Assembly: GCA_965601925.1 (NCBI GenBank)
Contig: OZ271854.1
Coordinates: 2,592,001 to 2,656,000 of the forward strand
DNA from: Alkalispirochaeta sp.
GTDB taxonomy: Bacteria > Spirochaetota > Spirochaetia > DSM-27196 > Alkalispirochaetaceae
Direction: 5' to 3'
DNA: 64,000 nt
Positions 1 to 64,000 of this stretch are shown piece after piece. The notes below the pieces were generated by a model. The model was not told the DNA's origin and ran no database searches. It was given only the letters and a program-made list of their open reading frames with translations. The translations under genes and the position numbers were made by a program. Within the stretch, counting starts at the first letter, position 1; each line of letters begins with the position of its first letter.

Positions 1-2
1 TG

Positions 3-866
3 GTGGAGCTCCGCGACGGCCGGCGCACCGAGGTAGATAGTTCGTTCGGCACCCTCGCCGATGCGGGGGCCGAGGAGCCGGAAAACGGCGTCTATCTCGT
101 CGCTCGTACGTATGAACGCGACAAAGTCCTCGAGTTGGATCGACACTTCGATCGTGTCGAGCGTTCGGCGGCTGAACTCGGGGTCGCGTTGCGGGTACCC
201 AGGCACCGTCTGCGACGCGAACTCTCCGCTATGTTGGAGACGCTACGCGGCGCCGAGGACGGGACCGTCGACGGTCGGTTTCGCGTTACGGCGGTACTCG
301 ACGACCGACCGTGGTATCGTCTCTCGGTGGAACGAGCCCACGCGGTTTCCGAGGAGATCATCGCCCGCGGCGCTGAGTGCGCGATAGTGCACGGGCTTAT
401 ACGCCGCCGAGCGCACGTTAAGAGTACGGCGTGGCTCGCCGGGCGACGTCGTCTATCGGCCGGGGCCGAGTTCCACAACGGAGGCCTCGGGCCGCCTTTC
501 GAGTATCTACTGGTCGACGCGGGCGGACGTATTTTGGAAGGGGCGAGCTCCAACTTCTACGCCGTCGTGGGAGATACGCTCTACACGGCCGCGGAGGGTA
601 TGTTGGAAGGCACCGTACGCCGTACCGTTTTGCAGGTCGCGGAGGCGATGGGGCCGGCGCTCACGGTCAAGATGGAACCTATTGCGGAGTCGGATCTCGA
701 CGATGGGACGGTCGACGAGGCGTTTCTTACGTCCTCAACACGCGGCGTCGTGCCGATCCGCAGTATCGGTCCCCATATACTTGGAGAGCCCGGGCCGTGG
801 ACCGGGCGCATCGCACAGGCGTACCGGCGTGAGCTTGTCGATCATTTGGAACCCCTGGTTCCGTAG
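3..866 (+). CDS. Class IV PLP aminotransferase (BCAT / D-amino-acid transaminase / ADC-lyase family), probably 5'-truncated by the window edge
   Basis: H..R..RSA, HVKST (PLP lysine), LEGASSNFY, L.GTVR, EAFLTSSTRGVVPI motifs. Confidence 0.85.
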   Translation: MELRDGRRTEVDSSFGTLADAGAEEPENGVYLVARTYERDKVLELDRHFDRVERSAAELGVALRVPRHRLRRELSAMLETLRGAEDGTVDGRFRVTAVLDDRPWYRLSVERAHAVSEEIIARGAECAIVHGLIRRRAHVKSTAWLAGRRRLSAGAEFHNGGLGPPFEYLLVDAGGRILEGASSNFYAVVGDTLYTAAEGMLEGTVRRTVLQVAEAMGPALTVKMEPIAESDLDDGTVDEAFLTSSTRGVVPIRSIGPHILGEPGPWTGRIAQAYRRELVDHLEPLVP

Positions 867-914
867 TACGTCGGTCCGCGGGCCGCGTTTCATCGCAACG
901 TGACAAATCAAGTC

Positions 915-943
915 TTGTCCGGACGCCTTCACTAAAGTATTAT
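915..943 (+). promoter_or_regulatory. Sigma70-like promoter of the EAL gene (probably leaderless)
   Basis: TTGTCC-N17-TATTAT ending 6 nt before the GTG at 950. Confidence 0.5.
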
Positions 944-949
944 TGCAGC

Positions 950-2017
950 GTGAGTTGCTACACTTGTGATATCATCTCCCGTATCGCACCCGGTACGCGC
1001 GCGACGATACATTTCAGCACAATGTTCGATTATTTTGCTGCCGAGGTGGCGACCGTTCTGGAAGACTACGGATTGGATGTGCGTCGCGAGCCGCCGTTTT
1101 TCAGTATCGTCACCGACAATGTCGGAGACACCCTCACGAGACTGTATCTCGACGACCGGTTCTGTCCCTCGGAGAGGAATACGATTAGCCTGGTGGTTCT
1201 CAGCGGGGATGACGCCTTTGATGAGACCACGAGGCAGTTCATGCGGCCCTTGGCGCAGTGGTATCGCATCGTGAGCGGCGCCGATCTTACTGAGATCATT
1301 GGGAAAAGGGCCCTTCGCGTGTTGTTCCAACCGATTATTCGGCTGAAAGAGCGCTCGGTGTTCGGATACGAATGTCTGTCGCAGGGTGTTCACCGCGACG
1401 GTACCGTCGTTCCTCACGGCAGCCTCTACGCGAAGGCCGCCGAACACAGCCTTCTGTTCAATTTGGATCGGGTGATGAGAGAAAACGCGTTGATCGAGGC
1501 GGAGCGGCACGGGGCGGAGGGACACCTATGCGTCGATTTCACGCCCAAGGCGATTTATGATCCCGAGTTTTGTCTCCATACGACGATGGCGGCGATCGAG
1601 TCGACCGCTATCGACCCCACACGAATCGTATTCGAAGTCATGGAATCGGGAACGCTTGAGGATATCGAGCTTGTTGAGCGCATCATCGCGTTCTGTAGGT
1701 CACGCGGACTCAAGATAGCGCTGGACGACGTCGGAGACAGTTATCCGTTGCTTCCGTCCATGGCCCGCCTACGACCGGATATCCTCAAGCTCGACGAGCG
1801 ACTCATTCGCGATATCGACCGCGATGGCGAGAAACAGGCGCGCTTCGCAACCCTCTGCGACCTCGCCCGGGATAACGACATTACTATCCTCGCCGAGGGC
1901 GTCGAGACGGCCGGAGAGATGACCTTCCTCACCGACCACGAGGTCGATTTGGTGCAAGGTTCTTATTTCTCCGAACCGCGGGAAGAGGCGCACTACGACG
2001 TCCCGGCGGGGCGTTAG
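950..2017 (+). CDS. EAL-domain protein (c-di-GMP phosphodiesterase family, partly degenerate)
   Basis: FQPI, GYECL, FEVMES, ALDDVG, LKLD, AEGVET, QGSYFSEP. Confidence 0.9.
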   Translation: MSCYTCDIISRIAPGTRATIHFSTMFDYFAAEVATVLEDYGLDVRREPPFFSIVTDNVGDTLTRLYLDDRFCPSERNTISLVVLSGDDAFDETTRQFMRPLAQWYRIVSGADLTEIIGKRALRVLFQPIIRLKERSVFGYECLSQGVHRDGTVVPHGSLYAKAAEHSLLFNLDRVMRENALIEAERHGAEGHLCVDFTPKAIYDPEFCLHTTMAAIESTAIDPTRIVFEVMESGTLEDIELVERIIAFCRSRGLKIALDDVGDSYPLLPSMARLRPDILKLDERLIRDIDRDGEKQARFATLCDLARDNDITILAEGVETAGEMTFLTDHEVDLVQGSYFSEPREEAHYDVPAGR

Positions 2018-2346
2018 CGGGTCATCTTCTTGTCCAGGATCTTATCGATTTCGATCTCTTAGGTGAGGAACCGACCGCTCGATGAGACGCTGTTGATAAT
2101 CCCCGGTACCGACGTACGACGTCCCGTCTCTCGCAAGTCGATTTTTATACGAGTGTGAGCGGAATGGCACGTTCCCCGGCGGCGTCGGTGAGTGCGGTGT
2201 TGTTCCCGTAACCGGTACAGGGACGTAGTCCGAGTAGTATACGACGAGCCCGTCGGTGGTCTCGCACCGATCGCTTCGACGTCGTGCTCACACTCCGTCC
2301 GGAGTGCCTTTCGCCGTCTCTGTCCCTTGTAACGGCCGAGACCCAA
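2014..2346 (-). pseudogene. Possible decayed small gene (PilZ-like relic)
   Basis: Frame with RRRKALR near the start and a beta-rich tail that continues past an in-frame TAA (SGRFLT*EIEIDKILDKKMTR*); middle section looks scrambled. Confidence 0.25.
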
Positions 2347-2489
2347 AAGCAGTTGATGAGCATGTGCCTCGCCGCCTCAACGGGAGGCCGCGAAGCGTCG
2401 GCCGGCACGCACTCGATGATGACCGTGCCGCCAACATCGACCTTTTTGAACCGATAGCCGGCCCGTATTGAGGACGGAGGAGCGCTTGA

Positions 2490-3209
2490 TCAATGGTGCG
2501 GTTTCGAAGTTCGCCTCTGCGCGGACGACGTATCGCCGTCGGCCTCCAGACCGGTGACCATGAACAGCTCCGCGAGAATCGTGGCGGTCGCGCCCCATAC
2601 GATATCGTCGCCCGCGAGATAACTCGGCGCCTCCAGTGTGTAGCCGCGGACGTGCACGGTGCGTGTGGCGCGGCTTGTCGCAAGGGTACGCAGCGGCGCG
2701 CGAAGTATTCGCAATACCTCCGAAGGTTGGGGCGAGAGCCGGTCCCAGAAGCTGCATTCGGTCGGCGCGTCGCGCCACGCCACCACCGGGGTAACGAGAA
2801 AGTTGCTCACGTCGATGTAGAGTGGACTCAGCGTGCCCAATACTTCGATTCCGCTTGCCGGGAGTCCGATCTCCTCGCGCGCTTCGCGGAGGGCCGTCGC
2901 CGCGGCGTCACGGTCGCCCGGCTCGTACCGGCCTCCGGGAAGGGAGATCTGAAGTGCGTGCGGCCCTCCGTCGTCCGTACGCTGAATGAGCGGAATCTCC
3001 GGAGTGCCGTCGGTGAACGACGGCACAAGAAGGATGAGAACGGCGCTACACCGGGGCTCGACCCCATGTCGAGGAGAAATGTCGCGCCCGGCAACCCTCG
3101 GCACCATACGACGGTGCGCCCGTTCCCCGGGAAGGGGCGCGCGGAGTATCTCGGCGAGCGCATCGGGACGCAATGTATCTACCGCGTCCGCGTACCGGTT
3201 TTCATCCAT
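2490..3209 (-). CDS. Nudix hydrolase, CoA pyrophosphatase (NudL-like)
   Basis: SAVLILL, H..QISLPGG, Nudix box GG.....D....ATALREAREEIG, VWGATA. Confidence 0.9.
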   Translation of the reverse strand: MDENRYADAVDTLRPDALAEILRAPLPGERAHRRMVPRVAGRDISPRHGVEPRCSAVLILLVPSFTDGTPEIPLIQRTDDGGPHALQISLPGGRYEPGDRDAAATALREAREEIGLPASGIEVLGTLSPLYIDVSNFLVTPVVAWRDAPTECSFWDRLSPQPSEVLRILRAPLRTLATSRATRTVHVRGYTLEAPSYLAGDDIVWGATATILAELFMVTGLEADGDTSSAQRRTSKPHH

Positions 3210-3297
3210 CGGGAGACCGTACCACGATCGCGGCGGCGACGGCGAGCTTCCACCGCCCGACATGTCGGCACCGCGGCGTCGATGCGTTCGTCCCACC

Positions 3298-4218
3298 TCA
3301 GCGGCCCGTGTGCTTCAAGAAGTCCCCCCGTTGCAACTCCTCAAAGGCTTGGCGCAGTTCCTCTTGCGTATTCATGACGATCGGGCCGTGCCACGCCACC
3401 GGTTCTCGGAGGGGCTCTCCGGATATCAGGAGAAATCGTATGCCCTCTTCTCCCGCGCGAACGCGAATCTCGTCGCCGGTATCGAAGAGTACAAGGGTGC
3501 GATTCTCAGCCGGGTGGGCGGGCATTGCGTCGGTAGTACCGGACTCGTCGACGTACTCGGTCGGAGCGAGGCGCGGCGAGGAGGCGCCGCGAAAGGTGCC
3601 CGATCCGGCAAAGACGTAGGCGAATGCGTTACGGTTGGTCTCTACCCGGATCGTGCGCTCGCGGTGGGGCGGGACCGAAATGTCGAGATATCGCGGGTTG
3701 GCCGCGATTCCCTCGACCGGGCCCACCTTGCCCCAGAACTCTCCGGTCACGACGCGCACTCGCGTTCCATCGTCCTCGGTCACCTCGGGAATTTCGCCGG
3801 CGGGGATGTCCTGGTAGCGCGGGTTCACCATCTTCTTGTCCGCCGGAAGGTTGGCCCACAACTGGAAGCCGTGCATTCGCCCCGCCGTATCGCCCCGGGG
3901 CATCTCCTGATGAACGATGCCGCTTCCGGCGGTCATCCACTGGACGTCCCCGGAACCCAGCGAGCCGCGATTGCCGAGACTGTCGCCGTGCTCGACCGTG
4001 CCTGCCAGGACGTAGGTGATGGTCTCGATACCGCGGTGAGGATGCCAGGGAAAGCCGTTGATGTATCGCGCGGGATCGTCGTTGCGAAAGTCGTCGAACA
4101 GGAGAAAGGGGTCGGTCTCGCTCGAATCGCCGAACCCGAACGCCCTGTGGAGGCTCACCCCGGCTCCTTCGATCGTGGGGCTTGCGCTCACTTGCCGTCT
4201 AACGGGACGCATCGACAT
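3298..4218 (-). CDS. Pirin family protein
   Basis: DPFLLFD, GFPWHPHRGIETITY, QWMTAGSGIVHQE, GPIVMNT; RBS AAGGAGG. Confidence 0.95.
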   Translation of the reverse strand: MSMRPVRRQVSASPTIEGAGVSLHRAFGFGDSSETDPFLLFDDFRNDDPARYINGFPWHPHRGIETITYVLAGTVEHGDSLGNRGSLGSGDVQWMTAGSGIVHQEMPRGDTAGRMHGFQLWANLPADKKMVNPRYQDIPAGEIPEVTEDDGTRVRVVTGEFWGKVGPVEGIAANPRYLDISVPPHRERTIRVETNRNAFAYVFAGSGTFRGASSPRLAPTEYVDESGTTDAMPAHPAENRTLVLFDTGDEIRVRAGEEGIRFLLISGEPLREPVAWHGPIVMNTQEELRQAFEELQRGDFLKHTGR

Positions 4219-4250
4219 ATGCTCCTCCTTGGAACGCTGGTGCATATCTC

Positions 4251-4264
4251 GTTCAATGTTGAAC
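4251..4264. promoter_or_regulatory. Palindromic operator candidate upstream of pirin
   Basis: GTTCAA-TG-TTGAAC inverted repeat about 33 nt upstream of the start codon. Confidence 0.45.
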
Positions 4265-4393
4265 TAAAGATCGTAAAATAGTGCGCCGCCGTCAAGCAGA
4301 TACGACCAGATCGTCTGTCATACCATTAGATCCGACAACTATCGCGGGTGAGTGACGTCGGTGCGCGGTTTGTAGAGTATCGGCGCGCCGCCT

Positions 4394-4693
4394 TCAACGG
4401 CGGTAGGACGCGATTACGGTGTAGCCGTCGACCGAGGAGTCGTAGAAGCGCCGCTTCACCTCGATGTATGCTGCATCGCTGAAGAACGATGTGCTCGCTT
4501 CCTCGTCCGAGAAGTATATGGCGAACAGACGGTTCACGGGGTGCGACGACTCGTTGGTGTATGTCCGGCTTACCTCGAAATCGTATCTGAATCCGCCACC
4601 GTATTTCTCAAGGATCGGTCGCATTTCGCGTCGATAGCTCGCATACACTTCGGGGTCGGTAACGTTCATGGCCACGACCATTTCATATGCCAT
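4394..4693 (-). CDS. DUF1330-family small protein
   Basis: VTDPEVYASY...ILEKYGG.F, F...E.....FFSD..Y...K pattern; RBS GGGGAG. Confidence 0.8.
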   Translation of the reverse strand: MAYEMVVAMNVTDPEVYASYRREMRPILEKYGGGFRYDFEVSRTYTNESSHPVNRLFAIYFSDEEASTSFFSDAAYIEVKRRFYDSSVDGYTVIASYRR

Positions 4694-4754
4694 TATCACT
4701 CCCCTTGGCGGTTTACGGTTCGCTCTTTCTTCACCTAAGCGTGTTTCAAGTATC

Positions 4755-4952
4755 TCTCGGTATTTCCTCCGGAGATACCCGGGACGGCTGCGCACGCTCT
4801 CGCTGTTTCTGGCAAAACAGCTGTCGCATGCTTGCGTTTCGGTATTTCCTCCGGAAATACCCCGGACCGTGGCGATCGCTTTCGCTGTTTCTGTAGAAAC
4901 AGCTGTCGCGATCTGGGGTTTCCGGGTATTTGCTTCGCAAATACCCCGGACC
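4755..4952 (-). repeat. tRNA-linked tandem repeat: two ~83-nt units plus a partial third, each with nested hairpins
   Basis: GGTATTT at 4759/4841/4925; copies of the tRNA 3' end at 4776, 4858 and 4942; shared GCTGTTTCT..AAACAGCTGTCGC core. Confidence 0.85.
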
Positions 4953-5015
4953 CGATTCGAACGGGTGACCTACTGCTTAGGAGGCAGTTGCTCTATCCTG
5001 CTGAGCTACCGGGGC
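4942..5015 (-). tRNA. tRNA-Arg (anticodon CCT), CCA not encoded
   Basis: GCCCCGG/CCGGGGT acceptor stem, TAGCTCAG D arm, ACTGC-CTCCTAA-GCAGT anticodon arm, GTTCGAATC T loop. Confidence 0.97.
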
Positions 5016-5059
5016 GTTGGTGCCGAGGCGCGTGTACGCACGATCATCTCGGTGGGGGA

Positions 5060-5088
5060 AGTGTAGGGGGCGTGCCGACGACTGTCAA
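5060..5088 (-). promoter_or_regulatory. Sigma70 promoter of tRNA-Arg
   Basis: TTGACA-N17-TACACT on the minus strand. Confidence 0.8.
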
Positions 5089-5166
5089 TCTCGCCCGTGA
5101 ATATCGAATTCTCATTACCCAGGTGTTACACTTTAGCTCGTGTTGCGTAGCCTGAGGAGGTTTACG

Positions 5167-6180
5167 ATGAAAAGAAAAGTATGTATTGCAATGGCGGCGA
5201 TCGCCCTTGTCGCGACCGCGCACGTCTCGGCGCAGTCGACGATTAACAGCTTGGAGTCGTTTCGGGACGGGTTCCAGGATTTTTCCGATGAGTTTGCCCG
5301 CTCCCTGCCGATGAACGCCAACATCGGACTCAATTGGTCCGACGCGTATATCGGGCAGCTTTTTCCGATACCTAGTTTCGGTGTCGGCGTTACCACCGGC
5401 GTTACCACCATTCCGTCGTCGGTCTTCGACGATCTCGCCGACGATCTGGGTATCACCGTCTCCGGTGGTATCGACGATCTGCCGTCTATCGGTGTGCCGC
5501 TGCCGGGATACTCCTTCGAGGCGCGCGTGGGCGGAATCGTTTTCCCCTTCGATGTGGGGTTCAAGTTCGGCACGATCGGAGCTATCGATCTCGGAGACGT
5601 CGAGGCGGAGTATACGAACTTCGGTATCGACGTGCGCTACGCCGTGCTGGACGGGGGCATCTTGCCCAAGGTGTCGGTCGGCGTCGGCTATAGCTATTTG
5701 GCGGGGCGCGTGGCCACCCCCCTCGGCGCCGGTACCACGACGATCGAGGGCGTCTCCGACGGTACCGACACCTACAATCTCCAGCTGAGCGACCCGGAGT
5801 TGGAGTTCGACTGGACCTCCAACGTCTTCGACTTCACCGTGCAGGCGAGCAAAAGCTTTCTCGTCGTCGAGCCCCACATCGGTATCGGGGCGGCGATCGG
5901 CGCCTCCTCGACCGACTCCGGGCTTAGCTCCGAGGTCTCCGTCGTCGATGAAAACGGCGATCCGGTCGCCGGCGTATCGGTGAACGATATCGAGTCGATC
6001 TCGGGTGTCGACATCTCGTCGACCGGGGTCAGCCTCGGCAGCGATGTGACGACCTTTTCGGTGCGCGTCTTCGGGGGAACGTCGTTCAACATCACCGTGT
6101 TTCGACTCGACCTCGGCCTCATGTACAACTTCACTTCAGGTTCCATGGGCGGCACGCTCGGCGCGCGCTTCCAGATATAG
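5167..6180 (+). CDS. Exported protein, probable outer-membrane beta-barrel
   Basis: RBS GAGGAGG, Sec signal (VSA|QS), alternating amphipathic strands, C-terminal GARFQI. Confidence 0.65.
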   Translation: MKRKVCIAMAAIALVATAHVSAQSTINSLESFRDGFQDFSDEFARSLPMNANIGLNWSDAYIGQLFPIPSFGVGVTTGVTTIPSSVFDDLADDLGITVSGGIDDLPSIGVPLPGYSFEARVGGIVFPFDVGFKFGTIGAIDLGDVEAEYTNFGIDVRYAVLDGGILPKVSVGVGYSYLAGRVATPLGAGTTTIEGVSDGTDTYNLQLSDPELEFDWTSNVFDFTVQASKSFLVVEPHIGIGAAIGASSTDSGLSSEVSVVDENGDPVAGVSVNDIESISGVDISSTGVSLGSDVTTFSVRVFGGTSFNITVFRLDLGLMYNFTSGSMGGTLGARFQI

Positions 6181-6261
6181 CGCGTTTCATCCTCCGGGGA
6201 GCGTAGCGTCGAGCGCTGCGCTCCCCTTGCCACGCGACGCGCCCGAAGCGACAATACGACC

Positions 6262-6762
6262 ATGATACGGCTTCTCATCACCGGCGGGACATTCGACAAG
6301 CACTACGATGCACTCAAAGGGGAGCTCACCTTCCAACGGACTCACCTTCCCGAGATTCTGGAGACGGTTCGCTGCACCGTGCCGATCGAGCTTGAAATCA
6401 TTCAATTGCTGGACAGTCTGGAGATGGGCGAGGACGATCGAGAGCGGATCGTTGCATCGTGTGAGCGCGCCCGAGAGCGGCATATTCTCATTACCCACGG
6501 CACCGATACCATGACCGTTACCGCCCGCCGGCTGCTCGCCGCCCACGACAAGGGCACGTTGGGCGAGAAGGCGATCGTGTTAACCGGCGCGATGGTGCCG
6601 TTCACCGTCACCGGATCGGACGCCCTCTTTAACCTCGGCGCGGCGATCCTAGCCGTCCAGATGCTCTCGGCAGGTGTGTATATCGTCATGCACGGGCGCC
6701 TCTTTCACGCCGGCTCCGTTACCAAGGATCGCGCCGTCGGACAGTTCGTAGAGACCGCCTAA
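6262..6762 (+). CDS. Short asparaginase-domain protein (N-terminal domain only)
   Basis: TGGTFDK and THGTDTM motifs, VLTGAM.P, SDALFNLG. Confidence 0.9.
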   Translation: MIRLLITGGTFDKHYDALKGELTFQRTHLPEILETVRCTVPIELEIIQLLDSLEMGEDDRERIVASCERARERHILITHGTDTMTVTARRLLAAHDKGTLGEKAIVLTGAMVPFTVTGSDALFNLGAAILAVQMLSAGVYIVMHGRLFHAGSVTKDRAVGQFVETA

Positions 6763-6806
6763 CCCGTCACACGTACCACCAATCGAACATTTCCACGTGA
6801 ATCTCC

Positions 6807-6862
6807 TTGACGCGTATCGATTGCTGCGTTATTGTATCAGTGTACTACTTAGATAGTACACT
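6807..6862 (+). promoter_or_regulatory. Sigma70 promoter plus YtrA/GntR-type operator
   Basis: TTGACG-N17-TATTGT (6807-6835) then AGTGTACTA-N6-TAGTACACT (6839-6862). Confidence 0.75.
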
Positions 6863-6889
6863 AGTTAAATGAATATGAGGAGGTACGGA

Positions 6890-7750
6890 ATGGTACGATT
6901 GACGGATGTGCATTTTGCCTATCCGAAAAAGAAGCCGCTGTTCGACGCGGTCACGTTCGACGTCCAACGGGGCGGTATCGTCGGACTGCTCGGTAAAAAC
7001 GGCGCCGGCAAAACGACGCTTCTCAAGCTGAGTGCCGGTCTGCTCTTTGCTCAGGACGGTACGGCGACGCTCTTCGACGTCCCTGCCGAGCGTCGCCTCC
7101 CGTCGGTGTTGAGTCGCATCGCCTTTGTGCCGGAACAGTTCGACGTCCCGTCGATACGTATGCGAAGCTACATTCAAAGTCTGGCGGGGTATTATCCGCG
7201 GTTCGACGAGCAGTTTATGGAGCGCTGCCTGCAGCGTTTCGAGATTGTCGGGAGCGAACGGTTGAACGAACTCTCCCACGGCCAGCAGAAGAAGGTCCTG
7301 CTCTCGTTCGCGCTGGCGACCATGGCGGAGTTGGTGATCCTCGACGAGCCGACGAACGGGCTCGATATTCCCTCGAAGCGAATCTTCCGCCAGTTAACCG
7401 CCGAGGCGGCCGGCGACGATCGCGCGGTCATCATCTCCACCCACCAGGTGCGGGATGTCGAGAATCTCATCGATCCGATCGTCGTCCTTGACGACGGAAA
7501 GGTCGTCTTCCAAGCCGGTATGGGGCAGATTCAAGACTCGGTTGAGATGCGACGGTTCGATACCGAGGTGGCCGCCGCTCATGCCGGCGCCTTTGCCATG
7601 GATACGCACCTGGGTAGCTCGATCGCCCTCGTGCGTAGGGACGTCGACGAGGGAGAACCGGTGGGCGGCAATTTGGACCTGGAGTTGCTTTTTCAAGCGG
7701 CCGTCTCCAACCCCGAGGCGCTCGGAAGTGCGTGCGGAGGAGCGGTATGA
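6890..7750 (+). CDS. ABC transporter ATP-binding protein (YtrB/ABC-2 type)
   Basis: GKNGAGKTT, LSHGQ, ILDEPT, STH; RBS GAGGAGG. Confidence 0.95.
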   Translation: MVRLTDVHFAYPKKKPLFDAVTFDVQRGGIVGLLGKNGAGKTTLLKLSAGLLFAQDGTATLFDVPAERRLPSVLSRIAFVPEQFDVPSIRMRSYIQSLAGYYPRFDEQFMERCLQRFEIVGSERLNELSHGQQKKVLLSFALATMAELVILDEPTNGLDIPSKRIFRQLTAEAAGDDRAVIISTHQVRDVENLIDPIVVLDDGKVVFQAGMGQIQDSVEMRRFDTEVAAAHAGAFAMDTHLGSSIALVRRDVDEGEPVGGNLDLELLFQAAVSNPEALGSACGGAV

Positions 7751-8571
7751 ATCGATTTGTCCATACGGTGCGGCACGAAGGGTCGTTGCAGTTTCGCAAT
7801 ATTCTCATCAGCTCTTCGGCCGTCGCCGGAACGATGATGCTGATCGCGCTCTTGGGGCTGCTGGGCGATGTCGAGGTGGCCAACCTGTGGCCCGGATACC
7901 GGGTAGCTATGCCGATCTTGGGGGTGCTGCTTACCTCCGGAACGTTCAGCGAGTTGCGCTCCCAGGGCCACAAAATCGAGTTCCTGTTGCGGCCGGCCAC
8001 GGTGTGGGAGAAGGTGGCGAGTAAGCTGTTGGTCTCTACCGTTTTTGTGTGGGTCGTGGTGACGCTGGCGTTCGTGCTCGCTTCAACCGTCGCCGCCGTC
8101 GCCTATCTGGTCGTCGCCCGCGGAGCTACCGTGGCGGAAGCCTTCTACGGCGCCTTTGCCGGCGGCCGTTGGTTTGCAGTCGTATGGGAGACCTTTCGGA
8201 GTTATCTCCCGGCGCATGCGATCTTCTTCTTCGGGTCGGCGTACTTTCAGAGGCGCTCGGCGGGACGGACGCTCCTGTCGGTGGTTGCGTGGGTCGGAAG
8301 CTACGCGGTTGCCGCGATCGTGACCGTACGAATCGCCTTCAACCGTTACTTCGGCTACGTCAATATGGATAACTCGGGCCCTCCGCCGCACGGCGAGTGG
8401 GGGTTCGATCTGGAGCTCCACAACGGGTTCGGGAGGAGCGACACGTTGTGGCACGAGGTTCTTCCGTGGTACGTACGCGACCCGGATGCTACGATGGTCG
8501 TCGTTTCGATAATCGTGGTAGCGGCGTTTTGGCTGCTCACCGTGCTCCGGTTGCGTGAGACGGAGGGATAA
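7747..8571 (+). CDS. ABC-2 type permease
   Basis: About 6 hydrophobic segments, L.PA...EK..SK motif, ATGA coupling to the ATPase. Confidence 0.8.
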   Translation: MNRFVHTVRHEGSLQFRNILISSSAVAGTMMLIALLGLLGDVEVANLWPGYRVAMPILGVLLTSGTFSELRSQGHKIEFLLRPATVWEKVASKLLVSTVFVWVVVTLAFVLASTVAAVAYLVVARGATVAEAFYGAFAGGRWFAVVWETFRSYLPAHAIFFFGSAYFQRRSAGRTLLSVVAWVGSYAVAAIVTVRIAFNRYFGYVNMDNSGPPPHGEWGFDLELHNGFGRSDTLWHEVLPWYVRDPDATMVVVSIIVVAAFWLLTVLRLRETEG

Positions 8572-8572
8572 G

Positions 8573-8944
8573 ATGCGGTTCGACAGCAACCGATCGATCT
8601 ACGAGCAGATTGTAGATTACATCAAAAACCAGATTCTCGTCGGCCACTGGTCGCCGGGAGATCGCCTTCCGTCGGTCCGGGAGCTCGCCGTAGAGCTCGG
8701 CGTCAACCCCAATACCGTGCAACGCAGCTATACGCTGCTTCAAAGCGAGACGGTCGTCTTTAACCAACGCGGCGTCGGGTACTTCGTCGCCGACGACGGA
8801 CCGCATCGCGCCCGCGAGGGGCGACGGCGGCACTTTGAAGCGGAGACGCTTCCGCGCGTGTTCGAGACGATGCACGTCATCGGCTACAGCATGTCCGAGT
8901 TGGAGAGCGCCTGGGAGAAGTGGGAGAAGGGAGCCCAACGATGA
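8573..8944 (+). CDS. GntR family regulator, YtrA subfamily
   Basis: IYEQI, GDRLPSVRELA..LGVNPNTVQRSY, RGVG.FV, short C-terminal domain. Confidence 0.95.
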   Translation: MRFDSNRSIYEQIVDYIKNQILVGHWSPGDRLPSVRELAVELGVNPNTVQRSYTLLQSETVVFNQRGVGYFVADDGPHRAREGRRRHFEAETLPRVFETMHVIGYSMSELESAWEKWEKGAQR

Positions 8945-9060
8945 AAAAACGCACGAACACGATCCTCGTCGCCCTCTACGGGGCCGGGGCGCTGGTGATG
9001 ATCGCAACCATTCTCGTGATCCGATTTCGTCTCGATCGCGTTATCGAGATAACGGTATAA
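8941..9060 (+). CDS. 39-aa single-pass membrane peptide (not in ORF track)
   Basis: MKKRTNTILVALYGAGALVMIATILVIRFRLDRVIEITV; ATGA overlap with gntR, RBS AAGGGAG, ends just before the terminator. Confidence 0.7.
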   Translation: MKKRTNTILVALYGAGALVMIATILVIRFRLDRVIEITV

Positions 9061-9067
9061 CATACCG

Positions 9068-9093
9068 GACCGCTCCGACCGGAGCGGTCTTTT
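9068..9093 (+). terminator. Rho-independent terminator of the ABC/GntR operon
   Basis: GACCGCTCCG-AC-CGGAGCGGTC followed by TTTT. Confidence 0.75.
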
Positions 9094-9184
9094 CATACAA
9101 GACCACAAATCTGCACCATTAGTATATTCTCCCTTGACTCCGTGCTATGATAGCGATCTATTTTATTTTTTAGAGGCAATAAAC

Positions 9185-10843
9185 GTGCGCGTACGGGTAA
9201 AAATTGTTATCGTCGTGTTGCCGCTCCTTTTGGTGACCATCGTGCTCACCGGCGTATCCGCCGTCTTTTCCTCCACGACCGGGATCACGCGGGTGACGCA
9301 GGAGTTTCTCGACTTCAAAGCGGGAGAGCTCCAGAGGCACGCCGAGAGTCAGTGGCGTCTATTGGTAGAGAACAATTTCATCAATCGACCGGATATGGTC
9401 TCCTCCACCCAGGCCGGTATCCTCTCTTTTGCCGAATCGCTCCTCAGGACCGATACGGAAGTGGTGTTTGCGATCGAAGAGGGCGGTGCCTCGGTCGCGT
9501 CGACCGCACCCGTGGAGCCCACCGACGTGGAACGCGAACGGTTGGCCGAGGTGTTCGGCGATCGCGATACGGCGTTGTTGAATCTCACCATCGAGGGAGA
9601 AGAACGGGTAGCCAAAGGATTTTACTTCGCGCCCTTCGACTGGTTCTATCTGGTAACGGAATCTCGCGACGTTTTCTACCGCGACGTAGATCGCATCATT
9701 CGGGAGAGCGTGATCATCCTCGCCGCGGCGCTGTTGGTATCGTTTACCATGCTGTTGATCTTCTCGTCGCAACTGACCCGACCGATTTCGGCAATCGTGG
9801 CCTCCATGCGTCGAATCATCGAATCGAGCGATCTCCACGAGCGGGTCCCGATAGAGTACAAAGACGAAACGGGGGAGTTGGCCCACACGTTCAACATCAT
9901 GCTCGGGGAGTTGGATAAGGCGTACTCGCAGATCAAGAGCTACGCCTATCAGGCGGTACTCGCTCAAAAGAAAGAGACCAAAATTCGTAACATCTTTCAG
10001 AAGTACGTACCGCAAGAGCTGATCGATCGATTCTTTGAGAATCCGGAATCGATGCTCGTCGGAGAAAACAGAGAGCTCGCGATCCTCTTCTCCGATATTC
10101 GCTCGTTTACCACTATCAGTGAGGCGATGCGTCCCGACGATTTGGTCAACAGTCTCAATCGCTACTTTTCGGTGATGGTGGATATTATCATGGCGCGCAA
10201 CGGCGTTATCGATAAGTACATCGGTGACGCGATCATGGCCTTTTTCGGCGCGCCGATACACCACGACGACGACGCGTTTCAGGCGGTGATGGCCGGCCTG
10301 GAGATGTCCGAGGCGCTGGACGACTTCAACCGCAAACAGATCGAACTCGGTAAGCCCGAGTTTCACATCGGCGTGGGGATCAACTACGGCGAGGTGACGG
10401 TGGGTAACATCGGTACCGAGAAGAAAATGGATTACACCGTCATCGGCGACATGGTCAACCTCGCGAGCCGCCTCGAGGGGCTGACCAAGCCCTACCATCA
10501 AAAGCTCATCATCGCCGAGAGCCTGTTCCCTTACGTCGAGTCGCAGTTGGCGTGGCGTCTCTTGGATACCGTCGCCGTAAAGGGCAAGACGACGGGGGTC
10601 CGTATCTATACCGTCGCGCGTCGAGTCAACAAGGTAGAGGAGCGTGCCTGGACGCGGCACAACGAGGCGATGCGTGCGTATTACGATCGCGACTTTGATG
10701 CCGCGATTGAGGGACTCGAGCGTGTGCTGGCCATCTCGCCCGGAGACGCCAACGCGACGATGTTGATCGAACGGTGCCGCCGTTTTCGTGTCGACCCGCC
10801 GCCGGCGGGGTGGGACGGAGTCGAGGTGATGAAGACGAAATGA
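9185..10843 (+). CDS. Membrane class III adenylate/guanylate cyclase (TM-periplasmic-TM-HAMP-cyclase-TPR-like tail)
   Basis: LFSDIRSFT, DKYIGDAIMAFFG, DYTVIGDMVNLASRLE, VKGK; K/D residues typical of ATP specificity; HAMP with DETGELA. Confidence 0.95.
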   Translation: MRVRVKIVIVVLPLLLVTIVLTGVSAVFSSTTGITRVTQEFLDFKAGELQRHAESQWRLLVENNFINRPDMVSSTQAGILSFAESLLRTDTEVVFAIEEGGASVASTAPVEPTDVERERLAEVFGDRDTALLNLTIEGEERVAKGFYFAPFDWFYLVTESRDVFYRDVDRIIRESVIILAAALLVSFTMLLIFSSQLTRPISAIVASMRRIIESSDLHERVPIEYKDETGELAHTFNIMLGELDKAYSQIKSYAYQAVLAQKKETKIRNIFQKYVPQELIDRFFENPESMLVGENRELAILFSDIRSFTTISEAMRPDDLVNSLNRYFSVMVDIIMARNGVIDKYIGDAIMAFFGAPIHHDDDAFQAVMAGLEMSEALDDFNRKQIELGKPEFHIGVGINYGEVTVGNIGTEKKMDYTVIGDMVNLASRLEGLTKPYHQKLIIAESLFPYVESQLAWRLLDTVAVKGKTTGVRIYTVARRVNKVEERAWTRHNEAMRAYYDRDFDAAIEGLERVLAISPGDANATMLIERCRRFRVDPPPAGWDGVEVMKTK

Positions 10844-12018
10844 GATGTCCTACGGTGGCGCGAAGAGTGGTCGCGAGCGTCTCTCTCGCGATTGTCGCTC
10901 TAACGGGGCTTGCGGGAACGGTGGGCGCGCAGGAGGTCGAGCCGTCGCTGAGCGCCTCTTCAGACGGAGCGCTCGCATTCTCTCACGCGGTGGTGCGGTC
11001 GGGCCGAGCCGTCGAGGTCGGCGCCTTTGACGCGATCGTTGCCGAAGCGCTCGCCCGCTCGCTCTCAGCCAGAGGCCGGGCGGTAACCGTCGACGCCGAT
11101 GCGATTCCCACCGCCGCCACATTGATCTGGGAGTACAGCGTTCTGACGCTCCTGCCGCGTCTGCACGTTTCCGTCTCCGTATATGATCGAAGCAGAGAGA
11201 TCTTAATTGTGAGTAGGGCGGGCCGCAGCGTCGCGAATCTCGCGCTCTACGATTCGGTCGACCGGATCGTCGACCAGGTTATCGGACCGGTCGACCAATA
11301 CCTCGCGTCTCTCGGCCGTGTCGAGGCGGAGATCGGCGTCATACCCCTCGGCGAGCCGTTGGTGACCGCCCCCTTTCTCGACGACGATGGAGAAATCATC
11401 GTGCAACCGGCGGCGCCCATCTCCCTCCCGTCGCAACGAGAGCTGCTCACCAGTCCCGATACGGCGCTTCCGGCACGAGTCGAGCGCGAGGGATTTTACG
11501 GACGTGATATCATCCTCGATCCCGAGGCAACGCCGCCGGCACTCGTCCAAAAACGGCGATTGGGCCTCCAACTCCACTACTCGTTTCCGCGCTTGGCGGG
11601 AGCCGGTTTCGGAGTGCGCTACTACCCCGTGGTCGACCGCCTGTCGACCGCGCTTGAAACCGATCTGTACTTCTCGGCCGCCGGCACCGAATCGCCGTAT
11701 ACGGTCCTCCACGCCGAAGGACGGCTTTTGGCGGGAGTGACCTTTCTTCGCGATCCGGAACAACGGGTGCGTTTCGGTCTTTCCTCCGGTCCCGGGATGA
11801 TCGCCACGATCTTTTTTCAGACCGCGGCTCCGAACTACCTCGATCTCTACTGGAATGTGTTCAATCTGGCCCTCGAGTTTCACATGAATCGGCAAGTGTT
11901 CTTTGTTCGATCCGGATTACTGTATGCGTTCGATACCGACCGCGGCTTTTTTGCCGGCGGCTTGGAGACGGAGAACACGAACCCGCAGCTTTTTGTAGGA
12001 ACGGTGAGGATGTGGTGA
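10840..12018 (+). CDS. Exported protein with PEGA-like segment and C-terminal beta-barrel (barrel A)
   Basis: Signal peptide (VGA|QE), VEREGF, about 8 amphipathic strands, C-terminal Trp; ATGA coupling to the cyclase. Confidence 0.6.
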   Translation: MRCPTVARRVVASVSLAIVALTGLAGTVGAQEVEPSLSASSDGALAFSHAVVRSGRAVEVGAFDAIVAEALARSLSARGRAVTVDADAIPTAATLIWEYSVLTLLPRLHVSVSVYDRSREILIVSRAGRSVANLALYDSVDRIVDQVIGPVDQYLASLGRVEAEIGVIPLGEPLVTAPFLDDDGEIIVQPAAPISLPSQRELLTSPDTALPARVEREGFYGRDIILDPEATPPALVQKRRLGLQLHYSFPRLAGAGFGVRYYPVVDRLSTALETDLYFSAAGTESPYTVLHAEGRLLAGVTFLRDPEQRVRFGLSSGPGMIATIFFQTAAPNYLDLYWNVFNLALEFHMNRQVFFVRSGLLYAFDTDRGFFAGGLETENTNPQLFVGTVRMW

Positions 12019-12986
12019 CGGCGCGACAAACGGCCTCTCTTGCGATCATCACGGCGGTGGCTCTCGTCCTCGCCGGGTGCGATTTTTTCACCACGACACC
12101 GTTTCCGCCGTACCTGTCCTACGTCTCCGCGGAGGTTGATTTCAGCGGAGAGTTGCCGGACTCCATTCGTTCCGTCACGCTGGAAACGACCTTCCCCGAG
12201 CCCGGGGGAGAGCGGTTTTTTTCCGTCTATGTCGAGCCCGACTCAGCGGAGAGCGAAGTGTATGTCTTGGTAGACCAAAGCCTGTCGGTCCGCTTTGTCG
12301 AGACGTCCGATACCGCGCCGCCCTTCGATACGCATTTGTTTGTCACGACCGAGGGGCGAGTTCAAAAGGGGAACGTCGTATACGACCCGACGACCAACGA
12401 GATTCTCAACGCTCCGACCCTCGAAGATCTCTCGGATCCGACGATTCTTGCCGACTCCAGCAAGTATTACGTCCTTTGGTCTAACTCGACCGACGTTGAG
12501 ATCTTCGACTACTCCGACAACTTCGTCGAGGACACGGCGACCGCGCCCAATCCGTCGATCGAAGCGATATCCGACGGCGCATCCATATGGAATCTCGATG
12601 CGGCGTACCGATGGGGAAGCGACGTCGACTCTCCTGAGTTCGCGCTCTTTATGCTGGATGATGAAAATCGACTCTTTCGCGCCGTCGTCGCCCTGGCGGA
12701 CATTTTCTCCCCCACGGAACCGCTGATCGACGCCACCGTGGATCCGGTGCTCCCCGTTCTCGAACTCGATTCCCTTCAGGATACTCCTCAAGGGATACTC
12801 GGCCGAGACGATCAGACGCTCTACCGCGTCGACGAAGCGACCGGAGCGGTGAGAGACTCATTCGACCTGGGCGAGAGCAGACGCACCGACGGCGGGTATC
12901 CGGTCGTCTTTGACCCCGCCGGTGAGTTCTATCTGCTATTCGACGAGGACAACCGGGTCCTCTACAGGGTGGACCCGTGGTGGTAA
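12012..12986 (+). CDS. Lipoprotein of unknown function, acidic and beta-rich
   Basis: Lipobox VLAG|C after a hydrophobic stretch; overlaps upstream gene. Confidence 0.7.
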   Translation: MVTARQTASLAIITAVALVLAGCDFFTTTPFPPYLSYVSAEVDFSGELPDSIRSVTLETTFPEPGGERFFSVYVEPDSAESEVYVLVDQSLSVRFVETSDTAPPFDTHLFVTTEGRVQKGNVVYDPTTNEILNAPTLEDLSDPTILADSSKYYVLWSNSTDVEIFDYSDNFVEDTATAPNPSIEAISDGASIWNLDAAYRWGSDVDSPEFALFMLDDENRLFRAVVALADIFSPTEPLIDATVDPVLPVLELDSLQDTPQGILGRDDQTLYRVDEATGAVRDSFDLGESRRTDGGYPVVFDPAGEFYLLFDEDNRVLYRVDPWW

Positions 12987-14398
12987 CGACGCGCGTCTGG
13001 TCCGGGCCGGACGGTCTCGGGTCGATTCTTTCGGGACGGAGGGTACTGCTCGCGGTGGTGATATGGCTCGTTTTAGCCCGTCCCGCAAATATCTTCGCCC
13101 AAGCCGCGGAACGGACGATCGACGGTCTTGCGCCGCGCATCGCCGTGTTTCTGGTCGAGGATTTCGACCCGGCGGTTCCCATTATCGCCGAGTCGGCCCT
13201 GAGTGCCCTCACGGAGGGCGTTCCCGGCTTCTGGTTCACCGTCGAGCACGAGGGCCCCGCCGTCGAGGGGGAGAGCGGTGCGGCTCCTTCGGAGCTACCG
13301 CTCGCAGCGGCACTCCCCGATCCAAGCGAGCTAGGCGCCGCCGTCTGGGAGCAGTACCAGGCGGAGCTCTTACTTATTCTCTCGGTGCGACGTAGCGGCG
13401 GGAACGAATCCGAGGCGGGGCCCGGGGCGTCGGGTAGGCAGCGGCCGCGATACGCCGTCTCGATGGAGGTATATCAAACGTCGTTGCGTGAGGACTTGAG
13501 CGTTCGTCGTCTGACGTCGTTGGACGAGGAGGTTACCGTCGACCCGGCCGGGCGATATCAACGTCCGGAGACGTACGACACGCTGGTCGATGCCCTTGCA
13601 GAAGTGCGCGACCTCGGTATTCCGGCTACCGAGCTTACGATTCGGTCCAATGGGCCGTTCACCTTGTCCGGCGTACCCGCCCATGCGGTCCACACGGCGG
13701 ACGGAGCGGCTCCCACCGGGGACGGCGCGACCGATACGATCTCTTCCGCCGGTTCCGAGTTGACCCTGCAGCTTCGATCGCTCTCTCACTACGAGTTCGT
13801 GCTGAGTCGTCCGGGGCACCGTTCGGAGTCTCTCTCGATTTATGTTGAGCGACTGCCGATCACGGCCGACGTGTACCTTACCGAGTACCCGCGTCACAGC
13901 GTGGGATTCTTTTTGAGGGGGCTCTCGTGGCCCGCCGTCGAGTATACGTGGAGTCCGCGATCGTCGCGATGGATGGTGCACGGTGCGATTACTTCCTTTC
14001 TCGTGGGCATCACCCCCTTGCGTCAAGCGACCCGCGATGACGAGTCGGCCCAGCTGTTCACCAACCACGATCTTGCCGAGGTCGAGATCGGTTGGAATTA
14101 CCTCTTCGGGTCCCGGGATAGCCGTTATCGGTGGACCTCCGGGGCCGCGGTCGCGATGCGGCTGGTGTACGGCAACGTCGATTTCGGTTTCGATCCGATC
14201 ATACCGGCGACGCTGCGCCTGGCCGGCGGCTCCGAATGGGAAATCGCGCCGCGTCTCTCGTTGTCGCAACGCCTCTCGACCGATCTGTTTGTCAGCCCCC
14301 GCAGTTCTTTTGTCAGAGACCAGGTGTGGCTACGGCGGGGAGGAACGATTTTTTGGCAATTTCCGATCTATCGCATCGGTGTGAGGGTGCGCTTATGA
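12977..14398 (+). CDS. Exported protein with PEGA-like segment and C-terminal beta-barrel (barrel B); start uncertain
   Basis: Signal peptide (IFA|QA), YEFVLSRPGH, amphipathic strands ending YRIGVRVRL. Confidence 0.6.
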   Translation: MVVTTRVWSGPDGLGSILSGRRVLLAVVIWLVLARPANIFAQAAERTIDGLAPRIAVFLVEDFDPAVPIIAESALSALTEGVPGFWFTVEHEGPAVEGESGAAPSELPLAAALPDPSELGAAVWEQYQAELLLILSVRRSGGNESEAGPGASGRQRPRYAVSMEVYQTSLREDLSVRRLTSLDEEVTVDPAGRYQRPETYDTLVDALAEVRDLGIPATELTIRSNGPFTLSGVPAHAVHTADGAAPTGDGATDTISSAGSELTLQLRSLSHYEFVLSRPGHRSESLSIYVERLPITADVYLTEYPRHSVGFFLRGLSWPAVEYTWSPRSSRWMVHGAITSFLVGITPLRQATRDDESAQLFTNHDLAEVEIGWNYLFGSRDSRYRWTSGAAVAMRLVYGNVDFGFDPIIPATLRLAGGSEWEIAPRLSLSQRLSTDLFVSPRSSFVRDQVWLRRGGTIFWQFPIYRIGVRVRL

Positions 14399-15717
14399 AC
14401 ACGATTACTCGCCGCTGCGGCTCGGCCGGTTTGCGTCGCGTATCCGGCGATTGCTTTTCCGGGCGACCACGGCGACGGAGCGGAACCGCTCTACTGGCGA
14501 TATGCCTCGTCGTTATGACGGCGGCTTGCGACCTTACCCTCTATGATGCCGACGCGGTCGAAGGGGCGCGCCGGGCCGCCGATTTACGGCTCGAGTCCGA
14601 GGAGCAATACATCGGTTGGGCGTGGTGGCGTGACGATTCACAGCGCCTCATTCAGCCGCAGGCCTTTTTCCCCGACGGTCTCGCGGAGACGACGGGCTAC
14701 GCGATCTACGAGGACGGGGGCTCATTGCGGATTTGGCGCGTCGACGACGACGGAATTGTTGAGGGAAGCTCGCTGCACTTCTCCTCCGACGACGTCCATG
14801 CCGGGTGGGACGCGTGGTCGGTGCCGCTCGACTCAGCCGTACAGACGGAGTACCTTTCGAACAATCCGGGGGGGCGCGCGGTCCGACCGCCGTTGTTCGT
14901 CGCGACGTGGGACAGCGAACGAGTATCGCTCGTGGTATTTCACTACGACGCCGACCAGCGACAGCTGTCGGCGTACGCGATCGACTTGGAAGCGCTCTTT
15001 GATGAGTTCCTGGGTTCTTCCGATGATTATGCGTTCTACTCGGTCAACGTCGTCGCCTACGGCCCCAACTCGTCGATCGACGGGGGGACTCCGCTGGGAA
15101 CGGTGAGCGGCGCGTACCTTCAAGTCTTGGCTTTGTCCAACGCATCGTTTGTATTGCGAGAGTATTGGTTTCGTGGGACCGCCACCGACTTCGTCACGTG
15201 GGCGTCCGATTCCGACCACGAGCTACTCTCAGCGAACGGAACCTTAGCGGATAAACAGATCATCCCCTTTCCGACCAGGAGCGACGGAGAGAACGCACGG
15301 GGTATTCGTCACGCGACCGATTTTTCCACGCTCAACGGCGTGATGAGTTTCAGGGACGACGATTTTTCCTCGGCGCCGTATCTGGTATACGAGTGGGAGA
15401 CCGACAACGATAGCGACTCCCTGGAGCTCTTATCGTGGAGCGGAGCGATCTCTTCGATCACAATGGGGGGCACGGTTCGGAGTGCCCGTACGGGGATGTT
15501 CGATCAGGTATCCGGAATCGCCGGCGGCCCGGCGGTTGGCACCGAGACGAATGGTCTCTTGTGGTATGCCGGCCAGTATCCGGACGGCGCGGGCAGTCTT
15601 ACCGGGCTCCCCGATCCCTCCGTCGTCTCTCTTCACGACGTCTATACGCAAGTGAGCGTGGTGCGGGGACTCGGAGATGACGCAGTACTCTCCATCGCCG
15701 TGTACAGTACGCGTTAG
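14395..15717 (+). CDS. Lipoprotein of unknown function, acidic and beta-rich
   Basis: Basic N-region then LLAICLVVMTAA|C; ATGA overlap with barrel B. Confidence 0.65.
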   Translation: MNTITRRCGSAGLRRVSGDCFSGRPRRRSGTALLAICLVVMTAACDLTLYDADAVEGARRAADLRLESEEQYIGWAWWRDDSQRLIQPQAFFPDGLAETTGYAIYEDGGSLRIWRVDDDGIVEGSSLHFSSDDVHAGWDAWSVPLDSAVQTEYLSNNPGGRAVRPPLFVATWDSERVSLVVFHYDADQRQLSAYAIDLEALFDEFLGSSDDYAFYSVNVVAYGPNSSIDGGTPLGTVSGAYLQVLALSNASFVLREYWFRGTATDFVTWASDSDHELLSANGTLADKQIIPFPTRSDGENARGIRHATDFSTLNGVMSFRDDDFSSAPYLVYEWETDNDSDSLELLSWSGAISSITMGGTVRSARTGMFDQVSGIAGGPAVGTETNGLLWYAGQYPDGAGSLTGLPDPSVVSLHDVYTQVSVVRGLGDDAVLSIAVYSTR

Positions 15718-15767
15718 GTGCTGATACGTGCGCGACGGGTGACCGGATAAGCGGACGGTCGCCGGCG

Positions 15768-18032
15768 TCAGTCTTCCAGCTGCCCGACGAGCAGCTCCAA
15801 CTCGTCGAGAAACTCTCCGACCGCCTCGGCTCCGGGCTGCGACGCCAAGGTCCTTCGTGACTCCTCGATGAGGTCTCGCCGTTCGCCGTCCGTCTCGGCA
15901 AAGGCGATATCCACCAGAATGTCGGTGACGTCGAGAAATGCATTCTCTCTTCCGGTGGCGACATACGCGTCCTGATACCGAGTAATCTCCTCGGACATAC
16001 CGGGAAAGAGCTCGCGCACCGACTCGTCGTTCAGGAAACGCTCCAGCGCGAGACGACTATTGAGAAGCTCGACCCGATCGATCGCCGCCGGAGACGAATC
16101 GCGTGCGGCCTCGGCCTCCGATTGAGCCGTCACATCGGCGAGGAAGGTTTGGTAGACCGACTGCGCGCTCGACACATCGGTCTCGATCTCTCGCAATCGT
16201 GTCAGTTCGACCTGCGTTTGGGGATGAACCACGATGCGTTCGGGGTCGTTCTCGCGCGCGATGGCGTCGAGCTGTCCCCGAAGGGTCGCTATCTCGGCGT
16301 TGAGCTCCGCGATACGGTCCTGCGTTTGCAGCTCACGACGCCGCTCCGCGGAGAGATTCTCCTGTGCGTCGGTCAGCGCTTGTTCCGTTTGATCAAACGC
16401 AACGGCGCGCTCGTCTATAGCCTGTTGGAGCGTCGCAATCAAGGCATCCCGTTCGGCTATTTGCGCGTCGAGTGTCGATTGGGTCTCCTCCATCGTCCGG
16501 CGGAGGGTCGTAATCTCCTCGTCTCGTCCCGTTATTTCCGCGCCGAGTTCCTCTTCCAACGCGGCGATCTCGGCGTCGAAATCGGCGTTGCGTTGTGCGG
16601 TCGCCGCGGCAAGTGCCGATACGGAGTTGCGAATACTCGACGCCGCCTCTTGACGAAAGCTGCTCTGCGGGTATTGCCGCAAGACCTGACCGAACTCGTC
16701 TATCGCGGTTAGCCACTCTCCCTCGGCCACCGACGCGCGAGCACTCGCCATCAACGGCTCCGCGGCTTCGTCGATCGCCTCGCGTTCCGCCGCCTCGGCT
16801 TGTCCCGCGCTCGCAACCAAAAAGAGGTGGCTCTCGTCGATCGCCGGTATAACCTCCAACGCTTGACGGTACAGAGTGTTTGCCAGCGCGTCGTCACCGG
16901 CGCCCGCCGCGGCCTGCGCCTGCTCGAACAGCGTCGTAATCTGCTGGATCGTCGAGGCATCGTTGAGTCGTCGGAGCGTCTCCGGGTCGGAAAAGCGCTC
17001 CTCGTAGCTCACCAAACTTTCCAGAGCGCCTACGATGAGGAGATCGACCGTACGTTGCTCCTGCAACGCCGGAATACGTAAGACGGTGTCCTCGTTCAGC
17101 AGAGTGCGAAGGTCCTGCAGGCGTGCCCGTGCCGTCTCGCGCTCTCCCGCATCGATCGCCGCATCGACGGAGGTGAAAAGTCCGCGAATCTGACCGCGTA
17201 CGAGCTCGGCGCGCTCTTGATCTCGGGATAGGCGAGCGAGTTCCGACGCCGCCTCGCTCAACTGCGATTCACGCTCCGCAATGCGCTCTTGGAGCTGGGC
17301 CTCCACCTCTTCGAGGCGTACTTCGCTCTCTCTTACCAGCGCATCCCGCGCCGCGTTGGCCTCCTCCAGGGTACGGCTGAACTGTACCTCCAAGGAGTCG
17401 AGTTCCTCGTTGAGGCGCTCCTGCTCCGCGTTCGCCTCCTGGCGGATCTCCGTGAGACGGTCGGTGAACTCCTGCTCCTGGAGGCGGGTAAACTCGGCAA
17501 GTCGTACCTCGATCTCCTCGTCGCTCAAGTCCAACGCGATGAGGCGCCTGCGCTCCTCCTCGAGTTCCGCCTCGAACTGCCGACGGAGTTGGTCTTCCCG
17601 CTGCGCTATTCGCTCTTCGATATCGGCGGCAAGGGTCGTCCGTTCTTCCCGCAGAGAGGCGAGTTGCGCCTGGATCGCGCCGATTTCCTCCTCTTGTTGG
17701 GCAAGTTGTTGCTCCGTTTCGCGACGAATTTCCTCGATCAAGCGGCTCTCGGCGGTGATCACCGTCTGCCCTGTGCGGCGGAGCTCCTCTTCGTCCCCGG
17801 CAAAAATCTGCGCAAGGAGCCATATGCCGCCGACGAGGACCAGCGCACCGACAATGTTGACGAGGATCGGAAAGATCGAGCCGTTCTTTCGGGGTGCATA
17901 ATCGAATATATCGTCGGTAACCGCGATCTTGTTTTCTCCGGCGACGCGTTCGATCTCCAGGATGATCTCCTGCCGATCCTCCTCGGATATACCTGTCGTC
18001 TGCCCGACGGTTTCTTGTAAGGGGTCTCCCAT
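15768..18032 (-). CDS. Single-pass membrane protein with very long coiled coils and TPR-like helices
   Basis: TM IFPILVNIVGALVLVGGIWLL, then several hundred residues of E/R/Q/A heptads; TPR-like segment ending VLRQYPQS; RBS GAGGA. Confidence 0.75.
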   Translation of the reverse strand: MGDPLQETVGQTTGISEEDRQEIILEIERVAGENKIAVTDDIFDYAPRKNGSIFPILVNIVGALVLVGGIWLLAQIFAGDEEELRRTGQTVITAESRLIEEIRRETEQQLAQQEEEIGAIQAQLASLREERTTLAADIEERIAQREDQLRRQFEAELEEERRRLIALDLSDEEIEVRLAEFTRLQEQEFTDRLTEIRQEANAEQERLNEELDSLEVQFSRTLEEANAARDALVRESEVRLEEVEAQLQERIAERESQLSEAASELARLSRDQERAELVRGQIRGLFTSVDAAIDAGERETARARLQDLRTLLNEDTVLRIPALQEQRTVDLLIVGALESLVSYEERFSDPETLRRLNDASTIQQITTLFEQAQAAAGAGDDALANTLYRQALEVIPAIDESHLFLVASAGQAEAAEREAIDEAAEPLMASARASVAEGEWLTAIDEFGQVLRQYPQSSFRQEAASSIRNSVSALAAATAQRNADFDAEIAALEEELGAEITGRDEEITTLRRTMEETQSTLDAQIAERDALIATLQQAIDERAVAFDQTEQALTDAQENLSAERRRELQTQDRIAELNAEIATLRGQLDAIARENDPERIVVHPQTQVELTRLREIETDVSSAQSVYQTFLADVTAQSEAEAARDSSPAAIDRVELLNSRLALERFLNDESVRELFPGMSEEITRYQDAYVATGRENAFLDVTDILVDIAFAETDGERRDLIEESRRTLASQPGAEAVGEFLDELELLVGQLED

Positions 18033-18211
18033 ATGATCCTCGTGAGTACTATCATCCGTGGGTGCAGCGGAAAAAGTCAAGGTTTCCCGACGCCGCCGAT
18101 CGTCCACCGAGTGAAAAGGTGCAAAGTTTTGCCTTCTTGCACCTGATTCTTGATAAAAGACTTGGTATATTTGTGGGGGGGAACCGGATACGTACTCCGG
18201 TATTACATAAA

Positions 18212-20491
18212 GTGTTACGAAGAACAATACTAAGAAGCTTCATAGCAGTCGTCGTGTTCGCGCTTATCGGATGCCCGTCGCCGATGGCTCCCAACGATTC
18301 GGCGGTTCGCTCCTACGACAACGAAGCGCCGGCAGAGCCGGCGGTTTCCGAGAATTTCGTCGATTACTACAACACCGCTCCGCAGTGGTCCTGGAACTCG
18401 TCGGGTGACGGCGATAACGTCTTCCGCTATCGCCTGAACGGCGGTGAGTGGACGGTATTGGACGGCAATATCGAATCGACCACCTATGCACCCCCGGCGC
18501 TGGTCCCGGGACGCTACGTACTGGAAGTGCAAGAACGGGACAGCGCCGGCAACTGGTCGGACGCCGGTCGTTTCGAGACGCTCATTAAGGTGCGGGAGCC
18601 GGAGATCAGGTCCTATCTCAACCCCGGCGGCGCACAGCTACCGACGGTAGCGACGCCCGATATCATCACCGGACCGCCGAGCCCCCCGCAGGTGTTCAAT
18701 AGCCAGGACGGCACCCCCCATTTCGAATGGGATATTCCCGCCGGGCGCGTCCAGTACGGCGTGAACGACGAGGGCCGCACCGTAGAGTACGGCATAGTGC
18801 TCGAGCGTCGTAACGGAGATACGTTCGACACCGTAGAGGCCGTAGAACGTACCGCAAGCACCGGCTATTCGGTCGCGTCGCAGTTATCGGACGGCGAGTA
18901 TCGGTTCGGCGTGTCGACGTGGAGTACCGGGGGAGCGATCTCGGATCCGACGCAGGTTACGTTCATCGTAGATACCACCGCGCCCGGCGCACCGACCGTC
19001 GACGGCCCTTCGGTCGTATCCAACGCCGCCGCGGCTACCTCATTCACCATTACACCCAACTCAGGCGACACGGTGCAGGGTTACGACTGGCGCGTGCTTA
19101 CCGCGGGCGGCGAGGTCGCGACCGCGATCGGTGGCACGCCCCTCTCCGGCACCAACCAGCCCAGTCCGATCAATATTACCCTCTCGGCGGCGTCGTCCGG
19201 ACCCGGTAAAGGCAGCTACACCCTCGAGGTGCGGCAGCGCGACAGCGCCGGAAACGTGGGCGCCGCGGCGACCTTTGCGGTCACGGTCGAAACGATTCCT
19301 ACCATCGTCCTCGTCGGCGCGAACCCGACAAACAGCGTCACACCCCAGTTTCAAATAACGGGAAATGACGACGGCAACTTGCTGAACAATTTCCGTTGGG
19401 TCATCGACGGAGTGCCGACAGGGGCCACATTCTCGTCCCCCGGATCGATGACGGACACGTTCGTCGAAAATATTCCGTCGCAGCCCGACAGCGGCACCTA
19501 CACGATATCGGTAGCGGTACAGCAACAGCGTTCCGGCGGCGGGTTCTCCGATTCGTCGGCGGCCGTGGCGGTCACGATCGATAGAGACCCCCCCATCGCT
19601 CCTTCGATTTCCTCGCAGCCTGCATCGCCCAGCGACGGCCAGGACCTCACTATCCAGATGGCGACCGGCGAGACGGCGGGACAACTCTCATACAGCTTCA
19701 CGCTCGGAAGCGCCTCGTTGAGCGGAGTCACAACCTCGGGATCCTTGACGATCACCGGTTCTACTACCACGCTCGGGCCCTTTACGATCGACGGCGCCGC
19801 GTCTCCGTTCTCCACGATTTCGGTCGATTTTTCTACGACCGACTCCGTCGGAAACGTCGGGGCCAACACAGCGGTGTCGTTCAATGTCGATACCACGCCG
19901 CCGGCGGTGCCGACCGGTCTGGATAGCGCCGATCTCATCGGAAGCGTGCCGAATCAGGAGACGCAAGACACAACGCCCACCTTCACGTGGAACGCCGTTT
20001 CCGAGCCCAACGTGACCTACGAGTACAGTTTGGACGAAGGTGTCACCGCGTATGAGTCGACCGGTGCCTCGACGAGCGTCACCGTTCCGGCCCTCGCGTT
20101 TGGACGGTACGACTTCGTCGTGCGTGCCGTCGACGAGGTAGGGAACGCCTCGCCGCCTACTCCGCCGGTCACCTTCTACGTCGTGGAGCCGGCGACCGGC
20201 GTCATCTCCGTCACCAACCCGACCACTCCGACCTTCAATATTTCGGGGGGTGGAGCAACGCTCAGTCGCGCCGCCTCCGAGTCGTGGACCCTTTCGGTGA
20301 ACCCCGGCGCGGGCGTGACCATAAGCTCATACGAGTGGCGGATAAATGGCGATATGGTCGGTTCCGGAAGCACCCAAGGGGTCGCCGCTAATGACGCCGC
20401 GACGCAGTTGGGGGAGAACACCCTCACCTTGATCGTATGGATCGGCGGCGTTCCATACTCCGACAGTTTCTTTTTCACGGTGGTGAATTGA
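18212..20491 (+). CDS. Large surface lipoprotein with tandem Ig-like/FN3 repeats; start uncertain
   Basis: Lipobox ALIG|C; repeated D(T/R)(T/D)(A/P)P..P and (R/T/V)D(S/E)(A/V)GN motifs; S/T/G rich. Confidence 0.75.
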   Translation: MLRRTILRSFIAVVVFALIGCPSPMAPNDSAVRSYDNEAPAEPAVSENFVDYYNTAPQWSWNSSGDGDNVFRYRLNGGEWTVLDGNIESTTYAPPALVPGRYVLEVQERDSAGNWSDAGRFETLIKVREPEIRSYLNPGGAQLPTVATPDIITGPPSPPQVFNSQDGTPHFEWDIPAGRVQYGVNDEGRTVEYGIVLERRNGDTFDTVEAVERTASTGYSVASQLSDGEYRFGVSTWSTGGAISDPTQVTFIVDTTAPGAPTVDGPSVVSNAAAATSFTITPNSGDTVQGYDWRVLTAGGEVATAIGGTPLSGTNQPSPINITLSAASSGPGKGSYTLEVRQRDSAGNVGAAATFAVTVETIPTIVLVGANPTNSVTPQFQITGNDDGNLLNNFRWVIDGVPTGATFSSPGSMTDTFVENIPSQPDSGTYTISVAVQQQRSGGGFSDSSAAVAVTIDRDPPIAPSISSQPASPSDGQDLTIQMATGETAGQLSYSFTLGSASLSGVTTSGSLTITGSTTTLGPFTIDGAASPFSTISVDFSTTDSVGNVGANTAVSFNVDTTPPAVPTGLDSADLIGSVPNQETQDTTPTFTWNAVSEPNVTYEYSLDEGVTAYESTGASTSVTVPALAFGRYDFVVRAVDEVGNASPPTPPVTFYVVEPATGVISVTNPTTPTFNISGGGATLSRAASESWTLSVNPGAGVTISSYEWRINGDMVGSGSTQGVAANDAATQLGENTLTLIVWIGGVPYSDSFFFTVVN

Positions 20492-23400
20492 TGGTACGGA
20501 ACGAGAGAAAACGGACGATTCGCCTCGCGATACTGGTTGGAGCGATTGCGGTTCTGGCGGCGTGTATCAACCCCTTTTCGAGCAGTTCGTCGGGGGACGG
20601 TGGCGGTGAGGCGGCCGCGGGGAACGGCGGCACGCAGCTCGGTTCGCTGGTCATCAATCCCGGCGGCGGGGTCGGAGCGTCGACGGTCGCGCCCGACTTG
20701 GATCTTATCAGCCAAATCTCTACGTACAACGTCACCCTTACCAACGAGTCGCCCGGCGGTGTTGCTCCGATCACCGTCAACGGGTATGTCGTGGGCGATC
20801 CGATCAACGGTATCTTTCCCGGAACATGGGAGCTATCCGTTGCGGGGTTGAACGGGAGCGGCCAAACGATCGCAACCGGAGTTCCGACGAGCGGTAACCC
20901 GATTACCGTCACCGCCGGCGGAACGGCGAACGTAGCGGTGGAGCTTGCCCCGGCGCAGTCGGCCACCGGCGAGTTGGCCGTAACGTTGAGCTGGGGTGCG
21001 GCCTTTGCGCCCGGTATCGATGTCGACCAAGTGTCGGTCACTCTGTATTCGTATACAAACACGGTGGGCGAGACGCTTACCGCTACCGCCTCCAGCACCC
21101 AGTCGTTTACCAACTCGTTGGTGACCACCACCGGGACCGTCGATGTAAACTTCAGTGCACGGACGGTTACCGTCGGCGACACGTCTCTGAACAGCGGGTT
21201 TTACCTCCTGACCATGCAACTCTACGAAGGCACCGGAGCCGGCGCGGTAGAGTACGCTCCGGTGATCGAGGCGGTGCAGATCTACGACTATCTCCAGAGT
21301 ATCAAGTCGATTAACCTTGAGTTGGGGGATTTGACCAACGCGCCCGATGCACCGACGGGACTCGCCGCGACACTTACCGGCGACAATCAGTTTTCACTTT
21401 CGTGGACCGACTCCTCCAACACCGAAGAGGGATTCAACATCTATCTCGGGACGGTCGGGGGAGCACCGGCGGCGACGGTACCGGCCGGTACCGAGTCGGC
21501 ATCGAGCGCCTTGCTCAATTACCTCGGCGACGCCGGCAACGCGCTTACCTACTATGTGACGGCGTACAACCAATACGGCGAGTCGGCGGCGACGAGCAGA
21601 ACGTTTACGGCGATCGGCGGCGGCGGTCCGTACTTCGATACCGGTGTGCACTCCAACTCCGCGGACTGGGCGGCGCCCGGCGACCCGGGCGATCTGGTGT
21701 GGGGCGCCTTCCCGGGCGCGGAGAGTTACGTGGTGCACGTCAGCCAGTCGGCGGCGGACGTGGTTAATCTGAATGCGCCGGTGTCCGGGGCGTTAACGGG
21801 GACGTCCTTCGACCTCGCGGCCGCGGGCCCCTACGGTCCGGGAACGTATTATTGGCTTGTCGAGGCGCGCAACGACAGCACGCAAGGGTCGTTCGCCGAG
21901 CCCATGGAGAGTTTCACGATCCGCAACCGCCTGTACGTCGAGACGAGTGGGGCCAACGGCGCGCCGGGGAGTAACACCCTTCCGCTATCGAGGATTACTG
22001 AGGCGGTAAGCATAGCGGAGTCGGGCGAGACGATCCTCGTCAGTCCCGGGACGTACGACGGACAGCTTACCATCGACAAGACCCTGACGATCGAGGGGTC
22101 GACCGGGAGTCCGCCGATAATCCAGCACACCCTGGGAAGTGGTCTCCTCGCCGAAACGATCGTCCAGACCGCCGGTGACCTCGAACTCAGGGATCTCGAG
22201 GTGAGGGGCCCCGAGTTCTCCCCCCTCGAGCCGAGTAATCAGATCGGCATCGCGGTAGGCGGTACCGCACAATCGATCGCACTCGACAATGTGGACATAT
22301 TCAACACCCAAGGTGATAACGCGTACGGTGTGATCGTGGAAACCGACGCCGCCGTTACCATGCAGAGCGGTTCCATCACCGCGTTTCCTCACGCCTTGCC
22401 GGGTGACGAGGCGTTCGGTATCTACGTTGTTGCAGGCCATACGAGAAACAGCAGCATCGTGGTCAACGGTGTCAATTTTGTTATGCACGATAGCGATTAC
22501 AGGCGGCGGGCGATAGCGGTCGACGCTACGCCGGGGGCGGGTGAGCTTAGCGTCGCCGAGTTCTCCGTGTTTGACCTGGGAATCGCGGATCACAACCTCG
22601 ATCGGAGTTACGCGATCCGTTCCACCATCCCGACGACGGTTCAAGATACGATCATCCGTATGGGGGCGAGCAACGCATTCCTCTCGGCGATCGAGGTTCC
22701 GGGAGGCAGCGCGGTCCGGAACAGCCGCATCGAGATCACCGACGTGGCCGGCGTCGGGGACGAGAGCCACGTCGTGCGGATACCCCCGAGCGGCGCCGGT
22801 ATAGCCGGTATCTACAACAACGTCATGGCGGTGCGTCCCACCGGCGGCGGCAGCTTCGATTTCGTCCAGACCGACCGCCATACGGAGGTAGTACACAATA
22901 CGATGGTCGCCTACGAGGCGAACTCGGATTGGAAGGGCGTCGAGAGAATCGGGGGCGATATCATTGTCATGCGGAATAACATCGTGCAGAGTTTCTCGCC
23001 GAGCTTCGGCCAGGGATTTTTTGCCCCCGTGGCGGGCGGTATGGAGGTGCGCGGAAACGTCTTCTATCGCAACAAGAGCTTTTACTACGGCGGTGCGGTG
23101 TACTCCAACGTGCATGTGTTCAATGTCGGAACACCGAGTTCCATTGACCTGAACGTCGAGACGACGCCGATGCTCGCCTCCGGCGGCAATGTGTTGGGCA
23201 ACCCCTTCGAGTGGCTCCGCACAACGCCCCTTGCCGGGTACAACGTCGTCGCCACCGGCAGCCAGTGGGCTGCGGCGCCGGGAGATATCGACGGCGATCT
23301 GCGCTCGGCACCCACGACCGTCGGAGCCTATGAACTCACCGAGAGCGCGGGCGTGGTCGGTTTGGTTGGCGAGTGGTTGTCCGTCCAACCCACCCCCAGC

Positions 23401-24057
23401 TACGACAGTAGCGGCACGCCCGGAATCGCAGCGAACGGTCTCGGATTGTATCACTCACCGGGTATCAACGTTGTCCCCGGTCGGTACGGAAACGCGGGGG
23501 CTTTGACCGTGAATCGTGTGGTCCTCCAGAACGCCGGAAGCAGTCCCACCGCCACCACCTATCCGGAGCTCGCCACCGCCTCCAACGGCTTCTCGTTTAG
23601 TCTGTGGTTCATGGCACCGGACGCCGTCGCCCTTGCGAATGGGGGAGTTATGTACGAACATAGCGGACCGAATATGCATCTCAGTTTCGTCATGACCGGT
23701 AACGGCGCGTTCACACTCTTTCTCGACGACGGCGTCAACGGATTTGCCAGCGCGGCCTTCAGTACCTCGGCCTTGTTGTCGGCGGGACGGTGGTACCAAC
23801 TCTTTCTCGTCGGCGACGGTGCGGCGGATAGATGGAGTCTGTACATCAGCGAGGAGGGCGACCCGTTCTACGAAGAGTTGTTCCAAGTCGGTATCGCGAA
23901 CTTCGACTTCCCCACCTTTCTCGGAAGTTTGGCGGACACCCAAAACATTATCCGTTGGGGCGGAGCCGGTAGCGCCCTGCGTGTCGACGATATGCGCTAT
24001 TTCAACGTGCCGCTGACCACCGGTGAGATCGATGCGATGATTGAGCACGAGTATTGA
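20491..24057 (+). CDS. Large surface lipoprotein: FN3, parallel beta-helix (pectin-lyase-like) and C-terminal LamG-like domain
   Basis: Lipobox VLAA|C; PTGLAA..LSWTDSSNTEEGFNIY (FN3); LYV..SG...G....P...I..A...A..G.TI.V.PGTY; DIDGDLR..GAYE; FSFSLWF..W...VDDMRYFN..LT..EI. Confidence 0.8.
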   Translation: MVRNERKRTIRLAILVGAIAVLAACINPFSSSSSGDGGGEAAAGNGGTQLGSLVINPGGGVGASTVAPDLDLISQISTYNVTLTNESPGGVAPITVNGYVVGDPINGIFPGTWELSVAGLNGSGQTIATGVPTSGNPITVTAGGTANVAVELAPAQSATGELAVTLSWGAAFAPGIDVDQVSVTLYSYTNTVGETLTATASSTQSFTNSLVTTTGTVDVNFSARTVTVGDTSLNSGFYLLTMQLYEGTGAGAVEYAPVIEAVQIYDYLQSIKSINLELGDLTNAPDAPTGLAATLTGDNQFSLSWTDSSNTEEGFNIYLGTVGGAPAATVPAGTESASSALLNYLGDAGNALTYYVTAYNQYGESAATSRTFTAIGGGGPYFDTGVHSNSADWAAPGDPGDLVWGAFPGAESYVVHVSQSAADVVNLNAPVSGALTGTSFDLAAAGPYGPGTYYWLVEARNDSTQGSFAEPMESFTIRNRLYVETSGANGAPGSNTLPLSRITEAVSIAESGETILVSPGTYDGQLTIDKTLTIEGSTGSPPIIQHTLGSGLLAETIVQTAGDLELRDLEVRGPEFSPLEPSNQIGIAVGGTAQSIALDNVDIFNTQGDNAYGVIVETDAAVTMQSGSITAFPHALPGDEAFGIYVVAGHTRNSSIVVNGVNFVMHDSDYRRRAIAVDATPGAGELSVAEFSVFDLGIADHNLDRSYAIRSTIPTTVQDTIIRMGASNAFLSAIEVPGGSAVRNSRIEITDVAGVGDESHVVRIPPSGAGIAGIYNNVMAVRPTGGGSFDFVQTDRHTEVVHNTMVAYEANSDWKGVERIGGDIIVMRNNIVQSFSPSFGQGFFAPVAGGMEVRGNVFYRNKSFYYGGAVYSNVHVFNVGTPSSIDLNVETTPMLASGGNVLGNPFEWLRTTPLAGYNVVATGSQWAAAPGDIDGDLRSAPTTVGAYELTESAGVVGLVGEWLSVQPTPSYDSSGTPGIAANGLGLYHSPGINVVPGRYGNAGALTVNRVVLQNAGSSPTATTYPELATASNGFSFSLWFMAPDAVALANGGVMYEHSGPNMHLSFVMTGNGAFTLFLDDGVNGFASAAFSTSALLSAGRWYQLFLVGDGAADRWSLYISEEGDPFYEELFQVGIANFDFPTFLGSLADTQNIIRWGGAGSALRVDDMRYFNVPLTTGEIDAMIEHEY

Positions 24058-24218
24058 GACCGCAATGAGCCGCCGAGCCGCGGACCGCGAAGGTAGGGCT
24101 CGGCGGTTCGGGTTCCGGCACGGTCACCGTTTTCGCTCGCCCCCGGTAGCCGACGCGCCGGTGAACAAACGGTGTGGCGGAGGAGACGCTCCGCAGCCGC
24201 CGTCGCTATCTTTGTTCT

Positions 24219-25238
24219 ATGAAATATCGACTACTCGGACGCACCGGTTTGTACGTGAGCGAGCTGTGCCTCGGCACCATGACCTTCGGCGGCAAGGGAT
24301 ACTGGGAGGTAATCGGCACCCAAGGGCAGGAGACCGCCGATCGGCTCGTATCGCGGGCGATCGAAGGCGGCATCAACTTCATCGACACCGCCGATACCTA
24401 CTCCGGCGGCGAGTCGGAGACGATTCTCGGCCGCGCCCTCAAGCACCACCAACGCGAGCATCTGGTCATCGCCACCAAGGTTCGCTCGCGCATGGGGGAT
24501 GAGCCGACCAACGTCGGGCTTACGCGCCACCACATCATGAACTCGGTGGAAAACAGCTTGCGACGCCTGGATACCGACTACATCGACCTGTATCAGATTC
24601 ACGGCTACGATCCGGTCACGCCGTTGGCGGAGACGCTTCGCGCCCTGGACGATCTCGTGCGACAAGGCAAAGTACGGTACATCGGCGCCTCCAACCTCGC
24701 CGCGTGGCAGCTGGTCAAAGCGCTCGGTATCAGCGAACGGTTGTCGCTCGCGCGATTCGAATCGATCCAGAGCTACTACACGATCGCCGGGCGCGATCTG
24801 GAGCGCGACGTGATACCCGCGGTGACCGACGCCCAGGTAGGTATTATGGTGTGGAGCCCCCTCGCGGGAGGACTCTTGAGCGGCAAGTTCCGCCGCGGCG
24901 AGGAGGACCCGGAAGGAGCACGTCGTACCACCTTCGACTTTCCGCCGGTCGATCGGGAGCGCGTCTATGACATTTTGGACGTCATGGCGCCGATTGCGAA
25001 GTCCCACGACGTGTCGCCGGCACGAATCGCCCTGGCGTGGCTTCTCCACCAGAGCGCGGTGACCGCGATCGTCATCGGCGCCAAGACGATCGACCATTTG
25101 GAGGACAACCTCGCGGCGACCGACGTAACGCTCACTGCGGACGAGTTGGCCGCGTTGGACGAGGTGAGTGCCCTCGCGCCCGAGTATCCCCACTGGATGA
25201 TCCGGTACCAAGGGGAGAATCGCGCTCCGAAGCAATGA
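24219..25238 (+). CDS. Aldo/keto reductase
   Basis: LCLGTMTFG, DTADTY, IATK, DYIDLYQIH, GKVRYIGASN, WSPLAGG. Confidence 0.95.
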   Translation: MKYRLLGRTGLYVSELCLGTMTFGGKGYWEVIGTQGQETADRLVSRAIEGGINFIDTADTYSGGESETILGRALKHHQREHLVIATKVRSRMGDEPTNVGLTRHHIMNSVENSLRRLDTDYIDLYQIHGYDPVTPLAETLRALDDLVRQGKVRYIGASNLAAWQLVKALGISERLSLARFESIQSYYTIAGRDLERDVIPAVTDAQVGIMVWSPLAGGLLSGKFRRGEEDPEGARRTTFDFPPVDRERVYDILDVMAPIAKSHDVSPARIALAWLLHQSAVTAIVIGAKTIDHLEDNLAATDVTLTADELAALDEVSALAPEYPHWMIRYQGENRAPKQ

Positions 25239-25320
25239 CCGGCGCCGTCTTCCGCGCCGATAGACGCTCGAGTACCGCGCGTCTATCGGCGGGAGGCGGG
25301 CTCACCCCTTTCCGGCGGTG

Positions 25321-25968
25321 TTACACCTCTTCGGGATCGAGGACGGTAAACTGAACGTCGGCGAATAGCTCCTCGAGCTCCTCGGGGCCGATCGGTGCGG
25401 CGACGAGCGTATCGTGAGTGGCGTCGGCGAACGTCCCCCCGGAGACGACGACGCTGGATGCATCGCTCTGCCGGGTATAATTCACCTCACCCTCGCGGAC
25501 GCAGATCCAGTCGGTTTGGCCGGGGATGACCCGCTGCACGAAATCCGTACCCCGCACTCCCGCCACCGCCAGAGGTGTGCGGACGAAGAAGCGGTCGGAT
25601 CTCACCGACGAGACGACGGTGCGAACTTTACCGGTGTCGAGCCGAAAGCGGTGCTCGACGTGGTCGTCCGCCTCCTGCATGGACTCGACGGTGAATGTCG
25701 TATCTTCGGCGATGCGCACGATACTTCCCGACGGCTCCAACAGCAACTCGACACCGGTGTTGCCGGTGCGGATCGTCGCGTCCGGCGGCACCAGCACCCC
25801 TATGTCCGGCTCCGGTAGATCGTCGACTCTCCCCACGAGATAGAGAAGCTCCACCTCCGTCACATCGTCGGCGTACACGATCGTCGCGGTCTGCCCGAAG
25901 GCGACATTCGGGACGACGGTACACAACACGGCGGTGACAACCACGGCCGTCAACGTAGTTTTTCTCAT
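25321..25968 (-). CDS. Exported FecR-domain protein
   Basis: Signal peptide, IRTG, GSIVRIAEDT, VRTPLAVAGVRGTDF, V.EGEV. Confidence 0.85.
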   Translation of the reverse strand: MRKTTLTAVVVTAVLCTVVPNVAFGQTATIVYADDVTEVELLYLVGRVDDLPEPDIGVLVPPDATIRTGNTGVELLLEPSGSIVRIAEDTTFTVESMQEADDHVEHRFRLDTGKVRTVVSSVRSDRFFVRTPLAVAGVRGTDFVQRVIPGQTDWICVREGEVNYTRQSDASSVVVSGGTFADATHDTLVAAPIGPEELEELFADVQFTVLDPEEV

Positions 25969-26142
25969 GACACATATCCCCCCTATCGGTATCGGCCGGA
26001 GCGACGCGAAGCGGCGCATCGCAGCCGTGTCTACTATACCGCAGAGTCGATCTTTTATCCGCCGGACCGCACGGTATCGGGAGACGACGGTGTGAGGCAT
26101 TGTTTATTTGCCCGCCGACGGCGAAGGCGTTATTTTGCGTCC

Positions 26143-26877
26143 ATGATTTCCGGTGAAACGAAACGGATTACCGCCGCGCCTGCGGTCGGTGGCAACGGTT
26201 CCGAGAGACGGCGACTCTTCGGCCCCGCGATGATTACGGCGCTCAGTCTTGTGCTCCTCCTCGCCTCGGCGGGCGTGTCGGCAGAGGAGTCCGAAGAGTG
26301 GCTTCTGCGACGCGACGAGGACGGAATCCGCGTCTACGTGCGGTCGGTTCCCGACACGCGCTTTCGCGCCTATCGTGCCGAGATGACCGTCACCACGCGT
26401 ATGCAAACGCTGGCGGCGATCCTCACCGACATAGATGCCGCGAGAGAGTGGATCCATTTTACCGCCGAAGCGGAGCTCGTCCAAGCGATCGACCCCACGA
26501 CGGTCGTCGTACGCTTCTACAGCGATCTGCCGTGGCCGGCCGCGGACCGCGATTCGGTCACGCTCAATCGCGTATCGCAAGACCCCGAGACGCGGGCGGT
26601 GCGTTTCACCATCGATTCGCGCCCCGACGACGCGCCGCAGTCCGAGGATTACATACGAATCCGGGTCATGAACGGATATTGGGAGCTGACCCCCAACGGA
26701 GACGGTTCGATCCACATCGTCTATTCGCTGAGTAGCGACCCCGGCGGGTCGGTTCCGGCGTGGTTGGTCAACGCCAGCATCGTCGAGCAGCCCTACCGTA
26801 CCCTACGCAATCTGCGCCGGATGATAGCCGATCCGCGCTACCGCGATGCAACCTTCCCGGGCATTGTAGAGCCGTAG
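26143..26877 (+). CDS. START-domain (lipid-binding) exported protein
   Basis: W.L...EDGIRVY, LPWP..DRD.V, DPGGSVPAWLVN. Confidence 0.9.
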   Translation: MISGETKRITAAPAVGGNGSERRRLFGPAMITALSLVLLLASAGVSAEESEEWLLRRDEDGIRVYVRSVPDTRFRAYRAEMTVTTRMQTLAAILTDIDAAREWIHFTAEAELVQAIDPTTVVVRFYSDLPWPAADRDSVTLNRVSQDPETRAVRFTIDSRPDDAPQSEDYIRIRVMNGYWELTPNGDGSIHIVYSLSSDPGGSVPAWLVNASIVEQPYRTLRNLRRMIADPRYRDATFPGIVEP

Positions 26878-26892
26878 CGAACGCGCGCGCTA

Positions 26893-28254
26893 CTACGAGG
26901 CGGGCGCGTCGCGACGTTCCTCCTGCAGGAGTCCGGCCAGTAGAAACGCCGTTTCCATGCTCTGCGTGTAGTTGAGCCGGGGGTCGCACCAACTCTCGTA
27001 GTTTCGGTGCAAGTCGTCGTCGTCGAGCTGCACCGCGCCCCCCGTGCACTCGGTCACCTCGTCGCCGGTAAGTTCGAAGTGGACTCCGCCGACCCGCGAA
27101 CCTTCGGCGCGATGAACGGCAAACGTGCTCCGCAGCTCGGAGAGAATTGCGTCGAACCGCCGCGTCTTCCGACCCGTCGCCGTCGCTACGGTGTTGCCGT
27201 GCATGGGGTCGACCGACCACACCACCGGATGGCCCGCTTTCCGCACCGTCCGAATGAACGGTGGGAGCGCATCCTCCACCCGATCCCGCCCGAGCCGCGT
27301 AATGAGTGTGATGCGTCCCTCCTCGCGATGCGGGTCGAGCGCATCGAGGAGCGATATAAGCTCTTCCGGCGTTCTCTCCGGCGGCACTTTGATGCCGATC
27401 GGGTTGGCGATGCCCCGCAGGTACGCGACGTGCGCCCCGTCGAGCTGGCTCGTGCGCGCTCCCAACCACACGGTATGGGCACTCACATTGTATTGCAGCG
27501 CAGAGCCCGGCTCAGTGCGGGTAAAGGCGTCCTCCCACGGCAGGTGGAGCGCCTCATGGGACGTGTAAAAGCTGACATTTCCGAGCCGTTCCTCATTGAC
27601 GCCGCCGAAACTCTCCATGAAGTGGATCGCGTCGAGAATGCGATCCACCACATCGCGGTATTCGCCCCACTCCCGCGCGCCTCCCATAGAGGCGAGGCGC
27701 CACGCCCCGGGGTGGTGAAGGTCGGCGAATCCGCCGGCGATCATAGCGCGAATGTAGTTGAGCGTGCTCGCGGCATGGAAGTATCCCTCCACGAGGCGCT
27801 CGGGGTCGGGATCGCGGCCGCGGCCGGTCGACGCCCGAGAGGGGCGAAACTCATGCACCGGATCGCCGCGGTAGGTCAGCACCTCCGCCCCGTCGAGCAT
27901 CTCCGTCGCCGTCGAACGCGGCTTGAAGTACTGGCCGGCCATGCGTCCGACGCGCAACACCGGCGTACGCGCGCCCCACGTGAGGACGACGCTCATTTGG
28001 AGGAGAATTTTCAATCGATCGGCGATTCGCCCGGGACGGCAGTCGGCAAATCGTTCGACGCAGTCGCCGCCGTGGAGTACGAACATCTCGCCTCGGGCCG
28101 CCTTTGCAAGGGAGCGTCGCAGCTCGTCGATCTCGCCGGGAAAGACGAGAGGCGGGTACTCTCTGAGGCGCGCCAAGACCGACCGCAATTCGGCGGTGTC
28201 TCGGTAGGGAATCGAATGCGCGGCGGGGCGGTCGGCCCAACTGGTACGATGCAT
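26893..28254 (-). CDS. Class II DAHP synthase (3-deoxy-7-phosphoheptulonate synthase)
   Basis: GGDCVE, GRMAGQYFKPRS, YTSHEAL, WLGART, DPMHGNT, CDPRLN. Confidence 0.95.
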   Translation of the reverse strand: MHRTSWADRPAAHSIPYRDTAELRSVLARLREYPPLVFPGEIDELRRSLAKAARGEMFVLHGGDCVERFADCRPGRIADRLKILLQMSVVLTWGARTPVLRVGRMAGQYFKPRSTATEMLDGAEVLTYRGDPVHEFRPSRASTGRGRDPDPERLVEGYFHAASTLNYIRAMIAGGFADLHHPGAWRLASMGGAREWGEYRDVVDRILDAIHFMESFGGVNEERLGNVSFYTSHEALHLPWEDAFTRTEPGSALQYNVSAHTVWLGARTSQLDGAHVAYLRGIANPIGIKVPPERTPEELISLLDALDPHREEGRITLITRLGRDRVEDALPPFIRTVRKAGHPVVWSVDPMHGNTVATATGRKTRRFDAILSELRSTFAVHRAEGSRVGGVHFELTGDEVTECTGGAVQLDDDDLHRNYESWCDPRLNYTQSMETAFLLAGLLQEERRDAPAS

Positions 28255-28340
28255 GGCGATGAGTCTACAACGCGGGCCCTATCCCTGCGAAGCGACCACG
28301 GCCCTTGTCGGCACGCTCTCATGCTCTTAGTTTTATATAC

Positions 28341-28967
28341 ATGGAACAATTTCCGCTCAGCGAAGCGAAGTGGCTTGAAGGGCTTGCGCCCGCCGACTAT
28401 TTCGGGTCCCTCGCAAACTATCGAAATTTGGTACTGAGTCTCTACCGCGATGTATCCGTCGCCGAGAGCGAAACTCGGCTTTTTGCCTCCGCACTTCCCG
28501 CCTCACCGGACGAGTTTCGTATCGTCGTCGTGACCGAGGACTGGTGCGGCGACAGCGCGGTAACGCTCCCGTATATCGCACGGCTCGCAGACTCGGTCGG
28601 AGTGCCGATGCGCATCTTTCGGCAGAGCGTTCACGAAGATCTGAAGGGCTGGTATACGGATCGCGATACGACGCACATTCCCGCACTATCGGTGTTGCAG
28701 CACATAAGCGGCGAATGGCGGGAGCTGCTGCGGTGGGTCGAGCGTCCCCGCTCGGCGCATGCGCGCTTCGACGCGTGGACCGGAGAACATCCTCGCTTTG
28801 AGGACCTACGGGCGCGGAAGGATGAAGACCGCGCAGCGGCGAAAGAGTACTTCAATCTCTATGCGCGTTTGCTGCGCGAGAGCGCCGGTTGGTATCGGTC
28901 GGGTCTGTGGATCGAGATCGCGCGGGAACTCTCCGAGGGGCTCGTCGAGAGCGTCGCGAAACGGTAG
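28341..28967 (+). CDS. Thioredoxin-family protein with a single active-site Cys
   Basis: TEDWCGDS, IP and WVERP motifs. Confidence 0.8.
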   Translation: MEQFPLSEAKWLEGLAPADYFGSLANYRNLVLSLYRDVSVAESETRLFASALPASPDEFRIVVVTEDWCGDSAVTLPYIARLADSVGVPMRIFRQSVHEDLKGWYTDRDTTHIPALSVLQHISGEWRELLRWVERPRSAHARFDAWTGEHPRFEDLRARKDEDRAAAKEYFNLYARLLRESAGWYRSGLWIEIARELSEGLVESVAKR

Positions 28968-29057
28968 GACGCCGTATCGGTAGCGCAGTACCGGTCCCGT
29001 CGTCCGATAGGCGGGCCGGTTCTGCGGACGCGATCGCCTTTGGCTCTACGCCGCTGG

Positions 29058-29621
29058 TCAGTCGTTGACGCGCTCTACGTAGTCGCCGGTCTCGGTGTTG
29101 ACGCGAATTTTGTCGCCGGCCTTTATGAAAATTGGAACTTGAACCGAGAGTCCGGTATTGACCACCACCGTCTTGGTGGCGCCCGTTACCGTGTCGCCCT
29201 TGACCGCGTCGGGTGCGTCGGTCACTTCGAATACCATCTTCATCGGGATAATGACGTCGATGGGTTCCGACTCCCACATTACGACGCGGTACTGATCGCC
29301 CTCTTTGAGGTAATTGCCTCGTTCCGCCATGACCGAGGCCGAAATCTCGAATTGGTCGTAGGTCTCGACGTCCATGAAGTGGTACGTCTCGCCGTCGGCG
29401 TACAGATACTGTCCGTCGCGATCGTACACGTTGGCCTCTTCCACGTTGTCGCTCGTCTTGATCGTTTCGCGCAGGACCGCGCCGGTCTTAGCGTTCTTGA
29501 GTTTGCAGCGGGTAAAGGCGGCACCCTTTCCGGGGTTGACGAACTCTCGTTCCGCGACGAGATACGGATCCCCTTTGAATATGATGTACATGCCTTTTTC
29601 GATTGCTCCACCTTTTATCAT
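29058..29621 (-). CDS. efp: Translation elongation factor P
   Basis: VNPGKGAAF (modifiable Lys), KGDT, TG..VQVP.FI..GD.I.VNT..G.YVER. Confidence 0.97.
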   Translation of the reverse strand: MIKGGAIEKGMYIIFKGDPYLVAEREFVNPGKGAAFTRCKLKNAKTGAVLRETIKTSDNVEEANVYDRDGQYLYADGETYHFMDVETYDQFEISASVMAERGNYLKEGDQYRVVMWESEPIDVIIPMKMVFEVTDAPDAVKGDTVTGATKTVVVNTGLSVQVPIFIKAGDKIRVNTETGDYVERVND

Positions 29622-29766
29622 GATCATTCCTCTCCTGAGTAAACCTAAAGCGTACGGTAGTATTCGGCGCCGGGCCGCAACACGAACCATCGGCACGGCG
29701 TGAAAATCCCATCATAGCGAAAAACGCGGGGAACGTTCACCCGGTTTTGGGGAACACCTTCGGCCT

Positions 29767-30759
29767 TCATGCACCCTTTCGGCGCGGTTTGAAGGTCATC
29801 ACCTCCTCGATGGTCGCCGAACCGGTCAGGTGCATAACCAGGCGATCGACGCCCAACGCGACGCCCGATGAGCGCGGGAGGCGTTGGGCTCCACGAAGAA
29901 ATGTCGGGTCGGTCGGCGGTGCATCCCGATCGCCTCGACGCTTCTCTGCGCTCTGGTGGTCAAAAAAGGCGGCGATCCGCCTCGGATCCGTCTCCTCTCC
30001 AAAGCAGTTGGCAACCTCGACTCCACCCAGGTACAGCTCCCACCGATCGGCCCACGGTGTATCCGGTATCGTACGAGCTAAGGTCGGGACCGCCGCGGGA
30101 TAATCGGTCAAAAAGACCGCCTCGTCGCGCGGCAGGCACGGTTCGACATAGGTGAGAAAGACGCGTTGAAAGAGATCCTCCCACGTCTCCTCCGCGCGGA
30201 CCGTCATCGGGAGCTCCCGTTGCGCAATTCCCTCCGCCAGAACGGCGCGACGCTGCACGTCCGACCCAAGGGCGGCCGACGCCGCTAAATCGATTCCGCA
30301 CCACGTGCGCCACGCCTCGGCCATGGAGATGACCGTCGACGGCTCCCGAACGCCAACCTCCGTGAGAAGCTCCCGCGTCACATCGAGTGACGCCGCTCCG
30401 TCGGCCTCTACGGTGTAGTATTCGAGCATCGTAAACTCGCTCGTATGGTGCGGACCGCATGACTCGCCGTTGCGGAAACTGTGGGCGATCTCGTAGAGAT
30501 TGCCGACCCCGTCGGCGAGGAGCCGTTTGAGGTAGTACTCCGGAGACGGGAGAAGATACAGATCCTCGACGACCGATTGTCCGGTGTGCCGATCGTCGCG
30601 TGCGCGGAATCGCGTGCGGAAGAGATCGATATGCGCCTCGGGGATCGGTGTGGCGCACAGCGCGGGCGTCTCGACGGCGAGGTATCCCCGGGTATCGAAA
30701 AAGGTCCGTATCGTGCGCACGATGCGCGCCCGTTCGGTCAGTCGTTCGATGCGAGTCAT
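29767..30759 (-). CDS. epmA: EF-P lysine aminoacylase (GenX/PoxA)
   Basis: LysRS-II-like catalytic domain only: VETP, SPEYYLKRLL, FRNGE, EFTMLEYY, GVALGVDRL; adjacent to efp. Confidence 0.92.
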   Translation of the reverse strand: MTRIERLTERARIVRTIRTFFDTRGYLAVETPALCATPIPEAHIDLFRTRFRARDDRHTGQSVVEDLYLLPSPEYYLKRLLADGVGNLYEIAHSFRNGESCGPHHTSEFTMLEYYTVEADGAASLDVTRELLTEVGVREPSTVISMAEAWRTWCGIDLAASAALGSDVQRRAVLAEGIAQRELPMTVRAEETWEDLFQRVFLTYVEPCLPRDEAVFLTDYPAAVPTLARTIPDTPWADRWELYLGGVEVANCFGEETDPRRIAAFFDHQSAEKRRGDRDAPPTDPTFLRGAQRLPRSSGVALGVDRLVMHLTGSATIEEVMTFKPRRKGA

Positions 30760-30818
30760 ACCGCGAGCGTATCCCAAAGAACTGGTACAGAAAACACCGA
30801 ACCGTTATGCTCACCACT

Positions 30819-31022
30819 ATGACCGATGGTCGCGACGGCAATCCACTTCACGATCCGAAAGACGAGCGCTGGAAACACTACCTCAGGGAGTCGTACATGG
30901 ACGATACCTATCACAATCCCGATATCGATGAGCGGCACCTGGAACGTATGGAGGCCGAGTTTTTCGATGCAACCGAGGGTGAACGCTCTCCTTTCGGACG
31001 GCTGGACGAGTTGGAGGAGTAA
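30819..31022 (+). CDS. Small acidic hypothetical protein (67 aa)
   Basis: Typical codon usage, TATGCT-N7-ATG start, stop abuts the patB ATG. Confidence 0.6.
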   Translation: MTDGRDGNPLHDPKDERWKHYLRESYMDDTYHNPDIDERHLERMEAEFFDATEGERSPFGRLDELEE

Positions 31023-32285
31023 ATGTATCGGAGCGACGCGGTGGACGGACGATCGGCGGCGGCGGGTGAGCTTGTAACGCCCGATCGGCGGGGAACCGGC
31101 TCGCACAAATGGGATCTGGCGCACGAGGATGAAATACCGATGTGGGTCGCCGACATGGACTACGCCGTATCTCCCTGCATCACCGAGGCGTTGCAGCGAC
31201 GTTTGCAGCATCCGATATTCGGTTACGCCGGGGTCCCGGCGAGCTATCTTGAGTCGATCGCCGCGTGGGAGGTTCAACGCAACGGGTGGGAGATTCCCAC
31301 CGATCGCATGGTCGTCGTTCCCGGTGTCATGCCGGCGATCGCACTCGCAATTCAGGCGCTCACGCAACCGGGGGATCGGATCGTCACCTTTTCGCCGGTA
31401 TATTTCCCGTTTTTTTCCGTGATCGAGAACCTCGGTCGACGGCTGGTTCGTGTTCCCCTCTCGGAAGAGGAGCCCTCCGCCGGAGAGCGGCGATACCACA
31501 TGAATCTCGACGAGGCGGAGCCAGCGCTGCGGGATGCTGCGCTCTTTCTGTTGTGCTCTCCCCACAATCCGGGTGGACGCATCTGGACGGCGGATGAACT
31601 CAACGCGCTCCGCGATCTGGCGAGGGACGCCGAAGTACCCGTGCTCTCCGATGAGATTCATTCGGATCTTACCTTTCCGGGGGCGCGATTCGAGCCGTGG
31701 TTTCGGACCGGCGGAGCCACTCCTCACGACATCGCTCTCATCGCTCCGAGTAAGACGTTCAATATCCCGGGACTGCCCACCGCAACCGCGATTATCCCGG
31801 ACCGTGCGGCCCGTCGCCGCTACTTCCGCGCCCTCGAGGCGCGAAAGCTCAACCTTCCCAACGCGCTTGCCATGACCGCCGCCGAGGCGGCGTATCGCGG
31901 TGCGGCCGAGTGGCTGGAGTCGGTGCGGCGGGCGATACATGACAACTATTGCTTCACTCGCGACGTACTCGCCGGCGAGGCGGGCGTGACGGTGCATGCG
32001 GCCGAGGGGACCTTCATTCCGTGGATCGATCTACGGGAACGATGGGGACTCGATCGGCGTGTCGCGTCACCACCACCCGCGAACGGGTCGGGCGGCGGCG
32101 AGAGTCTCTCCGGGCGGTTCGGACGCTTCGCGCGGGACTGCGGCGTGTGGCTCTCCGACGGGCGGCAGTTCGGCCCGGAGGGTGAGGGTTTTATGCGTAT
32201 CAACGTCGCAACCTCGCGCGATCGGCTCGCCGAGGGCCTGCGACGCTTCCGACGCGCCCTGGAGACGTTCGACTCATCGCGATGA
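31023..32285 (+). CDS. patB: MalY/PatB-family PLP C-S lyase (cystathionine beta-lyase)
   Basis: PMWVADMD, LCSPHNPGGR, SDEIHSD, APSKTFNIPG, FMRINVA. Confidence 0.93.
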   Translation: MYRSDAVDGRSAAAGELVTPDRRGTGSHKWDLAHEDEIPMWVADMDYAVSPCITEALQRRLQHPIFGYAGVPASYLESIAAWEVQRNGWEIPTDRMVVVPGVMPAIALAIQALTQPGDRIVTFSPVYFPFFSVIENLGRRLVRVPLSEEEPSAGERRYHMNLDEAEPALRDAALFLLCSPHNPGGRIWTADELNALRDLARDAEVPVLSDEIHSDLTFPGARFEPWFRTGGATPHDIALIAPSKTFNIPGLPTATAIIPDRAARRRYFRALEARKLNLPNALAMTAAEAAYRGAAEWLESVRRAIHDNYCFTRDVLAGEAGVTVHAAEGTFIPWIDLRERWGLDRRVASPPPANGSGGGESLSGRFGRFARDCGVWLSDGRQFGPEGEGFMRINVATSRDRLAEGLRRFRRALETFDSSR

Positions 32286-33052
32286 GCGACTATCCTCCGC
32301 CCGGTACCGAGACGGGAACACCCGTTTCCGTCGATATCGCCGTCGTCTCCGCGTTGCCTCGCGAGATCGAGAGCGTTGCGGAGACGCTCGGGTTTCCGGA
32401 GGCACTTTCCGCCGGACCATTTCCGCGCGTCTCTCCGCGAGGCGACGCGCCGGGAGGGCGATCGGTGGTCTGTCTCGCCACCGGTGCAGGTAAGACCTCC
32501 GCCGCCCGCGGCATCGCACTCTTTCTCCGGCGGTATCGTCCCGCCCGTATACTCGCGGTGGGAATCGCCGGTAGCGCAGCAAAACACGTCGATGTCGGAG
32601 ACGTTGTCGTAGGGCGTCGTGCGTGGTATTACGACGTAGACGCGACCGCGATAGGCATCGCCTACGGAACGGCGGTTCCCGGTGGCGCGGAACATTACGA
32701 TTTACACCACTCGGAGCGCGACCTCGCCTGCCTTCGCGACGTCGTCTCCGAAGTAGGCGACCTAGGGGCGACGGTACGCCTCGGGGAGGTGGCGACCGGC
32801 GATACGTTCGTCGACGCGGCCGCTCTCCGAGCGCTTCCTTGCCTCTGGCGGGAGCGGATCGAGATGTCCGCTGCGGTCGATATGGAGAGCGCAGCTTGGG
32901 CCGAGACCGCATCGTCGTACGGTATTTCCACGACGATCATCCGCATGATCTCCGATCACGTGCATACGGGGACGCGACTCTCTTTTCGGCGCGCCTGCAC
33001 CTGCATCGGGATCGCCGCGTCGCGATTTCTCACGCAGTGCTCCGGAGCATAG
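32282..33052 (+). CDS. mtnN: 5'-methylthioadenosine/SAH nucleosidase family protein
   Basis: SALPRE, TGAGK..AA, GIAG, ATGDTFV, VDMESAA, R.ISD. Confidence 0.75.
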   Translation: MSDYPPPGTETGTPVSVDIAVVSALPREIESVAETLGFPEALSAGPFPRVSPRGDAPGGRSVVCLATGAGKTSAARGIALFLRRYRPARILAVGIAGSAAKHVDVGDVVVGRRAWYYDVDATAIGIAYGTAVPGGAEHYDLHHSERDLACLRDVVSEVGDLGATVRLGEVATGDTFVDAAALRALPCLWRERIEMSAAVDMESAAWAETASSYGISTTIIRMISDHVHTGTRLSFRRACTCIGIAASRFLTQCSGA

Positions 33053-33124
33053 ATCGGCGGTGTCGCGCACGAAGATTACCTCGCCGACTTGCCGTTTTTC
33101 CCAAGAAGGTGTCATTGTTAGACC

Positions 33125-33517
33125 ATGACACGACGACTCATCGCATCGTTGACGCTCGCCGGCGCCGCGTTTTCCGGTGTCTTTGCCGACGACGTCTTCG
33201 CACGCTACGGCGACCCGCGAGACCCCGAAGTACTGGATACGATTATTCGTGAGATTCGCGACGATTTCCTGCTTATCGACGTACGGACGGTCGAAGAGTA
33301 TGAAGAGGGGCGCATCCCCACGGCGCACAATATCGATCATCGTGAGATCGCCGGTGCAATGGTCGAGGGAGACCGAAGCAAGCCGGTCATCCTCTATTGC
33401 AGAACGGGACGGCGCAGCCGTATCGCGGCGCGAGACCTACAGAGACTGGGTTACCAGACGATTATCGACTTCGGCGGCATCAACCGATGGCGTGGAGAGA
33501 TAGAAACGGATAACTAA
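33125..33517 (+). CDS. Rhodanese-like exported protein
   Basis: IDVRT.EEY..GRIP.A, LYCRTGRRS, GGI..W. Confidence 0.92.
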   Translation: MTRRLIASLTLAGAAFSGVFADDVFARYGDPRDPEVLDTIIREIRDDFLLIDVRTVEEYEEGRIPTAHNIDHREIAGAMVEGDRSKPVILYCRTGRRSRIAARDLQRLGYQTIIDFGGINRWRGEIETDN

Positions 33518-36471
33518 TGGACGTTCACGCAGCTTATTCGCGCCTCGAATCTCGGGATCTTCCCGACTACAACGGCACCGGTACGCTCTATCGTCATAAG
33601 ACGAGCAGGGCGGAGATATTTCATCTCGCAAACGACGACCCCGAGAATATGTTCTCATTCGCCTTCGGCACCTATCCTGAGAATTCCACCGGTGTCGCCC
33701 ACATTCTCGAGCACACGGTCCTCAGCGGATCGGAGCGTTTTCCGGTCAAAGATCCCTTCTTGCAGCTCCTCAAGGGGTCGGTCAACACGTTCCTCAATGC
33801 GATGACCTATCCGGATAAGACGGTCTATCCCGCCGCGAGCCCCGTTGCCAGGGACCTCTTTAACATGATGAAGGTCTACGGCGACGCAGTCTTTTTCCCG
33901 TTACTCAAAGCGGAGCTCTTTCGACAGGAGGGACATCGTCTCCAGTTCGACGGCGACGGAGCTCTGGAACGTACCGGTATCGTCTATAACGAGATGAAGG
34001 GTAACTACTCCAGCCACGATTCGGTCGTGGGCGAGCGATGCTTTCAGTCGCTCTTTCCCGACACGATCTACCGCCACGATTCGGGCGGCGACCCCGCGGT
34101 TATCCCGGAGCTTACCTACGAGCAGTTCGTGGCGTTTCACCGGCGCTATTACCATCCGTCCAACGTGCGGATCGTGCTGTACGGCGACATCCCGGCCGCC
34201 GAGTATCTGGAGTTTCTGCACACCGAGTTTCTCTCACGTTTCGAGGCTCAACCGCCGATCGCACCGCCGGCGCTCCAGCAGCGATGGACCGAGCCGCGAC
34301 TCGTCGAGGCGACATACCCCCTCGACGGAGTTGAGGATCTCGGTCGCCGCAGTTCGGTAACCATGAACTGGCTGCTCTTTCCCGTCACCGACGCGAGGCG
34401 CGTGCTCGCGACCGCGGTGCTGTCCGATATCCTCCTCGGTCACAGCGGTTCGCCGCTGACCAAAGCGCTCGTCGATTCGGGGATCGGGCAGGATCTGTCT
34501 CCGGTCGTCGGGTTGGAGATCGAACTCCAAGAGGCGGTCTTTTCGGTCGGGCTGCGCGGTACCGACGGCGAACGCAAAGACGAAATCGAGGCCCTCGTGA
34601 TCGATACGCTGCGCCGACTGGCCGATGAAGGCATTCCCGCCGACGCGATCGAGGCGGCGCTGCGACGCGTCGAGTTCAGCAATCGCGAGATGAAAGGTGG
34701 ACCCAACGGCCTCAGAGTCATGAATCGCGCGCTGCGCGGATGGATGTACGGCGGCGACCCGATGGACGCCCTCAGTTTCGGACGCTCCATCGCCGAGCTT
34801 CGCGAGCGCCTTACCGCCGAGAAGCGCCTCTTTGAGAAGATGATCGCGGAGCTCCTCTTGGATAATCCGCACCGCTCCACCGTGGTCGTGCGGCCCGACG
34901 CTGATCAGTCGCGGCGGGAACAGGAGGCGCTGACACGGGAGTTGAACGAGCTCCGGGAGGCGCTGTCCGCCGGGGAGCGTAGCCGGATCGAGGACGAAAG
35001 CCGAGTGCTCGTGACGTTGCAGGAGACGCCCGACGATCCGGCCTCACTCGCCAAGATACCCTTTCTCCGACTCGCCGACATTCCGCAGGAGGTCCGCACC
35101 GTACCGTACGACGCCGTTGCGCTTCCTGGCGGTACCGGGAGCCTCTATCTCCACAAGGAGTTCACCAACGGCATCCTTTATGTGGACGTCGCCTTCGACT
35201 TCGGCGCGCTGTCGCCGCGCGAAGAGTCGCTTCTCAACCTCCTGGGAGCGGCGTATACCGAGGTGGGGCTGCCCGGTTTGGCTCATGATCGGCTCAACGA
35301 GCTGATCAGTTTGAGCACCGGCGGGATCTCCGCCTTCGTAAGCAATCAAACGCGATACGGCGACCTCACGCGCATACGACGGCTCTTTGTCCTACGCCTC
35401 AGGGTCCTCGATCGTACATGGCGCGAAGGGGCCGAGCTCTTTGCTCGTATCATACGTGAGCTCGACTTCTCCGACGAGCGACGACTCTCTCAGGTGCTTG
35501 ACGAGCTCATCGAAGAGATGCACAGCGCTCTCATTCCCGGTGGGCACTACTTTGCGGGGCTACGAGCCGCGGCCGGTATCAACGCGCTGGCCGGTCTCGA
35601 GGAGGAGATGAACGGTATCACGCAGCTCGCGCACCTACAGGCTTTTGCGGACGAGATGAGGAGCCGGCCCGGCCGCATCGGCGGCGAGTTGAACGCGCTC
35701 CTTTCCCGCCTCGTCAATCCGGTCGCTATGAACGTCAACATTACCGGCGAGAGCGGGGTGGTGGACGAGGTTCGAGGCTGGACGGACGATTTTGCGGCGA
35801 CGGCGGGCCTACGTTTCTCCGGTGAGGCGGCCGGTGTTCCGGGCGGCACGGTCTTCGAGGCGCCGGCGGGATACGGCGAGCGGGAGTACCTGCTCTCTTC
35901 GGCGAGCGTCTCCTACGTAACCGTCGCCTTTCCCGGCATTCTACACGGCGATCCGCTCGCCCCCGCGCAAGACCTTCTTGCGCACCTATTGCGCACCGGA
36001 CCCTTGTGGGAACGTATTCGGATGCGCGGCGGCGCCTACGGGGCCTTCGCTTCGAGCAGAACCACCGAAGGAATCTTCTCGTTCGCCAGTTACCGCGACC
36101 CTCACACGGTACGAACGCTGGAAACCTACCGTGAGGCCCTGGATGAGGTGGCCAACCGCGGGATCGACGGAGACGCGATCGAACTGGCCAAAGTGAGTAT
36201 GCTGGGGCGGGAGCTCCGCCCTTTGACGCCGCGCGACGCCGGATTCGTTAACTTTAAGCGCCGGCTGCATGATATCGACGATACCCTGCGTCAACACCTG
36301 CGCGATCGGCTGCGGGAGGTCGGCGGCGAGGACATTCGTGCCGCCGCGTCTCGGCTGCTCGGGCAGTTCGAGCGGCGTCGAGTCGTCATCCTGGGCGGTT
36401 CCGCGGGAAGCGACGAGTGGCGCGCGACCCCGGACGGAGCGCACGCACCGGTGCACGAGTTGGGAGTGTAG
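33517..36471 (+). CDS. Insulinase family M16C (presequence-protease-like) metallopeptidase
   Basis: HILEH zinc motif, FLNAMTYPDKT.YP, VYNEMKG, IRMRGGAYG, SYRDP. Confidence 0.95.
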   Translation: MDVHAAYSRLESRDLPDYNGTGTLYRHKTSRAEIFHLANDDPENMFSFAFGTYPENSTGVAHILEHTVLSGSERFPVKDPFLQLLKGSVNTFLNAMTYPDKTVYPAASPVARDLFNMMKVYGDAVFFPLLKAELFRQEGHRLQFDGDGALERTGIVYNEMKGNYSSHDSVVGERCFQSLFPDTIYRHDSGGDPAVIPELTYEQFVAFHRRYYHPSNVRIVLYGDIPAAEYLEFLHTEFLSRFEAQPPIAPPALQQRWTEPRLVEATYPLDGVEDLGRRSSVTMNWLLFPVTDARRVLATAVLSDILLGHSGSPLTKALVDSGIGQDLSPVVGLEIELQEAVFSVGLRGTDGERKDEIEALVIDTLRRLADEGIPADAIEAALRRVEFSNREMKGGPNGLRVMNRALRGWMYGGDPMDALSFGRSIAELRERLTAEKRLFEKMIAELLLDNPHRSTVVVRPDADQSRREQEALTRELNELREALSAGERSRIEDESRVLVTLQETPDDPASLAKIPFLRLADIPQEVRTVPYDAVALPGGTGSLYLHKEFTNGILYVDVAFDFGALSPREESLLNLLGAAYTEVGLPGLAHDRLNELISLSTGGISAFVSNQTRYGDLTRIRRLFVLRLRVLDRTWREGAELFARIIRELDFSDERRLSQVLDELIEEMHSALIPGGHYFAGLRAAAGINALAGLEEEMNGITQLAHLQAFADEMRSRPGRIGGELNALLSRLVNPVAMNVNITGESGVVDEVRGWTDDFAATAGLRFSGEAAGVPGGTVFEAPAGYGEREYLLSSASVSYVTVAFPGILHGDPLAPAQDLLAHLLRTGPLWERIRMRGGAYGAFASSRTTEGIFSFASYRDPHTVRTLETYREALDEVANRGIDGDAIELAKVSMLGRELRPLTPRDAGFVNFKRRLHDIDDTLRQHLRDRLREVGGEDIRAAASRLLGQFERRRVVILGGSAGSDEWRATPDGAHAPVHELGV

Positions 36472-36503
36472 CCGTCCCTGGAGACCGCACGAAAGGAGGT
36501 GAG

Positions 36504-37277
36504 ATGAGCTCAACGGTACGGTACCGATTGGAATCGTTTCTTTCCCGCAGGATCACCCTCACGGTGTCGAATGCGTTGGTTGTGATCTCCGTCGCGTTTC
36601 TGTTCTTCCTGCGCCTCGTTCCGGTCACGGAGGGATTTCGCACGGTCATCGAGGGCATCGACTTCGTGGTGTTGATCTTTCTCGCCGTGGAGTTCTGCCT
36701 CCGATTCGCCGCCTTCGGAAGGAGTTACTTTTTACGCGACTTCGGGTGGATCGATTTGCTTGCGATTATTCCGATTTTGACGCCTCTCGTCGCCCTGATG
36801 GGCGAGTTGCGCGCGTTGAGAATCGCGCGTCTCATCAGGCTGGTCCGCGTCATACGGGTAGTACGCGTCCTTAGGTCTCTTGACGAGGGCGACACACCCC
36901 ATTTGCAGATGAAGGTGCGCTTTTTCCTCGCCGTCTCATCGGCGGCAATGCTCTTTCTCCTCGCCACTGCGATGGTTATCGTCGCGTTGGTCGATCGATC
37001 GGTCGGCAGCACGCCGGGTGCCGACATCACACGTCTGTTGGATCAGATCGAGTTGGTGATCATGAGCGCAGCCGTACTCGCGGCACTCGGAATCACCGTC
37101 ACGGCGAACCACTTTCTCAAGACGCTCGTGACGGATCGAATCGTAGCGGTGAATCGCTATCTGGACTCCATCATGACCGGCGGCAATAAGTTACCCCTGC
37201 GTTCCGACGATCTCGGCGACGAGATCACCGAGCTCCAAGAGAAGGTAGGGCGCGTCTCGAGCGTTTTCGTACTGTAG
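36504..37277 (+). CDS. Voltage-sensor-like (Ion_trans S1-S4) membrane protein with no evident pore and a C-terminal HAMP-like segment
   Basis: S2 F...E...R, S3 WIDLLAIIP, S4 with 8 Arg at every third residue; RBS AAGGAGG. Confidence 0.8.
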   Translation: MSSTVRYRLESFLSRRITLTVSNALVVISVAFLFFLRLVPVTEGFRTVIEGIDFVVLIFLAVEFCLRFAAFGRSYFLRDFGWIDLLAIIPILTPLVALMGELRALRIARLIRLVRVIRVVRVLRSLDEGDTPHLQMKVRFFLAVSSAAMLFLLATAMVIVALVDRSVGSTPGADITRLLDQIELVIMSAAVLAALGITVTANHFLKTLVTDRIVAVNRYLDSIMTGGNKLPLRSDDLGDEITELQEKVGRVSSVFVL

Positions 37278-37400
37278 CGGTACCGCCGGCCGAACCTTTC
37301 CGTAACACACCGTCCTCGGCATCGTCTCGCGCGGCAGCGGCGCGCCATTGGCGTTTGCCCGCTATCTGGTATACTCTCAGAGGCGGATCGGAGTTCGACA

Positions 37401-38063
37401 ATGAGCGGTACAGCGGTTGGTATTGCGGCGGCGCTCGCCTTCGCAGCGATGTATTTTCTTCTCAATGTGGGGTTTCTCCCAGCCCTCGTGCTTTCGGGCG
37501 GTTTGTATGTCGGGTTGGCGGTCTTCTCGGTCGTGCGGGACCGCGTGGCGCGCCAAGCGACCGGCCCGGATCGTAAGACCGCAGGTGCCGCAGGCAAGCG
37601 CACGCCGTTGAATGTGGACCTGAGCGGGCTTTCCATCACGCAAGAGGAGTTCGAGGACGCCCTTCGCGAGGGCTCCAGAAAATTGACGACGCTCAAGAGG
37701 GCGGCGGAGCGAATCGCCGATCGGAGCGTCCGCGGCAAGGCGTATGCGGTGTGCGACGCAGTGGCGCGCATTCTTCGGGATATCCGGGAGGATCCCAAGG
37801 ATCTCAAACCGGCGCGTAAGTTCCTGGGGTACTACTTGGATGCGACGGTCAAAGTGGTCGACCGTTACGCCGCATTGGCTACGAAATCGGTCGCCTCGGA
37901 CGAGCTTTCCGAGTCGTTGGAACGTGCAGAGGCGAGCCTGGATACGATCAAAGCCGCCTACGACAAGCAGCTCGCTCAGTTGTTGGAGAACGATGTGATG
38001 GATCTCGATACGGAACTACGCGTGCTTGAACAGACGATTCGTATGGAAGGACTCGGCGACTGA
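37401..38063 (+). CDS. xpaC: 5-bromo-4-chloroindolyl phosphate hydrolysis (XpaC) family protein
   Basis: N-terminal TM hairpin, DP.D...ARKFL.YYLD, DVMDLDTEL.VL; telA context. Confidence 0.85.
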   Translation: MSGTAVGIAAALAFAAMYFLLNVGFLPALVLSGGLYVGLAVFSVVRDRVARQATGPDRKTAGAAGKRTPLNVDLSGLSITQEEFEDALREGSRKLTTLKRAAERIADRSVRGKAYAVCDAVARILRDIREDPKDLKPARKFLGYYLDATVKVVDRYAALATKSVASDELSESLERAEASLDTIKAAYDKQLAQLLENDVMDLDTELRVLEQTIRMEGLGD

Positions 38064-39202
38064 TGGCGACCGGAAAAAAGAGAGGACGCCTCCCGGGGCT
38101 CGCTATTTTTCTGATCGTCGTCGCGGTCGCCGGGGTGAGTGAGCTGCTTCGCTCGCCGGCGTCCGGGGAGACGGCGCGCGAGGGCCGCGGTCTCGTCGAG
38201 GGCGTCGCGCGTATCTTCGGTGGGACGAGTGAAGTCAGCGGTCTTATCGGAAGTGAGAAGGCGAACTTTCTCAACAATCGCGAGGTGCAGGCGATTCTCG
38301 CCGATCGATACGGGCTGGAGGTCGCCTTTCGGCGCGCCGGTTCCTTCGAGATGCTCGGGCTCTCCCACGAGGGACTCGATTTTCTCTGGCCGTCCAGCCA
38401 AGTCGCATTGGAGAACTATCGCGTCGATTTCGGCTCTCCCTTGGCCGACGCGATCATCTTTAACTCGCCGATCGTGATGTATTCGTGGACTCCCGTCGTG
38501 ACCGAGCTCGGCTCGCGACGGTTGGTCGTCGCTGAAGAGGGGGTCTACCGCGCTCCGTTGGAGCCCCTCCTGCAGTCGATACTCCTCCAGCGAACCTGGG
38601 GAGATGTCGGTGTCGAGGCCGTGTTCGGACGATTCGCAATCACGAGTACCGATCCGCTGCGGTCCAACTCCGGGAATATGTTTGCGGGGCTCGTCGCAAA
38701 CACGCTCGCCGGCGGCGTGGCGCGGTCGTCCGATCTTCCGACGGTGCTTCCCGACGTCCTGGAGGTCTTCCGCGTCCAAGGACGGATGGAACACTCCACC
38801 GGGACGCTCTTTGAACGGTACCTGCAACTCGGGATCGCGCAATTCCCGCTGATCGTCGGATATGAGAGTCAGTACATCGAGTTCGCCCGCGAGAATCCCG
38901 ATTTGTGGCCCGAGGTTCGCCAACAGATCGCGCTCATCTATCCGGTACCGACGGTGTGGAGCAGCCATCCGCTGATCGCTCTCACCGAGAACGGCCGCGT
39001 GCTGTTGGAGGCGTTGGCGGACGAGGAGATACAGCAGCTGGCGTGGACCCAGCACGGATTCCGCAGCGGTGCGGTGGGAGCGCGCAACGATCCGGCGGAT
39101 TTGGGGATCGATCGCGTCGCTGAGACGGTGACGCAGGTGATGCAGATGCCGCGCCCCGAGGTCGTGTTCGAGATGATGGACGCCCTCGAGACCATACAGT
39201 GA
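38063..39202 (+). CDS. Membrane-anchored substrate-binding-fold protein of tel operons
   Basis: GSEK..FL, DFLWPS, SPIV, TDP.RSNSG, GYESQ, YP.PTVWS.HP.IAL. Confidence 0.75.
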   Translation: MATGKKRGRLPGLAIFLIVVAVAGVSELLRSPASGETAREGRGLVEGVARIFGGTSEVSGLIGSEKANFLNNREVQAILADRYGLEVAFRRAGSFEMLGLSHEGLDFLWPSSQVALENYRVDFGSPLADAIIFNSPIVMYSWTPVVTELGSRRLVVAEEGVYRAPLEPLLQSILLQRTWGDVGVEAVFGRFAITSTDPLRSNSGNMFAGLVANTLAGGVARSSDLPTVLPDVLEVFRVQGRMEHSTGTLFERYLQLGIAQFPLIVGYESQYIEFARENPDLWPEVRQQIALIYPVPTVWSSHPLIALTENGRVLLEALADEEIQQLAWTQHGFRSGAVGARNDPADLGIDRVAETVTQVMQMPRPEVVFEMMDALETIQ

Positions 39203-39254
39203 GGCGCGTCCGTCCTACCGATTCGGGCGACCATAGGAAAGGAGAGTGTACGAC

Positions 39255-40346
39255 ATGAGTGACACGACGCATAACGAAGCCGCAACGAGTGTTCAGTTGG
39301 TGGAGGTGACCAATCTGCCGCCGGAGGCGCAAAAGGAGGCGCGAAAGATCGCCGAGACGATCGACATATCCGATAGTCAGGCGGTAATTCAGTACGGCGT
39401 CGGTGCGCAATCGAAGATCTCCGGTTTTGCCGACACGATTCTGACCGAGATTCGCAACAAAGACGCCGGGTACGTCGGAGATGTGCTCGGTGGACTCATT
39501 TCGACGATTAACGACGTGGACGTCGGGGGACTCGGCGGGGAGAAGGGCGTGCTCGATCGCATGTTCGGCGGACTCAAGCGGCGCATAGAGAAGTTCATGC
39601 AGCGCTACGAGAAGCTCTCGACACAGATCGACAAAGTCGTCGGCGATCTCGATGGAGCCCGCATGAATCTCCTGAAAGACATCGCAATGCTGGATAACCT
39701 CTACGAGAAGAACATGGAGTACCTCCAGAACCTCGACGTGTACATCGCCGCGGGAAAGCTGAAGCTCGACGAGTTTCGGTCCACCGTTCTTCCGGAGATG
39801 GAGCAAAAAGCGCGCGCGTCGAACGATCCGGTCGACGCGCAGAAACTCCAAGATCTGAATCAACTCATCAACCGTTTTGAGAAGAAACTCCACGATATGC
39901 AGCTCTCGCGAATGATCGCGATTCAGACCTCTCCCCAGGTTCGACTGATCCAAAACAACAACCAGACGTTGGTCGAGAAGATTCAAAGCTCGATCCTCAA
40001 CACGATCCCCCTGTGGAAGAACCAAATCATCATCGCTATCAGCCTCTTTCGGCAGAGGCGAGCGCTCGATGTCCAGCGCGAGGTGACCGACACGACCAAT
40101 AACCTGCTCAAAAAGAACGCGGAGATGCTGAAGGAGGGGTCGATCGGCGTCGCACGGGAGAGCGAACGTGGTATCGTGGAGATCGAAACCTTGCAGAAGG
40201 TCAACACCGACCTGATCGCAACGATCGAGGAGACGCTGCAGATTCAGCACGAGGGCCGCCAAAAACGAGCCCAGGCCGAGGCGGAGCTCCAAAAAATGGA
40301 AGGCGAGCTTAAGGAACGCCTCCGTCGCGTCTCCGTCTCCGAGTAA
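39255..40346 (+). CDS. telA: Toxic anion resistance protein TelA
   Basis: YG..AQ, QT.PQ.RLIQNNN..LVEKIQSS..NTIPLWKNQ, LL.KNAEMLK. Confidence 0.93.
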   Translation: MSDTTHNEAATSVQLVEVTNLPPEAQKEARKIAETIDISDSQAVIQYGVGAQSKISGFADTILTEIRNKDAGYVGDVLGGLISTINDVDVGGLGGEKGVLDRMFGGLKRRIEKFMQRYEKLSTQIDKVVGDLDGARMNLLKDIAMLDNLYEKNMEYLQNLDVYIAAGKLKLDEFRSTVLPEMEQKARASNDPVDAQKLQDLNQLINRFEKKLHDMQLSRMIAIQTSPQVRLIQNNNQTLVEKIQSSILNTIPLWKNQIIIAISLFRQRRALDVQREVTDTTNNLLKKNAEMLKEGSIGVARESERGIVEIETLQKVNTDLIATIEETLQIQHEGRQKRAQAEAELQKMEGELKERLRRVSVSE

Positions 40347-40457
40347 TCGGCGCGGCGGCTCCGACGGACAACGGAGAACGCAGTGGTGGGGGCGCCACTC
40401 GATAGTTTGAAAAGAACGGAACGCACCTTAGAATAGAGACGGACGGCCCACGCCACA

Positions 40458-41729
40458 ATGAATGACTTTTCGCTGCCGCAGATCGCGCACCTGCTCCGCG
40501 ACATTAACTCCGGACGGTATGAGGAACTCGCTCTCCGTCCGGGCTTGTCGGAGGATGAGCGCGAGCTACTATTGGCTCTCAACCAGACCCATCGACACCG
40601 CGAGGAACTGCTGCGTCAAGGGCAGGCGCGGAGTCGGCTCATCATCGATTCCACACCGGTGGCGATCTGTATCACGAACGAGAACGGCATATACGAGTAC
40701 GCCAATCCGCGCTACCAAGCCCTCACCGAGTACGATGCGACCGAGCTTATCGGACGACACTTTTCCATGGTCGTGCCTCAAGACACCGAGGAAGAGCTCA
40801 CCAATCTCCACGATGAATTCATGGGGCGTCGCTACGAGCTTGCCGGGCGCTGGCGGATCGTGTCCAAGAGTGGGCGTTCGATTCCGATCCTCGCCAATGC
40901 CGCCTATGTTATCGATATCGACGGTGAGCCGAAGAAGGTAACGTTCGTCATCGACATCACCGAGATTGAACGGGCCCACGAACAGCTTGAGCGAGAGATC
41001 GAAGAGCGACGGCAGCTCGAGCACGTTCGGAACGAGGTGGAGCGCGTGATGCAGCACGATTTACGCAATCCGATCGACGGAATTCGCACCGCCGCCGACT
41101 ACCTCTTGCAGGAAGATCTCGACGAGCGCGCCCAAGAGTTCGTGCGTCTGATGTACGACGCCGCCGTGCGGTTGCGCAATCGGATCGACAACTCCCTGGC
41201 GTACACGCGTATGCGTCAAGGGCGTTATCAGGTCCAACGGGAGCGGGTAAACATGGTGCAACTCGTTCGCGACGTCGTAAAGAGCGTGGAGGAGGCGCGC
41301 TTGGCCTACCGAGCCGAGGTCGTCACCACGTATCGGGGGGCGCCGTTAAGCGAGCAGTACGATATCGAACTGTGGGGCGAGAACGGCTTTTTGATGGATG
41401 CGATCGGCAACTTGGTCCGAAACGCGCTTGAGGCGAGTAATGCGGGAGACGTGGTGTCCATCGATGTCGACGAACACGCCCCTTCCGACGCAACGCCGAC
41501 GGTCGAGATATCCATACATAACCCCGCCGATGTTCCGAAAGAAATTCGCGCCAACCTCTTCGAAGCGTATGTTACCCACGGCAAGCGTCGCGGTACCGGT
41601 TTAGGCACCTACACTGCGCGTCTGGTGTGTGACGCGCACGACGGCTCTATCGAGGTTCGCACCGGCGAAGGAGACGGTACGACGATGACGTTGATGCTTC
41701 CCAGAGGGCGGCCCGGAGAGTTGTTGTGA
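40458..41729 (+). CDS. Cytoplasmic PAS-domain sensor histidine kinase
   Basis: PAS (YANP, ELIGRHF), H-box HDLRNP, N-box NLVRNALEA, G-box GTGLG; no TM. Confidence 0.93.
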   Translation: MNDFSLPQIAHLLRDINSGRYEELALRPGLSEDERELLLALNQTHRHREELLRQGQARSRLIIDSTPVAICITNENGIYEYANPRYQALTEYDATELIGRHFSMVVPQDTEEELTNLHDEFMGRRYELAGRWRIVSKSGRSIPILANAAYVIDIDGEPKKVTFVIDITEIERAHEQLEREIEERRQLEHVRNEVERVMQHDLRNPIDGIRTAADYLLQEDLDERAQEFVRLMYDAAVRLRNRIDNSLAYTRMRQGRYQVQRERVNMVQLVRDVVKSVEEARLAYRAEVVTTYRGAPLSEQYDIELWGENGFLMDAIGNLVRNALEASNAGDVVSIDVDEHAPSDATPTVEISIHNPADVPKEIRANLFEAYVTHGKRRGTGLGTYTARLVCDAHDGSIEVRTGEGDGTTMTLMLPRGRPGELL

Positions 41730-42505
41730 ACGGACCGGTGGCGCTCCTCACCGGCGCATCGTCGGGACTCGGCGCCGAGATCGCGTTCGCACTCTCCGCG
41801 GGCGGATGGGAGCTCGTTTTGGTCTCGCGCAGCGCGTCGCGGCTCAAGGCGGTCGTCGATGCCCTCCCGGCGCCCGCGTACGCCTTGGAGCTCGATCTCT
41901 CCGCCGACGAGCCCGGTGAGCGTCTGGGGGCGGCGCTGCAACGAGTCGGTATCGATCCGGGCCGAATCGAGCTCTTGGTGAATAACGCGGGGCTGGGTTC
42001 GCTCGGTCCCTTTGCACGGACCGACGTGCGGCTTCTGCGGACGATGCAACGGGTTAACGTCGTCGCGCCGATGGAGTTGTCGCGTTGGATCGCTCCGTTC
42101 ATGATTCGCGCCGGACGAGGAGTGATCTGCAATGTCGCCTCCGTTGCCGCCTTTTCACCCGGTCCGCTCATGGCGGAGTATTATGCGGACAAGGCGTGGT
42201 TGCGTTCTTTCGGTCTTTCCCTCGACGCCGAGTTACGTCCGCACGGGGTGGCGGTCGTAACGGTATGCCCCGGGCCGTTCGAGAGCGGCTTTCACGAGCG
42301 CGCCGGAATCGATACGGTCCGTCTGGGAGCGCTTCCCGGCGCACGTCGTGTGGCGCGCCGTGTGCTCCGTGCGATTCGTCGCCGCCGGCCTGTCGTTGCG
42401 ATCGGTCTCGGTGCACGGATATGGGCGCTGTGGGGGCCGCGTCTTCCCTGGAGAGTGAGTCGCGCCGTGATGCACGGGCTCCAGCGGCGTCGCCTTGAAG
42501 GATGA
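41726..42505 (+). CDS. Short-chain dehydrogenase/reductase
   Basis: TGASSGLG, NNAG, YYADK (YxxxK), CPGP. Confidence 0.92.
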   Translation: MNGPVALLTGASSGLGAEIAFALSAGGWELVLVSRSASRLKAVVDALPAPAYALELDLSADEPGERLGAALQRVGIDPGRIELLVNNAGLGSLGPFARTDVRLLRTMQRVNVVAPMELSRWIAPFMIRAGRGVICNVASVAAFSPGPLMAEYYADKAWLRSFGLSLDAELRPHGVAVVTVCPGPFESGFHERAGIDTVRLGALPGARRVARRVLRAIRRRRPVVAIGLGARIWALWGPRLPWRVSRAVMHGLQRRRLEG

Positions 42506-42554
42506 CCATCGATTCGTCTACAATACGACTACTTATCCACAAGGAGCATATTCG

Positions 42555-43637
42555 ATGGCCAAGATGAAAATGAAGCCCGGTGTCGTTACCGGAAATGCTT
42601 TACAGGAGCTCTTTGCGTATTGCAAGGAGACACAATGCGCCCTCCCGGCCGTGAACGTTATTGGTTCCAGCAGTGTCAACGCCGCACTACAGGCCGCCCG
42701 CGAGGCGTCCAGCCCGATAATCATTCAGTTTTCTAACGGCGGCGGCGCCTTCAATGCGGGCAAGTATCTCGACAACACCAACCAGCGCGCGGCGATCGCA
42801 GGCTCCGTGACCGGCGCCGTGCACGTATGGAAGATGGCGGAGCTGTACGGTGTGCCGGCGGTTCTGCATACCGACCACTGCGCGCGAAAGCTGCTACCGT
42901 GGATCGACGGTCTCATCGCCGAGGGTGAGGCGTGGTACAAGCAGCACGGCTCGCCGCTGTATAGCTCGCATATGCTCGACCTGTCCGAGGAGTCGCTCGA
43001 GGAGAACATCAAGACGAGCGCCGAATACCTGGAACGCCTCGCCAAAATCGATATGACTCTCGAGATCGAGCTCGGCGTCACCGGCGGTGAGGAAGACGGC
43101 GTGGACAACACCGACGTCGATAGCTCGCGTCTGTACACGCAGCCTGAGGACGTACTGCAGGCCTACGACGTGCTCAAGCCGATCGGAAAGTTCACCGTCG
43201 CCGCCGCCTTCGGCAATACCCACGGCGTCTACAAGCCGGGCAACGTCAAACTGCGACCGGAGATCCTCAAGAACTCGCAGGAGATGGTACGCACCGCACG
43301 CAAGCTGCCGGAGGAGAAGCCCCTCGACCTCGTCTTTCACGGAGGCTCGGGATCGGAGATCGAGAAGATCCACGAGAGCCTTCAGTACGGTGTGGTAAAG
43401 ATGAACATCGATACCGACACGCAGTGGGCCTTTACGCGACCGGTTCGGGAGTACGTCGATAAGAATCACGACTACCTCATGGCGCAGATCGGTAACCCCG
43501 AAGGGGCGGACAAACCCAATAAGAAGAAGATCGACCCCCGCGCTTGGATGGTAGAGGGCGAAAAGGGTATGACCGCGCGACTGCTCGAGGCATTCAAGGA
43601 CCTTCAGTCGTATCAGCAGTTCGATCTTGGGCTCTGA
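42555..43637 (+). CDS. fbaA: Class II fructose-bisphosphate aldolase (E. coli-type)
   Basis: HTDHC, SSHMLDLSEE, GGEEDGVDN, FGNTHGVYKPG, FHGGSG, KMNIDTDTQ. Confidence 0.97.
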   Translation: MAKMKMKPGVVTGNALQELFAYCKETQCALPAVNVIGSSSVNAALQAAREASSPIIIQFSNGGGAFNAGKYLDNTNQRAAIAGSVTGAVHVWKMAELYGVPAVLHTDHCARKLLPWIDGLIAEGEAWYKQHGSPLYSSHMLDLSEESLEENIKTSAEYLERLAKIDMTLEIELGVTGGEEDGVDNTDVDSSRLYTQPEDVLQAYDVLKPIGKFTVAAAFGNTHGVYKPGNVKLRPEILKNSQEMVRTARKLPEEKPLDLVFHGGSGSEIEKIHESLQYGVVKMNIDTDTQWAFTRPVREYVDKNHDYLMAQIGNPEGADKPNKKKIDPRAWMVEGEKGMTARLLEAFKDLQSYQQFDLGL

Positions 43638-45018
43638 GTCGGAACGAACCGACCACTCTCGCCATAACGACCGTGCGGCCTCCGCGAGGGCCGCACGGAT
43701 CGACAGCGCCGAGATCGAACGGGGGGAGTACCGCCGACGGTGGTATCCCCTTGACAACACGGCGCGTATCTTTCCACCGATCCTGTCGAAACGCTTCACG
43801 ACACTATTCCGCATCTCAGTCCTCTTAACCTCTGCAGTGCGCGTCGGCGCTCTTCAAAGGGCGCTGGAGCGGACCTGGGATCGGATTCCCATATTTCGCG
43901 TTCACGTGCGCCGGGGAATCTTCTGGCATTATCTCGAAGAGTGTCCGCCCGGCGTCGTCAAAGGGGACGGCGGGACGCCGTGCATGGATCGCCCACGTTT
44001 CGGCGACCGTCAACCGCTGGTCACCGTGCGCGCACGGGGGCGGCGTATCGCCGTAGAGGCCTCGCATATCGTCACCGACGGAGTCGGGGCGCTTCAATTT
44101 CTCAAGACCCTCATTGTGGCGTACCATCAAGAGATTGCAAACACGACCCCGCGTCTCCCTTCCGAGGCGCGGGGGCTCGGCATTCTCGTTCCCGGCGACT
44201 CCGCCGACCCTCGGGAGGGAGAGTACGCGAGCCGTCGGTTTTTCCGCCGACGTCTCCCCGATCCGGTGGAGTACCGCCCGGCGTGGCACGTGGGCGGGGT
44301 ACGACTTCCCGTGGGATCATATCGCGTCACCGTGGCGCGTTATCCGGTCGCCGTGCTCAAGGATATCGCTCGACGTTTCAATGTAACCATCACCGATCTC
44401 CTTCTTGCGGTCTTCATACAGGCGCTTCAACGGTGTTATCACGCCGCAACGCTACCGCGACGTCGGCGTCGACCCATTCGGGTCTTTGTTCCCGTCGATA
44501 TGCGGCCGTCGACCAACTCCAAGACGGTCAGGAACTTTTTCGTATACGCACTCGTGGAGATAGACCAGCGACTCGGACGGTACGAACTCGACGAGATCGC
44601 GCGCAATGTGCACCATCAGTTACGTGCAAAACTCGATCCGCGCGGCTTGCGTCGCCAGATCAGCCGCAACGTGCGCGCCGAACGCAACATATTCATCCGC
44701 ATCATTCCCATGGTGATAAAGGATCTTATCCTGACGGTGGCGCACCGACTCCAAGGAGAGGCGGCCAACACGGCGAGCTTCTCCAATTTGGGACGAGTCG
44801 ACCTCCCGTCCGAGACGGCATCGCTCGTCGACAGTTTCGACTTTCTGCCGCCGCCCTCGCCGATTACGGGTGTCAATATGACGCTCATCTCCACGGGCGA
44901 TACCGCAAGTGTGAGTTTTGGAAGTGTGCGGGCTCAGCAGGATGTGGAATGCCGTGTCGTCGAATCACTATCGCGTCTGGGTGCCCGCGGAATACTTCGA
45001 ACCAACTGGAGGAGGTAG
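43627..45018 (+). CDS. CoA-dependent acyltransferase (alcohol acetyltransferase / condensation fold); start uncertain
   Basis: WYPLDNTARIFP, HIVTDG (HxxxDG), PVDMR, RNF, SNLG. Confidence 0.8.
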   Translation: MGSESERTDHSRHNDRAASARAARIDSAEIERGEYRRRWYPLDNTARIFPPILSKRFTTLFRISVLLTSAVRVGALQRALERTWDRIPIFRVHVRRGIFWHYLEECPPGVVKGDGGTPCMDRPRFGDRQPLVTVRARGRRIAVEASHIVTDGVGALQFLKTLIVAYHQEIANTTPRLPSEARGLGILVPGDSADPREGEYASRRFFRRRLPDPVEYRPAWHVGGVRLPVGSYRVTVARYPVAVLKDIARRFNVTITDLLLAVFIQALQRCYHAATLPRRRRRPIRVFVPVDMRPSTNSKTVRNFFVYALVEIDQRLGRYELDEIARNVHHQLRAKLDPRGLRRQISRNVRAERNIFIRIIPMVIKDLILTVAHRLQGEAANTASFSNLGRVDLPSETASLVDSFDFLPPPSPITGVNMTLISTGDTASVSFGSVRAQQDVECRVVESLSRLGARGILRTNWRR

Positions 45019-45025
45019 ACTCGAT

Positions 45026-45709
45026 ATGTACTGCGAGCGCTGCGGCGTACAACTTGAGGACCATATGGAGCGTTGTCCCCTTTGCAACGGGGAAAACCGA
45101 GAGGGCGAGGAGCCGAAGCTGTCCGAGTACGCTCTCTCGGCCGAGCGGCCCGGTGTGGCCCCGGTCCGTCGCATCGCCGCCCGCGTGCTTACGTTGCTGT
45201 CGGCGACCGCCGTCGTAATCCTGTTGATCGTCGATCTCTTTTTTTCGGGAGGATTGACGTGGACGCCGCCGGTTGTAACTCCGATTGTCTTCGGCACGCT
45301 CATGGGACTCTTGCCGCTCCTCTCCACGCGGTGGCGGAGAGTATTCTTCGCCGAGTTGGGCGTAATCGCGGTCATGTTGATCCTTCTGGACGCCCTCGAC
45401 GACGGCGCTCTGGAATGGTTCGTGCCGGTTGCGTTGCCGATTTTGGGGATGGCGGCCCTCCTGCTGGCCGGGAGCGCGATACTCGTGCCGCGCACTCGCG
45501 GGGTTGCGAAAGGTGCGCTCGTTCTTGCCGCCGCCGGTCTCCTTACGGCGGGAATCGAGATTACGGTGCGATTGTACCAGGATACGGCGATCGCCGTCAG
45601 TTGGTCGGCCGTCGTGCTTGTCTCGACGCTGCCGGCCGCTGCATTCCTCCTTCTCCTGCAACAGACGGTGCTGCGCTACGTCGACCTGAGGAGGCGTTTT
45701 TACCTCTGA
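45026..45709 (+). CDS. Zinc-ribbon plus multi-TM membrane protein (DUF6320-like)
   Basis: MYCERCGV...CPLC, about 6 TM, C-terminal LRRRFYL; RBS GGAGG. Confidence 0.75.
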   Translation: MYCERCGVQLEDHMERCPLCNGENREGEEPKLSEYALSAERPGVAPVRRIAARVLTLLSATAVVILLIVDLFFSGGLTWTPPVVTPIVFGTLMGLLPLLSTRWRRVFFAELGVIAVMLILLDALDDGALEWFVPVALPILGMAALLLAGSAILVPRTRGVAKGALVLAAAGLLTAGIEITVRLYQDTAIAVSWSAVVLVSTLPAAAFLLLLQQTVLRYVDLRRRFYL

Positions 45710-45746
45710 AATCCGTCGAATTGCACCAGCGCTATCGCGACGGTTT

Positions 45747-46715
45747 CTAATGGGTAAACACGACGCCGCCGGCGGGGAGCCTCTCGCGAATCCGTTCCGC
45801 CACGATCGCGGCGCTCTCGGCTGTGGCGCATACCGCGTAGAATGCACCACCACCACCGGCGCCGCTCAGCTTCCCTCCGAGCGCGCCGTACGTGCGTGCG
45901 AGGTCCAGTAGTGCGTCGGTATGGTGTGTCGAGACACCCAACGCACGCAGCGCCGACTGGGCGCGGTCGGCGAGTCCCGCGATCGCCGTGGGCACATCGG
46001 CCGACTCGACGGCGGCGGGCGCGACGGGACCGGATGGGTGACCGGTGGACAGCGCCGCTATTGCATCCTCGCAGAGCATCCCTAACCGATCGAGAAGCGG
46101 TCGTACGCGCTTCTCGGACGACGCAAGGTGACCTCTCACTGCGGCGACGAGCTCTCGTGTGCTCCGCTCCCGGGGAATGGAACCGACGACCAGGGGCGGG
46201 AGCGGGACGTCCAATCGTCGCGGTGACGGCAGGCAGCCGGGCCCTCGGTCGAATTGAAAGGCTTGCACCCCTGCCAGGCTCGATAGGCCCGTGTCGATTC
46301 CGCTCGGCGTGCCGTGGAAAAAGTGTTCCAGCCTATGTGCGAGGGCCCACGCCGACTCCGCGGTAGAACGCGGGAGGTCGCTGTCATTCTCTTCGCCCTC
46401 GAGTGCCCAAAGGGCGATCGCCGTGCACAACGCCGCACTCGACCCGAAACCGCTCTCTACCGGGAGATCGGAATGGACGTGGAAGAACGCAGGGGTGCGA
46501 CGGTCTATGGTCGCCTCGATGTGCGCCGCAAATGCTCGGAGAGCATCGGGGTCCACCTGACCGTGGTGAGAGTGAAGTCGTACCGAGTAGTGCGACGCCG
46601 GTTCTACCCGGAGCGTGAGGCGTTGATGCAGTGCAGTACCGAGCGCCGGATAGCCGAACACGGCCGAATGCTCCCCGAAGAGCAGAAGTTTGCCGGGAGC
46701 GGAGAAGGTTCGCAT
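45747..46715 (-). CDS. mvk: Mevalonate kinase
   Basis: APGKLLLFGEHS, P..SGFGSSAA, HGTPSGID, KLSGAGGGG. Confidence 0.93.
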   Translation of the reverse strand: MRTFSAPGKLLLFGEHSAVFGYPALGTALHQRLTLRVEPASHYSVRLHSHHGQVDPDALRAFAAHIEATIDRRTPAFFHVHSDLPVESGFGSSAALCTAIALWALEGEENDSDLPRSTAESAWALAHRLEHFFHGTPSGIDTGLSSLAGVQAFQFDRGPGCLPSPRRLDVPLPPLVVGSIPRERSTRELVAAVRGHLASSEKRVRPLLDRLGMLCEDAIAALSTGHPSGPVAPAAVESADVPTAIAGLADRAQSALRALGVSTHHTDALLDLARTYGALGGKLSGAGGGGAFYAVCATAESAAIVAERIRERLPAGGVVFTH

Positions 46716-46727
46716 CGGTTTGGCCTT

Positions 46728-47966
46728 CTATGAGAGTCCCGCCGCCCGGTCGATATCGCGCGACGAGGGAGCCCGGTCCGTTGTCGCTCCCATACTCACG
46801 CCGTGGCGGTCGATCGACTCCGCGACGACTCCTTCGTATCCCGTTCGATCAGACTCGCCGTACTCCCACCGAAGTCCGTCGACCGCCGGCGTCATCGCAT
46901 CGGCGTCGGGCGGGAGCGGGCGGCGCGGGTTCGGCAGCGACAGAATGATCGCCCGTTCGTTTCCCGCTCCGCTCGCCTTCACCGTCCATCCGTCGTCGAG
47001 ATGGGCGCACGATAACGGTAGCGTAGCGGGTACCCCGATCGCCTCACCGATCGTCTCGCCGAGCCGACGGGCCGATGCGAGGGGTCGAAAGAGAGAAGCC
47101 CAGTCGTGGGCCTCCTCCAAACGACGTACCAGCCGGTTATTCTCTCCGATGAATCGGTCGCGCTCAGTGCATCCCCGGGGGCAGTAGTGTCTGAAACGCT
47201 CGACCGCTTTGGCGCTTTGCACCGGTTTTCCGGCGGACCAGCCGTACAGCGCAATCCTCTGGCGCTCTATCTCAGATTGCAGGTTGCTTTTCTCCCACGA
47301 CGGCCTGTTGCCGCCGCAAAAGCGTATTGCACCACCGGCGGCGCTGGCAACGACATCGTAGCCGCTGCCTCGCCCCCCGTGCGCTCTCCGATGGGCCTCG
47401 ATCGCGAGGGCGATCAGTGTTTCGCGCCGGAACACGGGATCGATACCGGCGATGCGCATCAGTGCTCCGGTGAACAGGCAGACGGCTGCGGCGCTGGAGC
47501 CGAGTCCCAGTTTTTTCCCCGTATGGGCGTCGAAGAAGGGAGAGGTGTCGATCACAATGTGCCACGTACACGTCGCGTCCGCCCCGTATGCGGAGTCTCC
47601 GTTCGTACCGACGGACGTGCTTCCGGCGGCCAGATGCGCGCGTACAACTTCGATGGTCGATTCGATGAGCGGATGTGCGGTGCCGGGCCACGATTGATCC
47701 TCGGACTTCGATGTGCGAGCGATAACCGTTAGGCGCGATGTGGCGGCATCACCGCGCTCGTACGGTGCCTCGCCTGCAAGCCCGTGCACCGCCGCGAGAA
47801 ATGAGTCTCCCGTCGCCGACGGCTCTTCCGCAGAGGTGCAGTAGACCGAGCATGAGGCTCGCGGCTCTACGGCCAAAGCGATACCGAGGCCGTCCTCTTC
47901 GGTAATCACATACTCACCGGCGAGAAGAAGGTTTGCAGGAACCGACCATTGCCAACGTAGATACAT
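46728..47966 (-). CDS. Phosphomevalonate kinase (GHMP); start uncertain
   Basis: PANLLLAGEY, KLGLGSSAA, GSGYDV, KASGAG; operon context. Confidence 0.85.
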   Translation of the reverse strand: MYLRWQWSVPANLLLAGEYVITEEDGLGIALAVEPRASCSVYCTSAEEPSATGDSFLAAVHGLAGEAPYERGDAATSRLTVIARTSKSEDQSWPGTAHPLIESTIEVVRAHLAAGSTSVGTNGDSAYGADATCTWHIVIDTSPFFDAHTGKKLGLGSSAAAVCLFTGALMRIAGIDPVFRRETLIALAIEAHRRAHGGRGSGYDVVASAAGGAIRFCGGNRPSWEKSNLQSEIERQRIALYGWSAGKPVQSAKAVERFRHYCPRGCTERDRFIGENNRLVRRLEEAHDWASLFRPLASARRLGETIGEAIGVPATLPLSCAHLDDGWTVKASGAGNERAIILSLPNPRRPLPPDADAMTPAVDGLRWEYGESDRTGYEGVVAESIDRHGVSMGATTDRAPSSRDIDRAAGLS

Positions 47967-48034
47967 TGCAGGGAAGAACATACTACCAATCGGCGATATG
48001 GGACCACTTAACCGTCGATAGCCGTCCGCGCACG

Positions 48035-49030
48035 TTACGAAGGCGTGCCGTCGGTCTCGCGAAGCACTCGCGTTCCGGTGCCTATCCCCGAGACGATGGG
48101 TGGTGCGTCGCATAGCGGCGCCATCTCGCGGCACAGATATTCTGCATCGTCTTTGAGCGTGACAACCTTTACCTGAGGACCCGCATCCATCGTCTCCCAG
48201 TAGCCGAATCCGCGCTTGCGCAACTCAGCGAGGCGGTGGAGCACATCAATCGAGGAGGGGAGCCAGTAGAGTACCGGTTCGTCGGCCGATAGCATCGTCG
48301 CGAACATTCGCATGTAGCTCCGGCGCATGACGGTTCCCAGCGCCTCTATATCGCGACGTGCCGCGGCTTCGCACGCCGCCGCGTATAGCGTTACCGAGTC
48401 GCGAACCCACGAGCGGTAGTACGGCGAGGTGTCGCGCGTGAGATTCATCGCCTCGCGCGACGATATCGGCTTTTCGGCGGTACTGAGCGGTAACACGACG
48501 ACCCGTAGGTCGGGCCACCAGTCGGCGGGATACAGTTGGCGCGCCGACTCAGTTCCCGCCTCCCATACGGTAAAGCCGCCGAAGATACTCCGGGCCGCCG
48601 AGCCGGACCCCAGTCGCGCGAGGCGCGAGAGGGCCGACAAATCCTCCACCGAGACGCCGGCCGCGGCAACCGTGGAAACGGAGAGCGCTGCAAAACCACT
48701 GGCGGAACTCGCGAGGCCGGCTGCGGTGGGAAAGTTGTTGTGCGACTCGACCGAGAACCCGCGCGGCGGCGGCGCATTCCGGCTCACCAGCCACGATCTC
48801 ACCTCGTCGAGAAACGAGTAGAGTCGCCCCTCCTCGACCGATACGCCGTCTATCGCAACGCGATCCTCGTCGGTCGTATGGGTCCGAGTAACGGTGTGGA
48901 GCGCCTCCAGTGAGACGGCGAGGCTACTGGTTGCGGGGATGTTCACCCCCCCGCGCCGTTTTCCCCAGTATTTTACGAGGGCGAGGGACGGGTGCGCTAT
49001 CGCCGTTGCCGACGTTTCGACGCTCATCAC
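48035..49030 (-). CDS. mvaD: Diphosphomevalonate decarboxylase
   Basis: ALVKYWGK, PTAAGLASSASG, GSGSAARS, MDAGPQVK. Confidence 0.95.
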   Translation of the reverse strand: MMSVETSATAIAHPSLALVKYWGKRRGGVNIPATSSLAVSLEALHTVTRTHTTDEDRVAIDGVSVEEGRLYSFLDEVRSWLVSRNAPPPRGFSVESHNNFPTAAGLASSASGFAALSVSTVAAAGVSVEDLSALSRLARLGSGSAARSIFGGFTVWEAGTESARQLYPADWWPDLRVVVLPLSTAEKPISSREAMNLTRDTSPYYRSWVRDSVTLYAAACEAAARRDIEALGTVMRRSYMRMFATMLSADEPVLYWLPSSIDVLHRLAELRKRGFGYWETMDAGPQVKVVTLKDDAEYLCREMAPLCDAPPIVSGIGTGTRVLRETDGTPS

Positions 49031-49051
49031 GCGCGTGTACGAGGCGGCGCG

Positions 49052-50365
49052 CTAACGCTCTTGTCGAAACTCACGCAGGAGCTCATGCGCCGTCTCGATG
49101 TTGAAGACACCGCGATCCCAGACACGACCGGCGAGAACTTGGATCTCCTCATCCCGTGCACCGGCCTTCCACGCGAGACGGCGTGCGTGTTGGCGCATGT
49201 GTCCCTTTTGAATTCCCTCTCCCACGAGGGCCATCAGTGCGGCGAGGTTCTGCGCCAATCCCAGAGCCGCGGCGACGCGACTCAGACGATCGGCCGTCGG
49301 CTCCACGTCGGGGTCCATGAACAGGATTTTGAGGGCAAAGCTCGTGACCGGGTGAAAACCCACGGCGCCGCCCACCGTTCCCATCGCCAACGGCATCTCG
49401 ATCGATCCCGTGAGGCGATCGTCTTCAATGCGGTACTCGGTAAGGGCGCGATACGTTCCGCTACGAGCGGCGTACGCGTGGGCGGCCGCTTCGATCGCCC
49501 GCGTATCGTTGCCCGTTGCGAGGGCGAGGGAGGTGACGCCGTTCATGACCCCTTTGTTGTGCGTCACCGCTCGCAACGGATCGGCGTCGGCAAATTGGTT
49601 GGCGCGCTCGATGCGCTTCGCCATGGTCGCTCCGTCGAACGGTCCACGGCTCAGCTTGCCGACGGGGATCGAAAAGCCGGCGCGAGCGCGACGGCGCGGC
49701 GCGGCATTGGTCAGAATTGCCATAAGTACCGTGCCGCCGCTCAACCGCTCCAGAGAGCCTCGGAGCGCTTCGGCGGCGGTGTTGATGATGTTGGCGCCCA
49801 TGGCGTCGCGCGTATCGACGTGGAGATAGACGATTAAGAGCCCGCTCTCCTCGAGGAGCGAGACCTCGATGCCGCGATACCCGCCGCCGCGGCGCGTCAT
49901 CGGACCCAGGATATCCACCAGTTCGGCGTGTAGCGCCTTCTCGGCCGCGCAAATACGTTCCGCGGAGCCGTCGGATGCGCCGTCGATGGCGATTTGGGCC
50001 GTCATAATCTGGCCGGTGGAACTGGTGCGAAACCCATCTCCCCCGCGCGACGCCAGGCGTCCCGCGTACGTGGCCGCCGCGACGACCGACGGCTCTTCGA
50101 CGGCCATCGGAATATTGAAGATGCGTCCGTCGATCGATATGCCGCTGGCCACACCCATGGGAACCGGCATGAGTCCGACGGCGGACTCGACCATTACGTC
50201 GGCAAGATCGATAAGACCCTCGCCGCCGAAGGAACTGACCAACTCATCCCGGCTTAGATCGAGGAGGTCGGAGAGAGCCTCGCGTTTTTGCCGGACGTTG
50301 AGTTTGCGAAAGTTCTGAGGAAGCTCAATCACATCCTCGTTGAGTGTAAAAGCCGTATCTGCCAT
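49052..50365 (-). CDS. mvaA: HMG-CoA reductase, class II
   Basis: EEPSVVAA, DAMGAN, THNKGVMNG, TGNDTRA, GIQKGHM. Confidence 0.95.
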   Translation of the reverse strand: MADTAFTLNEDVIELPQNFRKLNVRQKREALSDLLDLSRDELVSSFGGEGLIDLADVMVESAVGLMPVPMGVASGISIDGRIFNIPMAVEEPSVVAAATYAGRLASRGGDGFRTSSTGQIMTAQIAIDGASDGSAERICAAEKALHAELVDILGPMTRRGGGYRGIEVSLLEESGLLIVYLHVDTRDAMGANIINTAAEALRGSLERLSGGTVLMAILTNAAPRRRARAGFSIPVGKLSRGPFDGATMAKRIERANQFADADPLRAVTHNKGVMNGVTSLALATGNDTRAIEAAAHAYAARSGTYRALTEYRIEDDRLTGSIEMPLAMGTVGGAVGFHPVTSFALKILFMDPDVEPTADRLSRVAAALGLAQNLAALMALVGEGIQKGHMRQHARRLAWKAGARDEEIQVLAGRVWDRGVFNIETAHELLREFRQER

Positions 50366-50388
50366 GGTGCGTTCCTCTAAAATCTCCC

Positions 50389-51486
50389 TCACTCTACCGA
50401 TATCGGTTCGAAAACGGCGTCGCGGAGCGCCTGTGCATCGTGTCGAAGCGCGTGCTCCAGCCATATGGGTGCGGTGTGCAGATCGGCGATGCGTCGGCAC
50501 CCGCTGAGCGTCATCGCCGTGCGAATAACATAATCCAGGCGTCGACCAAATTCTATCGCTCTGTTGATCCCGCCTTCGGCCACCGCGCGAACGAAGGGTA
50601 GGGCGAGTCCTACCGCCTCGGCCCCCAGCATGAGGGCGCGGACAACGTCCATGCCGGTACGTATCCCGCCCGAAGCGAGTATGCCGCGTTGGTCTCGCCC
50701 GATAGCGGCCAACAAGAGACCGGTCGGCAGACCCCACTCGTCGAACTCTTCCGCGGCGACCGAGGCCACCGGATCGTCGTGTCGATACGCCTCCACGCGG
50801 ACCCAGTTCGTTCCCCCCGAACCGGCGACATCGACGTACGCGGCTCCCGCCTCAAGCAATGTCTGAACTTCCCCCGGATTGATACCGAACCCCGTCTCCT
50901 TGACCAACACCGCCACCGGCGAGCGCTCGATGAAGCGGCGTAACGCGTCCATGATCCCGGTGAAAGAGGTGTCGCCTCCGGGTTGAAAGATCTCCTGAGC
51001 GGGATTGAGGTGTACCGCGATACCGTCGACCCCGAGTGTCTCCGTCATACGAAAGATTTCATCGTGCGACATCTGGGGAAGCTGTACCGCACCGATATTG
51101 GTAAAGACCGGAACGTCGGGAGCATACCGTTTGATGCGGAAGTGGTCCAGCACGTCGGGCTTGCGAAAAAGAATCCGCATCGAACCCATGCCCACCGGAA
51201 TACCGAGCTCCTCGGCGACCGCCGCGAGGTCTTTGTTGGTCTGGTATCCCGCTGCGCTCCCTCCGGTCATCGAAGAGATAAACACCGGCATCGCGACGCG
51301 ATGGCCCAAAAAGTCGATGGATGGGTCGGCCTCGGCGGCGTCGACCTCCGGTAGGGAGCGATGAACCGGATGTACCTCTTCCAAGCGCGTCGTGCCGGTC
51401 TCGACACGGTACCGTCCGTCGTCGAGGCAGATCTCAAGGTGTTGCGTTTTTCGACGGCTCATGTCCGAGCCGTTTTCTCTATTCAT
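50389..51486 (-). CDS. fni: Type 2 isopentenyl-diphosphate isomerase (FMN)
   Basis: RK..H, SMTGG, HLNPAQE..QP.GD, VKETGFG, GGTNW, ASGGIR. Confidence 0.95.
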   Translation of the reverse strand: MNRENGSDMSRRKTQHLEICLDDGRYRVETGTTRLEEVHPVHRSLPEVDAAEADPSIDFLGHRVAMPVFISSMTGGSAAGYQTNKDLAAVAEELGIPVGMGSMRILFRKPDVLDHFRIKRYAPDVPVFTNIGAVQLPQMSHDEIFRMTETLGVDGIAVHLNPAQEIFQPGGDTSFTGIMDALRRFIERSPVAVLVKETGFGINPGEVQTLLEAGAAYVDVAGSGGTNWVRVEAYRHDDPVASVAAEEFDEWGLPTGLLLAAIGRDQRGILASGGIRTGMDVVRALMLGAEAVGLALPFVRAVAEGGINRAIEFGRRLDYVIRTAMTLSGCRRIADLHTAPIWLEHALRHDAQALRDAVFEPISVE

Positions 51487-52757
51487 GGGCGAGCGTACTC
51501 GTACTGCCGGTATCCGTCCTCTCGTATCGCGCCGAGATAGTATTCACCGCCCGGGATCTGCGCGCCGTTACTCACCTCTCCATGTTCCAACTCGTATACT
51601 TCCCGTTCTACGAAGGTGCTGTATCGGTCGAATGAGGCCTCCTCGTGGTTATCGAGGATGGACTGAAGGTCCCACCCGGCGAGTACCTCCGGCGCTCCCG
51701 GCGCCACCGTCGCCGCGAGGACACTCATCGTGTTTCCCGAACCGTACGATGCGATCATCACCCGTTTACCGACGATGCCGGTCCCCTCAACGCGATAGCG
51801 ATTCCAAAGAGAGAACATGAGCGCCATATAGGCCGCTCCGGAATAGATGTTGCCTATCACGCGCGACGCCTCGATCCCCTCGTTGAAATGGCGCTCCTCC
51901 AAGAAGGCGGCGGCCTCGGATGGCCCCTTCTCCAGGTGGCGTTCGACCAGCTTGGTCATTGCCGTGACCGCCATGCGGTGGAACGGCACGTGCACGACGA
52001 AAAGATCGGTCTCTCTGAGAACGTCGGCGCTTGTCATGCCGCGTCGCGTTGCGTGGTCGACGAGGGCGGCGTCGAGCGCATCGTTGTAGCAGTCCACCGA
52101 ATACCGTCCCTTTACCCGCGCGGTAATCGACGGAATCGGCCGAAAGAAGTCATCTTCATCCGAAGAGGCGTATCCGACCGCCGCAAGATCGAGCTCCAAC
52201 AGGCGCGGGTCCAGCTCGATACGCATGGCGACCGCGCCGGCACCTTGGGTAATCTCGGCGGTAGAAGGCACTTGGTATCGCGCGACGTCGGAGCAGATAA
52301 CCAGGCCCGACTCGCCGTCGCGACCGCCGTTTTGGAGCATGGATGCGACGCCCATCATCGCAATGGTCCCGCCGGCGCAGGCGTGTTGCACCTGAAAAGT
52401 CGACAGCGTACGGGGCAGCGCGATGTCGGAGCGTTGGAGGAGTCCCTGTGTGTACGCAGCGATCGGTTTCGACATATCGACGGAGGTTTCGGTTCCGACG
52501 GCGAGATAGCGGACGCCCTCGGCCGTGTTGCGATCCAGAAGCAACGGACGTGCAGCCTGGGCGGCCATCGTCACCGGGTCCTGCCACGGCGTGGGAAAAC
52601 GAATCGCCACCTGGTTGGTAGATTCGATGGCGCGACGCAGTCTCCGTTCGATGGAGGGATCCTCCTCGGCGCGTCGCTTCAGTATCGATTCTAAGGAGAT
52701 TGATTGCGACGGTACGTAGAGACTCATGTCACTGATACCCGCTCTTCTTGCTGTCAT
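51483..52757 (-). CDS. mvaS: HMG-CoA synthase
   Basis: GTETSVD.SK, HACAGG (catalytic Cys), E.TQGAGAVA, HVPF, GNIYSG, SYGSG. Confidence 0.95.
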   Translation of the reverse strand: MTARRAGISDMSLYVPSQSISLESILKRRAEEDPSIERRLRRAIESTNQVAIRFPTPWQDPVTMAAQAARPLLLDRNTAEGVRYLAVGTETSVDMSKPIAAYTQGLLQRSDIALPRTLSTFQVQHACAGGTIAMMGVASMLQNGGRDGESGLVICSDVARYQVPSTAEITQGAGAVAMRIELDPRLLELDLAAVGYASSDEDDFFRPIPSITARVKGRYSVDCYNDALDAALVDHATRRGMTSADVLRETDLFVVHVPFHRMAVTAMTKLVERHLEKGPSEAAAFLEERHFNEGIEASRVIGNIYSGAAYMALMFSLWNRYRVEGTGIVGKRVMIASYGSGNTMSVLAATVAPGAPEVLAGWDLQSILDNHEEASFDRYSTFVEREVYELEHGEVSNGAQIPGGEYYLGAIREDGYRQYEYARP

Positions 52758-52932
52758 CGTGCTTCCTCTCTTATTTCGCTGCGCAAATATACGGCCCTTG
52801 GGCCGAAAAGTACAACGCTGGAGATGTAGAGATTTACGAACGAAAGAAATCGAAAAAGATCGTGAATCGGAGAGATAACCCGAGCCGCGTATGGCGTCCT
52901 CGATCGAACCGTTCCGCGCGGTCCCGCGACCG

Positions 52933-53463
52933 TCAACGGGAAGCCCGCCCCGTCGCGTGTGCATCCAGCGCCTCCAGAAGGGCGCGTCCGTAGTCCGGAA
53001 GATCGGGCGGTCTGCGGCTCGAGACGAGATTCCCGTCGGTTATGACCGGCCGGTCGACCCACGTCGCGCCGGCGTTTTCCATATCGTCGCGAATCCCCGG
53101 CGTGCTGGTCACCGTACGACCCTTCAGAATCCCGGCGGAGATGAGCACCCAACCGGCGTGGCAGATCTGGCCGATCATCTTCCCTTCGCGGTCCATCGCG
53201 CGCACAAGTTCCAACACCGAGTCGAACCGGCGTAGTTTATCGGGAGCCCATCCTCCCGGTACCAACAGTGCGTCGTACGAGTCGGCGGCGACATCGTGAA
53301 AGGAGTGCGTGCTTTCGGCGGGGACGCCGTACTTTCCGCGATACGTCTTTGCCGCCTCGTCGCCCAGAACATCGACGGTGTGTCCCGCCTCCCTGAGACG
53401 GAATGTCGGATACCAGAACTCAAGATCTTCGAAATCGTCGTGAATCAGACTGGCAATGCGCAT
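52933..53463 (-). CDS. PfpI/DJ-1 family protein
   Basis: FEDLE, PGGWAPDKLR, ICHAGW, SSR.P.DL. Confidence 0.93.
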   Translation of the reverse strand: MRIASLIHDDFEDLEFWYPTFRLREAGHTVDVLGDEAAKTYRGKYGVPAESTHSFHDVAADSYDALLVPGGWAPDKLRRFDSVLELVRAMDREGKMIGQICHAGWVLISAGILKGRTVTSTPGIRDDMENAGATWVDRPVITDGNLVSSRRPPDLPDYGRALLEALDAHATGRASR

Positions 53464-53571
53464 AGTCAAACCTCTTTCCATCAATAATGACAAGGGAAAG
53501 GCCCTTTCGTCACGTCATGGTGTCTTTTTTCTCTTGCCACAGCCCATCCATTTTGCAACCATAGCGTGCCT

Positions 53572-54669
53572 ATGGACTACGCGGTGCTGGTATCGGGCGG
53601 CGTCGACAGCGCCGTTGCGTTACATGAACTTGCGCGGCGCGGTGAAGGAACCGTACGCGCCTACTACCTCAAAATATGGCTCGAAGACGACCTATCCTTT
53701 TTGGGCCAGTGTCCATGGGAGGAAGACTTGGACTACGCCCGTGACGTGTGTCGCGCCGCCGGCGTCCCGTTGGAGGTCGTGCCGCTGCAACGGGAGTACT
53801 ATGATCGCGTGGTGAGTTATACCGTAGCCGAGCTCAAGGAGGGGCGAACGCCTTCGCCCGATATTTTTTGTAACCAACGCATCAAGTTCGGCGCGTTCTT
53901 TGACGCGATCGGCGGTCGAGCGGACCGCATCGCGACGGGGCACTATGCGCGCGTCGTCCGCGAAAAGGACGCCGTGCGGCTCGCTATGGCGCCCGATCCC
54001 GTAAAAGACCAGACCTATTTTCTCTCGCACCTGTCCGAACGGCAGCTGCAGCGCTCGGAGTTTCCCGTCGGCGAGTTGACGAAGACGCAAGTACGTGGGC
54101 GAGCGGCCGAACTCGGTCTGAGCAACCGAAATCGCCCGGATAGTCAGGGTATCTGTTTTTTGGGAAAGATTCGCTACACCGATTTCGTGCGTCACTACTT
54201 GGGAGAGCGTGCCGGACCCATCGTCGAGGTCGAGACGGGGCGCATACTCGGCGAACACCGCGGTGCGTGGTTCTACACCATCGGCCAGCGCCAGGGGTTG
54301 GGACTCGGAAACGGTCCATGGTACGTCGTAGGCCGGGACGTCAAGACCAATCGGGTAGAGGTGTCGCACGCCGCGCGCGTCGCCGACAAGGCGCGACAAC
54401 ACTTTCGCGTCGGAGCGATTCATTGGATCTCGCCGCCCGAGGCCTCCGGCGGACTGCACCTTAAGTTGCGACACGGTCCCGAGCTCACCGGGTGCACGAT
54501 AATGAACGAGGAGTCGGCGGATATTGCATCGGCGCGGCGACTGTCGGTGCGCATGGAGAAGCCGGACCGCGGGGTCGCGCCCGGCCAATTTGCCGTCTTT
54601 TACCAGGGTGAGGTCTGTCTCGGTTCCGGTATGATTCTCGACGAAGCACCGGGGGCCCACGGTGGGTAA
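53572..54669 (+). CDS. mnmA: tRNA-specific 2-thiouridylase
   Basis: SGGVDS, PDIFCN..IKF, ATGHYA, KDQTYFL, DSQGICF, TIGQR.GL, APGQ. Confidence 0.97.
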   Translation: MDYAVLVSGGVDSAVALHELARRGEGTVRAYYLKIWLEDDLSFLGQCPWEEDLDYARDVCRAAGVPLEVVPLQREYYDRVVSYTVAELKEGRTPSPDIFCNQRIKFGAFFDAIGGRADRIATGHYARVVREKDAVRLAMAPDPVKDQTYFLSHLSERQLQRSEFPVGELTKTQVRGRAAELGLSNRNRPDSQGICFLGKIRYTDFVRHYLGERAGPIVEVETGRILGEHRGAWFYTIGQRQGLGLGNGPWYVVGRDVKTNRVEVSHAARVADKARQHFRVGAIHWISPPEASGGLHLKLRHGPELTGCTIMNEESADIASARRLSVRMEKPDRGVAPGQFAVFYQGEVCLGSGMILDEAPGAHGG

Positions 54670-55762
54670 GGCGCATAGTGCGGCATCCCTCTCGGACACA
54701 TCGGGTTCCATTGCGCCGGACGCCATCCGCCCGCGGGGTTACACCGGAAGCGGCGCGCCGGTACTCAGCGTTGCCCCGATGATGGACTGGACCGATCGCC
54801 ATTTTCGGTACTTTTTTCGCAAGATATCTCGATACTCGCTCCTGTACACGGAGATGATCACCGCGACGGCGATCATCCACGGCGACCGCGATCGACTTCT
54901 CGCCTTCGACCCCTCGGAACATCCTATCTCGCTCCAACTCGGAGGTGACGATCCGGACGCGATAAGCCGCGCGATTACGATCGCCTCGGACTACGGGTAT
55001 GACGAGTTCAATCTCAACGTCGGCTGCCCGAGTGATCGCGTGCGGAACGGACACTTCGGCGCATGTTTGATGGCGGACCCCGGTCTCGTCGCCGAGATCG
55101 CGCACGCTATGCGCGAGGCCACCGACCGGCCCGTTACCGTTAAGCACCGCATCGGTATAGACGGACGCGAACGGTACGACCAGATGGTGGAGTTCGTCGA
55201 TACGGTCGCCACCGCCGGCATTCGCCGCTTCACGGTGCACGCTCGGATCGCGATTCTTGCGGGGCTTAACCCAAAACAGAATCGGTCCGTCCCGCCCCTG
55301 CGTTACGAGGACGTCTATCGCCTCAAAAGCGACCGACCGACGTTGGAGGTGGAGATAAACGGACACATAAAGTCCCTAAGCGAGATGCGACGTCATCTCG
55401 GCCGTGTCGACGCGGTGATGATCGGTCGCGCCGCCTACGAGGATCCGTGGGCGTTCTCCTCATCCGACGCCACACTTTTCGGCGGTCGGACGCCGGAGGT
55501 AACGCGCGAGTCGGTCGTACGCGACCTGTTCGGGTATCTCGATTCCCTGGAGGCGGACGGTCACCCTCCGCGGCGGTTGACCAACCACCTCTTCGGTCTC
55601 TTTGCCGGGCGACCCGGCGCACGCGCGTGGCGGCGTGCGCTTTCCGAGGCATCGCTCCATAAGACCGGTCGCGAGATCTTGGAGCACGCTCTGGCGTCGG
55701 TTCCTCGTGAGATCCGCGAGGAGGGCCCGCGACTCGATCGGGAGCTCGCCCCGCACACGTAA
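54662..55762 (+). CDS. dusA: tRNA-dihydrouridine(20/20a) synthase
   Basis: APMMDWTDRHFR, QLGG, NLNVGCPSDRV, HAR.A.L.GL.PK.NR..PPL.Y. Confidence 0.95.
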   Translation: MGKAHSAASLSDTSGSIAPDAIRPRGYTGSGAPVLSVAPMMDWTDRHFRYFFRKISRYSLLYTEMITATAIIHGDRDRLLAFDPSEHPISLQLGGDDPDAISRAITIASDYGYDEFNLNVGCPSDRVRNGHFGACLMADPGLVAEIAHAMREATDRPVTVKHRIGIDGRERYDQMVEFVDTVATAGIRRFTVHARIAILAGLNPKQNRSVPPLRYEDVYRLKSDRPTLEVEINGHIKSLSEMRRHLGRVDAVMIGRAAYEDPWAFSSSDATLFGGRTPEVTRESVVRDLFGYLDSLEADGHPPRRLTNHLFGLFAGRPGARAWRRALSEASLHKTGREILEHALASVPREIREEGPRLDRELAPHT

Positions 55763-55793
55763 CAAAGGGATAGTGGAACTGTCGACTTTGTTC

Positions 55794-55822
55794 TTGTCTG
55801 CCCCGTTGTAACCGGGTACAAT
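55794..55822 (+). promoter_or_regulatory. Sigma70-like promoter of the MCP gene
   Basis: TTGTCT-N17-TACAAT in an AT-rich intergenic region. Confidence 0.6.
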
Positions 55823-55907
55823 GCTAACAGAGCGCTAACATCCGCTCTCTTCTCCATTGGTTCGATAAAATCGTATATAAACTGAAAGCGACAGGAAGGA
55901 GTTACCC

Positions 55908-57848
55908 GTGAAAGTGCGTTCGCAGATTAACCTTCTCGTTTTTTTACTACTAACGGTATTTGCGCTTGCGGTAGGAGGTCTGATCGTTGCCAATGCAGTG
56001 GCCGGCGTCATGGACGATCTCGAAATCAGCGCGAATGTAGCCCTAACGAACGTGTTTCGCCTCACCGACATGAACAAAGAGCTGATGGTCAACGAGCAAC
56101 CTATCGAGCGGTTGGTCGGAGACTGGAACCGTACCATCGAGGGGTTAGACGCCTCGGTGCAGGAGCTCATCAGCCATCCCGGCGTGCGATTTGCGCCGGA
56201 GCAGCTGCAGGTGGCGATTAATCGTACCGATTCGGTGTGGCAGCTTTCCAAAGAGCGATTCGAGAATGCCGAAGAGTCTCTGAGTCGCGTTCTCGCCGAC
56301 GAGAGCGTCGTGGACTTTCAGAAGAAGGGATTGCTCCTCTTTCGCCAGTGGCTCGCCGAGGACGGAGACCACGGTGCCATGCTCCTGTTGGTGACCCATC
56401 TCACATCCGACCTTCGCTCCTTCGACCTTGCCGCCAAGGACCTCGTCGTCGGCAACCTGGAGCTGGTAGCGCGCGAGGTTTCGCTGCACGCCGACGCGCT
56501 TCGTCGCCGAACGCAGATCGCGGTGGGGATTGCCGTTCCGGTCGTGACCATACTGGCGCTTCTCTTTGCCTTCTCATTCAGTCGACGTCTTACCCGTCGC
56601 GTGCAGATTATCGAGCATGCGATGGCGCGCGTCGCCGATCGTGACATCACCGTACGCGCCAACGCGCGCGGCAATGACGAGATCGCCGGTTTGGGGGGAT
56701 TCCTCGACCGGACGCTCGATGTTATCGCGGAGTTCGTCCGATCGGTGCGCGGTGCGGTGGTAAAGGCGGACGAGTTGAAGGACGGGCTGTCGGCGGGCTC
56801 CGCCGAAAGCGCCTCGGCGTTGCACGAGATCAGCCATAACATCGATTCGATCTCCTCCGAGTTCGAGCGCTTGAACACGAGTATCGAACAGACGACCGAA
56901 GCCGTGGCGGACATCGACGGTAAGATCAGAACACTCACCGAGAGCATCGGGACGCAGACGGTCGTGATCGACGAAAGCGCCTCGTCGATGGAATCGATGA
57001 ACGCCTCCATCCAAGAGGTGAGCCGACTCTCTCACGATCGCCGCGACGCGTCCGAGGCTCTCGTGAAGGTCATTCTCGACGGCGGAGACAAGATTCAGGA
57101 AACCAACGGCATCATCGATACGGTCACCGCCGAAATCGACGATATCCTCGAGATTATTGAGATCATCAACGCCGTCGCCGAGCAGACGAACCTCCTGTCG
57201 ATGAATGCGGCGATCGAGAGCGCCCACGCCGGCGAGGCCGGTAAGGGTTTTGCCGTCGTGGCCGAGGAAATTCGGAAGCTCGCCGAGAGCACGAGCGAGA
57301 ATGCTTCGCAAATAGACCGGCTCCTCAAATCGATCACCGGAAAGATGCGCGAGGCCCTCGCGGCGAGCCGTGCCGGCGCGGAGACCTTCGAGACGATCAG
57401 CCACGACGTTACCCTCTTTCGCAAGGCTATGGTCGAGATTTCCGAGAATATGAACAGTTTGAGTACCGGGAGCGTCGCCATCGTAGAGACGACAAAGCAA
57501 ATCTCCACGATCGCGCGATCGGTCAACGAGTCGGCCGGTGATATCGCTACGAACGCCCAACAGATAACCGGCGCGATGGATCAGGCCAACTCTATGTCCA
57601 CGACTATTTCCGGCGGTATGAAAGAGATCGACCACGGCGCCAAGGAGATTCTCACGGCTCTCACCGATATTTCTCGTCTCTCCGATGCGAGCAGGGATCG
57701 TATGAAGGCCCTTTCCGAGCTGGTCGACACCTTTCGCGCCGACGACGAGGATGAGGCGGCAATCGTCGAGCCCGAGGCGCAAGGCGGGGCCGAAGCGACG
57801 CTCGACGATGAGAAGGAGCCGGCGGGGAGCGTGCACGTATCGGCGTGA
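55908..57848 (+). CDS. Methyl-accepting chemotaxis protein
   Basis: Two TMs, [39 protein letters not shown]. Confidence 0.97.
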
Positions 57849-57903
57849 GGGGTTGGGTCGCGAGATGTGGGCATCCTCGTCCTCTTTTGTGCTACCATAG
57901 GGC

Positions 57904-58389
57904 ATGGTATTCCAACTCGGACGGCGCGGGAGCGACGGCGTCGAGAACTTTTGGAAGCGCCTCGAGGCCGAACTCGGCGAACCGATCCGGACGTACGCCT
58001 TAGGGCGCTATATTTCGGGGCGTGAAGAAGCGGGACCGTTGTGGGGCCTTCTCTACGTGACGGCACACACGTTGTACTTTCAGCACTTTGCCCAGACTAA
58101 CTGGTTTTCATCGATCGTTCGATCGGGCGTGAGCGACGATGAGGAGGTATCGCGCAATCCCAGGGAACGTAATCTGCGATTTGAGATACCGCTCCAACAA
58201 GTGGCCCAGCTTGTAACACCCGAGCCCGACGGCTTCTTCGAGCGCCTCTTTCGTTCCAACCAGCCGGTATATCGGTTGCGCTCGGTGTACGAGTCGGCCC
58301 CGGCGTTCGTATTCTCGGTGGACAACCGTGAGGATGAGTTCGTCTCGGAACTACAAACGGTGTTAGCGGAGTTGCACGACGTCCGATAG
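57904..58389 (+). CDS. Hypothetical protein (possibly PH/GRAM-like fold)
   Basis: GLLYVT...LYF and FEIPL..V patterns; coding-like composition. Confidence 0.6.
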   Translation: MVFQLGRRGSDGVENFWKRLEAELGEPIRTYALGRYISGREEAGPLWGLLYVTAHTLYFQHFAQTNWFSSIVRSGVSDDEEVSRNPRERNLRFEIPLQQVAQLVTPEPDGFFERLFRSNQPVYRLRSVYESAPAFVFSVDNREDEFVSELQTVLAELHDVR

Positions 58390-58421
58390 CGTCTCCCGCG
58401 CGTACGTGCTCGGGAGACGCT
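58388..58421. terminator. Hairpin between convergent genes, possible bidirectional terminator
   Basis: AGCGTCTCCCG...CGGGAGACGCT 11-bp stem; no U tract. Confidence 0.45.
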
Positions 58422-58439
58422 GTCGAGTGAGTGCGTCTC

Positions 58440-59495
58440 CTAAAATGTCGAAAAGAGATGCTCGGTCCGGTGACGGTAGGTCCTACCGGGCCTCAGGATA
58501 ATCGGGGGAAACTCCGGCCGATTGGGGCTATCGGGAAAGAACTGACATTCCAAACAGAGCGCTTCGTGACCGCTGAGTGACTCTCCTCTGCGTCCGAGGC
58601 GGCCCGGGAGGTTGTTACCGCTGTAGAAGTGGACATCGGGGTAGGTGGTGGATACTACCATCTCGCGTCCGCTGGCGTGGGAGCGCACGCGCGCCGCCTC
58701 GCGTAGTTTCGGTTCGCCCGGTTGCCATCCGACGATGCGCAGCGAATGGTCGTACCCGTTGGCCCCGCCCGCGATTACCGCGTCGAGATCGCGCTCCACG
58801 GACTTCCACGTCGAAAAGTCGAATGGACCGCCCGCAACCGGTACCAGCCGTCCGCTCGGCACTCCACCGGTGACCTCCGCGACGGCGTCGACCGCGAGCC
58901 GGAGTTCGTGGTCCATGATCGTCCCGCGACCGGCCAAGTTCCAGTAGGTGTGGTTGGTCAGATTGACGACCGTCGGTGCGTCGGTGGTGGCGACGAACTC
59001 CATGATAAGCCGCATATCCTCGGTGACGCCGATCGTGTGGCGTACCTGCAGCGCGCCGGGATATCCCTCCTCGCCGTCGGGGCTCGTGCGTTCCAGATGC
59101 AGTAACGCTCCGTCCCCATCGGTCTCGGTACGGGTTTCATACCGGTACTTGTCGAATCCGCGTACCCCTCCGTGGAGGTGCAGCGAGCCCGAGTTGGAGG
59201 CGATGTCGTAGCGAGAGCCGTCGATCGTGAACCCGCCGCCGGAGATTCTGTTGCAGACCCTTCCGACGAGCGCCCCGTAGTACGGATGCCCCGCGAGGTA
59301 CTCTTCCAACGTGTCGTGGGCGAGCGTGATCTCACCCACCGCGCCGGATCGGTCCGGGGTACGGACGCTGGTGATGATCCCACCGTAGTCGGTGACCGAT
59401 ACCGTCAGGCCCTTCCCGTTGTCCAACACAAACAGCTCGGCCGTCTCCCCATCGGGGAGGCGACCGAAATCGTGACGAGTTACAGACGGAGCCAT
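58440..59495 (-). CDS. galM: Aldose 1-epimerase (galactose mutarotase)
   Basis: GR..NRI, HLHGG, EEGYPG, NLTNHTYWNL, GYDH, CLE.Q..PD.PN. Confidence 0.93.
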   Translation of the reverse strand: MAPSVTRHDFGRLPDGETAELFVLDNGKGLTVSVTDYGGIITSVRTPDRSGAVGEITLAHDTLEEYLAGHPYYGALVGRVCNRISGGGFTIDGSRYDIASNSGSLHLHGGVRGFDKYRYETRTETDGDGALLHLERTSPDGEEGYPGALQVRHTIGVTEDMRLIMEFVATTDAPTVVNLTNHTYWNLAGRGTIMDHELRLAVDAVAEVTGGVPSGRLVPVAGGPFDFSTWKSVERDLDAVIAGGANGYDHSLRIVGWQPGEPKLREAARVRSHASGREMVVSTTYPDVHFYSGNNLPGRLGRRGESLSGHEALCLECQFFPDSPNRPEFPPIILRPGRTYRHRTEHLFSTF

Positions 59496-59500
59496 CCGGA

Positions 59501-60511
59501 CTATACCGGCGGGCGCGCGACGTAGTCGTCGGCCTTCAGCAGCATCTTGACGTACTGGGCGCGACGATAGGTCCACTTATCGGGGGTCTTCTCTACGCTG
59601 AGCTTGCCGCGGAACTGGTCGAGGTCGGTGTAACCTTTGCGGTCCATCCACGCCTCGATATCTTTGAGGATCGTGCCGATCATGTCGACGCGGTTGCGAT
59701 AGAGGGTGCTCACCGCCTGGAACACGTCCGCGCCGGCCAACAGAACCTCGATTGCGTCTTCACCCGTATGGATTCCGTTCGAGGCGCAAATCGAACCGGA
59801 TACCTTCCCGTACAGCAGGCCGGCAAATCTGAGCGCCAAGCGGTGGTCGTTCGAGGTGCTGAGGTTGAACGGATACTGGCCGGTCTCTTTCTCGATATTG
59901 AAACTGGGGTGGAAGAGTCTGTTGAACAGGACGAATCCGTCTACGCCGACTTTGTCCATCTTGCCGATGATTTCCAACGGGCTGGTGTAGAAGGGGCTGA
60001 GTTTCACCGAAATGGGAACCTTGATCTTCGCCTTCACCTGCTTGAGCGCCTCGATCTGCTCGGCCTCGATCTCCGCCGCGCTTCTCGTTGAGTCTATGGG
60101 AATCGCGAAGAAGTTGAGCTCCAGGCCGTCGACGCCGGTCTCCTCCATGCGGAGCGCCCACTCGGTCCAGGTCGCGGGATTGACGCAGTTGAGGCTGCCG
60201 AAAACGGGGATAGAGACCGTCTCTTTGGTCTTACGCACCCACATGAGATGCTCGTCCGGTCCCCCGTGTTCGACATCGGGAAAGAGATCTTGGATTTCCG
60301 CATCCAGATTGTCGTTGATCGTCAACTCTTCTTCCATACGCATGCGCTGGAGCTGGATTTGCTCCTCGAAGAGGCTCTGAATGACGACTGCGGCGGCGTT
60401 TGCGTCCTCCATGCGCTTGATCGCGTCCATGTGGGCGGTCATGCTGCAGGCGCCAACGACGAAGGGGTTTTTGAGGGGAATACCCATGTAACGTGCCTGT
60501 AGATTGGCCAT
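59501..60511 (-). CDS. Dihydroorotate dehydrogenase-like flavoprotein
   Basis: LKNP, SLFEEQI, ELN, VKLSPF, VLFNR, GIH, GAD. Confidence 0.85.
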   Translation of the reverse strand: MANLQARYMGIPLKNPFVVGACSMTAHMDAIKRMEDANAAAVVIQSLFEEQIQLQRMRMEEELTINDNLDAEIQDLFPDVEHGGPDEHLMWVRKTKETVSIPVFGSLNCVNPATWTEWALRMEETGVDGLELNFFAIPIDSTRSAAEIEAEQIEALKQVKAKIKVPISVKLSPFYTSPLEIIGKMDKVGVDGFVLFNRLFHPSFNIEKETGQYPFNLSTSNDHRLALRFAGLLYGKVSGSICASNGIHTGEDAIEVLLAGADVFQAVSTLYRNRVDMIGTILKDIEAWMDRKGYTDLDQFRGKLSVEKTPDKWTYRRAQYVKMLLKADDYVARPPV

Positions 60512-60630
60512 TGTGTTGCTCCTTATTCGGTGTATCGGCGTGTCGTGGCCATTGTAGTCGCTGAAAAGGCCACCGTCAACGAGCGGTGCACCGGCCGGTA
60601 GCCGTCCGCCCGGAAGGCTGCGCTCTGCGC

Positions 60631-61620
60631 TCAGGTGGTGTCCAATCGGAGACGTATCCATTCGGTCGGCGTTATGCCGGTCCAGCGTCGAAAGGAGCGA
60701 TTGAACGAGCTTTGATCCTTGTAGCCGATCGCATAGGCGATCGCACCGATATCGCGTTCGCCTTCACGGAGCCGCGCAAATGTACGCTCCCTGCGGTACG
60801 TGTCGAGTGTCTCAGTGAATGAGATCCTCTCGTCGGCCAGGCGACGTTGTAACGAACGCGTCGACATTTGCATGTGGGCGGCGACGTCCCGGGCCAAAAA
60901 GCGTCCGCCGCAAAACGATTCAAACATGCGCTCGCGAATCGACAGTCGATCGAGGATACTCGCTCCCAACTCGTCGGCGACTCGCGTCAACGTCTTTCTC
61001 AGATCGGGATCGGCGTACGGGTTCGGGACGTCCCACACGCCCTTCGATAGACGCATTCCGGTCCGTCGAGATTCAAGCGTTACCGGTACACTCCAGAGGC
61101 GCTCAAAACACCGTGTGCTACCGTGGTCGGCGTGCGTAAGGTGTACTTCATCTATGGCGAAGCCCGGCGTAAGGCGTTGGCGGCCGTACAACACCGCTAA
61201 CGCCCATTGTTCCATGACGGCTCTATACGGCTCGGGACCTCGGTCGTGGAGCCAAATCCAGTCGTGAGCCCCCCTCTCTATGTACAGTGATACGTCATGG
61301 GACACTATGCCGCGATACCGATCCACAATCTGTAGTGCTTGTCCCACCGTATCGGCGGTGCCGGCTATGTGGTCCAACAGGTCGAGTTCGTAGTCCTGCA
61401 GACCGAATCCCACTTGGGTAGGGAGCGTGACGTCGGGTCGTTGATCGAACGCCAGCGCCCACAACGTTGTCAGGACATCGCCGGGAAGCGATGCGTAGGG
61501 ATCTTCGATCGCCGAGGGGGTGATCGTTCCTGCCCGGAATATGCGGGACATGTCGAGTCCGAGATTCTTACATCCGCTAAGTATCGCCCTCACGGCGAGA
61601 ACGGGTACTCGTTCCGACAT
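60631..61620 (-). CDS. AraC family regulator with OruR-type N-terminal domain (paralog 1)
   Basis: MS.RSLQRRL, IA..IGY.DQSSFNRSFRRWTG.TP; RBS AAGGAGG. Confidence 0.93.
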   Translation of the reverse strand: MSERVPVLAVRAILSGCKNLGLDMSRIFRAGTITPSAIEDPYASLPGDVLTTLWALAFDQRPDVTLPTQVGFGLQDYELDLLDHIAGTADTVGQALQIVDRYRGIVSHDVSLYIERGAHDWIWLHDRGPEPYRAVMEQWALAVLYGRQRLTPGFAIDEVHLTHADHGSTRCFERLWSVPVTLESRRTGMRLSKGVWDVPNPYADPDLRKTLTRVADELGASILDRLSIRERMFESFCGGRFLARDVAAHMQMSTRSLQRRLADERISFTETLDTYRRERTFARLREGERDIGAIAYAIGYKDQSSFNRSFRRWTGITPTEWIRLRLDTT

Positions 61621-61689
61621 CCTCTACCTCCTTACCGCGCGCGACCCGACCCCGCACGCCCTCGATGCGTCGTATCAGTTGCCGGCCCT

Positions 61690-62691
61690 CTACGACGCCT
61701 CGACGCGTTCGGCGACTCGGTGCGCCCATTCGGTCGGTGTCGTTCCGGTCCAGCGGCGAAAGGCGCGACTGAATGAACCCTGACCGTTGTAGCCGAGGCT
61801 GTAGGCAATGATACTGATATTCCGTTCACCCTCGTACAGCATGCGAAATGCCCGTTCGCGTCTGTGCTTGTCGAGCAACTCCTTGAAGGTAAGGCCCTCG
61901 TCGGAGAGTCGGCGTTGAAGGGAGCGAGGCGAGAGGTTAAAGTCGCGGGCGATCTCCTGCATCGAACAGCGGCCGGAGCCGAGCGTTTCGGACAAACGAT
62001 CTCTGAGAGTCGAGACGAACGAGGATCGATCGAGGATGCGCAACTCCAACCTGTCGGCGAGACGTGTGAGGGTCGAAAGGAGGTGCGGATTCGCGTCGGG
62101 ATTTTGGAGGCTCCACACTCCCTTCGACAGGCGTATCCCGCTGTATCGTCGCCCCAGTTTGACCGGCGCGCCCCACACCCGAGCAAAGCGATCGGCGTCA
62201 CCATTGTCCGGCTGCGAAAGATGAACCTCTTGAATCGAAAACCCTTTGCTCCTCCGGAATCGCGCGTAGGCCGACGCCAGGGTGAGCTGCTCGGCAATGA
62301 AACGGAACGGCGGCGGAATGTTCTCGACGATCCACAGCCACTCTCCGTGCCCGCCGGTCGTGCTCACCGCCGAGGTCTCGGATATGAGGTAACGGTAGTG
62401 TTTGAGGAGACGTATGGCGTGCCCGACCGACTCCGCGTTGTCGGCGATGTAATCCACGAGGTCGAATTCGTGGGGCGGCACGACCAGACCGGTCCTCGTC
62501 GGTAGCGTCGGATCGGGGATCGTATCGGCGGCTTCCATCCATACACGGTTGAATACCTTGTCGTCGATCGACGCAAACGGATCGGTCAACATCGCCGCGG
62601 ATATACCCTCTACGCGAAGCGCGTTCGATACATCCACGTCCAGGCTCCGCAGGCCCGCCAGCGTTGCCTTGAGAGAGACGATTCTAGTCAT
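61690..62691 (-). CDS. AraC family regulator with OruR-type N-terminal domain (paralog 2)
   Basis: LSPRSLQRRL, IAYSLGY..Q.SFSRAFRRWTG.TP; colinear with paralog 1. Confidence 0.93.
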   Translation of the reverse strand: MTRIVSLKATLAGLRSLDVDVSNALRVEGISAAMLTDPFASIDDKVFNRVWMEAADTIPDPTLPTRTGLVVPPHEFDLVDYIADNAESVGHAIRLLKHYRYLISETSAVSTTGGHGEWLWIVENIPPPFRFIAEQLTLASAYARFRRSKGFSIQEVHLSQPDNGDADRFARVWGAPVKLGRRYSGIRLSKGVWSLQNPDANPHLLSTLTRLADRLELRILDRSSFVSTLRDRLSETLGSGRCSMQEIARDFNLSPRSLQRRLSDEGLTFKELLDKHRRERAFRMLYEGERNISIIAYSLGYNGQGSFSRAFRRWTGTTPTEWAHRVAERVEAS

Positions 62692-62697
62692 ATACGC

Positions 62698-62937
62698 CTA
62701 CCGGACCCCGACACCTTCGGTGACGCGGCTCGCCCAATCGGCCGGCAATGTGACCTCGGGACGCCGGCTTAACGCACCGATCCACCGGCGCGCGAGGATC
62801 TCTCCGGGGACCGACGCGAGGGGATCCGTGAGCATCGCACGCTTTGCCCCGCAGGCGCGAAGGGTCTCGAATGGATCGAGGCCGATAGCGTCGAGGGCTG
62901 CGGCCGCCGCCGCCCGTATCGTCGTAGTCGGTATCAT
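62698..62937 (-). pseudogene. Third AraC paralog with a large in-frame internal deletion (79 aa)
   Basis: N-terminus aligns to both paralogs (MLTDP.AS, W..A...RP.VTLP) and is fused to a C-terminal ADWASRVTE resembling TEWAHRVAE of paralog 2. Confidence 0.75.
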
Positions 62938-63249
62938 GCAGTTCCCAATGTGGTTCCTTTCACCGTAGTTCCCGATCTCGGGGCACGCTTCCCACGCCGG
63001 CGCGGCGATGCGGATCCGGACGTGCGGGGGCGACTCCGATGATCACTGCGAGCGCCCGAAACACTATCGTTCCCGGACCATATCACGGGTGTCTACCGGC
63101 CGTCGCACGGTGGCGCGATATGCCGAAAAGATGGCGTGAAATGAGAATAAAACGTCGCGGCGCTTCGATATGGTCTCCCTCGTGACGGTGCGACGTCTCC
63201 GTCGTGCTGCGCAGCGCCGCATACGACGCGCCGTCGGAGGAGAGAAACG

Positions 63250-64000
63250 ATGAACATGAAACAGTACGCCATTATCGTAACGATTGTGACAGCCCTTGCG
63301 GCGTGCTCGTCCGGTGGTGGCGGTAGCGGTGGCGGCGATAGCTTCACACCGTGGGCCGCTGTCGAAACGGTGCGGGCCGGCGACAGTGAAAGAGCCGACG
63401 CGTTCGGCGCCGCAGTGGCGGTGTCGGGCGACTATATGCTCGTCGGTGCGCGACAATCCGACGGTGCCGGCAACTCCTCGGGCTCCGCCTACATCTTCCG
63501 ACGTACAGAATCAGGGTGGACTCGGGATGTGGAGCTTGCTCCGTCGGATCTCACCGACTTGAGCCGATTCGGCTATTCCGTCGCGATCGACGGCGATTAC
63601 GCGGTCGTCGGATCGCCCGACCAGACGGCGGAGCAGGGCCGGTTCGGTTCCGCATACATCTTTGAACGGACGTCCGGCGGATGGAGGCAGGTCGAGAAGG
63701 TGTATGAGCGGACCGACACCGACGGTTACGGCCGTGGGTTCGGTCGAGCGGTCGCTATCGAGGGGGAGTACGCCTATATCGGAGCACCCGGCGTCAACGC
63801 GCATCCGAACGCCGGAGCGGTCTACGTGTTTCAAAGGCGAACGGCCGGTTGGCGACGGGTTGCCAGACTTACCGCATCCGACTGTGCAAGGTTCGACTTT
63901 TTCGGCAACTCCCTCGCGATTGACGACGATACGCTCATCGTCGGGGCGGTATATACCGGAGTCTACGCGTTCTACCGTAGCGCCGACGGATGGTCGGACG
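63250..64000 (+). CDS. FG-GAP repeat (beta-propeller) lipoprotein, runs off the window end
   Basis: RBS GGAGGAG; MNMKQYAIIVTIVTALAA|C; repeats FG.(A/S)(V/L)A(V/I).GD...VG ... G(S/A)(A/V)Y(I/V)F; absent from the ORF track because it has no stop in the window. Confidence 0.88.
   Translation, partial: MNMKQYAIIVTIVTALAACSSGGGGSGGGDSFTPWAAVETVRAGDSERADAFGAAVAVSGDYMLVGARQSDGAGNSSGSAYIFRRTESGWTRDVELAPSDLTDLSRFGYSVAIDGDYAVVGSPDQTAEQGRFGSAYIFERTSGGWRQVEKVYERTDTDGYGRGFGRAVAIEGEYAYIGAPGVNAHPNAGAVYVFQRRTAGWRRVARLTASDCARFDFFGNSLAIDDDTLIVGAVYTGVYAFYRSADGWSD

Follow-up and report, generated by a model that had tools for sequence, protein, structure and literature searches.

Closest described systems

Little is settled about how bacteria sense their membrane potential, and the enzymes known to be under voltage-sensor control are eukaryotic. 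Hv1 and TMEM266 are stand-alone voltage sensors with a C-terminal helical element, and Hv1 carries a signature consisting of an Asp in S1 and an RxWRxxR motif in S4. Class I bacterial receptors are built as TM1, periplasmic domain, TM2, HAMP and output, a layout found in chemoreceptors, sensor kinases and membrane-bound HD-GYP proteins or cyclases. One published account names a phosphoinositide phosphatase as the example of a sensor-controlled enzyme (PMC8584932). For Ci-VSP, another study gives a triad of one Phe and two acids, F161, D164 and D186 (PMC3440755). A third paper describes PfAC-alpha of alveolates and the adenylyl cyclase (AC) of Paramecium, in which a six-TM channel-like module with a GXG after TM6, and possible K+ conductance, is joined to an adenylyl cyclase (PMC3283738).

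The protein described here has 257 residues and is encoded in a 64,000-nucleotide stretch of Alkalispirochaeta sp. DNA (the window; contig OZ271854.1, positions 2,592,001 to 2,656,000). Like Ci-VSP and TPTE, it has a pore-less S1–S4 region and the triad positions, and its sensor aligns with that of Ci-VSP over 125 residues (VIA-align Z 10.4, rmsd 2.7); VSP likewise couples its sensor to a non-channel output. In VSP, however, the enzyme directly follows S4, whereas here two TM helices and a HAMP-like segment come after it. The protein is also bacterial, and its S4 has eight Arg against five in VSP. A PTEN-like phosphatase with a C2 domain after S4 is absent: Pfam returns Ion_trans alone, and the chain ends at residue 257.

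Other comparisons are similarly two-sided. As in class I receptors, TM5, loop, TM6 and HAMP run in register with the TM-plus-HAMP segments of the same genome, and relatives complete the layout with an HD-GYP domain; unlike those receptors, the protein places a four-helix voltage sensor in front and has no periplasmic or output domain. Its S1–S4 is homologous to that of the bacterial six-TM channels NavMs, NaChBac and KvAP (E 2e-11 to NavMs, profile positions 5-121), but there is no pore helix or filter, and sequence matches to NavMs stop at S4. Most structural matches span about 120 residues. With Hv1 and TMEM266 it shares a sensor and a C-terminal helical element that could dimerise, but it has two extra TM helices and lacks the S1 Asp and S4 Trp of the signature. 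The alveolate fusions are likewise six-TM ion-channel-like modules joined to a nucleotide second-messenger enzyme, which in the present family is the HD-GYP domain of relatives; a distant match, P0083, pairs Ion_trans with a cyclase as they do. Those fusions are eukaryotic, in contrast to a protein with a HAMP-like segment and relatives with HD-GYP. A search of the open full-text literature, with most subscription journals outside its scope, found no description of a voltage sensor joined to HAMP or HD-GYP. The architecture is real, under selection and apparently undescribed: it varies the known plan of a voltage sensor that controls a non-channel output, and does so on a bacterial receptor scaffold.

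Gene and protein layout

The gene (protein P0001) occupies positions 36504-37277 of the window on the + strand. A Shine-Dalgarno-like AGGAGG (36494-36499, +) lies 4 nt ahead of the ATG at 36504, a start that agrees with the N-termini of homologs. Contigs of one sample, probably the source of this assembly, are identical across the gene and do not count as independent support. Pfam finds Ion_trans alone, confined to residues 25-160 (profile 11-141 of 241, E 1.6e-10). NCBIfam has no family for the protein, and Foldseek found nothing similar at E up to 0.001. In the ESM Atlas, rows scoring 0.83-0.85 belong to two Spirochaetota Ion_trans clusters and one HAMP cluster, and serve as leads only.

Two AlphaFold2 monomer models (mean pLDDT 66.4 and 73.5) agree on S1–S4, a helix at 132-167, a short loop, a helix at 175-224/225, a connector and a helix at 234-256, with pLDDT below 50 at residues 228-233 and 249-257. 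The protein is very probably a pore-less S1–S4 sensor followed by a two-helix hairpin and a likely HAMP segment. Its anatomy is demonstrated, as are the missing pore, the conserved end point and the loss of a periplasmic domain in its subclade.

The voltage-sensor domain

The voltage-sensor domain covers residues 16-126 (36549-36881, +), as delimited by the Pfam match, structural matches and residue counts. It has the four-helix voltage-sensor fold, and S4 carries Arg at every third position: 103, 106, 109, 112, 115, 118, 121 and 124 (36810-36875, +). R115 and R121 are invariant in all 21 aligned clade members. The countercharges E50, D53, E63 and D84 are present, together with W82. The inner acids of S2 and S3 are equally constant, with E or D at the E63 position, D84 and D53 each in 21/21. 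A VIA-align search of residues 1-211 against 48,161 chains matched the sensor to Nav1.5 (Z 11.5, rmsd 2.1, 122 aligned) as well as to Ci-VSP; limited to those residues, it is silent on the HAMP fold.

The sensor departs from the canonical pattern at the charge-transfer centre. Three residues before the S2 acid, where an aromatic residue is canonical, this protein has Leu60; the position is Phe in 18/21 relatives and Leu in 3/21, this protein among them. The earlier note had missed this detail. S1 ends in Leu-Arg, where 8/21 relatives have an acidic residue, and S29 in S1 is invariant (21/21).

A short loop between TM5 and TM6

TM5 (residues 138-163; 36915-36992, +), assigned from hydropathy and the models, is equivalent to TM1 of a receptor. 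It is followed by an 18-residue extracytoplasmic loop (36993-37046, +) and by TM6 (residues 182-204; 37047-37115, +), in which E183 is kept in 20/21 clade members. Channels with six TM helices hold a pore helix and a selectivity filter between S5 and S6; this protein has neither. No re-entrant pore helix appears in either AlphaFold2 monomer model, Pfam Ion_trans_2 does not match the protein, and K+ or Nav filter motifs occur in 0/21 clade members and 0/46 members of a paralogous family (below). As a control, the same search found TxGYG in 6/6 channel matches. The earlier note's reading of the sequence, an S1–S4 with eight gating-type Arg followed by two TMs with no pore helix or TxGYG between them, is borne out in each part, including the modelled structures, where a pore loop could have contradicted it.

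The origin of the loop can be read from its relatives. The TM5-TM6 stretch measures 80-105 residues in 13 longer members of the alignment and 17-18 in eight short ones. In a tree of sensor plus TM5 (68 rows, labelled by eye, some short rows possibly fragments), the eight proteins with a short loop group as a single clade (100/100) that branches from within the forms with a periplasmic domain (99/96). Both kinds fall within a 33-row clade (95/90), with nine K+ channels outside it. This nesting indicates that the loop is a derived deletion and not a decayed pore: what remains is the remnant of a periplasmic domain of roughly 80 residues, to judge from the alignments, loop lengths and tree. Among six short-loop proteins, mean identity is highest in S4 (80%), TM5 (76%) and TM6 (81%) and lowest in the loop (33%).

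The HAMP-like C-terminus

After TM6 the chain continues as a HAMP-like segment (37116-37274, +), with AS1 at about 205-224, a connector and AS2 from the DEI at 239-241, and it stops right after AS2. The assignment draws on hhalign and on alignment with the HAMP of HD-GYP relatives. The helix-connector-helix pattern, a Gly at the start of the connector, the DEI of AS2 and the HAMP register are all present. A Pro in AS1 is a usual HAMP feature, and here it is replaced by Arg212. The two helices and the connector are conserved at 63-77% among the six short-loop proteins compared.

Profile searches give a mixed picture. Pfam HAMP (PF00672) finds no match in the protein at E up to 10, nor in any of 10 close members (the protein and its nine closest aligned relatives). 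In the wider 21-member alignment it matches two, both under the cut-off, and even the HAMP of the HD-GYP relatives scores 19-22 bits against a Pfam cut-off of 25. Aligned by hhalign with 41 of the 42 HAMP matches over the Pfam cut-off in the same genome, the C-terminus with TM6 reaches a probability of 86% (E 5e-6), in register; without TM6 the probability is 31% (score 19.5), a score that none of 100 column shuffles reached (maximum 17.9; reversed profile 13.0). TM6 and the DEI that opens AS2 line up with their counterparts in HD-GYP relatives, while BLASTP against such a relative is significant only through TM5 (E 6e-18).

The HAMP-like identity is therefore likely on the strength of profile comparison and descent, with descent the stronger argument, and the HAMP of this protein is degenerate. 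In some clade members the chain stops directly behind TM6, and this part of the clade can therefore do without the HAMP.

Relatives with an HD-GYP domain

A full HMM scan of 1.84 billion proteins recovered relatives of 464-636 aa that a word-index search of 7999 candidates had missed; Pfam was run on 73 of the 150 matches listed. P0032 (464 aa, partial) and P0033 (570 aa) carry Ion_trans, HAMP (E 2e-4 and 1.4e-3; under the cut-off) and HD. A second full-length HD-GYP form, P0169, is a 568-aa cluster member labelled Leptospiraceae bacterium (MAG), and a third, of 576 aa, is encoded in genome G236 (L079:4588-6315). These three proteins of 568-576 aa read voltage sensor, TM, periplasm, TM, HAMP, HD-GYP, and all three keep intact LHDLGK, HHExxDGxGYP and DxFDAL...RxYK motifs. 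In the ESM Atlas, the top rows for residues 160-350 of P0033 are HAMP clusters (0.88-0.90); the periplasmic fold is not named.

The HD-GYP relatives share the supported 33-row clade with the 257-aa protein, apart from the K+ channels. Since an HD-GYP domain follows HAMP in three relatives of the same clade, the scaffold is that of a receptor: sensor, TM, periplasm, TM, HAMP and enzyme. The earlier note had proposed receptor-type wiring ending in a HAMP-like segment. The wiring gains support from these relatives; the HAMP-like end holds by the hhalign match with TM6, by a score above all 100 shuffles and by descent, and stands less well where Pfam misses it and TM6 is removed. The HD-GYP domain is missing from the 257-aa protein itself. 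A split output was also sought, and none of the genome's six HD-GYP-like ORFs, all distant, covers the HAMP-linker part of the relatives. Across the clade the C-termini vary, comprising none, HAMP only, HAMP with HD-GYP, or HAMP with an uncharacterised domain (P0056).

Conservation and rarity

A first homolog search reduced 5697 candidates to 12 proteins. Besides the query these were three ordinary K+ channels and eight relatives, which measure 255-270 aa and are 60-91% identical to it. One of the eight bears the database name 'ion transporter, Spirochaetales bacterium'. Seven of them (255-257 aa) end at the same aligned column as the query; P0009, whose C-terminus departs from all others, was left out of later alignments. 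The same end column recurs in a 330-aa relative (44% identity) and a 345-aa relative (39%), which belong to two other families of the order, and in P0020 and P0021. The 257-aa protein is thus no local truncation, its end being shared by seven of the eight close relatives and by four that are more diverged.

The coding sequence has also been kept. Against the 62%-identical gene of L082, dN/dS is 0.34/1.73, or about 0.2, overall and 0.25/1.57, or about 0.16, over residues 205-257 (74% identity), ratios that are rough because dS is near saturation. By these comparisons the C-terminal end is evidently under purifying selection, and the output-less state is, as judged from the aligned genes, old and selected. 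The earlier note had offered a truncated sensor-enzyme as one option and had allowed that all homologs might be longer. Most relatives in fact end at or before the HAMP. The first idea survives in an evolutionary sense, with HD-GYP relatives in the same clade, but not as a local event, given the age and selection of the output-less state. The gene is rare: it was found in 3/99 genomes of the order, and the other 21 genomes of its own family lack it, many of these genomes being incomplete.

A paralogous family and its partner gene

The same genome encodes a 375-aa paralog of the same layout at 4933062-4934186, outside the window. It consists of a sensor, a periplasmic domain and a HAMP-like segment, followed by a short tail that is acidic and amphipathic and may resemble the CheY-binding peptides of FliM and CheZ. 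Among 301 genomes sampled across the phylum, 61 hold a match to its family. Of the 53 ORFs extracted, 51 are closed, with lengths of 274-411 aa, and none has room for an enzyme; eight loci of 274-297 aa also lack a periplasmic domain. The family's C-terminal profile aligns with the genome's HAMPs at 85-91% (hhalign) but with the C-terminus of the 257-aa protein at a probability of only 2%, and the whole-profile match between the two spans residues 36-163.

Directly upstream of the paralog stands an uncharacterised 308-aa gene at 42/52 loci, compared with 0/9 loci of the 257-aa protein's clade. Its family has no Pfam match and no clear solved relative. Tail motif and partner gene tend to occur together: among 46 cases, 31 have both, eight neither, six the partner only and one the motif only, a count in which the motif was defined after the sequences were viewed and kin are not independent. 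This partner gene offers a precedent for output in trans. The 257-aa protein lacks the paralog's tail, so the paralog's partner cannot be assumed for it. Without a periplasmic domain, an enzyme or the partner-linked tail, it is the most stripped form of the family.

Gene neighbourhood

The genes of the window run in the order M16/PreP peptidase, sensor, xpaC, solute-binding-like protein, telA and PAS kinase. An M16C/PreP-like peptidase (33517-36471, +) lies 32 nt upstream of the sensor gene and is also directly upstream of it in G024 and L082. The xpaC-like gene, the solute-binding-like protein and telA (37401-40346, +) lie downstream, and their link to the sensor is weak. The window's gene order recurs in the close relative L082/L083. 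Genome G236 belongs to another class; downstream of its HD-GYP form come a fused binding protein-vWA gene, xpaC and a binding protein 47% identical to that of the window. The latter (38063-39202) has no Pfam match and occurs at 2/8 same-family loci.

An xpaC arrangement follows the sensor at three of seven independent clade loci with downstream DNA and is absent from G023, G024, G336 and L085. Of the 11 other telA loci 10 were compared, and in all eight that come from the same family PreP directly adjoins xpaC, with no sensor between them. A strict link of the sensor to xpaC-telA was considered and rejected: telA occurs in 12/99 genomes of the order, only two of them with the sensor, and G024 encodes the sensor but no telA. 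Promoter-like sites before xpaC are at chance level (two found, 1.7 expected). In Enterococcus faecium, a meeting abstract connects XpaC and TelA with the way membrane phospholipids are organised and with the binding of daptomycin (PMC6811118). Such a membrane role would fit a depolarisation alarm, though the link is weak.

Further downstream, the soluble PAS histidine kinase (40458-41729) begins with a conserved helix-loop-helix (40458-40640) that looks HAMP-like by eye. As a complementary HAMP this N-terminus was discarded, with an hhalign probability of 2% on five homologs and a score reached by one of 100 shuffles.

Proposed function and alternatives

Some relatives bear a predicted c-di-GMP-degrading enzyme, so the family likely converts membrane voltage into a signal. 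We propose, at even chances, that the 257-aa protein is a stripped-down membrane-potential receptor in which S4 acts through TM5 and TM6 on the HAMP, and the HAMP on a separate putative partner. At the strongly negative resting potential of bacteria S4 would lie inward, and on depolarisation it would move outward. The short S4-TM5 linker would then displace the TM5/TM6 hairpin within a dimer, and the HAMP would change state just as it does in ordinary receptors. Where an HD-GYP domain follows, c-di-GMP breakdown would thereby be tuned in cis; in the 257-aa protein the HAMP itself may serve as output surface, either by binding a partner or by pairing with the HAMP of another receptor. The full gating-charge ladder and the S2/S3 countercharges are kept, and the protein probably does respond to voltage in vivo. 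Its signalling in trans as proposed might equally well hold or fail; no partner was found among the paralog's partner gene, the HD-GYP-like ORFs and the N-terminus of the downstream kinase.

It is unlikely that the protein is instead a regulatory subunit that co-assembles through TM5, TM6 and HAMP with another HAMP receptor or with the paralog, lending or dampening voltage dependence. Such a role would suit a chain that stops precisely at AS2 and has nothing to pass a signal on to, in a genome with 42 HAMP matches over the Pfam cut-off and a paralog of the same layout. HAMP receptors are usually homodimers, however, no specific mate was identified, and the C-terminal profiles of the two families match weakly.

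A sensor for lipid, pH, membrane stress or a ligand, or a static scaffold in which voltage is incidental, is improbable as well. The Leu at the charge-transfer position and the Leu-Arg end of S1 would be compatible with either, and the periplasmic domain of most relatives could be their main input. Yet the subclade that lost this domain keeps eight Arg and the countercharges, all highly conserved, which is hard to reconcile with a static scaffold.

Pore-less sensors can also conduct, as Hv1 does, and a sensor that itself forms an ion pathway of the Hv1 or omega type, with hairpin and HAMP merely dimerising, would accord with a weak sequence match to the mouse Hv1-type chain 3wkv (E 2.8e-4) and with the invariant S29. 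We consider this highly improbable: S1 has no D or E in residues 16-38, RxWRxxR occurs in 0/21 members, the ladder of eight Arg has no break through which ions could leak, and the HD-GYP relatives point to signalling.

No more credible is a sensor-enzyme in decay that has shed its periplasmic and catalytic domains and has no function left. Enzyme-bearing relatives do exist, and the sensor is missing from the eight same-family telA loci, where the flanking genes are kept. Decay is hard to square, however, with a length of 255-257 aa in seven of eight relatives at 60-91% identity, with the low dN/dS overall and in the HAMP (dS near saturation), or with the same end point in other families.

A divergent six-helix channel with TM5-TM6 as its degenerate pore, which the six-TM layout and the name 'ion transporter' might suggest, is largely refuted by the 18-residue loop, the two models, the absence of a filter motif from all 67 proteins and the poor conservation of a loop whose place is taken by a soluble domain in relatives.

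If the 257-aa protein is indeed a membrane-potential receptor, the bacterial S4-HAMP family would be a direct voltage-to-signal converter. More tentatively, and somewhat against the balance of our expectations, spirochaetes may have a dedicated class of voltage receptors with an S4-hairpin-HAMP core and either a c-di-GMP phosphodiesterase in cis or partners in trans. The 257-aa protein would be its minimal, pure-voltage member, perhaps a depolarisation alarm beside the xpaC-telA envelope-stress genes. The HD-GYP relatives make bacterial voltage sensing directly testable, as c-di-GMP level against membrane potential, and are the best experimental entry point. As a natural minimal module, with a sensor and a HAMP and no ligand domain, the 257-aa protein could itself be used in reporter fusions and voltage-controlled bacterial circuits.

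More distant pore-less forms

Several other architectures came to light. The clade member P0056 (636 aa) has an extra cytoplasmic region of 246 residues without a Pfam match, and the region L085:5893-9719 contains a gene like it, split into two ORFs. On the 3' side of the split gene, inspection by eye suggests a K+ channel subunit and then a cyclic-nucleotide-binding protein. A third pore-less clade (99/99) comprises P0054, P0059, P0070, P0078, P0090, P0098, P0100 and P0129, of 415-524 aa. This clade combines a periplasmic domain with a long cytoplasmic region, acidic and of low complexity, and ends in a conserved amphipathic helix. Among distant matches, P0155 and P0128 join a pore-less-looking Ion_trans to C-terminal regions that are bestrophin-like or of no recognised type. 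P0083 (525 aa), on a long branch outside the 33-row clade, combines a pore-less-looking Ion_trans with a class III cyclase.
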